Of a stretch of DNA of 64,000 nt, positions 1-64,000 are shown one piece after another. This stretch comes from an uncultured Chloroflexia bacterium. Lineage in GTDB: Bacteria > Chloroflexota > Limnocylindria > Limnocylindrales > CSP1-4. The translations under genes and the position numbers were made by a program. Location of the stretch: contig CAWEYL010000003.1 of the NCBI GenBank assembly GCA_963813335.1, positions 32,001 to 96,000 on the forward strand. The letters are read 5' to 3'. Numbering within the stretch: the stretch's first letter is position 1; each line of letters starts with the position of its first letter. Under the pieces are notes generated by a model that made no database searches, had not been told where the DNA came from, and saw only the letters and a program-made list of their open reading frames with translations.

Positions 1-1
1 G

Positions 2-382
2 CTCGCCGACAAGATCCTCGTGCCGGTCACCCCGGACGTCCCCGCGCTGCGCGCCGCGGTCCAGTTCCGCGACGTCTCGATCACGCTGGGCTGCCGCGAG
101 AAGATCGCCCTGCTGATCAACCGCGCCAACAGCGGGGTCTCCGTCGCCGACATCGAGCGGACCGTCGGCATGCCGGCCATCGCGCTGGTCCGCTCCGGCG
201 GACTGCTCTTCGTCCGAGCGGCCAATGAGGGCCGGACGGTCGCCGAGATGTTCCCCAAGGAACGGGTCACCGCCGACTTCGACAACCTGGCCGACGCGCT
301 CTTCGGCGTGGCGCCGACGACGGCCGCGGCCAAGCCGGCGATGCGAATATTCGCCCGCCAGAAGGAAGCCGCGAGCGCCTGA
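2..382 (+). CDS. CpaE/MinD/ParA-family ATPase, C-terminal part (5'-truncated by window edge)
   Basis: Open frame from window start: LADKILVPVTPDVPALR...ALLINRAN...RAANEGRTV, typical of CpaE/MinD C-termini. Confidence 0.7.
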   Translation, partial: LADKILVPVTPDVPALRAAVQFRDVSITLGCREKIALLINRANSGVSVADIERTVGMPAIALVRSGGLLFVRAANEGRTVAEMFPKERVTADFDNLADALFGVAPTTAAAKPAMRIFARQKEAASA

Positions 383-423
383 TCCCGGCGGCTCCCGCCG
401 GTCACGAGCATCTCGCCGCGGGG

Positions 424-1062
424 CTACCCGCCCCCCGGACCGCCCGGTGTCAGGTCGGGCAACGGCTGCGCGCGCTCGCCGGCCATGCTGTCCACCTGGT
501 CCACCCCGCGCAGGTAGAACCGGTTCAACAGGATGACGGTCGCCTCGCCGCCGTCGATCGCGTCGTTTCCGAGCATGGCCCTGGCGTCGGTGACCGGGAT
601 GAACATGTCGCCCGAGCGGTCGAGCAGCCGCGACGGGTCCGTCCCCGGATAGAGGTAGACGGTCCCGACCACCCTGTACGGCGGGGCTTCGAGCGCGAGG
701 TCGTAGCGGACCTTGTGGATCCGGTGGGCCGTCTTCTCGTCCTCGGTCATCGGCGGCAGCGTCGTCTCGCCGGCGAGCACGAGGATCAGGTCGTAGGGGT
801 CGATGGCCCGCAGGCCCGGCGCCTCCGTCATCGGCCCGGAGCCGTCGACCGGGGCCCAGCGGACGTCGTCGATGGGCACGGACTCGCGCTTGTTGAGGAC
901 GTCCGAGAGGCGGCCGTCGACGTCCATCCGGCCCGTCAGGCGCCATTCCTCGGTCACCGCGTCGAACGCGATGCCCCGTCCGGGAGCTGCGGCGGGCGCG
1001 GCCGACGGCGCCGGCTCGGCGGCCGGCTCGTCTTTCCTGCGCTTCAGGAAATCGAACGGCAC
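424..1062 (-). CDS. Hypothetical protein with two tandem DUF6812-like beta modules
   Basis: GTG start 1 nt after the acs stop; two similar modules (WRLTGRMDVDGRLSDVLN...VPIDD and YRVVGTVYL...LLD...FIPVTDA); family assignment tentative. Confidence 0.6.
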   Translation of the reverse strand: MPFDFLKRRKDEPAAEPAPSAAPAAAPGRGIAFDAVTEEWRLTGRMDVDGRLSDVLNKRESVPIDDVRWAPVDGSGPMTEAPGLRAIDPYDLILVLAGETTLPPMTEDEKTAHRIHKVRYDLALEAPPYRVVGTVYLYPGTDPSRLLDRSGDMFIPVTDARAMLGNDAIDGGEATVILLNRFYLRGVDQVDSMAGERAQPLPDLTPGGPGGG

Positions 1063-1063
1063 G

Positions 1064-3040
<1,977 letters not shown>

Positions 3041-3128
3041 GTGGCCTCCTGCTACGACGGTCGCCCCATTCTAGCCAGCCGCCCGGCGGACCGGTCCGGC
3101 GCGCTCCGGACTCGCGGTGCGCGGACGC

Positions 3129-4070
3129 CTACTCGTCGGGGAGCAGGTCGTCGTCGCTGGGGCCGGCCTCGGTGGTCGCGGCGTCCGCGAACGGACCCGG
3201 CTCACGCGCCAGCACGACGCGCTGCGGGCGGGGGATCTCGATGCCGTTGGCGGTGAACGCGGCGAGCAGGCGCTTGCGCAGCTCGCCGCTGGCGGCCCAC
3301 TGGTCGGGCGCCCGCACGCTGCCCAGGATCTTGAGCGTGACGCCGTGCTCGGCGAGGGCCTCGACGCGCTCGACGCGCGGCGCCTCGAGGATCCGCCGAT
3401 GCCACAGCGGCTCGGCGGCCATCTCGCGGCCGACCGCGTCGACCACCTCGATCGCCTTGTCGATGTCGGTGCCGTAGGCCACGGTCACGTCCTGGTTGAT
3501 CCGCGACCAGACCCGGGTCAGGTTGGAGGCCACCTTGACCTCGCCGTTGGGCACGGTGTGGACGATGCCGTCGAGGTCGCGCAGCGTCGTGCGCCGCAGG
3601 GTGAAGTCCTCGACCGTGCCCGCCACCCCGCCGATGCGCACGACGTCACCCTTCGCGTACTGGTTCTCGACGAGGATGAGCGCGCCATTGAGGTAGTCGC
3701 GGACCATGCTCTGCGCCCCGAAGCCGACCGCGATGCTGACGACCCCGAGGCCCGCGAGCGCGGGCCCGATGTTGAGCCCGAGCTCGCCCATGATCATCAA
3801 GCCGGCGATGACGAGGATGAAGAAGCGGAGGGCGTTGCCGAGGAGGGCATCGAGCGTATCCATCCGCTTGGCGATCTCGACGGCGCTCAGCTCCTGGGCC
3901 GTCCCCTCGGTGGTCTCCCGGTCGAGCAGCGTCTTGACGATGCCGTGCACGAAGATCCGGGCGAGTCGCAGCGCGATGACCGCGACGACCACGATGAGCA
4001 GGAGCGGCAGCACCTCGGCCTTGATCCAGGCGACGAGGTCGCTCCAGGGCGGCTTGTCCAGGTCGGGCAC
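3129..4070 (-). CDS. MscS-family small-conductance mechanosensitive channel
   Basis: TM helices, AVGFGAQSMVRD, GTVEDFTLRRTTLRDLDG..VPNG. Confidence 0.93.
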   Translation of the reverse strand: MPDLDKPPWSDLVAWIKAEVLPLLLIVVVAVIALRLARIFVHGIVKTLLDRETTEGTAQELSAVEIAKRMDTLDALLGNALRFFILVIAGLMIMGELGLNIGPALAGLGVVSIAVGFGAQSMVRDYLNGALILVENQYAKGDVVRIGGVAGTVEDFTLRRTTLRDLDGIVHTVPNGEVKVASNLTRVWSRINQDVTVAYGTDIDKAIEVVDAVGREMAAEPLWHRRILEAPRVERVEALAEHGVTLKILGSVRAPDQWAASGELRKRLLAAFTANGIEIPRPQRVVLAREPGPFADAATTEAGPSDDDLLPDE

Positions 4071-4107
4071 GACGACAGCGTAGCGCGTGGGCCGCGTCGG
4101 CCGGGCG

Positions 4108-4914
4108 TCAGGCCGTGGCGGAGACCGGCTGGGGCGTCGGGCGGTCGGGGGCGGTGCCGCCGAGGCGGACCGAGATAGCCGCGGCGGCCTCGCGCGCCTG
4201 CGCCGCGAGCTCCGGGACGCGCCGCGGGGTCAGGCGAAACGCGGGACCCCAGATGTCGACGGCGGCGATGACGTTGCCACGGGCGTCGTGCACCGGTGCG
4301 GCGACGGCGTTGAGGCCCAGCTCGTACTCGCCGATGGCGGTGGCGTACCCGCGGCGGCGGATGCGCGCCAGCTCCTCGAGCAGCGGCTCGAGCTGCGTGA
4401 TGGTCCGCTCCGTGTAGCTGGCGAGGCCGCGCCGGACGATGCGGAGCACCTCGCGCTCGGCGAGGGCCGCCAGCAGGACCTTGCCCGACGCGACGCAGTG
4501 GAGCGGCGTCGCCCGACCGGTCCAGTCGCCGACCGCGATCAGGTTGGGGCCGTCCGCCTGGGCGACCGCGAGCATCGAGTCGCCGTCGAGGACGCCCAGT
4601 CCGGTCGTCTCATGGGTGAGGCGGGCAAGCCGCTCGAGCTCGGGCAGCGAGATGCCGCGCAGGTCGAGCGTCCGCTCAGCACGCTCGGCGAGCCGGATGA
4701 CGACCAAGCCGAGGCGGTACTTGCCCGTCTCGCCGTCCTGCTCGACGAGGCCCCGCTTCTGGAGCGTCGCGAGCAGCCGCGAGGCGGTCGACTTGTGCAG
4801 GCCGAGTCGGCGCGCCAGCTCGGTCACGCCGGCCTCGCCCTGGCTGTCGCCGAGGGCCAGCAGGAGCGCCGCGGCCCGGTCGACCGAGCGGACCGCGTTC
4901 CCGTCAAGCACCAT
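4108..4914 (-). CDS. IclR-family transcriptional regulator
   Basis: VRSVDRA..LL, HTH GVTELARRLGLHKSTASRLL, C-terminal effector domain (PLHCVASGK, AVAAPV); ATG at 4914. Confidence 0.95.
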   Translation of the reverse strand: MVLDGNAVRSVDRAAALLLALGDSQGEAGVTELARRLGLHKSTASRLLATLQKRGLVEQDGETGKYRLGLVVIRLAERAERTLDLRGISLPELERLARLTHETTGLGVLDGDSMLAVAQADGPNLIAVGDWTGRATPLHCVASGKVLLAALAEREVLRIVRRGLASYTERTITQLEPLLEELARIRRRGYATAIGEYELGLNAVAAPVHDARGNVIAAVDIWGPAFRLTPRRVPELAAQAREAAAAISVRLGGTAPDRPTPQPVSATA

Positions 4915-4925
4915 CGTGGCCCCGC

Positions 4926-6326
4926 TCAGCCCGCGGCCGGGGCGGCCATGCCGCCGTGGGGATGGGGTGGCGGGGCACCGTGGGCGCGGGCCTCGAGCGC
5001 GGCGTCGAGCGAATCGGCGAAGATCGAGACGATCCGGTCGACCGTGTCGCCGCCGGCGTGCGCCTCGCACATGAACCACGGCTCGCGCGAGTCGGGCTCC
5101 GGCATCGCGCCACGGGCGTGCATGCCGATGGCGATGGCGTCGTACAGCTCGTGGTCCGTGGTGGCCCAGTCGCGGTACTCGGTCGCCTCCTCCTCACGGA
5201 ACATGATCCCGAACATCGAGGGGTGCCCGGTGAAGTGGTACGGCAGCCCGGTCGGGTTGAGGATCTCGCGCAGGCCGTCCTGGATGCGCCGGCCGGTCGC
5301 GTGGACGGTCTCGAGGGCGTCCGTCTCCTTGATGATCGAGAGCGTCTTCACCGCGGCCGCGGCGGCCACCCGGTTCCCGGCGTACGTGCCGCCGTGGCTG
5401 ACCTTGTCGGGGAGGACGCTCATGACCTCGGCCCGGCCGCCGAATGCCGCTGCCGGATAGCCATTGCCCATCGCCTTGGCGTAGGTCGCGAGGTCCGGCT
5501 TGATGCCGAAGAACTCGGCCGCGCCGCCGCGCGCGAAGCGGAAGCCGGTCTTGACCTCGTCGAAGATCAGCAGGATCCCGAACTCCTGGGTGAGCGCTCG
5601 CATCGCCTGGTGGAACCCGGGCTTGGGCATGATCCCCTGGGCGTTGCCGAGCACCGGCTCGACGATGACCGCCGCGATCTGGTCGCCCTCGCGCTCGAAC
5701 AGGCGGCGCAGGAAGTCGATGTTGTTGTAGCGCGCCGGGATGATCGTGTCCGCGACGGCGCCGGGGATGCCGCGACCCCAGGCCAGGCGGACGGGGTTGT
5801 CCTCGTCGCCGAGCTCGGACATGTCGTCCGGCGAGACGCTGATCAGCGCGTAGTCGTGGACGCCGTGGTATTGGCCCTCGAACTTCACGATCTTCTCGCG
5901 CCCCGTGTACGCCCGGGCGATGCGCATCGCGTGCATCGTCGCCTCGGTGCCCGACACGGTCATGCGCGCCTGCTCGACCCAGCCCGTGAGCTCGCAAACG
6001 AGCTCCATCGCCCTGACTTCGTCCTCGGTCGTCAGGCTGAAGCTGACGCCGCGGCGCATGCGCTCGTTGACGTAGTCGTCGACCCGGGGGTCGCCGTGGC
6101 CGAGGATCACCGGGCCGTAGCCCATGCGCAGGTCGATGAACTCGTTGCCGTCCTGGTCCCAGACCATCCCGCCCTGGCCGCGATCGACATAGATCGTGTC
6201 CTCACCCCAGGCGCGGAAGTTCGAGTCCGTGCCGCCGGGCATCACGGCGAGCGCGCGCCGGTACATGGCGTGCTGCTGCTCTCGTCGGAGCGGTGGGACG
6301 GTTCGGGCGGCGGGTTCGGTGGCCAT
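4926..6326 (-). CDS. Class III PLP aminotransferase, glutamate-1-semialdehyde aminomutase-like
   Basis: MPGG, SGTEATM, KFEGQYHG, LIFDEVKTGFR, YAKAMGNGYP, HGGTYAGN motifs. Confidence 0.9.
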   Translation of the reverse strand: MATEPAARTVPPLRREQQHAMYRRALAVMPGGTDSNFRAWGEDTIYVDRGQGGMVWDQDGNEFIDLRMGYGPVILGHGDPRVDDYVNERMRRGVSFSLTTEDEVRAMELVCELTGWVEQARMTVSGTEATMHAMRIARAYTGREKIVKFEGQYHGVHDYALISVSPDDMSELGDEDNPVRLAWGRGIPGAVADTIIPARYNNIDFLRRLFEREGDQIAAVIVEPVLGNAQGIMPKPGFHQAMRALTQEFGILLIFDEVKTGFRFARGGAAEFFGIKPDLATYAKAMGNGYPAAAFGGRAEVMSVLPDKVSHGGTYAGNRVAAAAAVKTLSIIKETDALETVHATGRRIQDGLREILNPTGLPYHFTGHPSMFGIMFREEEATEYRDWATTDHELYDAIAIGMHARGAMPEPDSREPWFMCEAHAGGDTVDRIVSIFADSLDAALEARAHGAPPPHPHGGMAAPAAG

Positions 6327-6557
6327 GAAGGTCCTCAGCTGCGGGTTCGGGCCGCGCGACGACCCGCGGCGTGGGACGGGCGTTGCGCGATACGGGACGG
6401 AACCCGGGCATCGTGCCATACGGCTCAGGCCAGCGTCAACGCGACATTCGTACGAGATGGCTGCGAACCGTGCGAATCACGGCGGCTGCAGGTCCGTCCC
6501 CGACGGGATGCGTGCCGGAGCGCCGATCGCGCATCCGGCCCGGCGGGCCGTGTCACC

Positions 6558-7982
6558 ATGGCCGACGTGACCACGCGGCCCGACGCCACCCATCGCCGCG
6601 ACCCCGCCGAACCGGTCAGCTACTGGCTGCGCGGCCCGTCCCCGGTCATGGATCCCCAGCTCGTGGCCGGCGACGCGCTCGACGTGGACGTCGCCATCGT
6701 CGGAGGCGGCTTCACCGGCCTGTGGACCGCGATCGCCCTGACCGACACGGACCCGGGCCTGCGGATCGCCGTCCTCGAGGCCGAGACCGTCGCCTTCGGG
6801 GCCAGCGGCCGCAACGGCGGCTTCTGCGAGGCCAGCCTGACCCACGGACTGGCCAACGGGATCCGCCACTTCCCCGACGAGCTCGAGCGGCTCGAGCGCG
6901 AGGGGATCGACAACCTGCAGGGGCTGATCGCGTTCACCCGCGAGCACGCGATCGAGTGCGACCTCGAGGAGACCGGCACCCTGGCCCTCGCCGACCAGCC
7001 GCACCAGGTCGAGGAGTTCCGCGCCTGGGTGGACGAGGCGGCCGCGCACGGCGAGCACCTCGAGTTCCTCGACCGCGACGCCGTGCAGGCGGAGATCCAC
7101 TCCCCGCTCTGGCAGGCAGGGCTGTACCGGCCGCCCGGTCGCGACGTGGTGCTCGACCCGGCGGCGCTCTGCCGCGGGATCGCGCGAGTGGCACGCGAGC
7201 GCGGCGTCCGGGTGCACGAGGGGACGAGGGTCGCCCGCCTGGAACGCCGGGCCGGCGGCGTCCTGGTCCGGACGGCCGCGGGAGCGACGGTGCGGGCAGG
7301 GCAGGTCGTCGTGGCCACCTCGGCCTACTCGGGCTGGCTGCGCCGCCTGTCATCGCAGTTCGTGCCGGTCTACGACTACGTCCTGGTCTCGGAGCCGCTG
7401 GCGCCCGACGAGCGGCGCGCCATCGGCTGGGCGCGGCGCCAGGGCCTGTCGGACGCGAACAACCAGTTCCACTACTTCCGCCTCACCGCCGACGACCGGA
7501 TCCTGTGGGGCGGCTACGACGCCATCCACTACCCGGGCAGCCGGGTCGGGCCGGAGCTCGACCGCCGGCCGGCGACGTTCGAGAAGCTCGAGGCGCAGTT
7601 CTTCCGCGCGTTCCCGCAGCTCGAGGGCCTGGCCTTCCCGTACCGCTGGGGCGGCGCGATCGACACGACCTCGCGCTTCACGGTGACCTTCGGCCAGACC
7701 ATGGGCGGCCGGGTCACCTACGCGCTCGGCTACACCGGCCTGGGCGTCGGGACCAGCCGCTGGGCGGCCGGCGTGGTCCGGGACATCCTGCTGCGGCCCG
7801 ACGAGGACCGCCTGCGGCTCCGCATCGTGAGCAGCCCGCCGTTCCCGTTCCCGCCCGAGCCCATCCGCTCGATCGCGGTCGACACCGTGCGCCGCGAGCT
7901 CGACCGCGCGGACCGCGAGGAAGGGCGCCGCTCGGTCATCCTGCGGACGCTCGACGCCCTGGGGATCGGCTTCGACTCCTAG
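6558..7982 (+). CDS. FAD-dependent oxidoreductase (DadA/PuuB-like amine or amino-acid oxidase)
   Basis: SYW motif, DVAIVGGGFTGLW Rossmann motif, FGASGRNGGF, GYTGLGV. Confidence 0.9.
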   Translation: MADVTTRPDATHRRDPAEPVSYWLRGPSPVMDPQLVAGDALDVDVAIVGGGFTGLWTAIALTDTDPGLRIAVLEAETVAFGASGRNGGFCEASLTHGLANGIRHFPDELERLEREGIDNLQGLIAFTREHAIECDLEETGTLALADQPHQVEEFRAWVDEAAAHGEHLEFLDRDAVQAEIHSPLWQAGLYRPPGRDVVLDPAALCRGIARVARERGVRVHEGTRVARLERRAGGVLVRTAAGATVRAGQVVVATSAYSGWLRRLSSQFVPVYDYVLVSEPLAPDERRAIGWARRQGLSDANNQFHYFRLTADDRILWGGYDAIHYPGSRVGPELDRRPATFEKLEAQFFRAFPQLEGLAFPYRWGGAIDTTSRFTVTFGQTMGGRVTYALGYTGLGVGTSRWAAGVVRDILLRPDEDRLRLRIVSSPPFPFPPEPIRSIAVDTVRRELDRADREEGRRSVILRTLDALGIGFDS

Positions 7983-8012
7983 CGGTCGTCGAGGCCCGTC
8001 CTCGGCGGCTCG

Positions 8013-9698
8013 TCAGGCCGGGGTGGCCACCCACGTGGGGAGCTCGCTGCGCAGGGTGGCCAGCGGCATGGAGCCATGGCCGAGGACCGCGTCATGGAAG
8101 GCGCGCAGGTCGAACGCCGACCCGTCGCGCGCGCCGATCTCGCGGCGCAGCGCCTCGATGGCGCGCTGGCCGATCTTGTAGGTCAGGGCCTGGCCGGGCC
8201 AGCAGATGTAGCGGTCGGTCTCGATCTCGGCGTCCGTCACCGACAGGCCGGCCGAGCGGAGGAAGTCCACCGAGCGCTGGCGCGGCCAGCGCAGCGCATG
8301 CAATCCGGTGTCGACCACGAGCCGGGCCGCGCGCCACGCCTGGGCGTCGAGCATCCCGAAGCGCTCGGCCTCGTTGCGGAAGAGGCCCATCTCGTCGGCC
8401 AGGCGCTCGCTGTAGAGGCCCCAGCCCTCGACATACGCCCCGCCGACGCTGCGCACGCCGAGGCGGCGGAACGGGATGAGGTTGGGGTTCTCCATCTCGA
8501 GGGCGATCTGGAAGTGGTGGCCGGGGACCGCTTCGTGGTACGTCGTCGAGCCCAGCTTCGAGTACTTGCGGCTCGGCAGGTCGTAGCCGTTGGCGTAGTA
8601 GATCCCCGGCCGCGAGCCATCGGCCGCCGGCGGGAAGTAGTAGGCGAACGGCGCGTCGCGCTCCTTGTACTCCTCGACCGCGCGGACCTCGCAGGCGGAC
8701 TTCGGCAGCACGCCGAAGTACCGCGGCGCGATCGCCATGGCCCGCTCGATGTCCTCCTCGGCGCGGCCGACGAGCTCGGCCTTGGTCGACGGGGTGTTCT
8801 GAGGGTCGTCGTCGAGGGCGGCGCGATATGCGGCCGTGTCGTCGCCGAACCCGGCGGCGGACGCGATCTCGCGGCGCTCCTCCTCGATCGACTCGAGCTC
8901 CTCGAGGCCGATCCGGTGGACCTCCGCCGGGTCGAGCTCGAGGGTGGTCCAGCTGCGGATCTGGGTCCGGTAGATGGTGTCGCCGTCGGGCGCCGACCAG
9001 ATGCCCGGCTCCTCGCGACTGGCGTAGCGGTACTCGCCGCGAAGCGTGTCGAGGAAGGCGGCGTCCGCGGGCACGACCACGTCGCGCACGATCTCGCGGA
9101 TCCGCTCACGGTCCGCCTCCGATGCCACCTTGACCATCGACGGGACGATGGCCTGATCGATCGGGACGGCGAGCATCCGCTCGATCTGGGCGATGGTCCG
9201 CTCGGTGACGATGCGCGGCGCGGTCAGGCCGGACGCCAGCCCGTCGCGCAGCAGCTGGGCGTTGGCGGCCATGAAAGTGGGATAGGCATGCAGCCGGGCC
9301 ACGAACGCCTCGAAGCGCTCGGGGGTGTCGGCGGGCTGGAACTGGGTCAGTTGCGGCAGCAGCTGCTGCGGCCCGCCCATCTGGTCCACGACCCTGAGCT
9401 GCTCGAGGTGCTGCTGGTCCTCCTCCAGGTGGAGCGCGGCGATGACCAGCAGCATGTCGCGGGTGATGCGCGCCTCCGTCGGCAGGCCGTCGATCGGGAT
9501 GGCCTCGGCCTCGGCGGCCGTGCGCTCCATCAGCGAGCGGAGCGCCGCGCGGCCGTCCGGCCCCGGGTCGGGCAGCCGGTCCGCGTAGCGCGGGTCGCCG
9601 TAAACGGTGGCGATCGTCGGCTCGAGGGCGAGGGTCGCCTCCCAGTAGCGGTCGGCGAGGTCGTCGACGGGTGCGGCGAGCGGATCGGTCGATGCCAC
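8013..9698 (-). CDS. DUF885 family protein (putative metallopeptidase)
   Basis: HEAVPGHHFQ, EGWGLYSE, RAARLVVDTGLH, PGQALTYKIG motifs; AGGAGG before GTG 9698. Confidence 0.92.
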   Translation of the reverse strand: MASTDPLAAPVDDLADRYWEATLALEPTIATVYGDPRYADRLPDPGPDGRAALRSLMERTAAEAEAIPIDGLPTEARITRDMLLVIAALHLEEDQQHLEQLRVVDQMGGPQQLLPQLTQFQPADTPERFEAFVARLHAYPTFMAANAQLLRDGLASGLTAPRIVTERTIAQIERMLAVPIDQAIVPSMVKVASEADRERIREIVRDVVVPADAAFLDTLRGEYRYASREEPGIWSAPDGDTIYRTQIRSWTTLELDPAEVHRIGLEELESIEEERREIASAAGFGDDTAAYRAALDDDPQNTPSTKAELVGRAEEDIERAMAIAPRYFGVLPKSACEVRAVEEYKERDAPFAYYFPPAADGSRPGIYYANGYDLPSRKYSKLGSTTYHEAVPGHHFQIALEMENPNLIPFRRLGVRSVGGAYVEGWGLYSERLADEMGLFRNEAERFGMLDAQAWRAARLVVDTGLHALRWPRQRSVDFLRSAGLSVTDAEIETDRYICWPGQALTYKIGQRAIEALRREIGARDGSAFDLRAFHDAVLGHGSMPLATLRSELPTWVATPA

Positions 9699-9815
9699 GG
9701 TTCTCGGATCCTCCTGGGTACGGGCGCGCGCGTCAGGCGTCGGCAAGGGCCACCGGGGACGACAGCGTACCGCGTGCGGGACGGCCGCCATGTCGGCTGC
9801 GAGACACTCGTCGGG

Positions 9816-12646
9816 TCAGCCGCCGAAGAGCGGCATCTGGTCGCCGCGGCGCTCGATCATCGGGTCGAGGCCGAGGAGCGGCTCCAGATCGGCCAGGTCC
9901 GGTTGCTCGGCGGCGAGGAACCGGCCCAGGTGGTTCGACTTGATGATATTGAACCCGCCGTTCTCGAGCGCGGCGCGCAGCAGCGGCGAGCGGTCCAGCT
10001 TGTAGCGGACCAGCTCGGTCCGCTCGGGCGCGATGACGAGGAAGCGCACCAGCGAATCGTCGGCCGGGATCCGGTCGTGGCGGCGCAGCAGCGGCTCGCC
10101 CAGCATCGCGGTCCACTCGACCTCCCACAGGAGCGCCACCTTGCCGCGGATGTACCAGATGCAGTCGACGTCGCCGAGCTCCTCCGACGCCCGGCTGATG
10201 CCGCCCAGGTAGGCACGCTGCTCGCGGCCGTCGAGCCGGTCGCCGAGGAGCTCGCCATCGATCCGCCGCGTCTGCTCGCGGCGGGCGAGCCAGATGCGCA
10301 TCCCCAGGCGGTGGCCGGCGTCGGCGAGCTCGGCCAGGAGCGCGGTGTGCTCGTGGCTGCGCCGCAGGAGGTCCTCGCCGGTGACCAGGCGGTCCGGGGT
10401 GCTGGCCATGCTGCGGTAGCTCTCGAGGCAGGCGCGGACGAGCCCCTCGTCGGGCAGGTCGTGACCGGTGAAGAGGGTCGGCGATCCGGTCGAAGAACGC
10501 CAGCTCCGAGAGCGGGCCCGCCGTCGAGAGCAGGCTGAAGACCGCCCATTCCACGCGGTCGGCGAGCGGGACCGCGGCAGCCTCGCGGTCGGCCGGGTCG
10601 CCCAGCCACCAGCGGCCCGGCTCGATCTCCTGGAGGCGGGCGTTGGTCGGCCGGCTCATCTCGTCGCGGACCAGCGCCAGGAGCCGGTCGACCGGATCCG
10701 GCGCTGGCTTGCGGGCGCTGGCGATCCGGGGCGGGGCGACCGGCTCGCTCGGCGGGGCGCCGGCGGCTCGTTCGGCGGACCCGTCCGGTCGGGCGGGACC
10801 GGCGGTCCAGGTGCCGCCCTCGCCGGGCTCCGTCGCACCCGGGCGGTCCTCGTTCGGTGGCTCGGCGAGCGCGGTCGCCGTCCCGGGGGCCCCGATCTCC
10901 TCGTCGGCCGCGGGCTCGAGCGTCGCGAGCCGGCGGAGCTGCCCGGCGCGGTCGAGGCCGACGAGCACCTCGCCGAGCAACCGCTCGTAGCGGGCCGGCT
11001 CGCCGCGGGCGCGCAAGGTCTCGACCGCGACCTCGGTCACGGTCTTGGCCGCCTCGGCCGGCGAGAACGGCCGCTGGTCGAACCGCTCCGGCGCGGAGAA
11101 GAGGCCGGGGCCCGGGACCAGGTCGGGGTCGCCGGACCCGCCCGGGATCGGCGGGAGCGTCACATTCCCTCGCGTCCGCGGCGCCGGCGGCCGGGCGGCG
11201 CCCGGCGGCAGGAACTCGACGGACCCGCCGATGTCGTCGTCGCCGTCCGCCAGCCGTGCGCTGACGAGCCGGTAGCCGGCCCCGGCGCCGCCCAGGACGG
11301 CCGCGGCGAGGGCCTCGGGGCCGCCGTCCACGAGGAAGACCGCCCGCCCGTCACGGGCCATGACCGGGGTCGTCGCCTCGAGGGAGCGCCCGATGGTCGC
11401 CGCCTGCCAGCTCCACGGCGGCCGCAGCGAGGTCCCGCTCAGCGCGTCGATCGGCAGCAGGACCGCGGCCTCGTGCCCGAGGACCCACGAGGTCGCGTGA
11501 TAGGCGGCCGACAGCCGCTCCATGCTCGGGCGGACCGGGAGCTGGCCGAGCACGAGCCGGAGCCGCGGCGCCGGCAGGCCGCGACCCCCGGGCGCGGGCT
11601 CGTCCTGGAGCAGCCGCAACCCCGAGGGGCTCGACAGCGCCAGGACCGCGGTGGCGGTCCCCTCCCCCAGGCTGCGCAGGTCCTCGCCGAGGCGCGCCTG
11701 CAGCGGGCCGAGGGCGCCGCCCTCGAGCCGCTGGACGAACCCGCGCACGAGACGGACCGCATCCTCGAAGGCGAGCCACGGGTTGCGCTCGCGCCACTCG
11801 TCGGCCGCGGGCAGCTTCACGTGGCCGCCGACGATCCGCAGCGGCGCCGTCCGCCCCGGCCCGAGCGTCAGGCGGCTCGCCGGGAGGATCGAGTGCAGGA
11901 AGGCGAGCCGCAGCGCCGCGAGCACGGGCGCGGCCCGCAGGTCGCTCTCGATCCGGTCGATGATCGCCGCCAGGCCCACCAGCTGGCGCGGCGTATGCAG
12001 GGCGAGCAGCTCGTCGACCAGGTCCTCGGCCCCGTGGACGGCCGGGAACCGGCTGCGCAGGCCCGCGCGGACCGCCTCGAGGCCGACATCGGCGTGGAGC
12101 CGGACGAGGTCCTCCTCGTCGAGCGGCGCCTGGCGCTGCTCGCTGCCGCCCCGCTGGTCGCGGCAGACCGTGCAGCGGTAGTGCCGGGCGACCGGTCGCG
12201 GCTCGGCCGCTGCGGAACCGGGCTCCGCGGTCGGGTCGACGGCCCACGAGATCTCGTCGATGACGAGCGTCCGCGAGCACGTCGCGCAGCGCGTGGCGTA
12301 CAGGTCGCCGAGGGAGACCTTGAGGCTCGACTCCCGGCGGGGCGACGCCGCCATCGCCCTGGAACGCGGCGTCGAGGTGGCGGACATCGGGCGGGCGCAG
12401 GACGACGTCGGCGAGGACGCGGGTCAGCGGGCTCGATTCGAGGGAGATCGCCCGGCGCTGCCGGTCGACGGCCGCGCGGGCCACCCAGCCGCCACGGCCG
12501 AACAGGTCGGCGACGACGTCACCGGCGCTCGAATACAGGTCGATGCGCGAGGCGACGAGGGCCGGTGGCGGTGGCGGCGCCGCTCGCTCGAACGCCGGGA
12601 GGGAGAACCCGGGCTCGTTGTCGGAGGGCGAGGCGCGGCCGCTCAT
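9816..12646 (-). CDS. Degenerate DNA amino-methyltransferase-like protein with Zn ribbon and C-terminal PD-(D/E)xK-like domain; two apparent frameshifts (~12358, ~10480)
   Basis: Three ORF pieces join after removing single bases; motif I-like AGDVVADLFGRGG, CATC/CTVC pairs, motif IV position LVLGQLPV, C-terminal DVDCIW...WEVEW. Confidence 0.7.
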
Positions 12647-12734
12647 CGGACGATGCTAGCGGATGGTCCGCGCGGGATGTCCAGTGCGATGGTCCGGTCC
12701 GGCGTAGCCCTCGCGGCCCGCCGGCTCGACGGCC

Positions 12735-13592
12735 TTACGGCTCGTCGAGCTCGTCCGGCTCCTCCTCGAAGGCCTCGTCCGTGGTCGATTCGGGCGGGAG
12801 CACGCGATCGAGGTCCTCGATCTCGTCGTCCTCGTCGTCGTCCTCGAGGTCCTCCTCGAGGTCCATCTCCTCGCGGACGAGGGTGCCCTTGGTGTACGGG
12901 CGCAGGTCGGTCGACTTGGCGGCGGTCGGGAAGCTGACCTTGCCGTAGTTGCGCGGGTCCTGGAAGACCTCGCGGATGATGATCCGCACGTCCTTGTCGC
13001 CGAGCGAGGTCACGCCCGCGGCGTACTTGTTGCCATCGGCCATGAGCTTGAGCAGGCGGGCCGCCACGCGCGGCTCGACCACGCCGATGCGCTTGCCGTT
13101 GCTGATCGCGATCAGGCGGTTGCCCTCGGGGATCAGCTCGACGTTGTCGCCCGGGTTGATCTGGGCCAGCTCGCGTGGCGTGGCGAGATCGGTCAGGAAG
13201 GCGAACCCGGTCTTGCCGGTCTCCTCGACGAAGATCGAGACCGGCGCCTTGCTGCCCTCCTGGGCCGGGACCGTCTTCTCGCCGGCGGCCACGAGGAGCA
13301 TCTTCAGCCGGTCGATGTTCCGTTCGGCGATCCGGTTGGTGGGGTCGAGCGCCAGCGCCGTCTGGTAGTGCTCGCGGGCCGAGCCGAGCTCGCCCAGCTC
13401 CCAGAGGGCCTTCGCGAGGCGGTTCTCCGCCTCGGCGTCCGGGCCGAGCTCGAGGAGCTTGCGGTTGGTGGCGGCGGCATCGGCCCACTGGGCCGCCGAC
13501 GCCTGGGCGATCGCCTGGTCCGCCAGCTGGCGCTTCGTGCGCGTGAGGTTGACGGGGCTCTGGGCCTGGGTCTCGACGTCGGGGAAGGTCAC
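12735..13592 (-). CDS. TPR protein with C-terminal beta (HIRAN-like) domain and acidic tail
   Basis: TPR AENRLAKALWELGELGSAREHYQTALALDPTN; FVEETGKT...GDNVEL...IGVVEP...GNKY; D/E-rich C-terminus; start uncertain. Confidence 0.8.
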   Translation of the reverse strand: MTFPDVETQAQSPVNLTRTKRQLADQAIAQASAAQWADAAATNRKLLELGPDAEAENRLAKALWELGELGSAREHYQTALALDPTNRIAERNIDRLKMLLVAAGEKTVPAQEGSKAPVSIFVEETGKTGFAFLTDLATPRELAQINPGDNVELIPEGNRLIAISNGKRIGVVEPRVAARLLKLMADGNKYAAGVTSLGDKDVRIIIREVFQDPRNYGKVSFPTAAKSTDLRPYTKGTLVREEMDLEEDLEDDDEDDEIEDLDRVLPPESTTDEAFEEEPDELDEP

Positions 13593-13784
13593 GAGGGCGT
13601 ACGTCCTTTCGGGGCGCGGCGGACCCGGGCGCGGGTCATCGGAGGGAGCGCGCGGCGGCCGCGGCGCAAGCAAGGCTTTCTACCACCGGGCGGCCGGGAC
13701 GTCAAACGTCCGGGTGGTCGGAGGTCGGTCTGGTGGGCGCCTGGCACGTTGCCCATCGGGACTCCTGCGGACCGGGCCTAACCG

Positions 13785-13972
13785 GGCAGGATGCTCATGA
13801 GGAGAACGTTAGGGCCGATCTCAGGAGCGGACCGGCAGGTCCGCCGATCCCCGACGTCCGCGCCGCGATGGATCCGTGCGTGAAACCGCTGGCGATCGCC
13901 GCTCCTGCCGGCCGGGTTCGCGCTCGGGCAAGGCCGGATCGGCCATAACGTTCTGCCGGTGAACGTCGTGCC
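13785..13972. repeat. Dispersed intergenic element copy A (188 bp, 36-bp imperfect terminal inverted repeats)
   Basis: Left arm 13785-13820 GGCAGGATGCTCATGAGGAGAACGTTAGGGCCGATC; right arm 13937-13972 reverse complement GGCACGACGTTCACCGGCAGAACGTTATGGCCGATC. Confidence 0.85.
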
Positions 13973-14046
13973 GGGTCGGCCACGTGGGCACGGGATCCGC
14001 GACCGGGCGCGTCCTGCGGCTGGGCCGCCCGGCGCCCGGTGCGCCG

Positions 14047-14895
14047 CTAGCCGCGGAGCAGCAGGTTCCAGGCGATCACGATGGCCCCGAGCACGGCCAG
14101 CAGCACGATCTGCCACAGCCAGGTGATGTCGCGGCGGCGCGCGGGCGAGGAGCCATGGACCGCATCCCACAGGTAGAAGGCAAGCGTGAGAAGCGCCGGG
14201 CCGATCAATCGCGGGATGGCCATCGCCCGGATGGCGGCAGCGCCGATCGCGATGGCGGCGGCATAGGTCAGCGCGGACCAGAAGGCGTCGCGCAGGTTGG
14301 TCAGCCGCAACGCCGCCGCCCGATATCCGAGCAGGAAGGCGATCACCGCGTCGCCCGCGGCCAGGATCAGGAGGCTGCCCTCCGGGATCGGCTTGGGGGT
14401 CGCGCCCGAGCCCACCGGTTGGGCGAGCCCGCCCGGGACGATCGCGGCGATCCCGGTGAAACCGATGAACGCCACGACCAGGATCGTGATGAGCACGGAG
14501 GTCCGGTCGGCGTCCGAGATCCCCTCGGGGGCGAGGTGGATCCGCGCCTCGAGCGCGAGCGAGCGCGAGACGAGGTACGCGGTGAGCAGCAGCGCCGGCG
14601 CCAGCCACAGGCCGAACGGGACCAGGCGGATCGCCCCGAGGCAGGCGACCGCGGACACCGAGGGCAGGATCAGCGACTCGATCGGCACGCCCGCCGCGGC
14701 CTCGGACGGCGGGAGCAGGTCCGCCAGCACCTGGAGCGTGCCGAACAGCATCGCGATCAGCAGCAGGACGGCGACCAGCCACAGTGCCGGCGGCTCGAGC
14801 AGGCGCGACAGCCCGACGATCGTCACCGCGGCGAGGGCCAGGTCGCGTCGGGCGTTCCGCTCGTCCATCGCCGGGATGGTACGCGAGGCGGTCAT
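14047..14895 (-). CDS. Multi-pass membrane protein (possibly DUF5656-like)
   Basis: About 9-10 hydrophobic segments; ATG overlaps the polX stop (ATGA). Confidence 0.75.
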   Translation of the reverse strand: MTASRTIPAMDERNARRDLALAAVTIVGLSRLLEPPALWLVAVLLLIAMLFGTLQVLADLLPPSEAAAGVPIESLILPSVSAVACLGAIRLVPFGLWLAPALLLTAYLVSRSLALEARIHLAPEGISDADRTSVLITILVVAFIGFTGIAAIVPGGLAQPVGSGATPKPIPEGSLLILAAGDAVIAFLLGYRAAALRLTNLRDAFWSALTYAAAIAIGAAAIRAMAIPRLIGPALLTLAFYLWDAVHGSSPARRRDITWLWQIVLLAVLGAIVIAWNLLLRG

Positions 14896-16714
14896 GTCCG
14901 CTCCGGCTTCGAGCCCGCCCAGGCGAGCAGCGCGGCGCGATCGCGGGTGTTCACGACGTTCGCGGGCTCGACCCAGGCCCGCCGCGCCTGGCTGATCCCC
15001 CAGCGCACGTAGTCCAGCTCGTCGGTGCGGTGCGCGTCGGAGTCGATCGAGAGGAGGCAGCCGTCGGCGACCGCGCGACGGGCGCGCTCGACGGCGAGGT
15101 CGAGTCGGTGCGGCGAGCCGTTCATCTCGAGCGCGGTCCCGGTCCGCGCGGCCTCGGCATAGACCTGGTCCCACTCGAGGTCGAGGTCGTCGCGGGTGTC
15201 GATCATCCGGCCGGCGGGGTGGGCGATGACGTCGACATGCGGGCTGCGGATCGCGGTGAGCGTCCGCCTGGTCAGCTCGGCCCGCGGCTGGCGCCGGGAG
15301 ACGTGCAGCGAGGCGACGACGAGGTCGAAGCCGGCAAGCAGGTCGTCCTCGTAGTCGAGGTCGCCATCGGCGCGGATCTCCAGCTCGCAGCCGTGGAGCA
15401 GCCGGAAGCCGCCGGGCGGGGTCTCGGGGGCGCGGTCCCGGCCGCCTCCTCGGCGGCGAACCGCGCGTTCAGCGCGGCGATGATCTCGCGCTGCTCGGCG
15501 ACGCGCTCGGGCGTGAGCCCGCGGGCGATCGCCAGCGACTGCGAGTGGTCGGTCAGCACCTGGTAGGCGTAGCCGCGCCGCCGGGCGGCCTCGGCCATGA
15601 CCTCGATGGCGTGCGTCCCGTCGGACCAGTCGGAGTGGCTGTGCAGGTCGCCGCGCAGGTCGGCCAGGGCGATCAGTGCCGGCAGCCGACCGGCCAGCGC
15701 GGCCTCGATCTCGCCGCCGTCCTCGCGCAGCTCGGGCTCGATGAAGGGCAGGCCCAGGAAGGCGTAGGCCTCGGGCTCGGTCGCGACCGTGCGCAGCTCC
15801 GCGGCGTCGCCGGTCAGCGGCGCGCCGTCCTCGCCGATGCGCAGGAAGCCCTTCTCCGAGAGGCTCCAGCCCTGGTCGCGGGCCATCGCCCGCAAGCGGA
15901 CGTTGTGCTCCTTGGAGCCGGTGAAGTGGACGAGATACGTGCCGGCCTCGCCGGGCGGCATGATCATCAGGTCCACCTGCGGGCCGCGCAGCAGCCGGAC
16001 CGCGGCCTTGTAGCCGCCCTGGTTCACGACATGGTCGACGACGCCGAGACCCGTGAACCGCCCGATCAGGCTCGCCGCGTCGTCGGTCTCGGCGAGCAGG
16101 TCGAGATCGCCGATCGATTCCTTGCGACGCCGGAACGAGCCGGCGGGCTCGAGGCGGCGGACGCCCGGCGTGCTGGCCAGGGCCGCGATCATGTCGTCGA
16201 CGTAGCCCTCGGCCTTGTCGAGCAGCATCCGGCCCGGGTTCGCGTCGAGCCGGGCGATGCCCTCGAGCACGAGCACCTCGGTCCTGGCCGACATGCCGCG
16301 CAGGCCGCGCAGGCGCCCGCCCTCGGCGGCCGCGCGCAGCTCGTCCATCGAGGCGATGCCCAGCTCCTCGTGGAGCTGGCGGACGGTCTTGGGGCCGAGG
16401 CCCGGGATGCGCAGCAGGTCGACCAGGCCGGGCGGGATCTCGGCCTTGAGCCGCTCGTGGTACGCGAGCCGCCCGGTCGTGGCCAGCTCGGCGACCTTGT
16501 CGCTGATCGCAGCGCCGACGCCCGGGATCCGCGGCGGCGTGCCGGAGCGGTAGGCCGCGACGAGGTCGACCGGGCTGCGCCCGATGGCGTCCGCGGCGCG
16601 GTGGTAGGCGACGGTCTTGAAGACGAGCTCGCCCTTGACCTCGAGCATGTCGCCGATCTCGTGGAAGATCCGGGCGAGGTCGCCGTTGGTCAGCTCGGCG
16701 GGGTCGTCGGTCAC
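14892..16714 (-). CDS. polX: DNA polymerase X / PHP 3'-5' exonuclease; apparent frameshift in the G run at ~15428
   Basis: HhH motifs IPGVG and IPGLGPK, GSFRRRKESIGDLDLL, HFTGSKEHN, PHP motifs DLHSHS, LTDHS, DSDAH. Confidence 0.93.
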
Positions 16715-16730
16715 GCCCCGATGGTAGCGG

Positions 16731-18134
16731 CTACGCGGCGACGACCCGGTTGCGGCCGGCCCGCTTCGCGCGGTAGAGCGCCCGGTCGGCCCGCTCGACG
16801 AGGTCGCCGATGGGCTCGTCCTCGTACTCGGCGACGGCGACGCCGACGGAGACCGTGACCGAGGGCAGGCGCAGCGCGGTCAGGTCGAGCCCCGCCACCG
16901 CGGCGCGGACGCGCTCGCCGACCTCGAGGGCGACCGCCGGACCCGGGTTGCGCAGCAGCACGACGAACTCCTCGCCGCCGTAGCGCGCCGGGACGTCATC
17001 GTCGCGGACCGCGCGGACGATGGACCCGCCGACCGCCCGCAACACCTCGTCCCCGACGCCGTGGCCGTGGCGGTCGTTGAGGGCCTTGAACCGGTCGATG
17101 TCGATCATCAGCACCCCGACCGCGTCCTCGGCCCGGCGACGGCGGGCCAGCAACGCGCAGAACTCGTCGAAGTAGCGGCGGTTGGGGAGCCCGGTCAGCG
17201 CGTCGGTCGAGGCGTGCAGCTCGGCGGTCCGCTGCGAGCCCGCCCGCGACATGGCGACGGACGCTTCCGCGGCGGCGCCCTGGAGCAGCCGCCTGGTGGC
17301 CTCGGGCCACGGCTCCGGCGAGCGGCGCGACAGCACGATCGCCCCGGCCATCCCGTCGCGGGCGATGAGCGGGACGGCGAGCGTGTTGCCGAGGCCATAG
17401 ACGCCGCGGACGCGGTCCGCTATCCGGTCCGCGATCGCCTGCGCGGTGAGGTCCGCGATCGTGGGTGCGGCGGCTGTCCGGGCGGGGCCGCGGTCGAGCC
17501 GCTGCGGGATGCCGCTGACCCTCGAAGCGAAGCCGCTCCAGCGGCTCCCGGCCCCCACCGGGACGCGGGCCTCCGCCCGGACGCCGGCCCGCTCGGGGAC
17601 GGCCGCCTCGACCTCGGCGACGATGGGGATCGCGACCGGCGTCCTGGCCCGGGTCGGGGCGTCCACCGGGTCGGACAGGTCCGAGATCGGGAGCAGGGTC
17701 GTCGACGGCGGCACACCCCGGCGGACGCTGATCAGCGTGGCCTGCAGGGCCCGCGCATCGGGGCGGCGCAGGGCGACCACCAGGTGGTCAGCGCCGCTTG
17801 CGGCGGCCAGCTCCTCGACGATGGCGCCGACGATCGCGTCCTCGGACACGGAGCGCGACAGCCCGGACATGATCCGCGCGAACGATTCGGCCTCGGCCCG
17901 ACGGCCCTGCTCGAGGGCGATGACGGCTTCGTGGTGGCGGAGCGCGGCCAGGCCGGCGATGGCGACGAGGCCCGCGACGATCCAGTCGAGGGGGCGGGCC
18001 TGCTCGGCGAGCAGCCGGAGGACGAGCAGGGATCCGAGGAGGGCGAACGTGCCGGCGAAGACCCACCAGGAGCGGCGGATCCGTCGGTCCGTCGTCGCTC
18101 CGTCACGACCTGGGCGCAGGTTCGGTTCGCTCAC
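16731..18134 (-). CDS. Membrane-anchored GAF-GGDEF diguanylate cyclase
   Basis: Two N-terminal TM helices, TDALTGLPNRR, DIDRFKALND, RDDD I-site and GGEEF. Confidence 0.92.
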   Translation of the reverse strand: MSEPNLRPGRDGATTDRRIRRSWWVFAGTFALLGSLLVLRLLAEQARPLDWIVAGLVAIAGLAALRHHEAVIALEQGRRAEAESFARIMSGLSRSVSEDAIVGAIVEELAAASGADHLVVALRRPDARALQATLISVRRGVPPSTTLLPISDLSDPVDAPTRARTPVAIPIVAEVEAAVPERAGVRAEARVPVGAGSRWSGFASRVSGIPQRLDRGPARTAAAPTIADLTAQAIADRIADRVRGVYGLGNTLAVPLIARDGMAGAIVLSRRSPEPWPEATRRLLQGAAAEASVAMSRAGSQRTAELHASTDALTGLPNRRYFDEFCALLARRRRAEDAVGVLMIDIDRFKALNDRHGHGVGDEVLRAVGGSIVRAVRDDDVPARYGGEEFVVLLRNPGPAVALEVGERVRAAVAGLDLTALRLPSVTVSVGVAVAEYEDEPIGDLVERADRALYRAKRAGRNRVVAA

Positions 18135-18221
18135 GTCGGATATGGAGGATGGCAGTCCCGAGGCGTCCCGTCCATCCCCCGAGTAGGACCATGGTCCCGG
18201 GTCGGGACCAGTACCTTCGTC

Positions 18222-20414
18222 CTAGGCGGCCTCGGAGGCGGCCGCGGCGGCATGGCCGCCGTCGCGCTTGACCCGGTAGAGCGCCCGGTCCGCGGCCGCG
18301 ATCAGGTCGGTCGGGGTGCGGCCGTCGTCGGGGAAGGTCGCGACCCCGATGGATGCGGCGATCGGCACCGGGCCGCGCTGCTCGCCGACGTACGGGTGGT
18401 CGCGGAACGCGTCGAGGATGCGCCGCGCCGTGGAGGCGGCCTCGGCGGCGTCGGTCTCGGGCAGGATGATCGCGAATTCGTCCCCGCCGTAGCGGGCCGG
18501 GATGTCGGACGCCCGGAGGGTCGAGCGGATCAGCTCCCCCGTCCACGTCAGCACCCGGTCGCCGAAGAGGTGGCCGAAGGTGTCGTTCACCAGCTTGAAG
18601 TCGTCCAGGTCGAGCATCAGGACGCTCAGCGGGCGACGGGCCCGCTGCGCCCGGACGACCTCCTCGCCGAGCCGTTCGTGCAGGAAGCGGTGGTTGTAGA
18701 AGCCAGTCAGCAGGTCGCGGTCAGCGCGGTTGCGGGCGTCCTCGTAGAGGCGCGCGTTCTCGAGGGCCATCGCCGCCTCGTTGGCCATCGTCCTGGCCAG
18801 CTGCAGCCGCTCGAGGTCCCAGGTGATCGGCGTCCGCGAGAAGAGCTCGACGAGGCCGATGGCCTGGCCCTTGGCGACGAGCGGCAGCATCGCGAGGACG
18901 TGGTTGCCGTCGTGGACGAGCAGCTCGACTTCGGCGCGATCCGCCCGCGGGTCGTCGACGTCGATGATCACGGGCTCCTGGTGGGTGAGCACGCGCAGGG
19001 TCTCCGGGTACCCGGAGACGTCGTAGTACGGGTCCATCGTGTCGATCCGCGACTCGGGGTAGTAGCCGAGCGAGTCGACCCGGCCGGCGGGCCGGTCCCA
19101 GTAGCTGATGGCGCACTCGTCGACGCCCATGGCGCGGGCGAGATGGCCGGCCATCAGGTTGGCGACCTGCCGCGGGTCCAGGCTCTCGGACAGCTCGGCG
19201 CTCATGTCGAGCAGCCGCCGCAGCTCGCCGGCGAGGTCCTGGGTCCGAGCCAGCAGCCGGGCGGACTCGATGGCCGTGGCGGCCTGGTCGGCGAGGATCG
19301 TGAGGAGCCGGAGGTCATCGTCGTCGAACTGGCGCAGCCCGAGCTTCGAGAGGGTGATGACGCCGACCGTCGCCTCGTCGTAGCGCATCGGCACGACGAG
19401 CATCGATTCGTCGACGTCGTCCGTGCCCGGGATCGTCGAGCCGCGAGAGTCGAGGTTGGCGTCGTTGATGAGGAGTGGCTTGCCGCGCTGGGCGACCCAG
19501 CCCGTGAACCCCTCGCCGAGCTTGCAGCGGAGGACCTCGAAGTCGACCTGCTCATACGCGCCGACGGTCCCCTCGAACGCGATCGGCACGACGTCGCCGC
19601 CCTCGAGGACGTAGACGCGGGCGTTGTGGTAGTCGATGATCCGCCGGGTCTCCTCGACCACGGTCCGGCCGATGCCCTCGATGGTCCCGGCCCGGCTCAG
19701 CCGGGCGGAGGCCGCCTGGAGGACGCCGAGCTGCGCGGCGCGCGCCTCGGTCTGCTCGAAGAGCTCGGCATTCGTGAGCGCGATGGCCGCATGCGTTGCC
19801 AGGGTGGTGATGAACGCCACGTCGCTGTCGGTCCACTCGCGCGGCTCGAACGTGACGGCCGCCAGCGAGCCGATGACCCGGTCGTGATGGATGAGCGGCG
19901 CGATCAGCTCGCCGGCGAACTCGAGGACCCCGTCGTAGCGCTCGTAGCCATGCTTCCGGACCCCGCGCACGTCGTCGCGGGCGACCACCCGGCCGGAGCG
20001 CAGCACCTCGCCGGCCCAGCCCTCATCGCGGTGGAAGACGGGGAGGCTGGCCGCGACCTCGTCGCCGATGCCGGCCCAGGCCGCGACATCGAGCCGGTCG
20101 TCACGGAGGATCCGGATGGTCGTGCTGTCCGCGCGGAGGGCGCGCATGGTCTCGTCGACGATCGTGCGGAACAGCTCCTGGCGGTCGTGCGAAGCCGCCA
20201 GCCGCTCGGCGATGCCGAGCACCGAATCGAGGCGCTCGGCGAGCTCGACCTCGAGCGGGCGGGCCTTGGCCGCCGGCAGCGCGGCCAGCGGTTCGCCCTG
20301 CGCCCGCAGCAGGCCGCGGAAGAGCGCCGGCCCGCCGCCGCCCTTGGACGCGTCGGACCGAGCGGACCCGGGCAGCCCGGGTTCGCGCTCGTCGCTGGCC
20401 TGACGCACGCTCAC
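18222..20414 (-). CDS. Triple-GAF GGDEF diguanylate cyclase
   Basis: Three GAF repeats ending AIALTNAELF, AIESARL and ALENARLYE; DLDDFKLVND; RASD I-site and GGDEF. Confidence 0.93.
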   Translation of the reverse strand: MSVRQASDEREPGLPGSARSDASKGGGGPALFRGLLRAQGEPLAALPAAKARPLEVELAERLDSVLGIAERLAASHDRQELFRTIVDETMRALRADSTTIRILRDDRLDVAAWAGIGDEVAASLPVFHRDEGWAGEVLRSGRVVARDDVRGVRKHGYERYDGVLEFAGELIAPLIHHDRVIGSLAAVTFEPREWTDSDVAFITTLATHAAIALTNAELFEQTEARAAQLGVLQAASARLSRAGTIEGIGRTVVEETRRIIDYHNARVYVLEGGDVVPIAFEGTVGAYEQVDFEVLRCKLGEGFTGWVAQRGKPLLINDANLDSRGSTIPGTDDVDESMLVVPMRYDEATVGVITLSKLGLRQFDDDDLRLLTILADQAATAIESARLLARTQDLAGELRRLLDMSAELSESLDPRQVANLMAGHLARAMGVDECAISYWDRPAGRVDSLGYYPESRIDTMDPYYDVSGYPETLRVLTHQEPVIIDVDDPRADRAEVELLVHDGNHVLAMLPLVAKGQAIGLVELFSRTPITWDLERLQLARTMANEAAMALENARLYEDARNRADRDLLTGFYNHRFLHERLGEEVVRAQRARRPLSVLMLDLDDFKLVNDTFGHLFGDRVLTWTGELIRSTLRASDIPARYGGDEFAIILPETDAAEAASTARRILDAFRDHPYVGEQRGPVPIAASIGVATFPDDGRTPTDLIAAADRALYRVKRDGGHAAAAASEAA

Positions 20415-20595
20415 GTCCCGATGGTGGCACCGCGGGGCCGTTCCATCGGCACGCCAGCGGTCAGGACGTGGCCCGTACGGACGTACCGGGTGCCGGCCGA
20501 CACCGGGCTCGTTGACCGTCCCGGAAGGCCGGGTCTACACTCCGCCCGGGCCGACTCCCGGAACGCCGCGGAACCGGCCGTCCCATCCCGTACCC

Positions 20596-20718
20596 AAGAG
20601 GTCAGCGCCCCATCGTGGACGACGGTCCCAGTCGACGCGACGCCGCCCGAGGCGTCGTCACCAGGCACTCGGTCCGCTCCGCTCCCTGACGGCTGACCGC
20701 GGCCCCGCAAGGGTCGCG
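20596..20718 (+). promoter_or_regulatory. Structured 5' leader, candidate metal-responsive cis-regulatory RNA
   Basis: GGTCAGC (20600-20606) pairs with GCTGACC (20692-20698), enclosing hairpin CGACGCC/GGCGTCG; a GCAA-tetraloop hairpin follows; TACACT -10-like hexamer at ~20536; lies upstream of metal-transport genes. Confidence 0.45.
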
Positions 20719-20757
20719 CCACCCGCGGCGGACCGGTCCGACCGTGAGGTGGTATCC

Positions 20758-22017
20758 ATGCTCTACCTGAGCCAGGCCATCGGCCGACCCGTGCTCGACG
20801 CCGATGGCGTGCCGCTCGGCCGGGTGGACGATCTCATCGTCGCCCTCGGCGACCGCTATCCGCCCGTGACCGGGCTGGTCCTGCGCACGGACCAGCGCCG
20901 GATCTTCCTGCCCTGGACGTCCGTTGCCACCTTCGATGCCTCCGGTGGCCGGCTGTCGACCGACAAGATCGACATCACCTCCTTCAAGCAGCGCCCGAAC
21001 GAGATCCAGCTGCGCGCCGACCTCCTCGACAAGCAGATCGTCGACATCGACGGCCGCAAGGTCGTGCGCGTCAACGACCTGCGTCTCGACGACGTCGAGG
21101 GGAAGCTCCACCTCGTGGCGGTCGATGTCGGGGCCGCCGGGCTGCTGCGCCGGCTCGGCGTCGAGGGTGCCTTCCGCGTCCTGGCCCGCAACGTCGGCTT
21201 GTCGACCCCGGAGCGCTACATCGACTGGGAGGACGTCGACCCGGTCGAGACCAGCATCGCCTCGATCAAGCTGCGCGTGCCGCACGCGGGCCTCGCCGAG
21301 CTCCACCCGGCCGACCTCGCGACGATCATCGACCAGCTCGCCCCGCGCGACCGCGCCGGCGTCCTGGCGTCACTGGACGACGAGGCCGCGGCCGACGCGA
21401 TCGAGGAGATGGAGCCCGACACCCAGGTCGAGGTCCTCGAGGACCTCGCCCCGGAGCGTGCCGCCGACATCCTCGAGGAGATGTCGCCGGACGACGCGGC
21501 GGACCTCGTGGCCGACCTCTCGGACGAGACCCGCGCGGAGCTGCTGGCGCTCATGGAGCGCGACGAGGCCGACGAGCTCGGCGAGCTGCTCCGCTATCCC
21601 GAGGACACCGCGGGCGGCACGATGACCACGGAGTTCGTCGCCGTGCCGGCCGACCTGTCGGCGGCGGCCACCATCGACCGGCTGCGCGAGCTGGAGCCCG
21701 ACGCCGAGACCATCTACTACGTCTACGTGGTCGACGCCGCGGAGCGGCTGGTGGGGGTCCTCTCGCTGCGTGACCTGATCGTCGCGCCGCCGGCCAGCCC
21801 GATCGGCGAGGTGATGATCCCGGAGCCGGTCGCCGTGGACGTGCTGGCCGATCGCGACGAGGTCGCCACGGTGGTCGCCCGCTACAACCTCCTCGCCGTT
21901 CCCGTGGTGGACGAGGAGAACCGGCTCGTCGGGATCGTCACCGTCGACGACGCGATGGACACCATCCTGCCCGCCGGCTGGCGGCGCCGGCTGCCGCGAC
22001 CCGTCGGGCGCGGCTAG
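20758..22017 (+). CDS. MgtE-like cytosolic protein (PRC-barrel-like, MgtE N-terminal and CBS pair; no TM domain)
   Basis: LHPADLA, YPEDTAGGTMTTE, ETIYYVYVVD, YNLLAVPVVD, GIVTVDDA; ends without an MgtE membrane domain; GAGGTGG RBS. Confidence 0.9.
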   Translation: MLYLSQAIGRPVLDADGVPLGRVDDLIVALGDRYPPVTGLVLRTDQRRIFLPWTSVATFDASGGRLSTDKIDITSFKQRPNEIQLRADLLDKQIVDIDGRKVVRVNDLRLDDVEGKLHLVAVDVGAAGLLRRLGVEGAFRVLARNVGLSTPERYIDWEDVDPVETSIASIKLRVPHAGLAELHPADLATIIDQLAPRDRAGVLASLDDEAAADAIEEMEPDTQVEVLEDLAPERAADILEEMSPDDAADLVADLSDETRAELLALMERDEADELGELLRYPEDTAGGTMTTEFVAVPADLSAAATIDRLRELEPDAETIYYVYVVDAAERLVGVLSLRDLIVAPPASPIGEVMIPEPVAVDVLADRDEVATVVARYNLLAVPVVDEENRLVGIVTVDDAMDTILPAGWRRRLPRPVGRG

Positions 22018-22029
22018 GAGCCCGGTCCG

Positions 22030-23376
22030 ATGCGCCGGCCGCCGCCGATCGCCCTGCGCCGCCCGCGACCGATCATGCGATTGCGTGACCGGCTCGCACT
22101 CGGGCGCCGCGTGCGCCTGCGTGGGCGGTTCCGCGGTCGGCGCGGGCTCCTGGCATTCCTCGCCGTGATGGGCCCCGGCCTGATCGCCGGCATCGCCGGC
22201 AACGACGCGGGCGGCATCACCACATACAGCGTGCTGGGCGCGGAGACGGGTCTCACGCTCCTCTGGCTGTTCCCGATCACGATCGTGATCCTGGCCATCG
22301 TCCAGGAGATGGCGGCGCGGCTCGGCGTCGTGACCGGCCAGGGGCTGTCCGACCTCATCCGCGACCGGTTCGGGGTCCGGCCCACGGCGTTCGCCATGTT
22401 GGTGCTGCTGGTCGCGAACGTGGCCAACACCGTCGCGGAGTTCTCGGGAGCGGCGGCGGCCCTCGAGATCTTCGGGATCTCGCGCTATCTCGCGGTGCCG
22501 ATCACCGCGATCGCCATCTGGGCGCTCGTGATCAAGGCCTCGTACAAGACCATCGAGCGCGTCTTCCTCTCGGTGATCGTGGTCTTCCTCGCCTACATCG
22601 CGTCGGCGATCCTCGCGCGGCCGGACTGGGGCGAGGTCGGCAAGGCGCTCGTGACGCCTTCGTTCGACTGGTCGACCACGACGCTGCTCCTGATGGTCGC
22701 GCTGGTGGGCACCACCGTGACCCCGTACATGCAGTTCTACCTGACCAGCGCGGTCGCCGAGAAGGGCATCGGCGAGGACGAGCTGAGCCTCGAGCGCGCC
22801 GACGCCATCGGCGGGTCGATCTGGACCAATGTCATCGCCATCTTCATCGTCGTCGCGACCGCGACGACCATCTACGCGACCGGCGGGTCCATCGAGACGG
22901 CCGCGGACGCGGCGGCCGGGCTCGAGCCGGTGGCCGGGAGGCTGGCCGAGGCGCTGTTCGCGGTGGGCCTGTTCGGGGCGAGCGTGCTGGCCGCGACGAT
23001 CATGCCGCTCTCGACAGCCTTCGTCGTGTGCGAGGCGTTCGGCTGGGAATCCGGCGTCGACCACCGCTTCTCGGACGCCCGGGCGTTCTTCTCGATCTAC
23101 ACGTTCGTGCTGGCCGTCGGCGCGCTGGTCGTGCTGATCCCGGGGCTGGACCTGCTGCCGCTGATCATCGGCTCGCAGAACCTGCAGGGCCTACTGCTGC
23201 CGGTCGTGCTGGTGTTCATGGTCGTGCTGGTCAATGACAAGCGGCTGATGGGCGACCACCGCAACGGCCGGACCGCCAACGTGCTGGCCTGGGGCGCTGT
23301 CGGGCTCGTGGTCGTGCTCGACGCGGTGCTCCTCGCGGTGAGCGCAGCCGGCGCGCTCGGGATCACGATCGCGTAG
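22030..23376 (+). CDS. NRAMP-related divalent metal transporter (Mg2+-type NRMT-like)
   Basis: GPGLIAGIAGNDAGGITTYS, QEMAARLGVVTGQGL, GTTVTPYMQFY; alternative start at 22075. Confidence 0.9.
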   Translation: MRRPPPIALRRPRPIMRLRDRLALGRRVRLRGRFRGRRGLLAFLAVMGPGLIAGIAGNDAGGITTYSVLGAETGLTLLWLFPITIVILAIVQEMAARLGVVTGQGLSDLIRDRFGVRPTAFAMLVLLVANVANTVAEFSGAAAALEIFGISRYLAVPITAIAIWALVIKASYKTIERVFLSVIVVFLAYIASAILARPDWGEVGKALVTPSFDWSTTTLLLMVALVGTTVTPYMQFYLTSAVAEKGIGEDELSLERADAIGGSIWTNVIAIFIVVATATTIYATGGSIETAADAAAGLEPVAGRLAEALFAVGLFGASVLAATIMPLSTAFVVCEAFGWESGVDHRFSDARAFFSIYTFVLAVGALVVLIPGLDLLPLIIGSQNLQGLLLPVVLVFMVVLVNDKRLMGDHRNGRTANVLAWGAVGLVVVLDAVLLAVSAAGALGITIA

Positions 23377-23421
23377 CAGCCCTCGCGACCCGTGCCGCCG
23401 GCCCGTGCTGCGTGACTACCC

Positions 23422-23609
23422 GGCCTAACGCTCACCCACGGAACGTTATGGTTGATCCGAGGGACGCAGCGCCCGGATCCGACCCGAGCCATGAGGTACG
23501 GGGGCGCCACGACCGGCAAGTCTGTGCTCAGGTTGCAGTGAGCGCCGGTTGCTGGATCGGGCGGCCAAGCAGCTACCCGCCATAAGGTTCTGTGGGCGAG
23601 CGTTGTGCC
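23422..23609. repeat. Dispersed intergenic element copy B (188 bp, 36-bp imperfect terminal inverted repeats)
   Basis: Left arm 23422-23457 GGCCTAACGCTCACCCACGGAACGTTATGGTTGATC; right arm 23574-23609 reverse complement GGCACAACGCTCGCCCACAGAACCTTATGGCGGGTA. Confidence 0.88.
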
Positions 23610-23708
23610 AGGTCCCGCGGCGCCATGACGGCCCGATCCCGGAGGCCGGGCGCCGGGAGGCCGGGGACCGCTCGAGCTGCCGCCATCGCCGCGCCGCGTG
23701 ACGATCGC

Positions 23709-25115
23709 CTAGCGGCCCTCGCCGGTCTCGACCGGGAGGCCCGCGGCGCGCCAGGCCGGGAAGCCGGCACCGACCCACGACGCGTGCTCGAAGCCGGACG
23801 CGCGCAGCAGCGAGGTGCCGATCGACGCGCGGAAGCCCGCCTCGCAGATCACCGCGATCGGGCGGTCGCGGGGCAGGTCGGCGAGGCGGTCCGGCAGCGA
23901 GCCGCCGTTGATGTGCCAGGCGCCCGGGACGTGGCCGGCCGCGTACTCGTTCATCTGCCGGACATCGATGACGAGCGGGGCCTCGGCGGCGCCCGAGCCC
24001 GCCAGCGCGGCGGCCAGCTCCTCGATCGACAGCCGGCCGCTGGCCTCGACCGGACGCCCGGACGCGGCCCACGCCTCGACCCCGCCGTCGAGATAGCCGG
24101 CCATGTCGTCACGTCCGATCCGGATCGCCTGGCGCATGAGCGGGTCGAGGTCACCGGGCCGCTCGGCGAGCAGCACGACCGGCCGGTCGAGGTCGACCAC
24201 CCAGCCGAGCCAGGTCCCGAACGAGTCCTCGAGCGGGATCGAGATCGAGCCAGGGATATGCCCGGCGACGTGGACCGCCGCCGGTCGCGCGTCGACGAGC
24301 GTCGCGCCCTCGTCCATGGCGGTCTCGACCGCCGCCGGGTCCAGCGGCGGCGGCATCGGGATCCGGCCACCCAGCAGCGGCGGCCCGCCCTGGTTCGCCG
24401 GGCGCATCCGCGCGAAGTAGCGCGGGATCGCCGGCTGGCCGGCGAGCAGCGCCCGCGCGAAGGCATCGACGTCCATCGGCGAGAGCAGCGGGTCGAACCG
24501 GCGCTCCTGGCCGAGCGTGGTGGTGGCCGCCTCGCCGATCCCGGTCGAGCACAGCGACCCGGCGCCGTGGGTCGGGTGGACGTGCGTGCCGTCGCCGAGC
24601 GGCAGCAGGACGTCGTGGATCGAGTGGTACATGTCGTGGGCGTACGCGACCGCATGGTCCGCGCCGAGCAGGTCGGTCCGCCCGACCGCGCCGACCAGGA
24701 TCGAGCCGCCGCTCAACAGCGTCCCCGGATCGTCGGACACCGACCCGTCGACGACCCGGTACGACACGTGCTCGGGCGTGTGCCCGGGCGTGTCGAGGAC
24801 CTCGAAGTGCAGCCGCCCGACGTCGAAGCCCGCCCCGCCCGCCAGCCCGGCGTGCTCGTAGCGGAGCTCGGCGCCCGCCCCGATCACGTGCGTCGCCCCT
24901 GTCAACGCCGCCAGGTCGCGCCCGCCCGACACGTAATCGTTGTGCAGGTGGGTCTCGACGACGTGGCTGATCCGCAGGCCTCGCTCGGCCGCGGCGGCCA
25001 GGTAGATGTCGACATCGCGCCGCGGATCGACGATCGCGGCGACGCCCGCGTCCTCGTCCGCGATGAGCGTCGACAGGTGGCCCAGCCCGCGGATCGAGAA
25101 CGACTCGAGTCGCAT
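23709..25115 (-). CDS. MBL-fold hydrolase fused to rhodanese domains (persulfide dioxygenase/sulfurtransferase-like)
   Basis: ETHLHNDYVSG, TPGHTPEH, HPTHGAGSLC, two rhodanese domains with CEAGFRAS active loop. Confidence 0.9.
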   Translation of the reverse strand: MRLESFSIRGLGHLSTLIADEDAGVAAIVDPRRDVDIYLAAAAERGLRISHVVETHLHNDYVSGGRDLAALTGATHVIGAGAELRYEHAGLAGGAGFDVGRLHFEVLDTPGHTPEHVSYRVVDGSVSDDPGTLLSGGSILVGAVGRTDLLGADHAVAYAHDMYHSIHDVLLPLGDGTHVHPTHGAGSLCSTGIGEAATTTLGQERRFDPLLSPMDVDAFARALLAGQPAIPRYFARMRPANQGGPPLLGGRIPMPPPLDPAAVETAMDEGATLVDARPAAVHVAGHIPGSISIPLEDSFGTWLGWVVDLDRPVVLLAERPGDLDPLMRQAIRIGRDDMAGYLDGGVEAWAASGRPVEASGRLSIEELAAALAGSGAAEAPLVIDVRQMNEYAAGHVPGAWHINGGSLPDRLADLPRDRPIAVICEAGFRASIGTSLLRASGFEHASWVGAGFPAWRAAGLPVETGEGR

Positions 25116-25118
25116 CCG

Positions 25119-25868
25119 CTACATCATCACGAGGCCGCCGTCGACCGCCAGCACGTGGCCGGTGATGTACCCGGCCTCGTCCGAGGCGAGGAACGCGACG
25201 GCGTCGGCGATCTCCTGGGTGGTGCCGAAGCGCGCGAGCGGCGTGCGGTTGGTGATCTCGTCCATGAGCGGCTGCGGCAGGTCCTGGGTCAGCTCGGTCA
25301 GCACGAACCCTGGCGCGACGGCGTTGACCGTGATCCCGCGCGAGGCGAGCTCGCGGGCGGAGGCCTTGGTCAGCCCGATCAGCCCGGCCTTCGCCGACGA
25401 GTAGTTCGCCTGGCCCATCTGGCCGGCCTGGCCGGACACCGAGGTGATGTTGACGATCCGCCCGGCGCGCGCCTTGAGCATCGGCCGGGTCACGGCCTTG
25501 GTCATCCAGAACGCCCCGAAGAGGTTGGTCTCGAGGACTTCGCGCCAGGCCTCCTCGGTCATCCGCATGATCAGGTCGTCGCGGGTGACGCCGGCGTTGT
25601 TGACGAGGATATCGACCTTCCCGAACGCCTCGAGCACGGCCTTGACGACGCCGTCGGCGGCCTCCGGCGCGCGGGCATCGGCCTGGATCGAGACCGCCCG
25701 GCGGCCGAGCCCTTCGATGATGGCCACGGTCTCCGCGGCCGCCGCGGCATTGCCCTTGTACGTGAACGCCACGTCCGCGCCCTGCGTCGCGAGGCGGGTC
25801 GCGATCGCGCGGCCGATCCCCCGCGAGCCGCCGGTCACGAGGGCGCTCTTGCCGGTCAGGTCGATCAT
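25119..25868 (-). CDS. fabG: 3-oxoacyl-ACP reductase
   Basis: TGGSRGIG, NNAGVTRD, YSSAKAG, NAVAPGF; fab operon context. Confidence 0.95.
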   Translation of the reverse strand: MIDLTGKSALVTGGSRGIGRAIATRLATQGADVAFTYKGNAAAAAETVAIIEGLGRRAVSIQADARAPEAADGVVKAVLEAFGKVDILVNNAGVTRDDLIMRMTEEAWREVLETNLFGAFWMTKAVTRPMLKARAGRIVNITSVSGQAGQMGQANYSSAKAGLIGLTKASARELASRGITVNAVAPGFVLTELTQDLPQPLMDEITNRTPLARFGTTQEIADAVAFLASDEAGYITGHVLAVDGGLVMM

Positions 25869-27061
25869 GCGTGCGTCTCCTGGCGGGCGGGCCCGGGCTC
25901 GCCGGGGACGACATCGTCGAGCGGGACGTCGACCGTGCCGGGCTGGGCCATGATGCGCGCGAGCGCGTCGGGGATCGGGTCCACCGAGTCCCAGTCGACC
26001 GGCGCCCGGATGACGAGGTCCGCCGGGTCGACGGCCGCGTCGCCGGCGATCCCGCGTGCCGGGTCGGCGGTCCATTCGATCGTCACCGCGCCGCTCGTGA
26101 AGCCGGCCCCGAAGGCCACGATCACGATCCGGTCGCCGACCTTGACCCGGCCCTCGTTGACCGCCTCGGCCAGGGCGATCGGCACGGACGCGGCCGACGT
26201 GTTCCCGTATTTGTGGAGGTTGACGAACATCTTCTCCATCGGCAGGTCCAGGCCCTTGGCCACCGCGTCGATGATGCGGATGTTGGCCTGGTGCGGGATG
26301 AACAGGTCGATGTCGGACGGCTGGAGGCCGGCCTTCCGGATCGACTCGAGCGCCGTGGACGCCAGCGTCCGCGTCGCGAACCGATAGGTCTCCTTGCCCT
26401 CCATCCGGATGTAGTGCTCGCCGCGGGCGATGGTGTCGGCCGAGGGCGGGCTCTTGGCGCCGCCGGCGGGCAGCCAGATCATGTAGGCGCCCTGCGGCTC
26501 GGTCGTCATCTCGATGCCGAGCCCGCCGCCCGGCTCGTCCGACGCGGACAGGACGACCGCCCCGGCCCCGTCGCCGAAGAGGATGCAGGTGTTGCGGTCC
26601 GTGTAGTCGAGGAAGCGGGTCAGCAGCTCGGCCCCGATGACCAGCACGTGCTTCGCCAGCCCGCTCGTGATGTAGGCGTGCGCGGTCGCGTACGCGTAGA
26701 CGAAGCCGGAGCATGCCGCGGCGACGTCCATCGCGGCGGCCTTCGTGTTGCCGATGGCCTCCTTGACCAGCGCCGCGGTCGAGGGCATCCAGTAGTCGGG
26801 CGTCAGCGTGGCGAGCAGGATCAGGTCGATGTCGTCCGGCTCGATGCCGGCCGTGCGGATCGCGCGCATCGACGCGACCGCGGCCATCGAGGCGGTCGTC
26901 TCGTGCGCGGCCGCGACCCGTCGCTCGCGGATCCCGGTGCGGGTGACGATCCACTCATCCGAGGTATCGACGATCCGCTCGAGGTCCTGGTTGGTGAGCA
27001 CCTGCGACGGGGCGTAGCGGCCCCAGCCGGTGACATGGGCGTAGCGCGCGACCTGACTCAC
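25865..27061 (-). CDS. fabH: 3-oxoacyl-ACP synthase III
   Basis: TSDEWIVTRTGIRERR, AACSGF, LFGDGAGA, PHQAN, YGNTSAAS. Confidence 0.96.
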   Translation of the reverse strand: MSQVARYAHVTGWGRYAPSQVLTNQDLERIVDTSDEWIVTRTGIRERRVAAAHETTASMAAVASMRAIRTAGIEPDDIDLILLATLTPDYWMPSTAALVKEAIGNTKAAAMDVAAACSGFVYAYATAHAYITSGLAKHVLVIGAELLTRFLDYTDRNTCILFGDGAGAVVLSASDEPGGGLGIEMTTEPQGAYMIWLPAGGAKSPPSADTIARGEHYIRMEGKETYRFATRTLASTALESIRKAGLQPSDIDLFIPHQANIRIIDAVAKGLDLPMEKMFVNLHKYGNTSAASVPIALAEAVNEGRVKVGDRIVIVAFGAGFTSGAVTIEWTADPARGIAGDAAVDPADLVIRAPVDWDSVDPIPDALARIMAQPGTVDVPLDDVVPGEPGPARQETHA

Positions 27062-27609
27062 AGCGGTTCCACCTCGACCAGTGGCTGCTTCGCCTTGACC
27101 AGTGTGCCGCTTTCGGGGATGACCTTGACCACGCGGCCGGCCAGGTCCGACTTGATCTCGTTGAACAGCTTCATCGCCTCGATCAGCCCCACCACCTGCC
27201 CGACCGCGATCTCGCCGCCGACGGTCACGTAGGGGGCCGAACCGGGCGCCGGCGAGCCGTAGAAGATGCCGGTCAGCGGCGCCTTGACCGATGGCTTCGA
27301 CGGTGCGCCCGGGTCGCGACCGGCCGCGGCCGGCTCGCCGGGACCGTGCCCGTCGGCGGAGGCCGCCACCGCGGCCGACGGCGGCGCCGGCTCCGCGACC
27401 GCGGTCGCGAACGCGGACGGCTTGCGCAGGACGAGCCCGGTCCCGCCCGACTCGACCTCGAGCTCGGTCAGGTCCGACCGGTCGAGGAGGTCCGCGAGCC
27501 GGTCGATGAGCGCCAGCAGCCCGGCGTCGCCGTCGTCGCGGACCGCGACCTCGGCCGGCGCCTCCGGCTCGGGGACGGCCCCGTCCGGGGCCTTCTCCTT
27601 GCCGGTCAT
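27058..27609 (-). CDS. accB: Acetyl-CoA carboxylase biotin carboxyl carrier protein
   Basis: SDLTELEVE N-terminal motif; APLTGIFY; intact IEAMKLFNEI biotinylation motif; ATG overlaps the fabF stop. Confidence 0.93.
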   Translation of the reverse strand: MTGKEKAPDGAVPEPEAPAEVAVRDDGDAGLLALIDRLADLLDRSDLTELEVESGGTGLVLRKPSAFATAVAEPAPPSAAVAASADGHGPGEPAAAGRDPGAPSKPSVKAPLTGIFYGSPAPGSAPYVTVGGEIAVGQVVGLIEAMKLFNEIKSDLAGRVVKVIPESGTLVKAKQPLVEVEPL

Positions 27610-28862
27610 GCGTCGAACCGGGTGAAGACGAGCGCCGTGTTCTGGCCGCCGAAGCCGAAGGAGTTGCTGATCGCCGTCCGGATCTCGCGCGACGCGGCGA
27701 CGTTCGGCGTCAGGTCCAGGCCGACGCTCTCCGGGTCCGGGTCGACGAGGTTGATGGTCGGCGGCACGCAGCCGGTCAGGATCGACTGGATCGTGACGAT
27801 CGCCTCGATCGCGCCCGCGGCCCCGAGGGTGTGCCCGAGCATCGACTTGTTCGCCGTGATCGCCACCCGGGACGCGCCGTCGCCGAAGATCGTGCGCATC
27901 GCCTGGAGCTCGGCCTTGTCGCCCTCCGGGGTCGAGGTGGCGTGGGCGTTGACGTGGTCGATGTCGGCCGGCTCGAGCCCGGCCTTGCCGAGCGCGATCC
28001 GGGCGGCGCGCACCGCACCGATGCCGCCCGGCGCCGGCAGCGTGATGTGCGAGGCGTCCGCCGTCGCGCCGTAGCCCACGAGCTCGGCATAGATGGTCGC
28101 CCCGCGCGCCTCGGCGTGCTCGAGGGCCTCGAGGATCACGACGCCGGACCCCTCGCCGATGACGAACCCGTCGCGTCCGGAATCGAACGGGCGCGAGGCG
28201 CCTTCCGGGTCGTCGTTCCGGGTCGACAGCGCGCGCATCGCCGCGAACCCGCCGACGAGCGGCTCGAAGATGCCGGCCTCGGTGCCGCCCGCGACCATGA
28301 CGTCGGCGTCGCCGCGGCGGATGATCTCCGACGATTCGCCGAGGGCGTGGCCGCCCGAGGCACAGGCCGAGACCGTCGTGAAGTTCGGGCCGGTCATCCC
28401 GAACGAGATCGCGATCTGGCCGGCACCGATGTTGGGGATGCCCATCGGGACGAGGAACGGGCTGATGCGGTCCGGACCGCGCAAGGCGTTCGTGGAGATG
28501 CCCTCGACGAGCGTCCCGACGCCGCCCAGCCCGGTGGCGAGGATCACCCCGGTCCGCTCGGCGAGCTCGCCCTCGAACCGCGCCGGGAGCCCCGCCTGGT
28601 CGAGCGCCTCGCGGGCGGCCACGAGCCCGAACTGGATGTAGCGGTCGGTCCGCCGGATGTCCTTCCTGTCGAGGATGTGCGACGCGTCGAAGTCGCGGAC
28701 CTCGGCGGCGATCCGCGAGGTCAGCCGCGACGGGTCCCAGGCCTCGATGGTGCGCACGCCGGACCGGCCGGCGACGAGGCCCGCCCAGGTCGTCGCCACG
28801 TCGTTGCCGAGGGCCGTCACGGCCCCCATCCCGGTCACGACCACGCGCCGCCGCTCGCTCAT
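27606..28862 (-). CDS. fabF: 3-oxoacyl-ACP synthase II
   Basis: RRVVVTGMG, SACASG, NAHATST, KSMLGHTLGAAG, SNSFGFGGQN. Confidence 0.96.
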   Translation of the reverse strand: MSERRRVVVTGMGAVTALGNDVATTWAGLVAGRSGVRTIEAWDPSRLTSRIAAEVRDFDASHILDRKDIRRTDRYIQFGLVAAREALDQAGLPARFEGELAERTGVILATGLGGVGTLVEGISTNALRGPDRISPFLVPMGIPNIGAGQIAISFGMTGPNFTTVSACASGGHALGESSEIIRRGDADVMVAGGTEAGIFEPLVGGFAAMRALSTRNDDPEGASRPFDSGRDGFVIGEGSGVVILEALEHAEARGATIYAELVGYGATADASHITLPAPGGIGAVRAARIALGKAGLEPADIDHVNAHATSTPEGDKAELQAMRTIFGDGASRVAITANKSMLGHTLGAAGAIEAIVTIQSILTGCVPPTINLVDPDPESVGLDLTPNVAASREIRTAISNSFGFGGQNTALVFTRFDA

Positions 28863-29605
28863 CGCACGAGCTTGCCGGTGCGGACCGTGGCCGCGCGATA
28901 GACGTCGCCGGGGAGGCCGCGTGCCGAGATCGCGTTGGCGACCGAGAGCGCGTCGAACTCGGTCCGCTTGATCTCCGCCTCGACGTTGCCGTCGACCAGG
29001 TCGACCAGCGCCCAGGACGCCGTCGGGTCGCCATCGAAGACGTAGCCCGCCGACCCGGCGTTCACGATGATCTTCCAGCCCAGGTCGCGCACCTCGGGGA
29101 GGTGGGTGTGGCCGCAGGCGATGACCCGCGCGTCGGTCCGCGACACCCGCTCGAGGATGACGTTGGGGTCGAGCGCCTGGTCGAAGCCCGCGGTCTGCGA
29201 CCCGGGGGACGCGTGGCAGGCGAGGATCAGCGTGTCGTCGGTCGAGCGCGCCCGGCGCTCGTTCGGGAGGCGGCGCAGCCAGGCCAGCCGCTCGTCGCCG
29301 AGCGCGTCGTTGGCCCATTCGGCCGCGGCGAGGTACGTCTCGGGGACGCCGTCGGTCATCCACGGGAACGCCGCGGCGTAGTCGAAGTCGGCGACCGCGA
29401 CGTCCGTGTTCCCGGCGACCACCATCGCGCCGTCGGACTCCATCGTCCGCAGCAGGTCGATCACGCCGGCCGGGTCCGGTCCGTTGTAGACGAGGTCGCC
29501 GGCGACCGCGACGAGGTCCGGCCGGCTCGCGTGGACCGCCTTGCGGACGGCCTCGAGCGCCGGGAGGTTGCCGTGGATGTCGGAGATGATCGCGAGCCGG
29601 GTCAT
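28859..29605 (-). CDS. Calcineurin-like metallophosphoesterase (YfcE-like)
   Basis: SDIHGN, GDLV, GNTD, CHASP, CGHTH, NAGSAG motifs; start and stop overlap fabZ and fabF. Confidence 0.9.
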   Translation of the reverse strand: MTRLAIISDIHGNLPALEAVRKAVHASRPDLVAVAGDLVYNGPDPAGVIDLLRTMESDGAMVVAGNTDVAVADFDYAAAFPWMTDGVPETYLAAAEWANDALGDERLAWLRRLPNERRARSTDDTLILACHASPGSQTAGFDQALDPNVILERVSRTDARVIACGHTHLPEVRDLGWKIIVNAGSAGYVFDGDPTASWALVDLVDGNVEAEIKRTEFDALSVANAISARGLPGDVYRAATVRTGKLVR

Positions 29606-30069
29606 CGGAGCACGCCCTCGCCCGGGATGATGAAGCTGATCGTGGTCTCGCAGGCGACCTCGCCGTCGACGCTGGCGACGCCGCGGCCGCGCCCGAAGCG
29701 GCCACCGAGCTTCTCCATCGTGACCTCGAGGCGGAGCGTGTCGCCCGGCACGACGATCCGCTTGAAGCGCGTGTCGTCGATCCCCGCGAAGAGCCCGATC
29801 CGGTCCCCGAAGCCGGGCTGCTTGGCGACGTAGATCGCCATGGTCTGGGCGAGCGCCTCCACCTGGAGGACGCCCGGCATGACCGGCAGGCCCGGGAAGT
29901 GGCCCTGGAAGAACCACTCCGTGGCGGTGACGCCCTTGATCCCCACGATCCGCTTCGCCTCGGGCTCGTACTCGACGATCCGGTCGACGAGGAGGAACGG
30001 CCAGCGATGCGGGATCAGTGCTTCGATCTCGCGGACCGAGTGGATCGTGGCGGGTGGCGCGTCGGTCAC
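29602..30069 (-). CDS. fabZ: 3-hydroxyacyl-ACP dehydratase
   Basis: IPHRWPFLLVDRI, FFQGHFPGLPVMPGVLQVEALAQ. Confidence 0.95.
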   Translation of the reverse strand: MTDAPPATIHSVREIEALIPHRWPFLLVDRIVEYEPEAKRIVGIKGVTATEWFFQGHFPGLPVMPGVLQVEALAQTMAIYVAKQPGFGDRIGLFAGIDDTRFKRIVVPGDTLRLEVTMEKLGGRFGRGRGVASVDGEVACETTISFIIPGEGVLR

Positions 30070-30148
30070 GGACAGCTCCTGGGGTGGGTTGACGGTCAGT
30101 CTGGCCGCTGCCGCGCGGGCCGAGCGGCGAGATGCGTGCAGGTATGCA

Positions 30149-31520
30149 TCACGTACGGGCGGCGGCGGTCAGGAAGGCGGCGCTCCCGATGCGGTCGAGC
30201 AGGTTCGTCGTGAACCGCCCGTCCAGGAAGACCTCGTTGGCCAGCAGGGCGCGCTGGATCGCGACGTTCGTGACGAGGCCGTCGATGACGAGCTCCTCGA
30301 GGGCCACCCGCCCGCGGGCGATGGCCGTCGCCCGGTCCGGGCCCCAGACGACCAGCTTGCCGAGGAGCGAGTCGTAGAACGGCGGGACTTCGTAGCCGGT
30401 GTACAGGTGCGAGTCCATCCGGACCCCGGGCCCGCCGGGCGCGTGGTAGCGCTCGACGATGCCGGCACCCGGGCGGAAGTCCGCCTCGGGATCCTCGGCG
30501 TTGATGCGGAACTCGATGACGTGGCCGCTGAACGCGACGTCCGCCTGGCTGAACCCGAGCGGCTCCCCGGCCGCGATGCGGATCTGGGTCGTCAGGAGGT
30601 CGATCCCGGTCAGCATCTCGGTGACCGGGTGCTCGACCTGGACGCGGCAGTTGATCTCGATGAAGTAGAAGCCGCCCGCGCTGTCCACCAGGAACTCGAG
30701 CGTCCCGACGTTCTCGTAGCCGGCCGCCACGACCGCCCGGAGGGCCCGCTCGGCGAGGTCCGCGCGAGCCGCCTCGGACAGCGCCGGCGTCGGCGCCTCC
30801 TCGAGGATCTTCTGGTGGCGGCGCTGGACGGAGCAGTCGCGCTCGCCGAGGTGGACGCCGTGGCCGTAGCGGTCGACCGCGACCTGGACCTCGACGTGGC
30901 GGTTCTCGTCGAGCCACTTCTCGAGGTAGAGCGAGTCGTCGCCGAAGGCCGCCTTCGCCTCGGAGCGGCAGACCTTGAGCACCGATTCGAGCTCGCGGGC
31001 CGTGCGCACCATGCGCATCCCCTTGCCGCCACCGCCCGCCGACGGCTTGATGAGGACCGGGTAACCGAGCCGCTCCGCCTCCGCGAGGGCGTGGGTCTCA
31101 TCGCGGAGCATGCCGTCGGAGCCCGGGATCGTCGGCAGGCCGTGCGCGCCCAGCAGCCGGCGGGTCGCCTCCTTGCTGGCGAACCGCTCGAGGACCGGGC
31201 CGGGCGGGCCGATGAAGGTGATGCCGTGGGCCGCGACGACGTCGGCGAAGCCCTCGTCCTCGGACAGGAAGCCGTAGCCCGGGTGGATGCCGTCGCAGCC
31301 GGTCACCAATGCGGCCGAGATGACCGCCGGCGCCGACAGGTACGAGCGCTTGGCGTCGGCCGGGCCGATGCAGATCGCCTCGTCGGCGAGCTGGACCGGC
31401 AGCGAGTCGCGGTCCGCCTCGCTGTAGGCCACGACCGCCTCGACACCGAGCGTCCGGCACGCCGCGCAGGATGCGCAGGGCGATCTCGCCGCGGTTGGCG
31501 ATGAGGATCTTGCGGAACAT
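30149..31520 (-). CDS. accC: Biotin carboxylase; apparent frameshift at ~31462
   Basis: MFRKILIANRGEIALRI joins to HPGYGFLSE, GGGGKGMR, ERDCSVQRRHQK, RVQVEHPVTE. Confidence 0.95.
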
Positions 31521-31523
31521 CGG

Positions 31524-32091
31524 TCAGGCGTCCCCGCCCGGGGCCGCGGCCGTGACGAGCTCGATGACGATCAGCTCCTGGCCGTATTCGACCGCGTCGC
31601 CGGGCTCGACGAGGCTCGCCCCGACCAGGCCGTCGACCGGGGTCACGACCTCCTGGGCGACCCCGAGCATGTCGACGATGCCGAGCCGGTCGCCGGCGCG
31701 GACCTTGGTCCCGGCACGGACCCCCGTCCGCGGCTGGAAGATGCCGACCGCCGGCGAGGTCGCGACGGAGCGGCGCGGGTCCGCACCGTCACGCCCATCA
31801 CGGCCGTCCCGGCCGGGGCCGACCGGCGTCAGCGTGGCGACCGCCGGATGGCTCGCGTGCGCTGACGATCCGCGGCTCGACCGCTCCGAGGAGCGCTTGC
31901 CGGCAGGGGTGGCCGGGCGGCGCAGGCGGACCTTCCAGTCGCCCTCGCGGACCTCGAGCTCGCCGAGGCCGGTCGCCGCGAGCTTGGCGATCAGCGCCGG
32001 CAGCAGCTCGTCGCGCGAGGCGATCGATGGCGGCGTGGTCCTCGGCCCGCTGGGACGAGGCGTCGGCGTCCTGGGGTGGCGTTCCGGGCAC
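31524..32091 (-). CDS. BCCP-like protein lacking the biotinylated lysine (BADC-like); apparent frameshift at ~32015
   Basis: AccB-like GLGELEVREGDWKVRLRR and biotinyl-domain SPAVGIF...GDAVEYGQEL, but IVDMLGV replaces IEAMKL. Confidence 0.85.
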
Positions 32092-32094
32092 TCG

Positions 32095-34051
32095 CTAGAC
32101 CTCCTCACGGGCCGGCGGGTCGTCGCGCGACCACGGCGTGACGGTGGCGCCGATGGCTCGCCGGCCCGGGTCCAGCAGGTCCCGCAGGCGATCCCCGAGG
32201 CCGCGATCGACCTTTTCGGGGAGCTCCGGCACGTCGGCCTCAGTGTAGGCGCCGAGCGACCGATAGCGTCGGTAGCGTGCGTCGAGCAGCTCGTCGATGG
32301 TGAGCGCCTCGAGCGCCTCGAGCCGGTCGAGGATGATCGCGCGCAGGCGCTTGGCGGTCTCGGCCGGGTCGGTGTGGGCGCCCTCCCCCGGCTCCGCGAC
32401 GACGAGGTCGAGGACGCCGAGGTCGTGTTGGTCGGCGGCGGTCATGCGCATCGCGGCGGCCGCCGTGTGCGCTTCGTCCTGGGTCCGCCACAGGATCGAC
32501 GCGCAGCCTTCCGGGCTGATGACCGAGTAGACCGCGTTCTCGAGGGCGATGACGACGTCGCCCACGGCGATCGCCAGCGCGCCGCCGGAGCCGCCCTCGC
32601 CGGTGATGACCGTGACGATCGGGGTCCGCAGCCGGGTCATCAGCGCGACCGACCGGGCGATCGCCTCGGCGATGCCGCGCTCCTCGGATTCGGGGCCGGG
32701 GTGGGCGCCCGGGACGTCGACGAAGGTGATGACCGGCAGGCCGAAGCGCTCCGCCAGTTCCATGACGCGCATGGCCTTGCGGTAGCCCTCCGGGTGCGGC
32801 ATCCCGAAGTTGCGCCGGATGTTCTCGTCGGTGTCGGTGCCCTTCTGCTGGCCGATGACCGCGACCGACCGGCCATCGAGCCGGGCGATCCCGGCGACCA
32901 TCGCCTCGTCGTCGCCGAACAGGCGATCCCCGTGCAGCTCGACGAACCCGTCGGTCATCGCCTCCACGAACTCGAGCGTCCGCGGCCGGCGCAGGTTGCG
33001 GGCGAGCTGGACCCGCGCCCAGGCGTCGTCGGCGCTGTGGCTGCTCCCGTTCGTCGGCGTGCCGTTGGTCGGCGCGCCGTTGCCCCCGACGAGGATGGCG
33101 GGATCGGTCGGGGCGTCGCCGGCCGCGAACTCGCCGACCCGGTCGGCCAGCGTCGAGAGGAACGAGAGCGGCCGGAAGCCGGGCAGGTCCGAGCTGGCGG
33201 GGACCGCCGCGGACGCCCCGTTCCGGACGGGCAGGAGGCGCAGGATCGCCGCCAGCTCGTCGCGCAACGCGGGGCGGGGCACGACGCGGTCGATGAAGCC
33301 GTGGCGGTACAGGAACTCCGCGCGCTGGAACCCCTCGGGCAGCTCCTGGGCGATGGTCCCGGCCTGCACCCGGGCGCCGGCGAAGCCGATCAGGGCGTTC
33401 GGCTCGGCCACGTTGACGTCGCCGACCGCGGCGAACGAGGCGAACACGCCGCCGGTCGTCGGGTCCGACAGGACCGACACGAACGGGACGCCGGCCGGGT
33501 GCAGCCGCTCGATGGCTGCCAGGGTCTTGGCGAGCTGCATCAGCGCAAGCGTGCCCTCCTGCATCCGGGCCCCACCCGACGCGCTCACGATCAGGAGCGG
33601 GATCCGCGCCTCGAGGGCGTGCTCCGCGGCCCGCGTGACCTTCTCGCCCACGACCGCCCCCATGGAGCCGCCCATGAACCCGAAGTCCATGACGCAGATC
33701 GCGACGGGGATCTCGGCGATGGCGCCGGTGCCCCACAGGGCGGCGTCGCGCATGCCGGTCGAGGCCTGTGCGGCCGCGAGCCGGTCGACATAGCTCTTGC
33801 GGTCCACGAAGCGCAGCGCGTCGACGGACTGCAGGCCGGCGTCGTGCTCGACCCAGCGTCTCGTGGTCGAGGAGCTGCTCGAGCCGGGTGGCGGCGGAGA
33901 GCCGGAAATGGTGGCCGCAGGTCGGGCAGACCCGCATCGCCTTGTCGAGCTGCTTGTTGAACAGCATCGTTTCGCACGACGGGCACTTCGTCCACAGGTC
34001 GGGCGGGTAGGCGTCGCGCCGGGCGCGGAACGACGGCAGCTTGATCGGCAT
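32095..34051 (-). CDS. accD/accA: Fused acetyl-CoA carboxyltransferase beta-alpha (AccD-AccA); apparent frameshift at ~33857
   Basis: LWTKCPSC...CPTC zinc finger, FMGGSMG and GGARMQEG (AccD), continuing in frame into NFGMPHPEGYRKA, GEGGSGGALA, YSVISPEGCASILW (AccA). Confidence 0.93.
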
Positions 34052-34566
34052 CAGTCCAGCCGCCCCCGGGCGACCGCGCGGACGGCCCGGGCCATCGGGG
34101 TCGCGGCGGGCCGGCGCAACCGCCAGGCGACCCACGCCGCGCCGGCGAGCGACAGCGCCGCGGAGGTGAGGGCGCCGCCGATGATGAGCGGGCGCAGGTC
34201 CGCCTCGGGGTCGTCGTCGAGCGGGAGGCCGTCCACGTAGGCCGCGAGCGCCGCGGCGTCGGCGTCGGCCGCCGGCAGGCGCATCGACACGACCGACCCC
34301 TCGCCACCGGCCGCGACCGGCAGGCGTCGAGCGAGGGCGGCCGCCGACAGCCGGGCGGCGAGCGCCTCCTCGAAGCGGAACGACGGATGCAGCCGCGGCA
34401 GGTCCCGGGCGAGCCGGTCGGCCACGGCGCGGACGCGCGGGTCGAGCTCCGCGGGGGCAGGCGCCAGGTCGGCCCCGGTCCCGTGGGCCGTGAGCAGCGA
34501 TTCGAGGTAGCGGTCCGCGATGAGCGCCTCGATCTCCGTCGCGTCGCGGCCGCCGGGCAGGGTCAC
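34051..34566 (-). CDS. Hypothetical protein with one C-terminal TM helix, putative anti-sigma factor
   Basis: GTG overlaps the sigma stop; PSFRFEEALAARL motif; hydrophobic C-terminus; stop overlaps the accD ATG. Confidence 0.65.
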   Translation of the reverse strand: MTLPGGRDATEIEALIADRYLESLLTAHGTGADLAPAPAELDPRVRAVADRLARDLPRLHPSFRFEEALAARLSAAALARRLPVAAGGEGSVVSMRLPAADADAAALAAYVDGLPLDDDPEADLRPLIIGGALTSAALSLAGAAWVAWRLRRPAATPMARAVRAVARGRLD

Positions 34567-35193
34567 CCGCGGTCCTCGCCCAGGTCGCGGGCCACGTTGC
34601 GCAGTGCCCGGTGGATGAGCACCCGGACCGATCCCTCGGAGCGGCCCATGATCCCGGCGATCTCGGCGGTGGACATCTCGTCGACGAAGCGCAGCACGAC
34701 CGCGCGGCGGCGGTCGCCGCTCAGGCGGCTGATCGGCGCGGAGGGCGGCCCGGCCCTCGTCGCGGCGGGCGGCATCGGCCTCGAGGTCGAGCGGCGCGGC
34801 GAGGTCGGCGACCGTGTCGAGGGTCGTCTCGGGGCGACGACGGCGCCGGCGGCGGCGCTCGGCGACCACGTTGCGGGCGATGTGGAACAGCCAGACCTTG
34901 AAGGTCGAGGCGCCCTCCCCGTCGGCCGGCCGGGCGCGCTCCTCGAAGCGCGGCAGGTTGGCGAGCGCCGCCAGGAACGTCCGTTCCGTGGCGTCCTCGG
35001 CCTCGTGCCGATCCCCGAGCTCGTAGAACGCGTAGTTGTACACCTGGGCGAGGTACTTCCGGTAGAGGGCGTCGAAGCGCGCCGGGTCGGCCTGCGCCGC
35101 GTCCACGAGCGGGCGATCCCGATCGAGGTGGACGAGGCGCGGACCACCGGTCTCCTCCGACCGGTCCACCTTCCTGAATGCCGGACGCGCCAT
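34563..35193 (-). CDS. ECF sigma-70 factor; apparent frameshift at ~34735
   Basis: Region 2 FDALYRKY...AEDATERTF...FKVWLFHIARN; region 4 AVVLRF...AEIAGIMGRSEGSVRVLIHRAL. Confidence 0.9.
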
Positions 35194-35197
35194 CGCG

Positions 35198-36005
35198 TTA
35201 CACCCCGACCGTCGGCGCGAGGCGCGCGTGGCGGATCTCCCCGACCAGGACAGGGCGCGATCCGTCGGCCGTGGCGGCGTCCTCGACCAGCAGCGCGCCC
35301 GTGCCGGACTCGACGCCGAGCGCCCGGACGAGCTCGCTCGTGCCGTCGGGGCGGACCAGCTCCACGATCCGGCCGGTCGTCGACTGGCGGTCCGCCCAGC
35401 CCGCCTTGTCGAAGCGGTCGGCGCGGAGCGCCTCGACGCGCGCCTCGAGTCGGACGACGAAGGCGTCGGCCAGCGTCTCGCGGTCGACCGGCCGGCCGCC
35501 CGTGGTCTCGCGCAGCGACGTCATCGAATCGGCGAGCGCGGGCGGGAAGGTCGCGGCGGGCCAGTCGGCGTTGATCCCGAGCCCGACCACGGCCCGCGGC
35601 TCGTCCGTGCCGAGCCCGTCGGTCTCGCCGAGGACGCCGGCCAACTTGCGGACGCGCCCCTCGGTGTCCTCCACGACGAGGTCGTTCGGCCACTTCAGGC
35701 GGATCGTGCCATCGGGCAACCCCGCGACGGCTTCCGCGGCATCGGCCATCGCAAGTGAGGCTGTCGCGGCCAGCCGCCAGACCTGGTCCGGGGGCAGCCA
35801 GTCGGGCCGGAACCCGAGCGAGAGCAGCAGTGCGGCGCCGGGCGGCGCGACCCAGGTCCGGCCCTCGCGGCCGCGGCCGGCGGACTGCGAATCCGCGATC
35901 GCCAGGCAGACCTCGGGCGTGCCGTCGGCCAGCCAGCGCGCGCACGACGTCGTTGGTCGAGGCGACCTCGGCGAACCGCTTGGAGCGGGCCAGGAACGCC
36001 GTCAT
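35198..36005 (-). CDS. birA: Biotin--protein ligase without HTH; apparent frameshift at ~35937
   Basis: VASTND, QSAGRGR, LKWPNDL, KLAGVLGE, GLGIN motifs. Confidence 0.92.
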
Positions 36006-36018
36006 GCGCGGTCGTCCA

Positions 36019-37274
36019 TCAGCCCGCGGCGGCGACATCGACCGGCTCGGGTCGCTCGAGCTCGAAGGCGTCGTGCAGCGCCCGCAGCGCGGTCTCGAGC
36101 TCGGCCTCGGCCACGATGCAGGTGATCCGCACCTCCGAGGTCGAGATCATCTCGATGTTGACGCCCGCGTCGGCGAGCGTCCCGAACATCCGGGCGGCAT
36201 AGCCCGGCGCGTTGTGGAGCCCGGCGCCGACGATCGAGACCTTGCCGACGGATGCATCGGTGGTGAGCTCGCGGGCCCCCATCTCGCGGACGAGCGGCTC
36301 GAGGACCTTCTTCGCCCGGGCCAGCTCGACGCGCGGGACGGTGAAGGACATGTCTGTCGCGCCGCCGTGGCCGACGTTCTGGACGATCATGTCGACGTTC
36401 ACGCCGGCCTCGGCCAGCGGCTCGAAGATCGACCGCGCGACGCCCGGCCGGTCCGGGACGTCGACGATGGTGACCTTGGCGACGTTCCGGTCGTGGGCGA
36501 GCCCGCGAACCTTGTTGCGCTGCTCCACGAGCGGGTCCTCCCTGATGCGCGTGCCGGGGGCGTCCTCGAACGAGCTGAGGACCTCGATGACGACGTCGTT
36601 GACCCAGCCCAGCTCCACGGCGCGGACCTGCATGACCTGGGCGCCCTGGTGGGCGAGCTCGAGCATCTCCTCGTAGCCGATGACCGGCAGCTGGCGGGCC
36701 TTCGGCACGAGGCGGGGATCGGCGGTGTAGATGCCGTGGACGTCGGTGAAGATCTGGCAGCGCTCGGCGCGCAGGGCGGCGGCGAGGGCCACCGCGGTCG
36801 TGTCGCTGCCGCCGCGGCCGAGGGTCGTGATCTCGTCGGCGGCAGCTGCTCTGGCCCTGGAACCCGGCCACGATCACGACCTTGCCGGCCTCCAGCTCCT
36901 CGCGGACGCGGCGCGGCTCGATGCCCGCGATCCGTGCCCGGCCGTAGCGGCCGTCGGTGGTGATGCCGGCCTGCGGCCCGGTCAGGCTGATGGCCGGGAG
37001 TCCCGAGCCCGTGGAGCGCCATCGACAGCAGCGTCGCCGCCTGGTGCTCGCCGGTCGCGAGCAGCACGTCGAGCTCGCGCGGGTCGGGGTCGTCGGTGAT
37101 GGCTGCGGCCAGGCCGAGCAGCTCGTCGGTCGCGTCGCCCATCGCCGAGACCACGACGACGAGGTCGTTGCCGGCCGCGCGCTCGCGCGCGATCCGGCGC
37201 GCCACCCGCTTGATGCGGTCGGCGTCGGCCACGGAGGAGCCGCCGTACTTCTGGACGACGAGGGGGGCAGGCAT
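36019..37274 (-). CDS. lysC: Aspartate kinase with ACT domains; apparent frameshifts at ~37000 and ~36845
   Basis: [46 protein letters not shown], two ACT domains. Confidence 0.93.
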
Positions 37275-37372
37275 CGCGGGGCATTCTACCGCCCGGGTCG
37301 CCGTGCTCCCGCCATTCGGCCGGCCGCGGGCTACGATGGCCCGGCCCGTCCCCGCTCAGAGGTGTCCCCGCG

Positions 37373-38141
37373 ATGTGCTTCGACCTCGACAGCCACCCGC
37401 CCATCGCGCCGATCGCCGGCGGGGCGCTCGACCAGGCCTCGCTCGTCCTGACCGGCGCCGACGGCAACCGGCTGCTCGCGTTCCGTGCCCGCGCGTCCGA
37501 GCCGAGCGGGGCCGGGATCGTGATCCTGCCGGATGTCCGCGGCCTGCACCCGTACTACGAGGAGCTCGCCCTGCGCTTCGCGGAGGCGGGCATCGACGCG
37601 CTCGCGATCGACTACTTCGGGCGGACCGCCGGCCTCGACACGCCCCGCGACGACCGGTTCGAGTACCGGGCGCATGTCGACCAGACGACCTGGGCCGGGC
37701 TCGCCAGCGACGTCCGGGCGGGCGTGGCCGAGGTCCGGAACGATGCGACCCGCGTCACGACGCTGTTCATCGTCGGGTTCTGCTTCGGTGGGCGCCTGGC
37801 GTTCGACGCGGCCACGCTCGGGTCTCGACGCGACCGGCACGATCGGCTTCTACGGACGGACGCTCGGCGAGCATCCGAGCGGCATGCCCGTCCCGGTCGA
37901 TGTCGCGGCGTCGATGCGGGGCGACATCCTCGGGCTCTTCGGCGGTGCGGACGAGGCGATCCCGCCCGAGGCCGTCGCCGCCTTCGACACCGCGCTCACC
38001 GACGCCGGCGTCGCCCACCGGCTGGTCACCTACGACGGCGCCCCGCACAGCTTCTTCGACCGCAAGGCGGCCGACTTCGCCGACGCGAGCACGGCGGCCT
38101 GGGCCGAGGTCCTCGGGTTCATCCGGTCGCGGACCGGCTAG
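37373..38141 (+). CDS. Dienelactone hydrolase family protein; apparent frameshift at ~37821
   Basis: PDVRGL, GFCFGG nucleophile motif, FGGAD, YDGAPHSFF. Confidence 0.88.
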
Positions 38142-39304
38142 ATCCCGCCGCCCGTGACCTGGCGGCGGAACCGGAACGTCGCGACCGCCAGCAGGCCGAC
38201 CGCGAACGCCACCAGCGCGCCGAGCTGCGGCAGGATCGTCACGACGTCGCCGCCGTCGACCAGCAGCGTGTGGAAGGCGTCGAGCGCCCAGGCGTGCGGC
38301 GTCAGGTGGGCGAGCGTCTGCATGACCGACGGGAAGACCTCGATCGGGACCATCGCGCCCCCGAGCAGGGCCAGGGTCATCCCGAGCGCCGGACCCAGCG
38401 CGCTCAGCTGGTGCTCGTTCGAGACGAGCGTGGCCAGCAGCATCGCGGCACCGGACGCGACCAGCGCGAACAGCACGATGATGGCGCCCGTCGCGAGAGG
38501 GTCGAGCCAGCTCACGCCGAACAGGAATGCCGAGGCGAGGACGATGAACCCGCCCTGGAACATGGCGAAGGCGAACCGGCCGAGCGTCTCGCCGAGGACG
38601 ATCGTCCCGGCGCTGGTCGGCGTCGAGTATTCGCGGCGCGAGATCCCGTACAGCCGGGTGGTGATGAGCGCGACCGCGCCGGTCATCGAGGTCAGGAACA
38701 TGAACAGGATGACCTGGCTCTCGGCACCGACCGCATACCCGTTCGGGTTGGCGCTGACCTCGCCGACGGATCGCAGCGACACCGCGACGCGCGCCATCGT
38801 CGCATCCTGCGCCCGGGCCGCGGCGAGCGCCTGGTCGAAGCTGACGCCGTTCGCGGCCGAGGCGGACCGGGCCGCCGTGACGAGGGCCGCCTGATCGGCG
38901 ATCGCCGCGTCGATCGCGGTCTTGATGGCGGTCGCGTAGCTCCTCGGCTGGGTCACGTACTCGAGCGCGCCCGTGCCGCCACCACGGAGCGCCGCGTCGT
39001 AGCCGGGCGCGATGACGATGCCGAGCTCGACGAAGCCACGTTCGACGGCGTCGCGCAGGTCGTCGGCCGTCGCGAACCGGCGCACGTCGAGCTTCAGGTC
39101 GGTCATCGTCATGGACGTGGTGAGGTCGGCGGCGAGCGGGCCGCCGTCGAGGTCGGCGACGCCCATCCGCGCGGTGCTCATGCCGCCATAGGTCATCCCG
39201 AGCACGATGATCAGGATCATCGGCAGGACGAGGATGAAGAACAGGCTCATCCGGTCGCGGAAGGTCCGGACCATGTTGACCCGGGCGATGGCGAGGGCTT
39301 TCAT
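38138..39304 (-). CDS. ABC-2 exporter permease
   Basis: RDRMSLFFILVLP TM1, extracellular loop, LGGAMVP, LTPHAWA. Confidence 0.9.
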   Translation of the reverse strand: MKALAIARVNMVRTFRDRMSLFFILVLPMILIIVLGMTYGGMSTARMGVADLDGGPLAADLTTSMTMTDLKLDVRRFATADDLRDAVERGFVELGIVIAPGYDAALRGGGTGALEYVTQPRSYATAIKTAIDAAIADQAALVTAARSASAANGVSFDQALAAARAQDATMARVAVSLRSVGEVSANPNGYAVGAESQVILFMFLTSMTGAVALITTRLYGISRREYSTPTSAGTIVLGETLGRFAFAMFQGGFIVLASAFLFGVSWLDPLATGAIIVLFALVASGAAMLLATLVSNEHQLSALGPALGMTLALLGGAMVPIEVFPSVMQTLAHLTPHAWALDAFHTLLVDGGDVVTILPQLGALVAFAVGLLAVATFRFRRQVTGGGI

Positions 39305-40482
39305 GCCGGCACCAGCGCCCGCCGCGCACGCGCCAGGCCGACCGCGCCGGTCACGACGCCCATGACGACCAGCACGACCACCGACGGCAGGATCTCGGCG
39401 AGACCGACGTCGGCGACGGACATCGTGTCGATGGCGCGCAGGAACCACGCGTGCGGCGTGATGAGGGCGATCCGGCCGAGGAGCTCCGGCGCCTGGCTCA
39501 GGGGGATGAACACGCCGCCGATGGCGGCCAGGCTCAACGCCACGATGGCGTTGAGGCCACCGGCCTGCTCGGCCGTCTTGGCCAGGGTCGAGACCAGCGT
39601 CGAGACGCCGGTCGCGGCGACGACCGCCGCGAAGAGCAGGGCGGCCAGCAGCACCGGCGGTCCCCAGCTGGCGTGGACGAGGACCGTCGTGGCGACGACC
39701 ATCGTCGTCATCGCGACGAGGCCGAGGACCATCCCCGCGAGCGCGCCGCCGAGGACGATCGCCGCCGGTGCGACCGGGGCGGCGAGGAGCCGGTTCAGCG
39801 TTCCGTCGCGCCGGTCCGCCAGCAGTGCCAGCGCGCCGTACTGGGTCGCGAAGAAGACGAACATGATGGCCATGGCGGCGCCATAGAACGTGGCCATCGA
39901 GGCCTGGCGCTTGTCGGCGGCGGCCTGCGTGACGGCGATCGGCGGCTGGCCGTGCACGGCAGCCGTGGCCGCGTCCACCGTCGCCTGGTCGACCTGGCCG
40001 CCGGTCGCCGCGATGGTCCGGACCGCGAGTCCGACGGCGCCGACATCGGCCGCGAACCCGGTCACGACCGCGCGCGCCACCTCGCGGGCGGTCGGGTCGC
40101 TGCCGGCCAGGATCGTGATCCCGGTCGCGTCACCGCGGCTGACCGCATCGCTGAAGCCCGGCGGGACGACGATGGCGGCGCCGGCCCGATCGGCGTCGAT
40201 CTCGGCCGTGGCGGCGGCCTCGTCCGCGGCCATCGAGATCGTGGCGATGCCCGAATCGGCGACGCGCCCGAGGACCTCGGTGCGAAGGACCTGGGCCAGG
40301 CTGCCACCGTCCTGGTCCACGACGACGATCGTCGTGTGGAAGGTCGGGCTGAAGTCGGGGATGATCGCCGCGAAGGCGACCGAGAGGCCGAGCGGGGTCA
40401 GGACGGCGAAGAGGATCGCCGACCGGTCGCGCAGCCGCTGGCGCAGGATGCGCCGGGCGATGACGAGGGCGGAGCGCAGCAC
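39301..40482 (-). CDS. ABC-2 exporter permease
   Basis: RDRSAILFAVLTP, DRRDGTLNRLLAAP, IGGVFIP, ITPHAW. Confidence 0.9.
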   Translation of the reverse strand: MLRSALVIARRILRQRLRDRSAILFAVLTPLGLSVAFAAIIPDFSPTFHTTIVVVDQDGGSLAQVLRTEVLGRVADSGIATISMAADEAAATAEIDADRAGAAIVVPPGFSDAVSRGDATGITILAGSDPTAREVARAVVTGFAADVGAVGLAVRTIAATGGQVDQATVDAATAAVHGQPPIAVTQAAADKRQASMATFYGAAMAIMFVFFATQYGALALLADRRDGTLNRLLAAPVAPAAIVLGGALAGMVLGLVAMTTMVVATTVLVHASWGPPVLLAALLFAAVVAATGVSTLVSTLAKTAEQAGGLNAIVALSLAAIGGVFIPLSQAPELLGRIALITPHAWFLRAIDTMSVADVGLAEILPSVVVLVVMGVVTGAVGLARARRALVPA

Positions 40483-40492
40483 GGCCCGCGTC

Positions 40493-41527
40493 CTAGTCCC
40501 GCAGGGCCTTGCCGGTGAGGTGCAGGAAGACGCTCTCGAGGTCGGGTTCGACGACCTCGACCGAGCGGACGGTCACCCCATCGTTCGAGACCGCCTCGAG
40601 GATCCGGGGAAGGAGCCGGCGGGCCTCCTCGACGAGGACGTCGACCCGTCCGTCGGCGGTCGTCACCTCGCGCACACCGGACAGGGCGCGCAGGACGGTC
40701 GCGGCCGCGCCGAGGTCACCGGTCGCGACCAGCGTCACCCGGTCCAGGCCGCCGACCATCGCCACGAGCTGGCGGCGCGTCCCTTCAGCGATGATCCGGC
40801 CCTCGTCGACGATGCCGACCCGATCGCACAGCCGCTCGGCCTCTTCCATGTAGTGGGTCGTGTAAAGGATCCCCATCCCGGCCGCGCTGAGCGCCTCGAC
40901 GCTGCCCAGGATCGCATTGCGGCTCTGAGGGTCCACGCCCACGGTCGGCTCGTCGAGGACGAGCAGGCTGGGACGGTGGAGGAGGCCGATGGCGATGTTG
41001 AGCCGGCGCTTCATCCCGCCCGAGTAGGTCCCGGTCCGCTCCTTCGCGCGGTCCGTGAGGTCGACCACGGCAAGGACGTCGTCGATGCGCGTCCTGCGGT
41101 CCTGGCCCTTGAGCCCGTACAGGCGCCCGAAGAAGTCGAGGTTCTCGCGCGCGGACAGGTCCGGGTAGATCGCCAGGTCCTGGGGCACATAGCCGATGTC
41201 GGCCTTGAGCGCGGTCGCGCCAGGGTCCATCGGCTGGCCGGCGATGCGGATGTCGCCGGCGTCCCGGCGGAGGATCCCGCAGATCATCGAGATCGTCGTG
41301 GTCTTGCCCGCCCCGTTCGGGCCGAGGAGCCCGTACGTCTCGCCGCGGGCGATGGTGAAGCCGACGCCGTCGACGGCCTGGCGATCGCCGAACCGCTTGC
41401 GCAGGCCAGAGCACTCGAGGACGAACGGACCCGCGGCCGGGACCGGAGCCGCTGCCGGACGGTCCGCCTCGAGCGGACGATCGGGGGGCGGTGACAGTGG
41501 CCCGGTGGGAGCGGGTGCGATCGCCAT
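40493..41527 (-). CDS. ABC exporter ATP-binding protein (DrrA-like)
   Basis: GPNGAGKTT, YSGGMKRR, LDEPTVGVDP, TTHYMEEAE; start uncertain. Confidence 0.93.
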   Translation of the reverse strand: MAIAPAPTGPLSPPPDRPLEADRPAAAPVPAAGPFVLECSGLRKRFGDRQAVDGVGFTIARGETYGLLGPNGAGKTTTISMICGILRRDAGDIRIAGQPMDPGATALKADIGYVPQDLAIYPDLSARENLDFFGRLYGLKGQDRRTRIDDVLAVVDLTDRAKERTGTYSGGMKRRLNIAIGLLHRPSLLVLDEPTVGVDPQSRNAILGSVEALSAAGMGILYTTHYMEEAERLCDRVGIVDEGRIIAEGTRRQLVAMVGGLDRVTLVATGDLGAAATVLRALSGVREVTTADGRVDVLVEEARRLLPRILEAVSNDGVTVRSVEVVEPDLESVFLHLTGKALRD

Positions 41528-41653
41528 GGCAGGGCGGCCTCGAACGCATGACTGGGGTCGAGATACGGTCGTTCGCAGCATCGGCCGGCGGAGGCGGTCG
41601 GTCGAGTGCCGTTCATCCCCTGTGGGATGGCGGAATGGACTGCCGACCGTCGC

Positions 41654-41944
41654 CTAGGGGGCCGTCTTCGCCCGTCGGCGCTGCCGTGCCCAGGCGAGGG
41701 TGACGAGACCGATGCCGACGAGCCAGATGACCGGGACGCCGAAGAACGCGAACGTGAGTCGGGCGATCGCCGGGTCATCGTTCGACGGGCACGGCACCGC
41801 CGGATAGTGGAAGAAGCAGGCCTGCTGGGCGTCGTACAGGCTCACGGCCGCCTGTACGGCAAGGACCACGGCGAGCACGAGCATGAGGAGGGTCCAGGCG
41901 ACGCCGACCCAGAGAAACCTGCGGCTGCGCTGGCGCTGTCGCAT
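41654..41944 (-). CDS. Small two-TM hypothetical protein
   Basis: MRQRQRSRR-TM-loop with two Cys-TM-basic tail, directly downstream of thrB. Confidence 0.55.
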   Translation of the reverse strand: MRQRQRSRRFLWVGVAWTLLMLVLAVVLAVQAAVSLYDAQQACFFHYPAVPCPSNDDPAIARLTFAFFGVPVIWLVGIGLVTLAWARQRRRAKTAP

Positions 41945-41958
41945 GTCGTACCCGGCCG

Positions 41959-42924
41959 TCAGCCCCCGGTGAGGACCCTGGCGCCCTGGGCCCGCGGCTC
42001 GACCACTTCGATGCGGCCAGGCAGGTCGGCGTCGGCGGCGGCGGCGGCGAAGGCCGCCTCGATCCGCGTGATGCCCGCCATCGAGTCGGCGAACGCGAGG
42101 ATCGTCGAGCCGGCGCCCGACAGGCAGGCGCCGATGGCTCCGGCCCCGCGGGCCGCGGCGACCAGGGCCGGGAGCTGCGGATAGACCTTGGCCCGGTACG
42201 GCTCGTGGAGCCGGTCGACGGTGAGCTCGCGCAGGACCTCGTAGCGCCCCGTCGCGAGCCCGGCCACGCCGAGCGCCACCGCCCCGATGTTGGCGACCGC
42301 ATCCGCTAGCGGCACGTTCTTGGGGAGGATCGAGCGCATCTCGCCGGTCGGCAGGCGCAGCTCCGGGATGAACAGCACCGCGCGCAGGTCGCGGGGCGGG
42401 TCGAAGCGGACCGCGTCGACCACGCCGTCGTTCCGGATGGCGGTGATCGTGAAGCCGCCGAGGAGCGCGGCGGCGGCATTGTCCGGATGGCCCTCGATGT
42501 CGGTCGCGAGGCGCAGGATCTCGGGCTGGCCGAGCGGGCCGCCGAGGAGCGCGTTGCCGGCGACGAGCCCGGCCACGGTGGCGGCCGCCGACGACCCGAG
42601 GCCGCGGGCCAGCGGGATCCGGTTGTGCATGACGATCCGCCAGCCGACCCCCGCGGGCAGCTCGCCGCGGGCCGCGGTCAGCGCCGCCTCGAGGCCGCGG
42701 ACGAAGCGGTTCTCGTGATCCTCGGGGAGCTCGTCGCGGCCCTCGCCCTCGACGGTCAGCTCGATCTGCCCGCGGCTCCAGCCGCGCACCTCCAGCTCGA
42801 CCCGGTTGGTCAGGGCCAGCGCGACGCCGAGGCAGTCGTAGCCTGCCCCGATGTTGGCCGAGGTGGCCGGCACCTCGACCGCGACCGTGCGGCCATCCAG
42901 TTCTGCGAGCCAGTGGGCGACCAT
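41959..42924 (-). CDS. thrB: Homoserine kinase
   Basis: VPATSANIGAGYD, PLARGLGSSAA, EGHPDNA, LSGAGST. Confidence 0.95.
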   Translation of the reverse strand: MVAHWLAELDGRTVAVEVPATSANIGAGYDCLGVALALTNRVELEVRGWSRGQIELTVEGEGRDELPEDHENRFVRGLEAALTAARGELPAGVGWRIVMHNRIPLARGLGSSAAATVAGLVAGNALLGGPLGQPEILRLATDIEGHPDNAAAALLGGFTITAIRNDGVVDAVRFDPPRDLRAVLFIPELRLPTGEMRSILPKNVPLADAVANIGAVALGVAGLATGRYEVLRELTVDRLHEPYRAKVYPQLPALVAAARGAGAIGACLSGAGSTILAFADSMAGITRIEAAFAAAAADADLPGRIEVVEPRAQGARVLTGG

Positions 42925-42926
42925 GG

Positions 42927-44016
42927 CTACCACCCCAGCGCGACAGCGACAGCGCCGACGGTCGGCGCAGTCTCGATCCAGCGGCCCACCTGCCGCTCGG
43001 CGGTCGTCGGGTCCTTGAGGCCGTGGCCGGTGAGGACGCAGGCCACCAGCGCGTCGGGGTCGAGCTCGCGGGCGGCGGCGGCCCTGCGCAGGCCGGCGAT
43101 GCCCGCGGCCGAGGCCGGCTCGCAGAAGATGCCCTCCAGCCGGGCGACATCCCGGTAGGCCGCCAGGATCTCGTCGTCCGTCACGGCATCGATCCGGCCA
43201 TGCGAGCGGTCGCGCGCCTCGATGGCCAGCTCCCAGGACGCCGGGTCGCCGATCCGGATCGCGGTCGCGACGGTCTCAGGGTGGTCGACCCGTCGCCCGC
43301 TGACGAGCGGCGCCGCGCCCGCGGCCTGGAAACCCCACATGCGCGGGGTCCCGGTCACCATCCCGGCCGCGGCATAAGCCTGGAACCCCATCCAGTACGC
43401 GCTGATGTTGCCGGCGTTACCGACGGGGATGGCCAGCACGTCCGGCGGGCGGCCGAGCGCGTCGCAGATCTCGAAGGCGGCCGTCTGCTGGCCTTCGAGG
43501 CGGAAGGGGTTGACGGAGTTCACGAGGGTCACGGGGTGGTCTCCCTGCTCGGCGAGCGCGCGCACGATCGTGAGGGCCTGGTCGAAGTTGCCGTCGATGG
43601 CGACGACGCGGGCGCCGGCGACCAGCGCCTGGAGCAGCTTGCCGGTGGCGATCTGGCCCTTTGGCAGGACGACGATCGCCTCCATCCCGGCGGCCGCCGC
43701 GTAGGCCGCCGCCGATGCCGAGGTGTTCCCGGTCGAGGCGCAGACGACGCTTGTCGCACCCTCCTCGGCGGCCTTGGCCACGGCCAGCACCATCCCGCGG
43801 TCCTTGAACGAGCCGGTCGGGTTCTGGCCCTCCACCTTCAGATAGAGGTTCGGGACCCCGATGGCCGCACCGAGGCGCGCCGCGTGGACGAGCGGCGTGT
43901 CGCCCTCGCCGAGGGTCAGCGCCGGGGTCGCGTCGGTGACCGGGAGGAAACGCGCGTAACGCTCCATCAGCCGCGGACGCGGGGCGCGGGCGGTGGGTGG
44001 CAGGGTCGCGCGCGGG

Positions 44017-44024
<8 letters not shown>
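42927..44024 (-). CDS. thrC: Threonine synthase
   Basis: [41 protein letters not shown]. Confidence 0.95.
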
Positions 44025-45129
<1,105 letters not shown>

Positions 45130-45329
45130 CGGGGCGGCGCTCAACGGTGGGCTCGGCGGGGGCGGGACATCGGGGTCGATGGTAGCGGACGGCGTGACGC
45201 GGCCGGGCGCTCCGGGCGGTCGTGGTGGTGCGGGAGCACCCCGGTTCAGCGGCGGACGCCCGACCGGCGCGACCCGGTTCCTGTGCCGGACGCCACCGTG
45301 TCGCCGCCGGCCGCCGCACACCGGCATAC

Positions 45330-45506
45330 GGCACAACGCTCGCCCACAGATCGTTATGGCCGATGGCCGGCCGGATCCACGCGATCTCGACGCCGACAGC
45401 CGGGAGCGCGAGCGTGGATCGGCGGGGATCTTCCGAGATCGGGCTCCGTCGGGCACCCAGTCGAGCCCCGGACCGGCCATAACGTTCTGTCCATGGTCGT
45501 TGTGCC
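45330..45506. repeat. Dispersed intergenic element copy C (177 bp, 36-bp imperfect terminal inverted repeats)
   Basis: Left arm 45330-45365 GGCACAACGCTCGCCCACAGATCGTTATGGCCGATG; right arm 45471-45506 reverse complement GGCACAACGACCATGGACAGAACGTTATGGCCGGTC. Confidence 0.88.
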
Positions 45507-45524
45507 AGGTTTGTCGGGGTAGGC

Positions 45525-45564
45525 CCCGCGGCGCAGCGGCCCGCGGCGCAGCGGCCCGCGGCGC
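45525..45564. repeat. Short tandem repeat, 15-bp unit CCCGCGGCGCAGCGG x ~2.7
   Basis: Read directly from the hom-trpS intergenic sequence. Confidence 0.7.
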
Positions 45565-45624
45565 GGCCACGCCGACGGCGTGACGCGGCCGAGCGGCCCG
45601 GGCGGTCCGCTACACTCGCCGACG

Positions 45625-46644
45625 ATGACGACCGAAGCCGTCCCCGCACCGGCCCCTGCCGCCGACGCCGCCGTCCGACCGCGGATCTTCAGCGGGATCC
45701 AGCCGTCGGGCGCGCCTCATCTCGGCAACGACCTGGGTGCGATCCGCAACTACGTCCGGCTCCAGGCCGAGTACGACACGATCTACTGCATCGTCGACTA
45801 CCACGCCCTGACCAGCCTCCACGACCCCGACGCGCTGCGGGCGCGGACCCGCGAGATGGCCGCCGCCCTGGTGGCCCTGGGCCTCGACCCGGACCGCTGC
45901 ATCCTCTTCGTGCAGAGCCACCGGCCCGAGCACACCGAGCTGGCCTGGCTGCTGATGACGGTCACCCCGGTCAGCTGGCTCGAGCGGACGCCGACGTACA
46001 AGGAGAAGAAGGAGAACCAGCCCGACGACATCAACCACGGGCTGCTCACCTACCCGGTCCTGCAGGCCGCGGACATCGTCATCTACAAGGCCTCGCTGGT
46101 CCCCGTCGGCAAGGACCAGGCCGCCCACCTGGAGCTGTCGCGCGAGATCGTCCGGCGCTTCAACTCCATCTACGGCGAGACATTCCCGGAGCCGCAGGCG
46201 GTCCACACCGAGGTGCCCATCGTGCTCGGCACCGACGGCGTCCGGAAGATGAGCAAGTCGCTCGGGAACACCATCGACATCCTGGCCGAGCCCGAGGTCA
46301 TCCGCCGCCAGGTCATGAGCATGGTCACCGACACGCAGCGCATCCTGCGGACCGACCCGGGCCGCCCGGAGGTCTGCAACGTGTGCCAGCTCCACCGCTT
46401 CTTCGGGGCCGACTACGAGACGATCTGGGACGGCGAGCGGACCGCCCGGACCGGCTGCGTCGACACCAAGAAGCTGCTCGCGGAGCGCATCATCGCCCAC
46501 TACGCCGAGGCGCGAGCGCGTTTTGCCGAGCTGATGGCCGACCCGGCGCGGATCGACCGGATCCTCGCGGACGGCGCGGAGCGCGCCAGGCCGCTGGCCG
46601 AGGCCACGATGGCCGAAGTCCGCGAGCGGATGGGGCTTCGCTAG
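45625..46644 (+). CDS. trpS: Tryptophan--tRNA ligase
   Basis: FSGIQPSG..HLGN, YPVLQAADI, VPVGKDQ, KMSKS. Confidence 0.96.
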   Translation: MTTEAVPAPAPAADAAVRPRIFSGIQPSGAPHLGNDLGAIRNYVRLQAEYDTIYCIVDYHALTSLHDPDALRARTREMAAALVALGLDPDRCILFVQSHRPEHTELAWLLMTVTPVSWLERTPTYKEKKENQPDDINHGLLTYPVLQAADIVIYKASLVPVGKDQAAHLELSREIVRRFNSIYGETFPEPQAVHTEVPIVLGTDGVRKMSKSLGNTIDILAEPEVIRRQVMSMVTDTQRILRTDPGRPEVCNVCQLHRFFGADYETIWDGERTARTGCVDTKKLLAERIIAHYAEARARFAELMADPARIDRILADGAERARPLAEATMAEVRERMGLR

Positions 46645-46677
46645 GACCCGCAGGGGCTCGCCACGGAGGACCGAACG

Positions 46678-47892
46678 ATGATCGACGACCGACCGGGCGG
46701 ACGGGATCGGCGACTCGTGAGCGCGATCCTGGTGCTCGGCGCGGTCGCGCTCTTCTTCATCGTCCTGGACCAGCTGGCCTCGTTCCTGTCCTTCTTCGCG
46801 GACATCCTGCTGACCTTCTTCCTGGCCTGGCTCCTCGCGTTCATCATCAGCCCGATCGTCACCCGGATCATCGCCGCGATCCCCAAGCTGCCGCGGGTCC
46901 TGGCCACCGTCATCGTCTATACCGGGGTGGTCGCGATCCTCGTCGTGATCATCGTGGTGGTCGCCGGCGCCCTGACGACGTCCATCGCCGAGTTCGTCGC
47001 CTCGATCCCGCAGATCCAGCACGACCTGCCCTCGATCGTCGCCCCCTGGCAATCGTGGCTCGACTCGGTCGGGCTCAGCCAGATCGATCTCCTGACCCAG
47101 CTGACGTCGATCCTCGACAACCTCGACCAGGTCGCCGCGGTGCTGGTCACGCCGCTGCAGCAGATCGCGGTGGCCAGCCTGAGCGTGGTCGGGACGATGC
47201 TGATCGTCTTCTTCCTCTCGATCTACATGGTCATCGACCGCGACCAGATCATGGCCTTCCTCTTCCGGCTGGTGCCGCCGTCGTACGCGGACGAGGCCCG
47301 CCTGCTCCAGACCTCCGTGTCGCGCTCGTTCGGCGGGTTCCTGCGCGGGCAGGCCCTGATGGGGGCGGTCTACTTCCTGATCGCGCTGATCACGAGCGTC
47401 GTCATGGGACTGCCGCTGGTCGCCCTGACCTCGGTCTCCGCCGGGCTCCTGATGGCCATCCCGTTCTTCGGGCCGTTCGTGGCCTGGGCCCCGCCGGTGA
47501 TCATCGCCCTGCTCTTCCAGCCGGACGCGCTGCTGCCGACCACCGCGCTCATGGTCGCAGGCTGGTTCGTGGTGATGAACGTCCTGCAGCCGCGGATCAT
47601 GCAGGACTCCGTCGGGATCCACCCGATCGTGGTCCTCGGCTCGGTGCTCATCGGATCGCGGCTCGCCGGCATCCCGGGGGCCATCTTCGGCATCCCGATC
47701 GCGGCAGTCGCCTCGGCGTTCTTCTTCCACTTCCTCCATCGCTCGTCGGGCGACCGGTCCGTCGCCGGGCGCGCCGCGAAGCGTTTGTCGGAGCGCGAAG
47801 GCCGGCCCGTCCGGGTCCCGCGCGAGCCCGCGCCCGGCACGGCCGCGGACGTGGAGGACGCCGGCCCCGATACCGCGGAGGCCGTCACGTGA
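46678..47892 (+). CDS. AI-2E (PerM) family transporter
   Basis: Multi-TM, GFLRGQ, IPFFGP, LQPRIM...IHP, GAIFGIP. Confidence 0.9.
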   Translation: MIDDRPGGRDRRLVSAILVLGAVALFFIVLDQLASFLSFFADILLTFFLAWLLAFIISPIVTRIIAAIPKLPRVLATVIVYTGVVAILVVIIVVVAGALTTSIAEFVASIPQIQHDLPSIVAPWQSWLDSVGLSQIDLLTQLTSILDNLDQVAAVLVTPLQQIAVASLSVVGTMLIVFFLSIYMVIDRDQIMAFLFRLVPPSYADEARLLQTSVSRSFGGFLRGQALMGAVYFLIALITSVVMGLPLVALTSVSAGLLMAIPFFGPFVAWAPPVIIALLFQPDALLPTTALMVAGWFVVMNVLQPRIMQDSVGIHPIVVLGSVLIGSRLAGIPGAIFGIPIAAVASAFFFHFLHRSSGDRSVAGRAAKRLSEREGRPVRVPREPAPGTAADVEDAGPDTAEAVT

Positions 47893-48816
47893 GCGACGAC
47901 CCGCCGGACCTCTCGCGCGAGCGGGCACGGACCGAGCGGCGCGACATCGACAAGGAACGCGGCGAGCCCGTCGCGGGCGGGTCGGCGCGGGGCGGGCCGC
48001 GGGCGCTGCGCGGCAACGCGAGACCGCTGGGCGAATGGGATGGCCGGCCGCGGATCCTCGTGACCAACGACGACGGGGTCGAATCGCGCGGCCTCCTCGC
48101 GCTCAAGACCGGCGCTCGATCCGATCGGCGACGTGACGGTCGTCGCCCCCGACACCAACCAGAGCGCGGTCGGCCACCAGAAGACCCTGATGCGCCCGCT
48201 TCGAGTGCGCGAGCGGACGCTCGGCGACGGCTCGCTCGCCTACTCGGTGGACGGCTCCCCGACGGACGCGGTGAGCCTCGCCTTCCTCGGCTACTTCGGG
48301 CACACCTTCGACCTCGTGGCGTCCGGCATCAACTACGGCGCCAACCTCGGCGACGACATCACCTACTCGGGCACGGTCAGCGCGGCGATGGAAGCGGTCA
48401 TCAACAACTGCCCGGGCTTCGCGATCTCGCAGGAGTACTACGAGCACCCCGATTTCGAGCTCGCCGGGCTGGCGGCGACGACCGTGGCGCGCAACATCCT
48501 CGAGCACGGCCTCTCGCCCGGCGAGCTCATCAACGTGAACGTGCCGGCGGTGACCCTCGAGGAGTGCGCCGGGTTCGAGGTGACCCGCCTCGGCAAGCGG
48601 ATCTACCAGGACGAGCTGATCCAGCGCCTCGACCCGCGCGGCATCCCCTATTTCTGGATCGGCGGCCCGCCCCCGTCGGGCCTGTCCGTGGAGGGCACGG
48701 ACTTCCACGCGGTCGTCAATCGGCGCATCGCGGTCACGCCCATCCATCTCGACCTCACGGGACGCAGCCTCCTGAAGCGGCTGCGGACGTGGTCGTGGCC
48801 CCTCGAGGAGGCCTGA
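47889..48816 (+). CDS. surE: 5'/3'-nucleotidase SurE with N-terminal extension; apparent frameshift at ~48109
   Basis: RILVTNDDG, VVAPDTNQSA, DGSPTD, SGINYGANLG, YSGTVSAA. Confidence 0.93.
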
Positions 48817-48880
48817 CCGCGTCACGCCAGCCGGCGTACCATGCCCCCTCCCGGACGCGCCGACGAGTGGGAGGACGACC

Positions 48881-49372
48881 ATGGACGACCTGACCAAGCT
48901 GATGTCCAGCGTCAGCGGCGACGGCGGGACCGGCAGCCCGGACCCGATGGCGGCCCTCAGCGGCCTCCAGCAGGCGGTCCAGCAGGAGGGCGGCATCGAC
49001 GCCCTCGTCGGCAAGCTCAAGGACGCCGGCCTCGGCGACCAGGTCGATTCATGGATCGGGACGGGCGAGAACCAGGCCGTCGAGCCGGCGGCGCTCGGCC
49101 AGGCCCTCGGACCGGACACCGTGCAGCGGCTGTCGGCCGGCTCCGGGATCGACGCGGGCAAGCTGCTCCCGCTGCTCGCGGCGTTCCTGCCGCAGATCGT
49201 CAACATGCTCACCCCGCACGGGAAGGTCCCCGACGGCGGACTCGGTCAGGCAGCCAGCGGGATGGACCTGGGCGGAGTGCTCGGCGGGCTCCTGGGCGGG
49301 GCCGGCGGGACCGGCGGCAGCCCGGATCTCGGCGGGATGCTCGGCGGGCTCCTGGGCGGCACGAAGGGCTGA
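48881..49372 (+). CDS. YidB/DUF937 family protein
   Basis: GLGDQVDSWIGTGENQAV, LPQIVNMLTPHG; GGAGG RBS. Confidence 0.88.
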   Translation: MDDLTKLMSSVSGDGGTGSPDPMAALSGLQQAVQQEGGIDALVGKLKDAGLGDQVDSWIGTGENQAVEPAALGQALGPDTVQRLSAGSGIDAGKLLPLLAAFLPQIVNMLTPHGKVPDGGLGQAASGMDLGGVLGGLLGGAGGTGGSPDLGGMLGGLLGGTKG

Positions 49373-49472
49373 CCGCCCGGCCGGGCGTCGTCGCCCGGTC
49401 ATCGACGGACGTCCATGCCGGACTCGACCACGGTCCGTGGCCCGGGCACGCCCATCCCGACATGCTCCGGGC

Positions 49473-50054
49473 ATGGAGTACTCGCTCGCCGTCACCCGGA
49501 TCCAGCGCTTCCTCGAGGAGGAGGCGATCGTCTGGCTGTCCACCGTGCGACCGGACGGCACCCCGCACATCGTGCCGGTCTGGTTCTGGTGGGACGGGAC
49601 GTCGCTGCTGGTCTTCTCCAAGCCGGACGCCGTGAAGGTCCGCAACCTGCGCGCCGGGTCGTCGGTGATGCTGGGTGTCGGCGATGCCGACGAGGACTTC
49701 GACATCGGCCTGTTCCAGGGCCGCGCCGAGATCCTCGACGCGCCGACGGCCGAGGTCATGCCTGCCGGGCACCTCGAGAAGTACGCCACGCACATGGCCG
49801 GCATCGGCCTGGCGCCCGAGGAATACGTGGCGACCTACTCCCTGGCCGTGCGCATCACCCCGAGCCACTACCTCGGCTGGCATGGCCGCTCGATCCCGCA
49901 GAGCGTGCGCGTCGCGGGGGCGCCGCAGACGACCATCGACGAGCCGGCCCTCGGCCGGCCGAGCCTGCGCGACTGGCTGGGCGAGCCGCTCGCCCGCGGG
50001 CTGCGCGGCTTCGGGGTGGGCCTGCTCCGACCGGGAGCCGCGGGGGCGCTCTGA
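49473..50054 (+). CDS. Pyridoxamine 5'-phosphate oxidase-like protein (PPOX class, putatively F420-dependent)
   Basis: WLSTVRPDGTPHIVPVWFWWDG, KVRNL. Confidence 0.85.
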   Translation: MEYSLAVTRIQRFLEEEAIVWLSTVRPDGTPHIVPVWFWWDGTSLLVFSKPDAVKVRNLRAGSSVMLGVGDADEDFDIGLFQGRAEILDAPTAEVMPAGHLEKYATHMAGIGLAPEEYVATYSLAVRITPSHYLGWHGRSIPQSVRVAGAPQTTIDEPALGRPSLRDWLGEPLARGLRGFGVGLLRPGAAGAL

Positions 50055-50260
50055 CCGGCGGCCCTGCTCCGGCGTGAGCGTTGCGTCCGGACGGTCTCCA
50101 TGAGATAGGACGTGTGGCTCTGGCCAGCCGATCCGCGACGGCGTGTACTTCTGGGGGATCCGCCTCGAGACCGAGGCGGTGCGCGCCCGGCGCGGCATTC
50201 CCCTCACGGCACGTGCGAGGTACCTCGTCAGGTGGGTTCGCATTCCCAGGGAGGCGTGCA

Positions 50261-51175
50261 GTGACGGCCATCATCGAAACCGAGCGGCTGACCAAGTCCT
50301 ACGGCACGCATCGCGGGATCATCGACGTCGATCTCGACGTCCAACGGGGTGAGATCTTCGGCTTTCTTGGGCCGAACGGCGCGGGCAAGACCACGACGAT
50401 CCGGATCCTGCTCGACCTGATTCGACCGACAGAGGGGCATGCCCGCGTCTTCGGTATCGAGACGACCGTCGACCCAGTCGCGATCCACCGTCGCGTCGGC
50501 TACCTGCCCGGGGAGTTCGCCCTGTACGACCGGCTGACGGGCGGAGAGACGATCGACTACTTCGCCAACCTCCGCGGCAGCGTCGATCCGACCTACAAGG
50601 CGGACCTCATCGCCCGACTCGACCTCGACCCGAGCCGCCCCTTCAAGGAGTACTCGAAGGGCAACAAGCAGAAGGTCGGGCTCGTCATCGCCCTCCAGCA
50701 CCGACCCGACCTGCTCATGCTCGATGAGCCCACCGCCGGGCTCGACCCGCTCGTCCAGCAGGCGTTCTTCGAGCTCCTGCGCGAGACCGTCCGCGAGGGC
50801 CGAACAGCCTTCCTCTCGAGCCACATCCTCGGCGAGGTCGAGAAGACCTGCGATCGCGTGGCGATCATCCGGGAAGGCCGCATCGTCAAGGTGGATCGCG
50901 TCGAAGCGCTCCGTGACCTTGCCCATCACCAGGTCGAGCTGCAGTTCGCGGCCCCGGTCGCACCGGGCGTGTTCGCCGAGATCCCCGGCGTGAGCGACGT
51001 GGCGGTCGAGGGTCTTCGGCTTCGGATGCGCGTGACCGGCTCGATCGCGCCGGTCGTGTACGCCGCGACCGCGTTCGAGCTGGTCGACCTGGAAGCCCGC
51101 GAGCCATCACTCGAGGAGACGTTCCTCGCCCAGTATCGGCGCGAGGCCGTCGGGGTGGACGGCCATGACCGCTGA
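50261..51175 (+). CDS. ABC exporter ATP-binding protein
   Basis: GPNGAGKTT, YSKGNKQK, LDEPTAGLDP, LSSHIL; GGAGG before GTG. Confidence 0.93.
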   Translation: MTAIIETERLTKSYGTHRGIIDVDLDVQRGEIFGFLGPNGAGKTTTIRILLDLIRPTEGHARVFGIETTVDPVAIHRRVGYLPGEFALYDRLTGGETIDYFANLRGSVDPTYKADLIARLDLDPSRPFKEYSKGNKQKVGLVIALQHRPDLLMLDEPTAGLDPLVQQAFFELLRETVREGRTAFLSSHILGEVEKTCDRVAIIREGRIVKVDRVEALRDLAHHQVELQFAAPVAPGVFAEIPGVSDVAVEGLRLRMRVTGSIAPVVYAATAFELVDLEAREPSLEETFLAQYRREAVGVDGHDR

Positions 51176-52857
51176 GATCGTCGGCCGGCCGGGGCCGGCG
51201 GTATCGCCGCATCCGTCGCTCGTTGGTCGCGTCTACGGGCTGGGCAGCATCTTCGGCAAGACGTTGCACGACTCCCGGTGGAGCATCCTCACCATCGTTG
51301 CCCTGATCGGGGTGATGATCGTCGCCGGGGGCGGCACCATGGCATCCACGTACGGGACGCCCGAGACACGCGGCGAGCTCGCGATGATGTCGAGGACCCT
51401 GCCGCCCGTGCTGGCGGGCATCTACGGCGATCCGCTCCGCGTCGACACGCTTGGCGGGTTCATCTCCTGGCACTACGGCGCGTACTTCGCGCTGCTGGCG
51501 GGCCTGTGGTCGATCCTCGCCTTGTCGTCCACGCTCGCCGGCGAGGCGAAGCGCGGCAGCCTGGATCTCGCGGCCGTGACGCCCCGGTCGAGGCGCGTCC
51601 TCGCGCTCGAGAAGCTGGCCGGTCACGTGGTCGCCGTCGCCATCGCGATGACCATCGTCGGCGTGCTGACATGGCTGACCGGCGCGAACTTCGCCAAGTT
51701 CGAGGGCGACAGCATCGCGGTCGACGCGGCGTTCGCGTTCGCCGTGGGCGTCGCCCTGAAGGCGCTCATCGCGGGGTCGATCGCGTTCGCCATCGCTCCG
51801 ATCCTCGGACGCGGCGCGGCGGCGGGGATCGCGGGCGCTGTCATGCTCGCGGCCTACCTCCTGAACAGCTACCGCGGCGTCGCGCCTGCGTTCGACGGGC
51901 CCGCGAACCTGGCCTGGTTCTCGTGGACTCGCGGCCATGTGCCGCTCGCCGACAGTGACGACTGGCCGTCGCTCGGCGCTCGTCGTGCTCGTCACGATCA
52001 TCCTCTTCGCGGTCGGGATCGAGGTCTTCGCACGACGGGACATCGGGGTCACGGTCGGCGTCAGAACGCCCCGCATGCCCCGGCTGCTGCTCGGCGTGCG
52101 CGGGCCGACCGGCCGGTCGTTCGGCGAGCTCCTGCCGACCGCCGTGTGGTGGGGCCTCGGCCTCGGGCTGTACGGGTTCGTCATGGCGGTGTCCAGCACG
52201 GCGTTCATCGACGGATTGCGACGCTCGCCGGGGGTCATCGAGGCGTTCAACGACATCGTGCCCGGCATGGACCTGACCACGTCGGCCGGGTTCCTGCAGT
52301 TCGTCTTCGTCGACATGGGCCTGCTGCTCGTCGGTCTGGCCGCCGCGACCTTCGTCGCGGGTTGGTCGTCCGACGAAACCAGCGGCCGGTTCGAGCTCCT
52401 CCTCACGACGCCGCTCACCCGCGTCCGGTGGGCGCTCGCAGGCGGGGTCGGCGTGTGGCTGGCCATCATCGTCACCGTCGGCCTCGTGGCCATCGGACTG
52501 GCCTTCGGGGTCAACGCGAGCGGTGACGATCCGGTCCAGCCCACGGTCGGCCTCCTGGCCGTTGCCTTGTACGGGGCGGCCATGGCCGGCATCGGGTTCG
52601 CGGTCGGCGGCCTGACCCGGCCGTCGCTCGCGGCGCCGACCGTCGTGGCGGTCACGATCGGCACGTTCCTCCTCCAGATCCTGGCGCCGGCACTCAGGCT
52701 CCCGGACTGGGCAGGGCAGCTGGCGCTGAGCAGTCACATGGGCCACCCGCTCGTCGGATCATGGGATCCGGCGGGGGTCGCAGCCTGCCTCGCATTGGCG
52801 GCGTGCGGGCTGGTGCTCGGCGCCTGGGGCCTGCGGCGTCGAGACGTCGGGGGATGA
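51165..52857 (+). CDS. ABC-2 permease with two fused repeats; apparent frameshift at ~51977
   Basis: Two similar halves (AGEAKRGSLDL and SSDETSGRFELLL..P), many TM helices. Confidence 0.85.
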
Positions 52858-52861
52858 CCCC

Positions 52862-53987
52862 CTAGCGCAGGGTCGTCGTCGCGTAGCGCTCGAGGCGCTC
52901 CAGCGACCTCGGGCAGGTCCGTCCGCCCGAACCCGATCCGGAAGTGGTTGCCCGGGTGCCCGAACTGCGAGCCCGGAAGGAGCAGGACGCCCTCCGCCTC
53001 GACCAGGCCCGCCGCCCAGTCGTCGATGCGCAGCCCCGGCACCGTGAGCCGCGGATAGCCCACCGAGCCCGCCCGCGGGCGGACCCACTCGAAGCGGTCC
53101 GCCCAGTCCTCGAAGAAGCCGTCGAGCCGGGCGATGCCGGCCTCGACGATCCCGCGCGACCGGGCGAGGATCCGGTCGCGCGCCCGCAGGCCGATCAACG
53201 CGAGGATCTCCGACGGCGCCGACGAGCAGATGGTCGTGTAGTCCTTGACGGCCGAGCACCGGGCGAGGAGCTCGCGGTCGCGGGTCGCCAGCCAGCCGAT
53301 GCGCAGGCCGGCCATCGCGAACGACTTCGACATCACCCCCAGCGAGATCCCGCGCTCGAACGCCGCGGCGCCGGCCGGCAGGCGATCCGCCTCGTCGAAC
53401 TCGAGGAACCGGTAGACCTCGTCCGCGAGCAGGTGGACGCCGCGGGCGTCGAGCGCGTCGGTCAGGACGGCCCACTCGGCGGCCGTCGGCAGCATGCCGG
53501 TCGGGTTGTGCGGGGCGTTGACGACGACGACCGTGGTCGCCGGCGTGAGCGCCGCGAGCAGGCGGTCGACGTCGAGCGCCCAGCCGTCGACCTCGTGGAG
53601 CTCGTGGAGCGTGACGTCCGCGCCCGCCGCGCGAGCCACCTCGTGCAGGCTCTGGTAGGCGGGCCACGTCGCGACGACGTGGTCGCCCGGACCGGCGATG
53701 ACGTTCATGAGGCAGAAGATCGCCTCCTCGGCGCCGGCGAACACCAGCACGTCGTCTGCGTCGAGGCCGTCGTAGAGCGTCGCGATCTCGCGACGCAGCA
53801 GCGGATGACCGGTCGATTCGGTGTAGCCGAGCGTCAGGCCGTCCCACAGGTCGCGCGTCTCGTCGTCCGCGAGCGCGAGCAGGTCGCCCATCGGCACGCC
53901 CTGGACGTCCGAGGCGCACAGGAGGTGCTCGACGGCGAACTCCCAGCGGGCGAAGTAGCGTTCGAGGGCGAAGTCGGCGATGCGCAT
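52862..53987 (-). CDS. Class I/II PLP-dependent aminotransferase; apparent frameshift near the 3' end (~52910)
   Basis: GAEEA, NAPHNPTG, DEVYR, SKSFAMAGLRIGW, FRIGFGR. Confidence 0.9.
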
Positions 53988-54029
53988 GTCCGCATCATGC
54001 CGGACCGGGCTCGGCCGTATCCTCCCGCC

Positions 54030-54941
54030 ATGGGAACGACGATCGTCATCGTCGGCTCGCCGACCGCACTGGGCGGCCATCTCGGCGGGATGGAGCGAAC
54101 GCCGGCCGCGCTGCGACGGCTTGGGCTGGCCGAGCGCCTGGCGGCGCGGCCCGGGCTCGCCGGGGCGTCCTGGCGGGATGCCGGCGACGCGGCGAACGAC
54201 CCCGGCTGGGCGCCCGACCCGGACCCCCGGGCGAAGAACCGCGAGCGCATCTGCGCCTACCTGCCGCGCCTCGCCGACCTCGTCGCGATCGGCCTCGGCG
54301 CCGCCGGTCCCGGCGCCCGCCTGCTGGTCATCGGCGGCGACTGCACCTCCCACGCCGGGGCGCTGGCCGGCCTGCGACGGGCACGGCCCGGGCTCCGGCT
54401 GGGCCTCGCCTGGTTCGACGCGCACGGCGACTTCAACGTCCCCGACACCACGCCGTCGGGCAACGTGTGGGGCATGCCGTTCGCGATGGCATGCGGGCGA
54501 GGCGAGCCCGACCTCCTCGCCGCCTGCGACGCCCCGACGGTCCGCGAGGCCGACGCCGCGCTGCTCGGCGGCCAGGTGCTCGACGAGCAGGAGTCGCGGA
54601 TGCTCGCGTCGAGTGGCGTGGCGCAGTTCGGTGCCGGGATGCTCGGCGACCCGGCCGGCAGGGCCGCGCTGCGCGGCTGGGCGGAGACCGTCGCCGGCCG
54701 TATCGACGGCTGGTATGTCGCGTTCGACCTCGACGCGCTCGACGAGGCCGGTGGCTGGGCGCTGATGATGCCGGAGCCGGGCGGGCTGGCCCTCGAGACG
54801 GCGCTCGACGCGGTCCGGATCGTGGCGGCGACGGGTCCCGTGCTCGGGTTCGGCGGGACCGCGGTCAGGTTCGGGGCCGGCGGCGATCCCGAGCGGACGA
54901 CGGATGCGCTGGCCGACCTCGCGGCGGCCGCGCTGGCCTGA
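54030..54941 (+). CDS. Arginase family protein
   Basis: GGDCTSH, WFDAHGDFN, SGNVWGMP, FDLDALD, PGGL. Confidence 0.88.
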   Translation: MGTTIVIVGSPTALGGHLGGMERTPAALRRLGLAERLAARPGLAGASWRDAGDAANDPGWAPDPDPRAKNRERICAYLPRLADLVAIGLGAAGPGARLLVIGGDCTSHAGALAGLRRARPGLRLGLAWFDAHGDFNVPDTTPSGNVWGMPFAMACGRGEPDLLAACDAPTVREADAALLGGQVLDEQESRMLASSGVAQFGAGMLGDPAGRAALRGWAETVAGRIDGWYVAFDLDALDEAGGWALMMPEPGGLALETALDAVRIVAATGPVLGFGGTAVRFGAGGDPERTTDALADLAAAALA

Positions 54942-55682
54942 TCAGCTCCCGACGATCACCAGGTCGGCGGCGATCGTCCGGAACGCCTCCTCGGCGAGCC
55001 CGGTCCCGGTCAGCAGCCAGCTCGGGTTGGCCCCGGCATCGACGGACAGAGCCCAGCTGCCGTCACCGACCGAGACCAGCGCCCCGGTCCGATCGCCGAA
55101 GGCGGCCGTGCCCGCGTCGCTGCCGGCCGGCACGCACCCGTCGGAGCTGGCGCAGAACGCGCCTTCCTTGAGGTCGATCTCCGCGCCGCCGGGACCGCGA
55201 TACGAGATCTCGAGGCGCGCGCCGCCGGCGAGTCCGTATCTGCCGGTCCGGACGAACCAGCCGCGCGGCAGGGCGGGGCAATAGACCGACCAGTCGACGG
55301 CGGCCGCCACGTGCGCGTAGAAGTCCTGGTTCTCGGGTGTCCCGGTGCACGCATCGGCCGCGCCGGCGCCCGATGGCGAGGGCTCGGTCGACGGCTCGGT
55401 CGACGGCTCGTCGCTGGGCTCGTCGGTCGGTGTCTGGGTGGGCTCGGCGCTGTCGGACGGGGCGTCGGTCGGCACCTCCGTCGCGCCCTCGGACGCCCCG
55501 GGAGTCGGACTCGCGATCGAGCCGGACGAGGCGTCCGGGCCTGCGGCGCTCGCGCTCGTCGAGGGCGTGCTCGACCCGCCGCAGGCGCTCAACACGAGCG
55601 CCAGGGCGGCGGCCAGGACCAGGAAGGACCGACGACGGTCGGGACGGTCGCGTCCCGGCGCGCTCGATCGACGTCGCGTCAC
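54942..55682 (-). CDS. Hypothetical lipoprotein with Ser/Pro/Thr-rich linker
   Basis: Lipobox LVLSAC, low-complexity linker, Cys-containing C-terminal domain; TACCCT -10-like hexamer before GTG. Confidence 0.75.
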   Translation of the reverse strand: MTRRRSSAPGRDRPDRRRSFLVLAAALALVLSACGGSSTPSTSASAAGPDASSGSIASPTPGASEGATEVPTDAPSDSAEPTQTPTDEPSDEPSTEPSTEPSPSGAGAADACTGTPENQDFYAHVAAAVDWSVYCPALPRGWFVRTGRYGLAGGARLEISYRGPGGAEIDLKEGAFCASSDGCVPAGSDAGTAAFGDRTGALVSVGDGSWALSVDAGANPSWLLTGTGLAEEAFRTIAADLVIVGS

Positions 55683-56305
55683 CGCCGGAGGGTAGCACGG
55701 GACGCCCCACCGGCCGGTCCGCCGGGGTCTGGCGGCGGCGGCAGGACCGACAGGTGGATGGCCTCGCCGGCCGCCGGGAAGGCCACGGTCTCCGCCGCGC
55801 GGCCCATGCCGAGCGCGAGCGCCAGCCGGAGCGGCCCCGCGTGCGACACGACGAGGGCCGGCCGCGGGTCGGCGAGCAGCGCCGACCACGCCTCGCGGAC
55901 GCGCGCCTGCAGGGCGAGCGCGGTCTCGCCGCCCGGCCAGTCGATGTCGACCTCGCCCGCGGCGAGCCGCGCGGCAAGCTCCGGCTCCAGCGCGGCCAGC
56001 TCGTCGAAGGTCAGCCCTTCCGCCCGGCCGCAGTCCGACTCGCGCCAGCGCGCGTCGACGACCGGCGGTCCCATCCCGGCGGCGGCCGCGATCGCCTCGG
56101 CGGTCGCGAGCGCGCGGATGAGCGGGCTCGAGACGATCCGGGTGCCCGGCGCCAGGAGCGGGCCCAGCTCGGCCGCCAGGAGCCCGGCGGCGAGCCGGCC
56201 CGCGTCGTCCAGCGGCGGATCGCTCCGACCGCAGTAGCGCTGCCCGGTCCACGCCGTCGACGCGTGCCGGACGAGGCTGACGGGGATCCGCATGGGGTGC
56301 TGCAT
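55679..56305 (-). CDS. cobC: Histidine phosphatase, probable alpha-ribazole/adenosylcobalamin phosphatase
   Basis: LVRHA, SSPLIRA, GGET, VSHAG; follows cobT. Confidence 0.75.
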   Translation of the reverse strand: MQHPMRIPVSLVRHASTAWTGQRYCGRSDPPLDDAGRLAAGLLAAELGPLLAPGTRIVSSPLIRALATAEAIAAAAGMGPPVVDARWRESDCGRAEGLTFDELAALEPELAARLAAGEVDIDWPGGETALALQARVREAWSALLADPRPALVVSHAGPLRLALALGMGRAAETVAFPAAGEAIHLSVLPPPPDPGGPAGGASRATLRR

Positions 56306-56309
56306 CGGG

Positions 56310-57452
56310 TCAGGGCCTCTCGTCGCCGGACGGACCGGCGATCGCGGCCGATTCGAAGGTCGCCATACCGTCGCGGATCCGGACCGCGGCGTCGACGAGG
56401 CCCAGCGCGAGGGCGGCACCCGACCCCTCGCCGAGCCGGAGGTCGAGCTCGAGCAGCGGCCGGAGGCCCAGCCGCTCGAGGACGATCGCGTGGCCGGGCT
56501 CCACCGACCGGTGCGAGGCGATGAGCCGCGGGCCGATGTCCGGCCCGAGGGCGACCGCGATCAGGGCCGCCGCCCCCGTGATGAACCCGTCGAGCACGAC
56601 CGGGCGGCGCCTGGCGGCCGCGGCGACGATGACCCCGACCAGCAGCGCGATCTCGAGGCCGCCGACCGCGGCGAGGACCCCGAGCGGGTCGGCCGGGTCG
56701 GGCCGGTGCAGGGCGATCGCCCGTTCGATCGCGAGGACCTTGCGACGGCGTCCCTCGTCGTCGACGCCGGTCCCCCGCCCCGTCACCGCGTCCGGCGGGG
56801 TCCCGGTCATGACCGCCGCGATCGCGCTCGCCGCGGTCGTGTTGCCGATGCCCATCTCGCCCAGCCCCACGATGTCGGCATCCGAGAGCTCGCCCGTCTC
56901 GGCGAGGGCCAGGCCGATGGCCACCGCGCGGAGCGCCTCGTCCGCGGTCATGGCCGCGCCGACGGTCATGTCAGCGGTTCCGCTACGGACGCGAGCGCTG
57001 ACCAGCCGGCCGCCCGCGGCGCCCGGCGCCGCCGGCGGGATCGGTCCCGCCACGCCGACGTCGACGACCGTCACGCTCGCCCCGACCCCGGCCGCGAGCA
57101 CGTTGATGGCGGCGCCGCCGGCCACGAAGTTGGCGACCATCTGGGCCGTCACCGCGGACGGGTAGGCGGAGACGCCCTGGGCCGTGACGCCATGGTCGGC
57201 GGCGGCCACGACGATCGCCTTCCGGGCGACGGCGGCGTCGGTTCGGCCGGTGACGCCGGCCAGCTGGACGACCAGGTCTTCGAGCCGGCCGAGGCTGCCG
57301 GGCGGCTTGGTCAGCCGGTCCAGGCCCGCGCCGGCGGCGGCCATGGCCGCCGTGTCGAGCGGCCCGATCCGCGCCAGCACCGCGTCGAGGGCCGCCCGGT
57401 CGGCGGCGGCGGTCACGGGCGAGGCGCCCGTCGGCAGGTCCGTGCGCGTCAC
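56310..57452 (-). CDS. cobT: Nicotinate-nucleotide--dimethylbenzimidazole phosphoribosyltransferase
   Basis: LTKPPGSLGRLE, AADHGV, GEMGIGNTT, GGLEIA, LRLGEGSGA. Confidence 0.96.
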   Translation of the reverse strand: MTRTDLPTGASPVTAAADRAALDAVLARIGPLDTAAMAAAGAGLDRLTKPPGSLGRLEDLVVQLAGVTGRTDAAVARKAIVVAAADHGVTAQGVSAYPSAVTAQMVANFVAGGAAINVLAAGVGASVTVVDVGVAGPIPPAAPGAAGGRLVSARVRSGTADMTVGAAMTADEALRAVAIGLALAETGELSDADIVGLGEMGIGNTTAASAIAAVMTGTPPDAVTGRGTGVDDEGRRRKVLAIERAIALHRPDPADPLGVLAAVGGLEIALLVGVIVAAAARRRPVVLDGFITGAAALIAVALGPDIGPRLIASHRSVEPGHAIVLERLGLRPLLELDLRLGEGSGAALALGLVDAAVRIRDGMATFESAAIAGPSGDERP

Positions 57453-57994
57453 GCGCCGGTCCCGCCCTTGAGCCGGAGCGGCAGGCCGGCGGCCATGAGG
57501 AACGCCTCGTCCGCCCTGGCCGCGATCCGCTGGTGGGTGAGCCCGACGAGGTCGCGGAACGCGCGCGCGCCGGCGTCCATCGGCACCATCCCGAGGCCGA
57601 GCTCGTCGCTGACGATGACGGCCGGCCCGGTGCGGCGGTCAAGCGCGTCGAGCGCCGCCGCGAGCGGGCCGTCCAGGATGGGGTCGGGGTCGCCAGGCGC
57701 ATCGCCGACCAGGGCGCTCAGCCAGAGCATGAACCCGTCGATCAGAAGCGGCTCCGCAGGATCGGTCGATGCGATCGCAGCCGCCAGGTCGTCGCCGACG
57801 TCGACGGTCGGCCACGTGGCGGGACGGGCGCGACGGTGGCGGGCGATGCGATCGTCGAGCTCGGGGTCGCCGGGCCGGGCCGTCGCCAGGAACCAGGCCC
57901 GGCCGCCGCCGGCCAGGCGTTCCGTGGCGGCGAGACCGAACCGGCTCTTGCCGCTCCGCGTGCCGCCGAGGACGAGGATCAGGGGCCGGGCCAT
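57449..57994 (-). CDS. cobU: Adenosylcobinamide kinase/guanylyltransferase
   Basis: GGTRSGKS, RIARHRRARP..W, VSDELGLGMVP, AGLPL. Confidence 0.93.
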   Translation of the reverse strand: MARPLILVLGGTRSGKSRFGLAATERLAGGGRAWFLATARPGDPELDDRIARHRRARPATWPTVDVGDDLAAAIASTDPAEPLLIDGFMLWLSALVGDAPGDPDPILDGPLAAALDALDRRTGPAVIVSDELGLGMVPMDAGARAFRDLVGLTHQRIAARADEAFLMAAGLPLRLKGGTGA

Positions 57995-57995
57995 C

Positions 57996-58841
57996 TCAGC
58001 CGGCGCCCGTCGTGCGCACGATCGCCGCTGCCAGCGCGGTGGCGACGAGGACGGCCGCGAATGTCGATTCGACCGTCGCCCCGAGCCCGTCCCCGTCGAG
58101 CTGCCCGCGACGCCCGACGATCAGCCACGACCCCGCCAGACCGGCGGTCGCGCCCGTCAACGCGCCGATCGCGATCGCCGGACCGTCCCCGCCCGGGCCG
58201 GCGAGGAGCACGAGGAGCGTGACGATGAGCGCCGCCGACGCGGCCGCGATGGCCGCGTCCGACACCCGCAGGCGCTCGCAGAACCAGGTGCCGAGGCGTC
58301 CAGCGGCGCGGGACCGCAGCGCCAGGCTCGCGACGACCGCGACGGCCCGGGAGACGGCCCCGGCCGCGATGCACGCCAGCGCGGCGGCGGTCGGCCCGGC
58401 GGCGCTCGCCAGCGCGGACAGGGCCACGACGTCGAGCACGAGGACGAGGACGAGCGCGACCACTCCGCCCGGTCCCGTGGCCGGGTCGGTGCGGGCGGCC
58501 TCGGCGCGGGACGGATCGGGCGCCAGCAGCGCGTCCGCGGTGTCGGCCAGGCCGTCGAGATGGATCGCCCCCGAGACGACGGCCGCGACCCCGATCGCCA
58601 TGGCCGCCGCCACGGTCGGTTCGAGCCCGCCGACGAGCAGCATCGGCACGCCGCCTGCGGCACCGACCAGGCCACCGACGAGGCCGAACGCGGCCGCACC
58701 CGTGGACGTCGCGGCCGCGGCACCGGCGCGCGACCCGAGCGGGAGGCGCGTCAGGAAGCCGAGCGCCGCCGCGACCGCGCCGGCCACGTCGAGCGGGCTG
58801 CGTCGGGCGGCCACGACGAGGCGGGACTCCTCGATGCTCAC
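57996..58841 (-). CDS. cobS: Cobalamin synthase (adenosylcobinamide-GDP ribazoletransferase)
   Basis: FLTRLP, GAIHLDGLADTADAL, GQLDGDGLGA. Confidence 0.92.
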   Translation of the reverse strand: MSIEESRLVVAARRSPLDVAGAVAAALGFLTRLPLGSRAGAAAATSTGAAAFGLVGGLVGAAGGVPMLLVGGLEPTVAAAMAIGVAAVVSGAIHLDGLADTADALLAPDPSRAEAARTDPATGPGGVVALVLVLVLDVVALSALASAAGPTAAALACIAAGAVSRAVAVVASLALRSRAAGRLGTWFCERLRVSDAAIAAASAALIVTLLVLLAGPGGDGPAIAIGALTGATAGLAGSWLIVGRRGQLDGDGLGATVESTFAAVLVATALAAAIVRTTGAG

Positions 58842-59601
58842 GCGGCACCCACCGGCAGGCGCACGAGCGCGGGGTCGACGCCGAACACCTCGCGGATGCG
58901 CTGGGCGTCGAGGGTGGTCGACGGCGGCCCGTCGGCGACGACGGCGCCGCGGTCCATGGCCACGATCCTCGGGAAGAAATGGGCCGCCAGCGCGAGGTCG
59001 TGGAGGACGGCGACGACCGTGGTGCCGTCGCGCTCGTTGAGGTCGACGAGCAGCTGCATGACCTCCACCTGGTGGCGGATGTCGAGGTGCGCGGTCGGCT
59101 CGTCGAGGACGAGGATCGGCGCCGCCTGGGCGAGGGCGAGGGCGACGAAGACGAGCTGGCGCTCGCCCATCGACAGCTCCCGGGCGTCTCGTCGCCGGAG
59201 GTGTCCGATGCCCACGCGCTCGATCGCGGCATCGATGGCGGCGTGGTCGGTCGGCCGCAGGCCGGTCAGCGGCGGCTCGTGCGGCAGCCGGCCCAGCCCG
59301 ACGACCTCCTCGACCGACATCTCGAACGGCAGCTGGGCGATCTCCGGGACGACGGCGATCGTGCGCGCGATGGTGCGCCGGTCCAGCCCGCCGATCGGCG
59401 AGCCGTCGAGCGCCACGTGGCCGGTCCTCGGAGCGAGGACGCCGGTCAGCGCGCGCAGCAAGGTCGACTTGCCGGCACCGTTCGGGCCGACGAGCGCCAG
59501 CCGCTCGCCACGGGCAACCGACAGCGACACGTCGGTGACGATCCGCCGCTCGCCGTAGGCCACCCCAAGGCGGTCGCCGACAGGATCGCCGTGCCGCTCA
59601 C
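58838..59601 (-). CDS. btuD: Cobalamin ABC transporter ATP-binding protein; apparent frameshift at ~59575
   Basis: GPNGAGKST, LSMGERQ, LDEPTAHLD, VLHDL; operon context. Confidence 0.85.
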
Positions 59602-60671
59602 AGCTCGTAGCCCGTGCGCGTCCGGGTCAGCAGGACCAGGAAGAATGGCGCGCCGATCAGCGCCATGACCACACCGACCGGGATGTCGCCGGCCAGTCGC
59701 GCGACGAGATCGGCCGCCGAGAGCAGGACCGCCCCATAGATCGCCGAGAGCGGGATCAGGCGCCGCGCGGATGGACCGGCGAGCATCCGAACGCCGTGGG
59801 GCACGACAAGGCCGACGAAGCCGATCAGGCCGCTGATCGCGACCGCCGCCGCGGTGCTGAGCGAGGCGGCCGCCAGCAGGATCCGCCGCTCGCGGCGCAC
59901 GTCGAAGCCCAGGTGGACCGCGGTGGCGTCGCCGAGCAGGAACCCATCGAGCGAGCGCGATCGGAGCCCGACCACGATCGTCGCCCCCAGGATCAGCGGG
60001 GTCGCGATGGCCAGCCGGCTCCAGGAGGCGCCGCCCAGCCCTCCCAGGAGGAACGAGAAGATCTCGCGGAGGTTGGAGCCGGAGAGGTACATGATCATCG
60101 TGAGCAGCGCCGCGAGCACCGAACTGACGGCGTAGCCGGTCAGGAGCAGCCTGGTCAATCCGGCCGCCCCGGCGCCACCGACGCGGAGCACGAGGTAGGC
60201 GGTCAGCAGCGCGCCCGCGAAGGCGAGCCCGTTCACCACGCCGAACTCGACCATCACCAGGTGGATGGGCACGAGGACGCCGATCGCGGCCCCGAGCGCC
60301 GCCCCGGACGCGGTCCCCAGGATGTACGGGTCGGCGAGCGGATTGCGGACGACACCCTGGAGGGTCGCGCCCGCGACCGCGAGCCCCGCGCCGACGAGCA
60401 TCGCCGTGAGCACGCGGGGCACGCGCAGGTCCCACACGATGGTCTCGGTCGCGGCGGTCCACGCATGTCCGCTATCGATGCCGAGCAGGCGCCAGAGGAT
60501 GACGCCCACGGTGTCGCTCGGACTGATCCGGACGGACCCGAGCGACACGCCCGCCACCAGCAGGACGAACAGGCCGATGACGCCGAGGGCCGCGATCAGC
60601 CCTGGACGGCCGCGGAGGCGGCCGGCGAGGCCGACCGTCCCCAGGTCCGCCGAGATCGTGGAGGCCGACAT
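59598..60671 (-). CDS. btuC: FecCD/BtuC-family permease
   Basis: RVPRV, RNPLADPYILG, GLIGFVGLVVPH, IPVG, GAPFF. Confidence 0.9.
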   Translation of the reverse strand: MSASTISADLGTVGLAGRLRGRPGLIAALGVIGLFVLLVAGVSLGSVRISPSDTVGVILWRLLGIDSGHAWTAATETIVWDLRVPRVLTAMLVGAGLAVAGATLQGVVRNPLADPYILGTASGAALGAAIGVLVPIHLVMVEFGVVNGLAFAGALLTAYLVLRVGGAGAAGLTRLLLTGYAVSSVLAALLTMIMYLSGSNLREIFSFLLGGLGGASWSRLAIATPLILGATIVVGLRSRSLDGFLLGDATAVHLGFDVRRERRILLAAASLSTAAAVAISGLIGFVGLVVPHGVRMLAGPSARRLIPLSAIYGAVLLSAADLVARLAGDIPVGVVMALIGAPFFLVLLTRTRTGYEL

Positions 60672-60681
60672 CAGCGCACCG

Positions 60682-61731
60682 TCACGGCGTCGGCGGCAGC
60701 GTGATGTCGGGGTACATCGCGAGCGTCAGGTTGCGCAGCCCGATGGGCAGGCGCGGGCCGGGCCGGGTGATCTCGGTGTCGTTGACCGGGCGGATGTCGC
60801 CCTCCTTCACCGCGGTCAGGACGTCCCAGCCGTTGCGCTTGGCGATCTCGCCGGCGGTCGGCTTGTAGAAGGCGTTGACCCCCACGATGATCACCTGCGG
60901 GTCGCGCTCGATGAGCGTCTCCAGCGGGATCTCGTAGGTGGTCGGGTCTGTGGTGATCACGTCGACCCCGAGCAGCCCGACCATCTCGGCGAGGAACGAG
61001 CCCTTGGCGGGGCCATAGATCTGCCCGGTGTCGGGCAGGTAGCCGACGTCGTAGAAGACCCGCGGCGTGGCACCCGAGGCGGTCGCGGCGGCCGACGCCG
61101 CGGTCGAGACGGCATCGACGTCCTTGCGCATGCCGGCGGTCATCGCGTCGGCCTCGGCCGACCGCCCGGTCGCGTCGCCGAGCAGCTCGATGTCCTTGTA
61201 GACCCCGTCGATCGTCGGTGCATAGATGACCAGGACCGGGATGCCCAGCGAGCGGAGCCTGGTGATCGCGTCGGCCGGGGTGAAGCCGAGCCCGCCGGCG
61301 ATCACGAGGTCGGGGTCCAGGGCGACGACCTTCTCGACGTCGACCGAGGCGAACGTCGCGACGTCGGGGAGCGGCACGGCCTCGGCCGGGTAGTCGGTGC
61401 CGTCGTCGGTCGCGACGACCCGGTCCCCGGCGCCGATCGCGAAGAGGGTCTCGGTGGCAGCCGGGGTCAGGGTGACGACCCTGTGCGGCTCGGCATCCAG
61501 CGTGACGGTGGTGCCCTCGTCATCGCTCAGGCTGACCGGGAAGGCCGGGGCGGGTGTGGGGCTGGCGGTGGGGAGCGGCGTGGCGGTCGGCGCCGTCGCG
61601 GGGACCGGGGTCGCCGTGGCGAGCGCGACGCTTGGCGAGGCGCCGGCGCTGCTGCACGCGCCGCTCAGGACGGCGAGGAGCGGCAGAAGGACCAGCACAC
61701 GGCGGAGCGACGGGCGTGGGGACGGTGACAT
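60682..61731 (-). CDS. btuF: Cobalamin-binding ABC substrate-binding lipoprotein
   Basis: Lipobox LSGAC, RVVTLTPAATETLFAIG, ITRPGPRL; downstream of the cobalamin riboswitch. Confidence 0.88.
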   Translation of the reverse strand: MSPSPRPSLRRVLVLLPLLAVLSGACSSAGASPSVALATATPVPATAPTATPLPTASPTPAPAFPVSLSDDEGTTVTLDAEPHRVVTLTPAATETLFAIGAGDRVVATDDGTDYPAEAVPLPDVATFASVDVEKVVALDPDLVIAGGLGFTPADAITRLRSLGIPVLVIYAPTIDGVYKDIELLGDATGRSAEADAMTAGMRKDVDAVSTAASAAATASGATPRVFYDVGYLPDTGQIYGPAKGSFLAEMVGLLGVDVITTDPTTYEIPLETLIERDPQVIIVGVNAFYKPTAGEIAKRNGWDVLTAVKEGDIRPVNDTEITRPGPRLPIGLRNLTLAMYPDITLPPTP

Positions 61732-61839
61732 CGGGCGAGAGCCTCAGGACGGGATCGGCGAGGTCGCGCGGCGTACGCGGGACCCTCGCTTCTGACATGG
61801 GGAAGCGAGGCGCCTATCCGGTGGGGTACACGGTCCTGC

Positions 61840-61960
61840 CTACCTTTCTCTCGAAGGTTCGAGCATGCACCGTGAGGTCGGCGACCGGACTTCCGCCCCC
61901 GGAGGGGCGGTCACCGTAGCGGGACTGTGCCGGAATCGCACCGGCTTCGCGACCACGCGG
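61840..61960 (-). promoter_or_regulatory. Cobalamin riboswitch
   Basis: Minus strand reads GGTCGCGAAGCCGGTGCGATTCCGGCACAGTCCCGCTACGGTGA...GAAGTCCGGTCGCCGACC (B12-box-like); downstream hairpin at 61784-61810; TACGCT -10-like hexamer at 61984-61989; precedes btu/cob genes. Confidence 0.9.
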
Positions 61961-62108
61961 CGTGGTTCTCGGGTGTCGGCCGGAGCGTAGCACACGAGCC
62001 CCGTCGCTCGATCCCGCCGGCCGGATAAGGGCGGGATAAGCGCTCCCTGCGAGGATGGCCGCCTCGCCTCCCCGCCGCGTCTCGACCGCCGGGGGAGGTC
62101 AAGCCGTC

Positions 62109-63269
62109 ATGGTGGGACATCGGTGGGGTCGAACCCTTGCACCCGGGATCGTGGCCCTCGGCGGGCTGGCGATGGTCGCGACCTCGACGCAGGCCGCGCG
62201 GGACCGTCCGTGGGCACCGCCCGACTGCCCCGGCGGTGGCGCGGCACGGGTGGCGATCGCGCGCGCCGCAGACCCGCCCGACCCGGCATCGGTCGCGGGC
62301 GAGCCCTGGTTCCGCGCGGACCCGCGACTCGACGGCGCGGGCGCGCTGGACGGCCAGCGACTGACGGTCGGCCGCCGCGGCGGCGGCGCACCGGCGACGC
62401 TCGATCTGCCCGCAGAGTCGTTCGCCGCCGGACCGTTCGGGGACCTGATCCTGGTGGGTGAGGACGATGGCATCACGTCCGCCCTGGCGACGCTCGACCT
62501 CGCCGCCGGCTGCCGCTCGACGGTCGACTCGACGGCGGACGTCATCCGCCGCGCGACGGTCAGCCCGGACGGCTCCACCGTCTACGAGAGCCGGGTCGCC
62601 CGGGCCACCCGGGCGGATCTCGGCATCTGGTCGCGGCCCCTCGACGGGGACGGACCCGCCCGGCGCGTGCTGCCGCCGCTGGAGCCGGACGACCGCTTCG
62701 GGCGGACCTGGTCGACCGGGTTCACGTGGTCCGACGGGGGCGACCGGCTCGCCATCCAGACCTGCGGCCAGGTCGCCTGCCGGACGAGGCTGCTCGACCC
62801 GTCGGACGGGTCGTCGCGGCTCGTCGACGACCCGGCCCTCGGGCTCCTCGTCGGCGTGACCAGGGACCGCCTGATCGCGCACGAGGCCTGCCGCGGGTTC
62901 CCCTGCCCGCTCGTCGCCACGGACCTCGCGAGCGGCGATCGGCAGGTCCTTGCCGAGGATGCCGGCCCGGCTGTCCTCGCGTCCGATGGGGGCGCCACAC
63001 GGGTGGTCCACGAGACCGCCGCCGGTGCCGGCCGCCGGTTGCGGGCCATCGCCGCGGACGGGTCGATCGCGACCGATCTCGGCGCCATCCCCGACGGCCT
63101 CGCGCTCGGCGGGACCGGCGGCGACTCGGACGGCGGCCTCCGGCTGCCGTCCGGCTGGGTCCTGCTGGCGCCGGACGGCCGGTTGCCGCTCGACTCCGTG
63201 GATCCCCGCCTCACCCTCCGCCAGGTCCGGGACGGCCGCGCCGTCCGACTCGACGAGGTGCCGCGATGA
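62109..63269 (+). CDS. Secreted hypothetical protein, beta-propeller-like
   Basis: GGAGG RBS, signal-peptide-like segment, TVSPDGSTVY and WSDGGDRLAI repeats, CxxxxC pairs. Confidence 0.7.
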   Translation: MVGHRWGRTLAPGIVALGGLAMVATSTQAARDRPWAPPDCPGGGAARVAIARAADPPDPASVAGEPWFRADPRLDGAGALDGQRLTVGRRGGGAPATLDLPAESFAAGPFGDLILVGEDDGITSALATLDLAAGCRSTVDSTADVIRRATVSPDGSTVYESRVARATRADLGIWSRPLDGDGPARRVLPPLEPDDRFGRTWSTGFTWSDGGDRLAIQTCGQVACRTRLLDPSDGSSRLVDDPALGLLVGVTRDRLIAHEACRGFPCPLVATDLASGDRQVLAEDAGPAVLASDGGATRVVHETAAGAGRRLRAIAADGSIATDLGAIPDGLALGGTGGDSDGGLRLPSGWVLLAPDGRLPLDSVDPRLTLRQVRDGRAVRLDEVPR

Positions 63270-64000
63270 CGCGCTTCTCCCCGTTCGCGGTCTGCCGTCC
63301 GGCCATCGCCGCAGCCCTCCTGGTCCTCGCGGCGCTCGCGGCCGATGCCCTTGCCGCCTCGGCCCACGGCGCGGATCCGGCGCTCGGCGGCGGGCTGTTC
63401 GACCAGAACCAGGCGCTGCGCTTCTCCTGGCGAACCGGCGCGGAACCCGCGGCGGCCCTCAAGACCGCGATCCGGGCGGCCGCGGCCGACGCCACGGCCA
63501 GTCGGGCGTCGAGGGCGGCGTCGTTCGTCTACGACGCCGGCGGTCCCAACCCGATCGGTTACGGGGCGGGCGCTCCGTGCGGGGTCAACGGGCTGGCATG
63601 CTTCACCCGGAGCGCGCCGGACGGCTTCACGATGTGGTTCCGCGAGCAGGGCCACGTCTTCGACTGGGGGACGCTCAAGTGGTGCCAGTCCTACAGCACG
63701 GCCCCGAGCGGCTGCTACGACGCCGAGACCATCGCGCTCGACGAGTTCGGCCACGTCGAGGGCCTCGACCACCACATCAACTACGCCGACGACCACGACT
63801 ACGAGGACGCGGTCGTGCAGACCTTCTCGCGGACCAAGCCATCGAGCGGCTGGAACGCCCACGCGTTCGGCCCGTGCGACACGACAACGCTGCAGCGGCG
63901 CTACGACCTGCCGAACTGGTCGACGAAGGTCTCGACCTGCCAGAACCTCGGCACGACCCTGACCCTGACCGCCTCCCCTGCCTGGGTGGCGTACGGCGCG
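63266..64000 (+). CDS. Secreted matrixin/metzincin-like protein with variant zinc motif (3'-truncated by window edge; absent from the ORF track)
   Basis: ATG overlaps the upstream stop; signal-peptide-like N-terminus; YDAETIALDEFGHVEGLDH; frame open to window end. Confidence 0.8.
   Translation, partial: MTRFSPFAVCRPAIAAALLVLAALAADALAASAHGADPALGGGLFDQNQALRFSWRTGAEPAAALKTAIRAAAADATASRASRAASFVYDAGGPNPIGYGAGAPCGVNGLACFTRSAPDGFTMWFREQGHVFDWGTLKWCQSYSTAPSGCYDAETIALDEFGHVEGLDHHINYADDHDYEDAVVQTFSRTKPSSGWNAHAFGPCDTTTLQRRYDLPNWSTKVSTCQNLGTTLTLTASPAWVAYGA

Follow-up and report, generated by a model that had tools for sequence, protein, structure and literature searches.

Homologues of the biotin carboxyl carrier protein (BCCP) of acetyl-CoA carboxylase (ACC) that possess neither the AMKL motif nor the biotinylated loop are known from plants and algae as BADC proteins, with about 25-30% identity to BCCP (PMC11926652, PMC12706156, PMC13585458, PMC12873504, PMC11889953). 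According to the excerpts of these reports available to us, to which all our statements on BADC are confined, the BADCs bind biotin carboxylase (BC), coexist with a true BCCP and are non-catalytic; Arabidopsis possesses BADC1-3, and Chlamydomonas a single BADC-like protein (PMC11926652, PMC12706156, PMC13585458). They are seen either as inhibitors or as a 'glue' of the BC-BCCP subcomplex, and their role is still argued (PMC11926652, PMC12706156, PMC13585458). BADC has been proposed to cap the thumb side of BCCP (PMC11926652), and the algal protein was reported to be stoichiometric with the carboxyltransferase (CT) subunits (PMC13585458). In one abstract the phrase 'unique to the plant htACCase' is applied to BADC (PMC11926652), and lysine-less BCCP paralogues are treated as a plastid speciality in the plant literature; here we describe one from bacteria that is fixed throughout a lineage and embedded in its acc operon.

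For the bacterial enzyme, one docking site is of interest here. E. coli BCCP binds helix 64-73 of BC in the 4HR7 structure (10.64898/2025.12.30.697075); the work on the E. coli ACC filament, in which BCCP is parked, regards this site as non-catalytic and shared with the N-terminus of AccD (10.1101/2024.05.28.596234). For the same filament, AlphaFold3 modelling of diffuse central density led to the proposal that BCCP oligomerises through an alpha/beta/beta motif formed by its first ~30 residues and that parked BCCPs thereby tether mobile ones (10.1101/2024.05.28.596234). A lysine-less carrier is described neither in a paper on the ACC of Chloroflexus (PMC11077971) nor in the excerpted text of a paper on the mycobacterial LCC complex (10.1101/2025.10.28.685139), and the 'AccB-like' protein of Chlamydia is biotinylated. 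Our literature searches turned up no lysine-less BCCP from a bacterium, an earlier mention within the BADC papers being possible.

The window, i.e., the whole stretch of 64,000 nucleotides of DNA that was analysed, encodes on its minus strand (31524-32091) a 188-aa BCCP-like protein with DMLG instead of EAMKL. The original prediction had placed an AccB-like protein between accD-accA and accC, and this is where we found the gene, with a fused accD-accA upstream and accC downstream. The gene order in the window is accDA, the lysine-less gene, accC, fabZ, a gene for a YfcE-like phosphoesterase, fabF, accB, fabH, and fabG. The features of the lysine-less gene and of its acc neighbours are as follows.

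27058..27609, minus strand: canonical accB with EAMKL and thumb, between fabF and fabH
30149..31520, minus strand: accC, biotin carboxylase; ATG at 31520, 3 nt past the stop of the lysine-less gene
31524..32091, minus strand: gene of the lysine-less BCCP paralogue; start GTG at 32091, stop TGA at 31526-31524; 188 aa when read across one extra base
31554..31772, minus strand: pseudo-biotinyl domain, barrel-sandwich fold without thumb; pLDDT 95-98 (AF2)
31662..31673, minus strand: hairpin tip DMLG; Gly codon 31664-31662 at the position of the biotinyl-Lys of EAMKL
31773..31919, minus strand: linker, disordered, fast-evolving, rich in Arg/Gly/Asp; pLDDT 43-57
31920..32012, minus strand: N-terminal helix plus beta-hairpin domain (DELLPALIAKLAATGLGELEVREGDWKVRLRR), counterpart of the AccB N-terminal domain
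32012..32016, minus strand: gcgcg run with one base more than P0003, hence a shift of frame (comparison with P0003)
32095..34051, minus strand: fused accD-accA with Zn-ribbon N-terminus; stop TAG at 32097-32095, 3 nt ahead of the lysine-less start
32100..32106, minus strand: GAGGAGG, Shine-Dalgarno-like, 8 nt upstream of the GTG, within the 3' end of accDA

BLASTP reproduced the gap-free alignment that had been claimed between GDRLGIVDMLGVAQEV of the lysine-less protein and GQVVGLIEAMKLFNEI of the true AccB encoded at 27058-27609; the alignment of the two window proteins comprises 188 columns with 27% identity (E 1e-8). The replacement of the biotinyl-Lys by Gly (DMLG, 31673-31662) can be read directly from the DNA, as had been stated. 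The protein matches the Pfam Biotin_lipoyl family with 22.6 bits (cut-off 22.1). It also matches TIGR00531, the BCCP model of NCBIfam, almost end to end (positions 8-155 of 156), with a score of 49.2 bits that lies under the cut-off of 115.2; the true AccB of the window scores 106 bits on the same model.

The coordinates given for the gene proved correct in one respect and incomplete in another. Its start at GTG 32091 agrees with P0003, a 188-aa protein from a public collection with 99% identity to the window protein that begins at the equivalent codon; the ORF found with translation table 11 (31524-32108) has a wrong N-terminus. However, the stretch 31524-32091 measures 568 nt, one base above a whole number of codons, so that the window copy is frameshifted: where P0003 reads ...DRLADELLPAL..., the window carries a 1-nt insertion near 32013. 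This insertion is probably an assembly error, because neighbouring genes, several of them essential, are broken in the same manner. Comparison with the intact orthologues of two related loci (L001 and L003) showed that genes nearby in the window lose their frame at six more places, listed here.

15428 and 45.1-45.7 kb: frame breaks in two further genes
~31462, minus strand: frame break in accC
~33857, minus strand: frame break in accDA
~36864 and ~37003: two frame breaks in an aspartokinase-like gene

The stretches 14895-16789, 30149-37277, and 44020-45749 of the window are affected by such breaks, the assembly looks prone to indels, and its ORF calls need care. Similar frame breaks are present in related loci (e.g., L035, L041, and L053). 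In one homologue with 77% identity (P0015), the linker resembles an alternative frame of the linker of its relatives and the sequence is later back in frame, reflecting either compensating indel errors or a tolerance of the linker for frameshifts. In addition, many very long overlapping ORFs run along both strands of the window between 23592 and 39886; these are by-products of the high G+C content and not genes, e.g., an 829-aa ORF on the plus strand (31471-33960).

Judged by the window copy, the gene might be taken for a decaying accB duplicate or a sequencing artefact, given the frameshift near 32013 and a Pfam score that barely exceeds its cut-off. Its relatives do not bear this out. A word-indexed search returned 3162 proteins at E <= 0.001, of which 120 were listed, down to 56% identity; all of these 120 best listed homologues carry D[MV]LG with Gly at the position of the Lys. 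Searched exhaustively and without a profile, 1.84 billion representatives yielded 1269 clusters at E <= 0.001, 245 of them at <= 1e-10, and each of the 150 listed representative clusters of these 1269 has Gly in the Lys column (preceded by Leu in 149 of 150). The family can be described by the signature GDxLGxVD[VMLC]LG[VI]xQ[ED]VxxPxDG. When we scanned for loci, with one genome per species, 54 Chloroflexota loci were recovered, of which 14 are labelled at NCBI as Candidatus Limnocylindria or Limnocylindrales and 14 as Chloroflexota without a class; the remaining 26 carry the labels of uncultured metagenome-assembled genomes ('uncultured Chloroflexia' in 21 cases, 'uncultured Anaerolineaceae' in 5). 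A further 26 loci kept in the scan encode ordinary AccBs, which come from Burkholderiales, other Proteobacteria, and Lachnospirales. Gly occupies the Lys position in all 54 Chloroflexota loci, most of which encode an intact lysine-less ORF, and wherever the locus was sufficiently long (46 of 46) a second gene with EAMKL, the true AccB, lies about 4.5 kb downstream between fabF and fabH. The orthologues thus do not keep MK, and the view that the change is no sequencing error is borne out by the 120 listed homologues, the 150 listed clusters, and the 54 loci alike.

In a tree built from bacterial sequences only, the lysine-less proteins form one clade (48 rows, SH-aLRT 99) and the AccBs of the same lineage another (39 rows, support 99); with 137 columns, this tree recovered no sister pairing among the lysine-less proteins, the AccBs of the lineage, and the other AccB groups. 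An Atlas look-up returned Chloroflexota 'hypothetical protein' clusters only. The family is restricted to a single lineage of soil and freshwater Chloroflexota. JGI and some NCBI records call its members 'acetyl-CoA carboxylase biotin carboxyl carrier protein', so that a carrier name has been given to proteins that, by their motif, cannot carry biotin.

We estimated dN/dS separately for the parts of the gene. Pooled over the two closest genome pairs, the values were 0.08 for the N-terminal domain, 0.10 for the C-terminal domain, and 0.54 for the linker of the lysine-less gene, compared with 0.09, 0.07, and 0.43 for the same parts of accB and 0.07 for the whole of accC; these low values rest on two pairs, and wider pair sets gave 0.32-0.42 for the folded domains, figures that are inflated by saturated dS and that are similar for AccB (0.22-0.40). 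Whole-gene ratios over all locus pairs (0.56 for the lysine-less gene, 0.43 for accB, 0.25 for accC) were discarded as uninformative because dS is saturated in these GC-rich genes; moreover, the linker dominates them. The domain values indicate that the folded domains are under purifying selection, like those of AccB. Relaxed selection had been named as an outcome that would speak against the prediction, and in the closest pairs, with about 0.1 for the folded domains, we saw no sign of it. A pseudogene or an artefact is a reading that we consequently rejected on the strength of the intact orthologues, the signature motif that is present in 150 of 150 listed clusters, and the low dN/dS of the folded domains; not only accC and accDA but also three or more other genes of the window have frame breaks, which points to the assembly as the source of the frameshift, and we give a pseudogene or an artefact hardly any credence.

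The architecture of AccB, namely an N-terminal domain, a linker, and a barrel-sandwich C-terminal domain, is present in the lysine-less protein. The AF2 model of its N-terminal domain comprises a helix (32-46) and two strands (50-55 and 58-63), and the Gly of the pseudo-biotinyl domain is located at the tip of the hairpin between strands 141-147 and 150-155. The best PDB match of the C-terminal domain found with Foldseek was 1bdo, the biotinyl domain of E. coli BCCP (E 1.3e-6, rmsd 1.8 A, TM 0.82 when normalised to the target), and the BCCP chains of 4hr7 are also among the best PDB matches; the family profile aligns with full-length E. coli BCCP (4hr7_B), including the N-terminal domain, at E 2.8e-19. 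Three features of AccB are missing: the protein stays under the TIGR00531 cut-off, it has no biotinyl-Lys, and its thumb is lost. Between the conserved Gly residues that flank the thumb, 46 of 48 lysine-less proteins have 10 residues and two have 8, compared with 16 residues in each of the 64 AccBs in the comparison; the deletion amounts to 6 residues and is visible as a gap in the alignment with E. coli BCCP. Judged from its sequence, the lysine-less protein is unable to take up biotin at the usual place in the hairpin.

The gene is firmly embedded in its neighbourhood. Up to the ends of their contigs, the 54 loci have this gene order in common, save for the insertion of fabD and the absence of the phosphoesterase gene in ten of them. 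Conserved synteny had been proposed as a check, and the position on the accDA side is kept throughout. The original prediction also had the gene hold the place before accC that accB normally takes; this is so in most loci, but in 10 of the 54, all of them divergent, fabD lies between the lysine-less gene and accC. Since fabD intervenes there, the constant neighbour is accDA and not accC. In this subclade (L042, L043, L046-L052, and L068; e.g., fabD at L047:10420-11385), fabD overlaps the stop of the lysine-less gene by 4 nt, and the lysine-less proteins are shorter (154-161 aa) with the hairpin VE[MV]LGVRH. The YfcE-like metallophosphoesterase gene (window 28859-29605, minus strand) is located between fabZ and fabF in 39 of 54 loci; it is missing from the fabD subclade, and the other loci without it end before that point. 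A fused accD-accA gene (about 644 aa, with a Zn ribbon at the N-terminus) exists in the window, and also in each of the 51 related loci with a contig that covers it. The intact accDA orthologue of L001 (644 aa; L001:8066-10000) scores above both the accD and the accA cut-offs, and the accC orthologue of L001 reaches 646.5 bits on PRK08591.

In the window, the gaps on either side of the lysine-less gene are both 3 nt. Of 50 loci, 43 have -4 to +3 nt between the stop of accDA and the lysine-less start; of 38 loci, 32 have -1 to +4 nt between the lysine-less stop and the start of accC. Most of the loci outside these ranges contain frame breaks or genes with uncertain starts. This spacing points to translation that is coupled to accDA and accC, i.e., to synthesis in a fixed proportion to carboxyltransferase and biotin carboxylase. 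Such coupling bears on the idea that the protein is a competitive negative regulator, a dead carrier that would occupy the BCCP sites on biotin carboxylase and lower the flux to malonyl-CoA. Its likeness to BCCP would suit it for this role, and excerpts of the plant literature tell us that BADCs were first described in this way (PMC12706156, PMC13585458). However, the coupling to its two neighbours, seen in most loci, ties the dose of the protein to that of the enzyme, so that regulation by amount has little scope, and we saw no presence/absence variation of the kind expected of a regulator among the 54 loci.

A complex prediction with AccC had been suggested as a further check. We modelled AccC together with the lysine-less protein, both from the intact locus L001, with separate alignments. 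The pair obtained an ipSAE of 0.78, the best of three controls 0.01; since a complex like that of 4HR7 has already been solved, this pass may reflect the memory of the model and shows likeness, not binding. Of 157 solved complexes, 116 reach the ipSAE mark, as do 2 of 215 mismatched pairs, counts that are rough when own alignments are used. The prediction runs share at least 62% of their contacts, and the pLDDT of the partner is at least 62. On AccC, residues 1-443 of which align to residues 1-442 of E. coli BC, the predicted contacts are residues 34, 49-53, 59, 64-73, and 98. The partner contributes residues 119-122 (AVG of the invariant PAVG, plus one), 146-147 and 149 of the hairpin, and 171 and 173-176 (AVEYGQ). 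The pseudo-biotinyl domain is thus predicted to dock at AccC helix 64-73, the non-catalytic site of E. coli BCCP in PDB 4HR7. These contacts include the best-conserved residues of the family: conservation of at least 90% is seen at nine of the 12 contact residues and at 13 of the 58 remaining residues of the domain (Fisher p 0.0009).

Predicted binding to AccC is what a competing dead carrier would show as well; yet the site in question is the non-catalytic one, which fits poorly with competition. The coincidence of the strongly conserved C-domain surface with the predicted AccC contact also weighs against a different idea, that the protein functions outside the catalysis and assembly of ACC, either in autoregulation of the operon through its N-terminal domain or as a partner of another biotin enzyme. 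The N-terminal domain of E. coli AccB is implicated in accBC autoregulation, which lends this idea some plausibility, as does the fact that the N-terminal domain of the lysine-less protein is conserved as well as its C-terminal domain. On the other hand, Pfam and NCBIfam searches revealed no DNA-binding domain in the protein, and its position between accDA and accC, considered invariant with fabD intervening in 10 of 54 loci, ties it to the ACC genes. We therefore regard a function outside ACC as quite improbable.

We compared the predicted contact positions between the lysine-less protein and the AccB of the same lineage. Outside the hairpin, they read as follows.

Position 120: V in the lysine-less protein; T in the AccB of the lineage (39 of 39)
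Position 171: A in the lysine-less protein; L in the AccB of the lineage
Position 173: E in the lysine-less protein; K in the AccB of the lineage
Position 174: Y in the lysine-less protein; A in the AccB of the lineage
Position 175: G in the lysine-less protein; K in the AccB of the lineage
Position 176: Q in both proteins

E. coli BCCP has V..VEF at the equivalent positions. Seven of the nine non-hairpin contacts of the lysine-less protein match the other AccBs, compared with two of nine in the AccB of the lineage, and for the three hairpin contacts the pattern is reversed, with none and three matches, respectively. These 'other' AccBs are 25 rows that had been fetched with the pattern G[EDQ][AG]VEYG[QE]x[LI], so that their agreement at positions 171-176 exists by construction; position 120 and E. 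coli BCCP are the only parts of the comparison that are independent of the pattern. At least 599 stretches matched the pattern, and because 568 of them encode relatives, a VEYG-type motif is at least common among canonical AccBs. The true AccB of the lineage (window; L001-L053) reads LVKAKQPL, versus PVEFDEPL in E. coli and AVEYGQPL in many AccBs; in addition, it has Thr for Val in the xPxVG strand, at a predicted BC-contact position.

If the AccB of the lineage has lost the residues used at the predicted site, a lysine-less protein bound there would have nothing to compete with. For this reason, and for those named above, we hold a competitive negative regulator to be unlikely, though less so than a function outside ACC. 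The complementary pattern instead evokes a split by complementary loss, in which two paralogues divide the jobs of one E. coli BCCP, parking on BC and swinging of carboxybiotin. The lysine-less copy would have kept the parking surface and the N-terminal tether and lost the Lys and the thumb. Conversely, Lys and thumb would persist in the true AccB, and its parking residues would be gone. That such a division created an independent bacterial BADC-like subunit is a proposal that we make tentatively, and one that we would sooner doubt than assume. A sharing of tasks between the two paralogues is nevertheless an attractive extension of the broader reading to which we now turn, and the residue comparison has put it to a partial test.

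The comparison of the loci gives good support to a BCCP paralogue that is conserved, linked to ACC, and not open to biotinylation; that it is a subunit of ACC is what we infer with the aid of the modelled complex. The interpretation towards which we lean, with modest confidence, is that of a stoichiometric subunit of ACC without a catalytic role, which serves to anchor or assemble the complex and represents a bacterial analogue of BADC, probably a convergent one. The pseudo-biotinyl domain would stay bound throughout to helix 64-73 of biotin carboxylase, the docking site away from catalysis, and the N-terminal domain might, as pure conjecture, co-oligomerise with that of the true AccB. The lysine-less protein could thereby anchor or assemble the BC-BCCP-CT complex, and the true AccB, its parking residues lost, would shuttle carboxybiotin, a mode of action that may be likened to the 'glue' model of plant BADC. 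An anchoring or assembling function is the most economical reading because the protein is kept, apparently co-translated with CT and BC, and constrained at the surface that corresponds to the BCCP parking site; coupling to accDA and accC together with the kept AccC-contact residues suggests a stoichiometric subunit of this type rather than a dose-dependent inhibitor. The original prediction had left the choice between an assembly and a regulatory subunit of ACC open: its general claim agrees with the conserved lysine-less paralogue, the synteny, the selection, and the prediction with AccC, and regulation by dose is the part that is less consistent with our data.

If this interpretation is true, a subunit of this kind arose more than once and the composition of bacterial ACC is not uniform. 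The locus would also offer a four-gene recombinant system with which the effect of a dead carrier on BC-CT assembly and catalysis can be tested. Should the split between the two paralogues apply as well, it would provide a simple, operon-encoded system to settle in vitro the dispute over glue and inhibitor.

In its three-part architecture, its fold, and its predicted BC docking site, the lysine-less protein resembles canonical AccB (E. coli; 1BDO, 4HR7), from which it differs by D[VMLC]LG in place of EAMK, by the deletion of 6 thumb residues, and by a score of 49 bits against a TIGR00531 cut-off of 115. To our knowledge, the AccE/epsilon subunits of Actinobacteria are not BCCP paralogues. The lysine-less protein would nonetheless be like them an accessory, non-catalytic component of biotin carboxylase complexes; AccE is listed in the composition of the M. 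smegmatis LCC complex in the part of the report available to us (10.1101/2025.10.28.685139).

With regard to function, the closest known proteins would be the BADCs of plants and algae. Like these, the lysine-less protein is a BCCP homologue without the biotinylation motif that is found alongside a true BCCP, and the stoichiometry with CT in the excerpted algal report fits the operon coupling seen here. Unlike BADC, which in the text available to us is proposed to cap BCCP on its thumb side (PMC11926652), the lysine-less protein is placed by our model on BC helix 64-73. Furthermore, its family is bacterial, resides inside an acc/fab operon, and belongs to one Chloroflexota lineage; descent from BCCP is common to both. 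Since the family sits in one lineage and forms a single clade, convergence is the more likely course, and the lysine-less protein probably originated independently of BADC.
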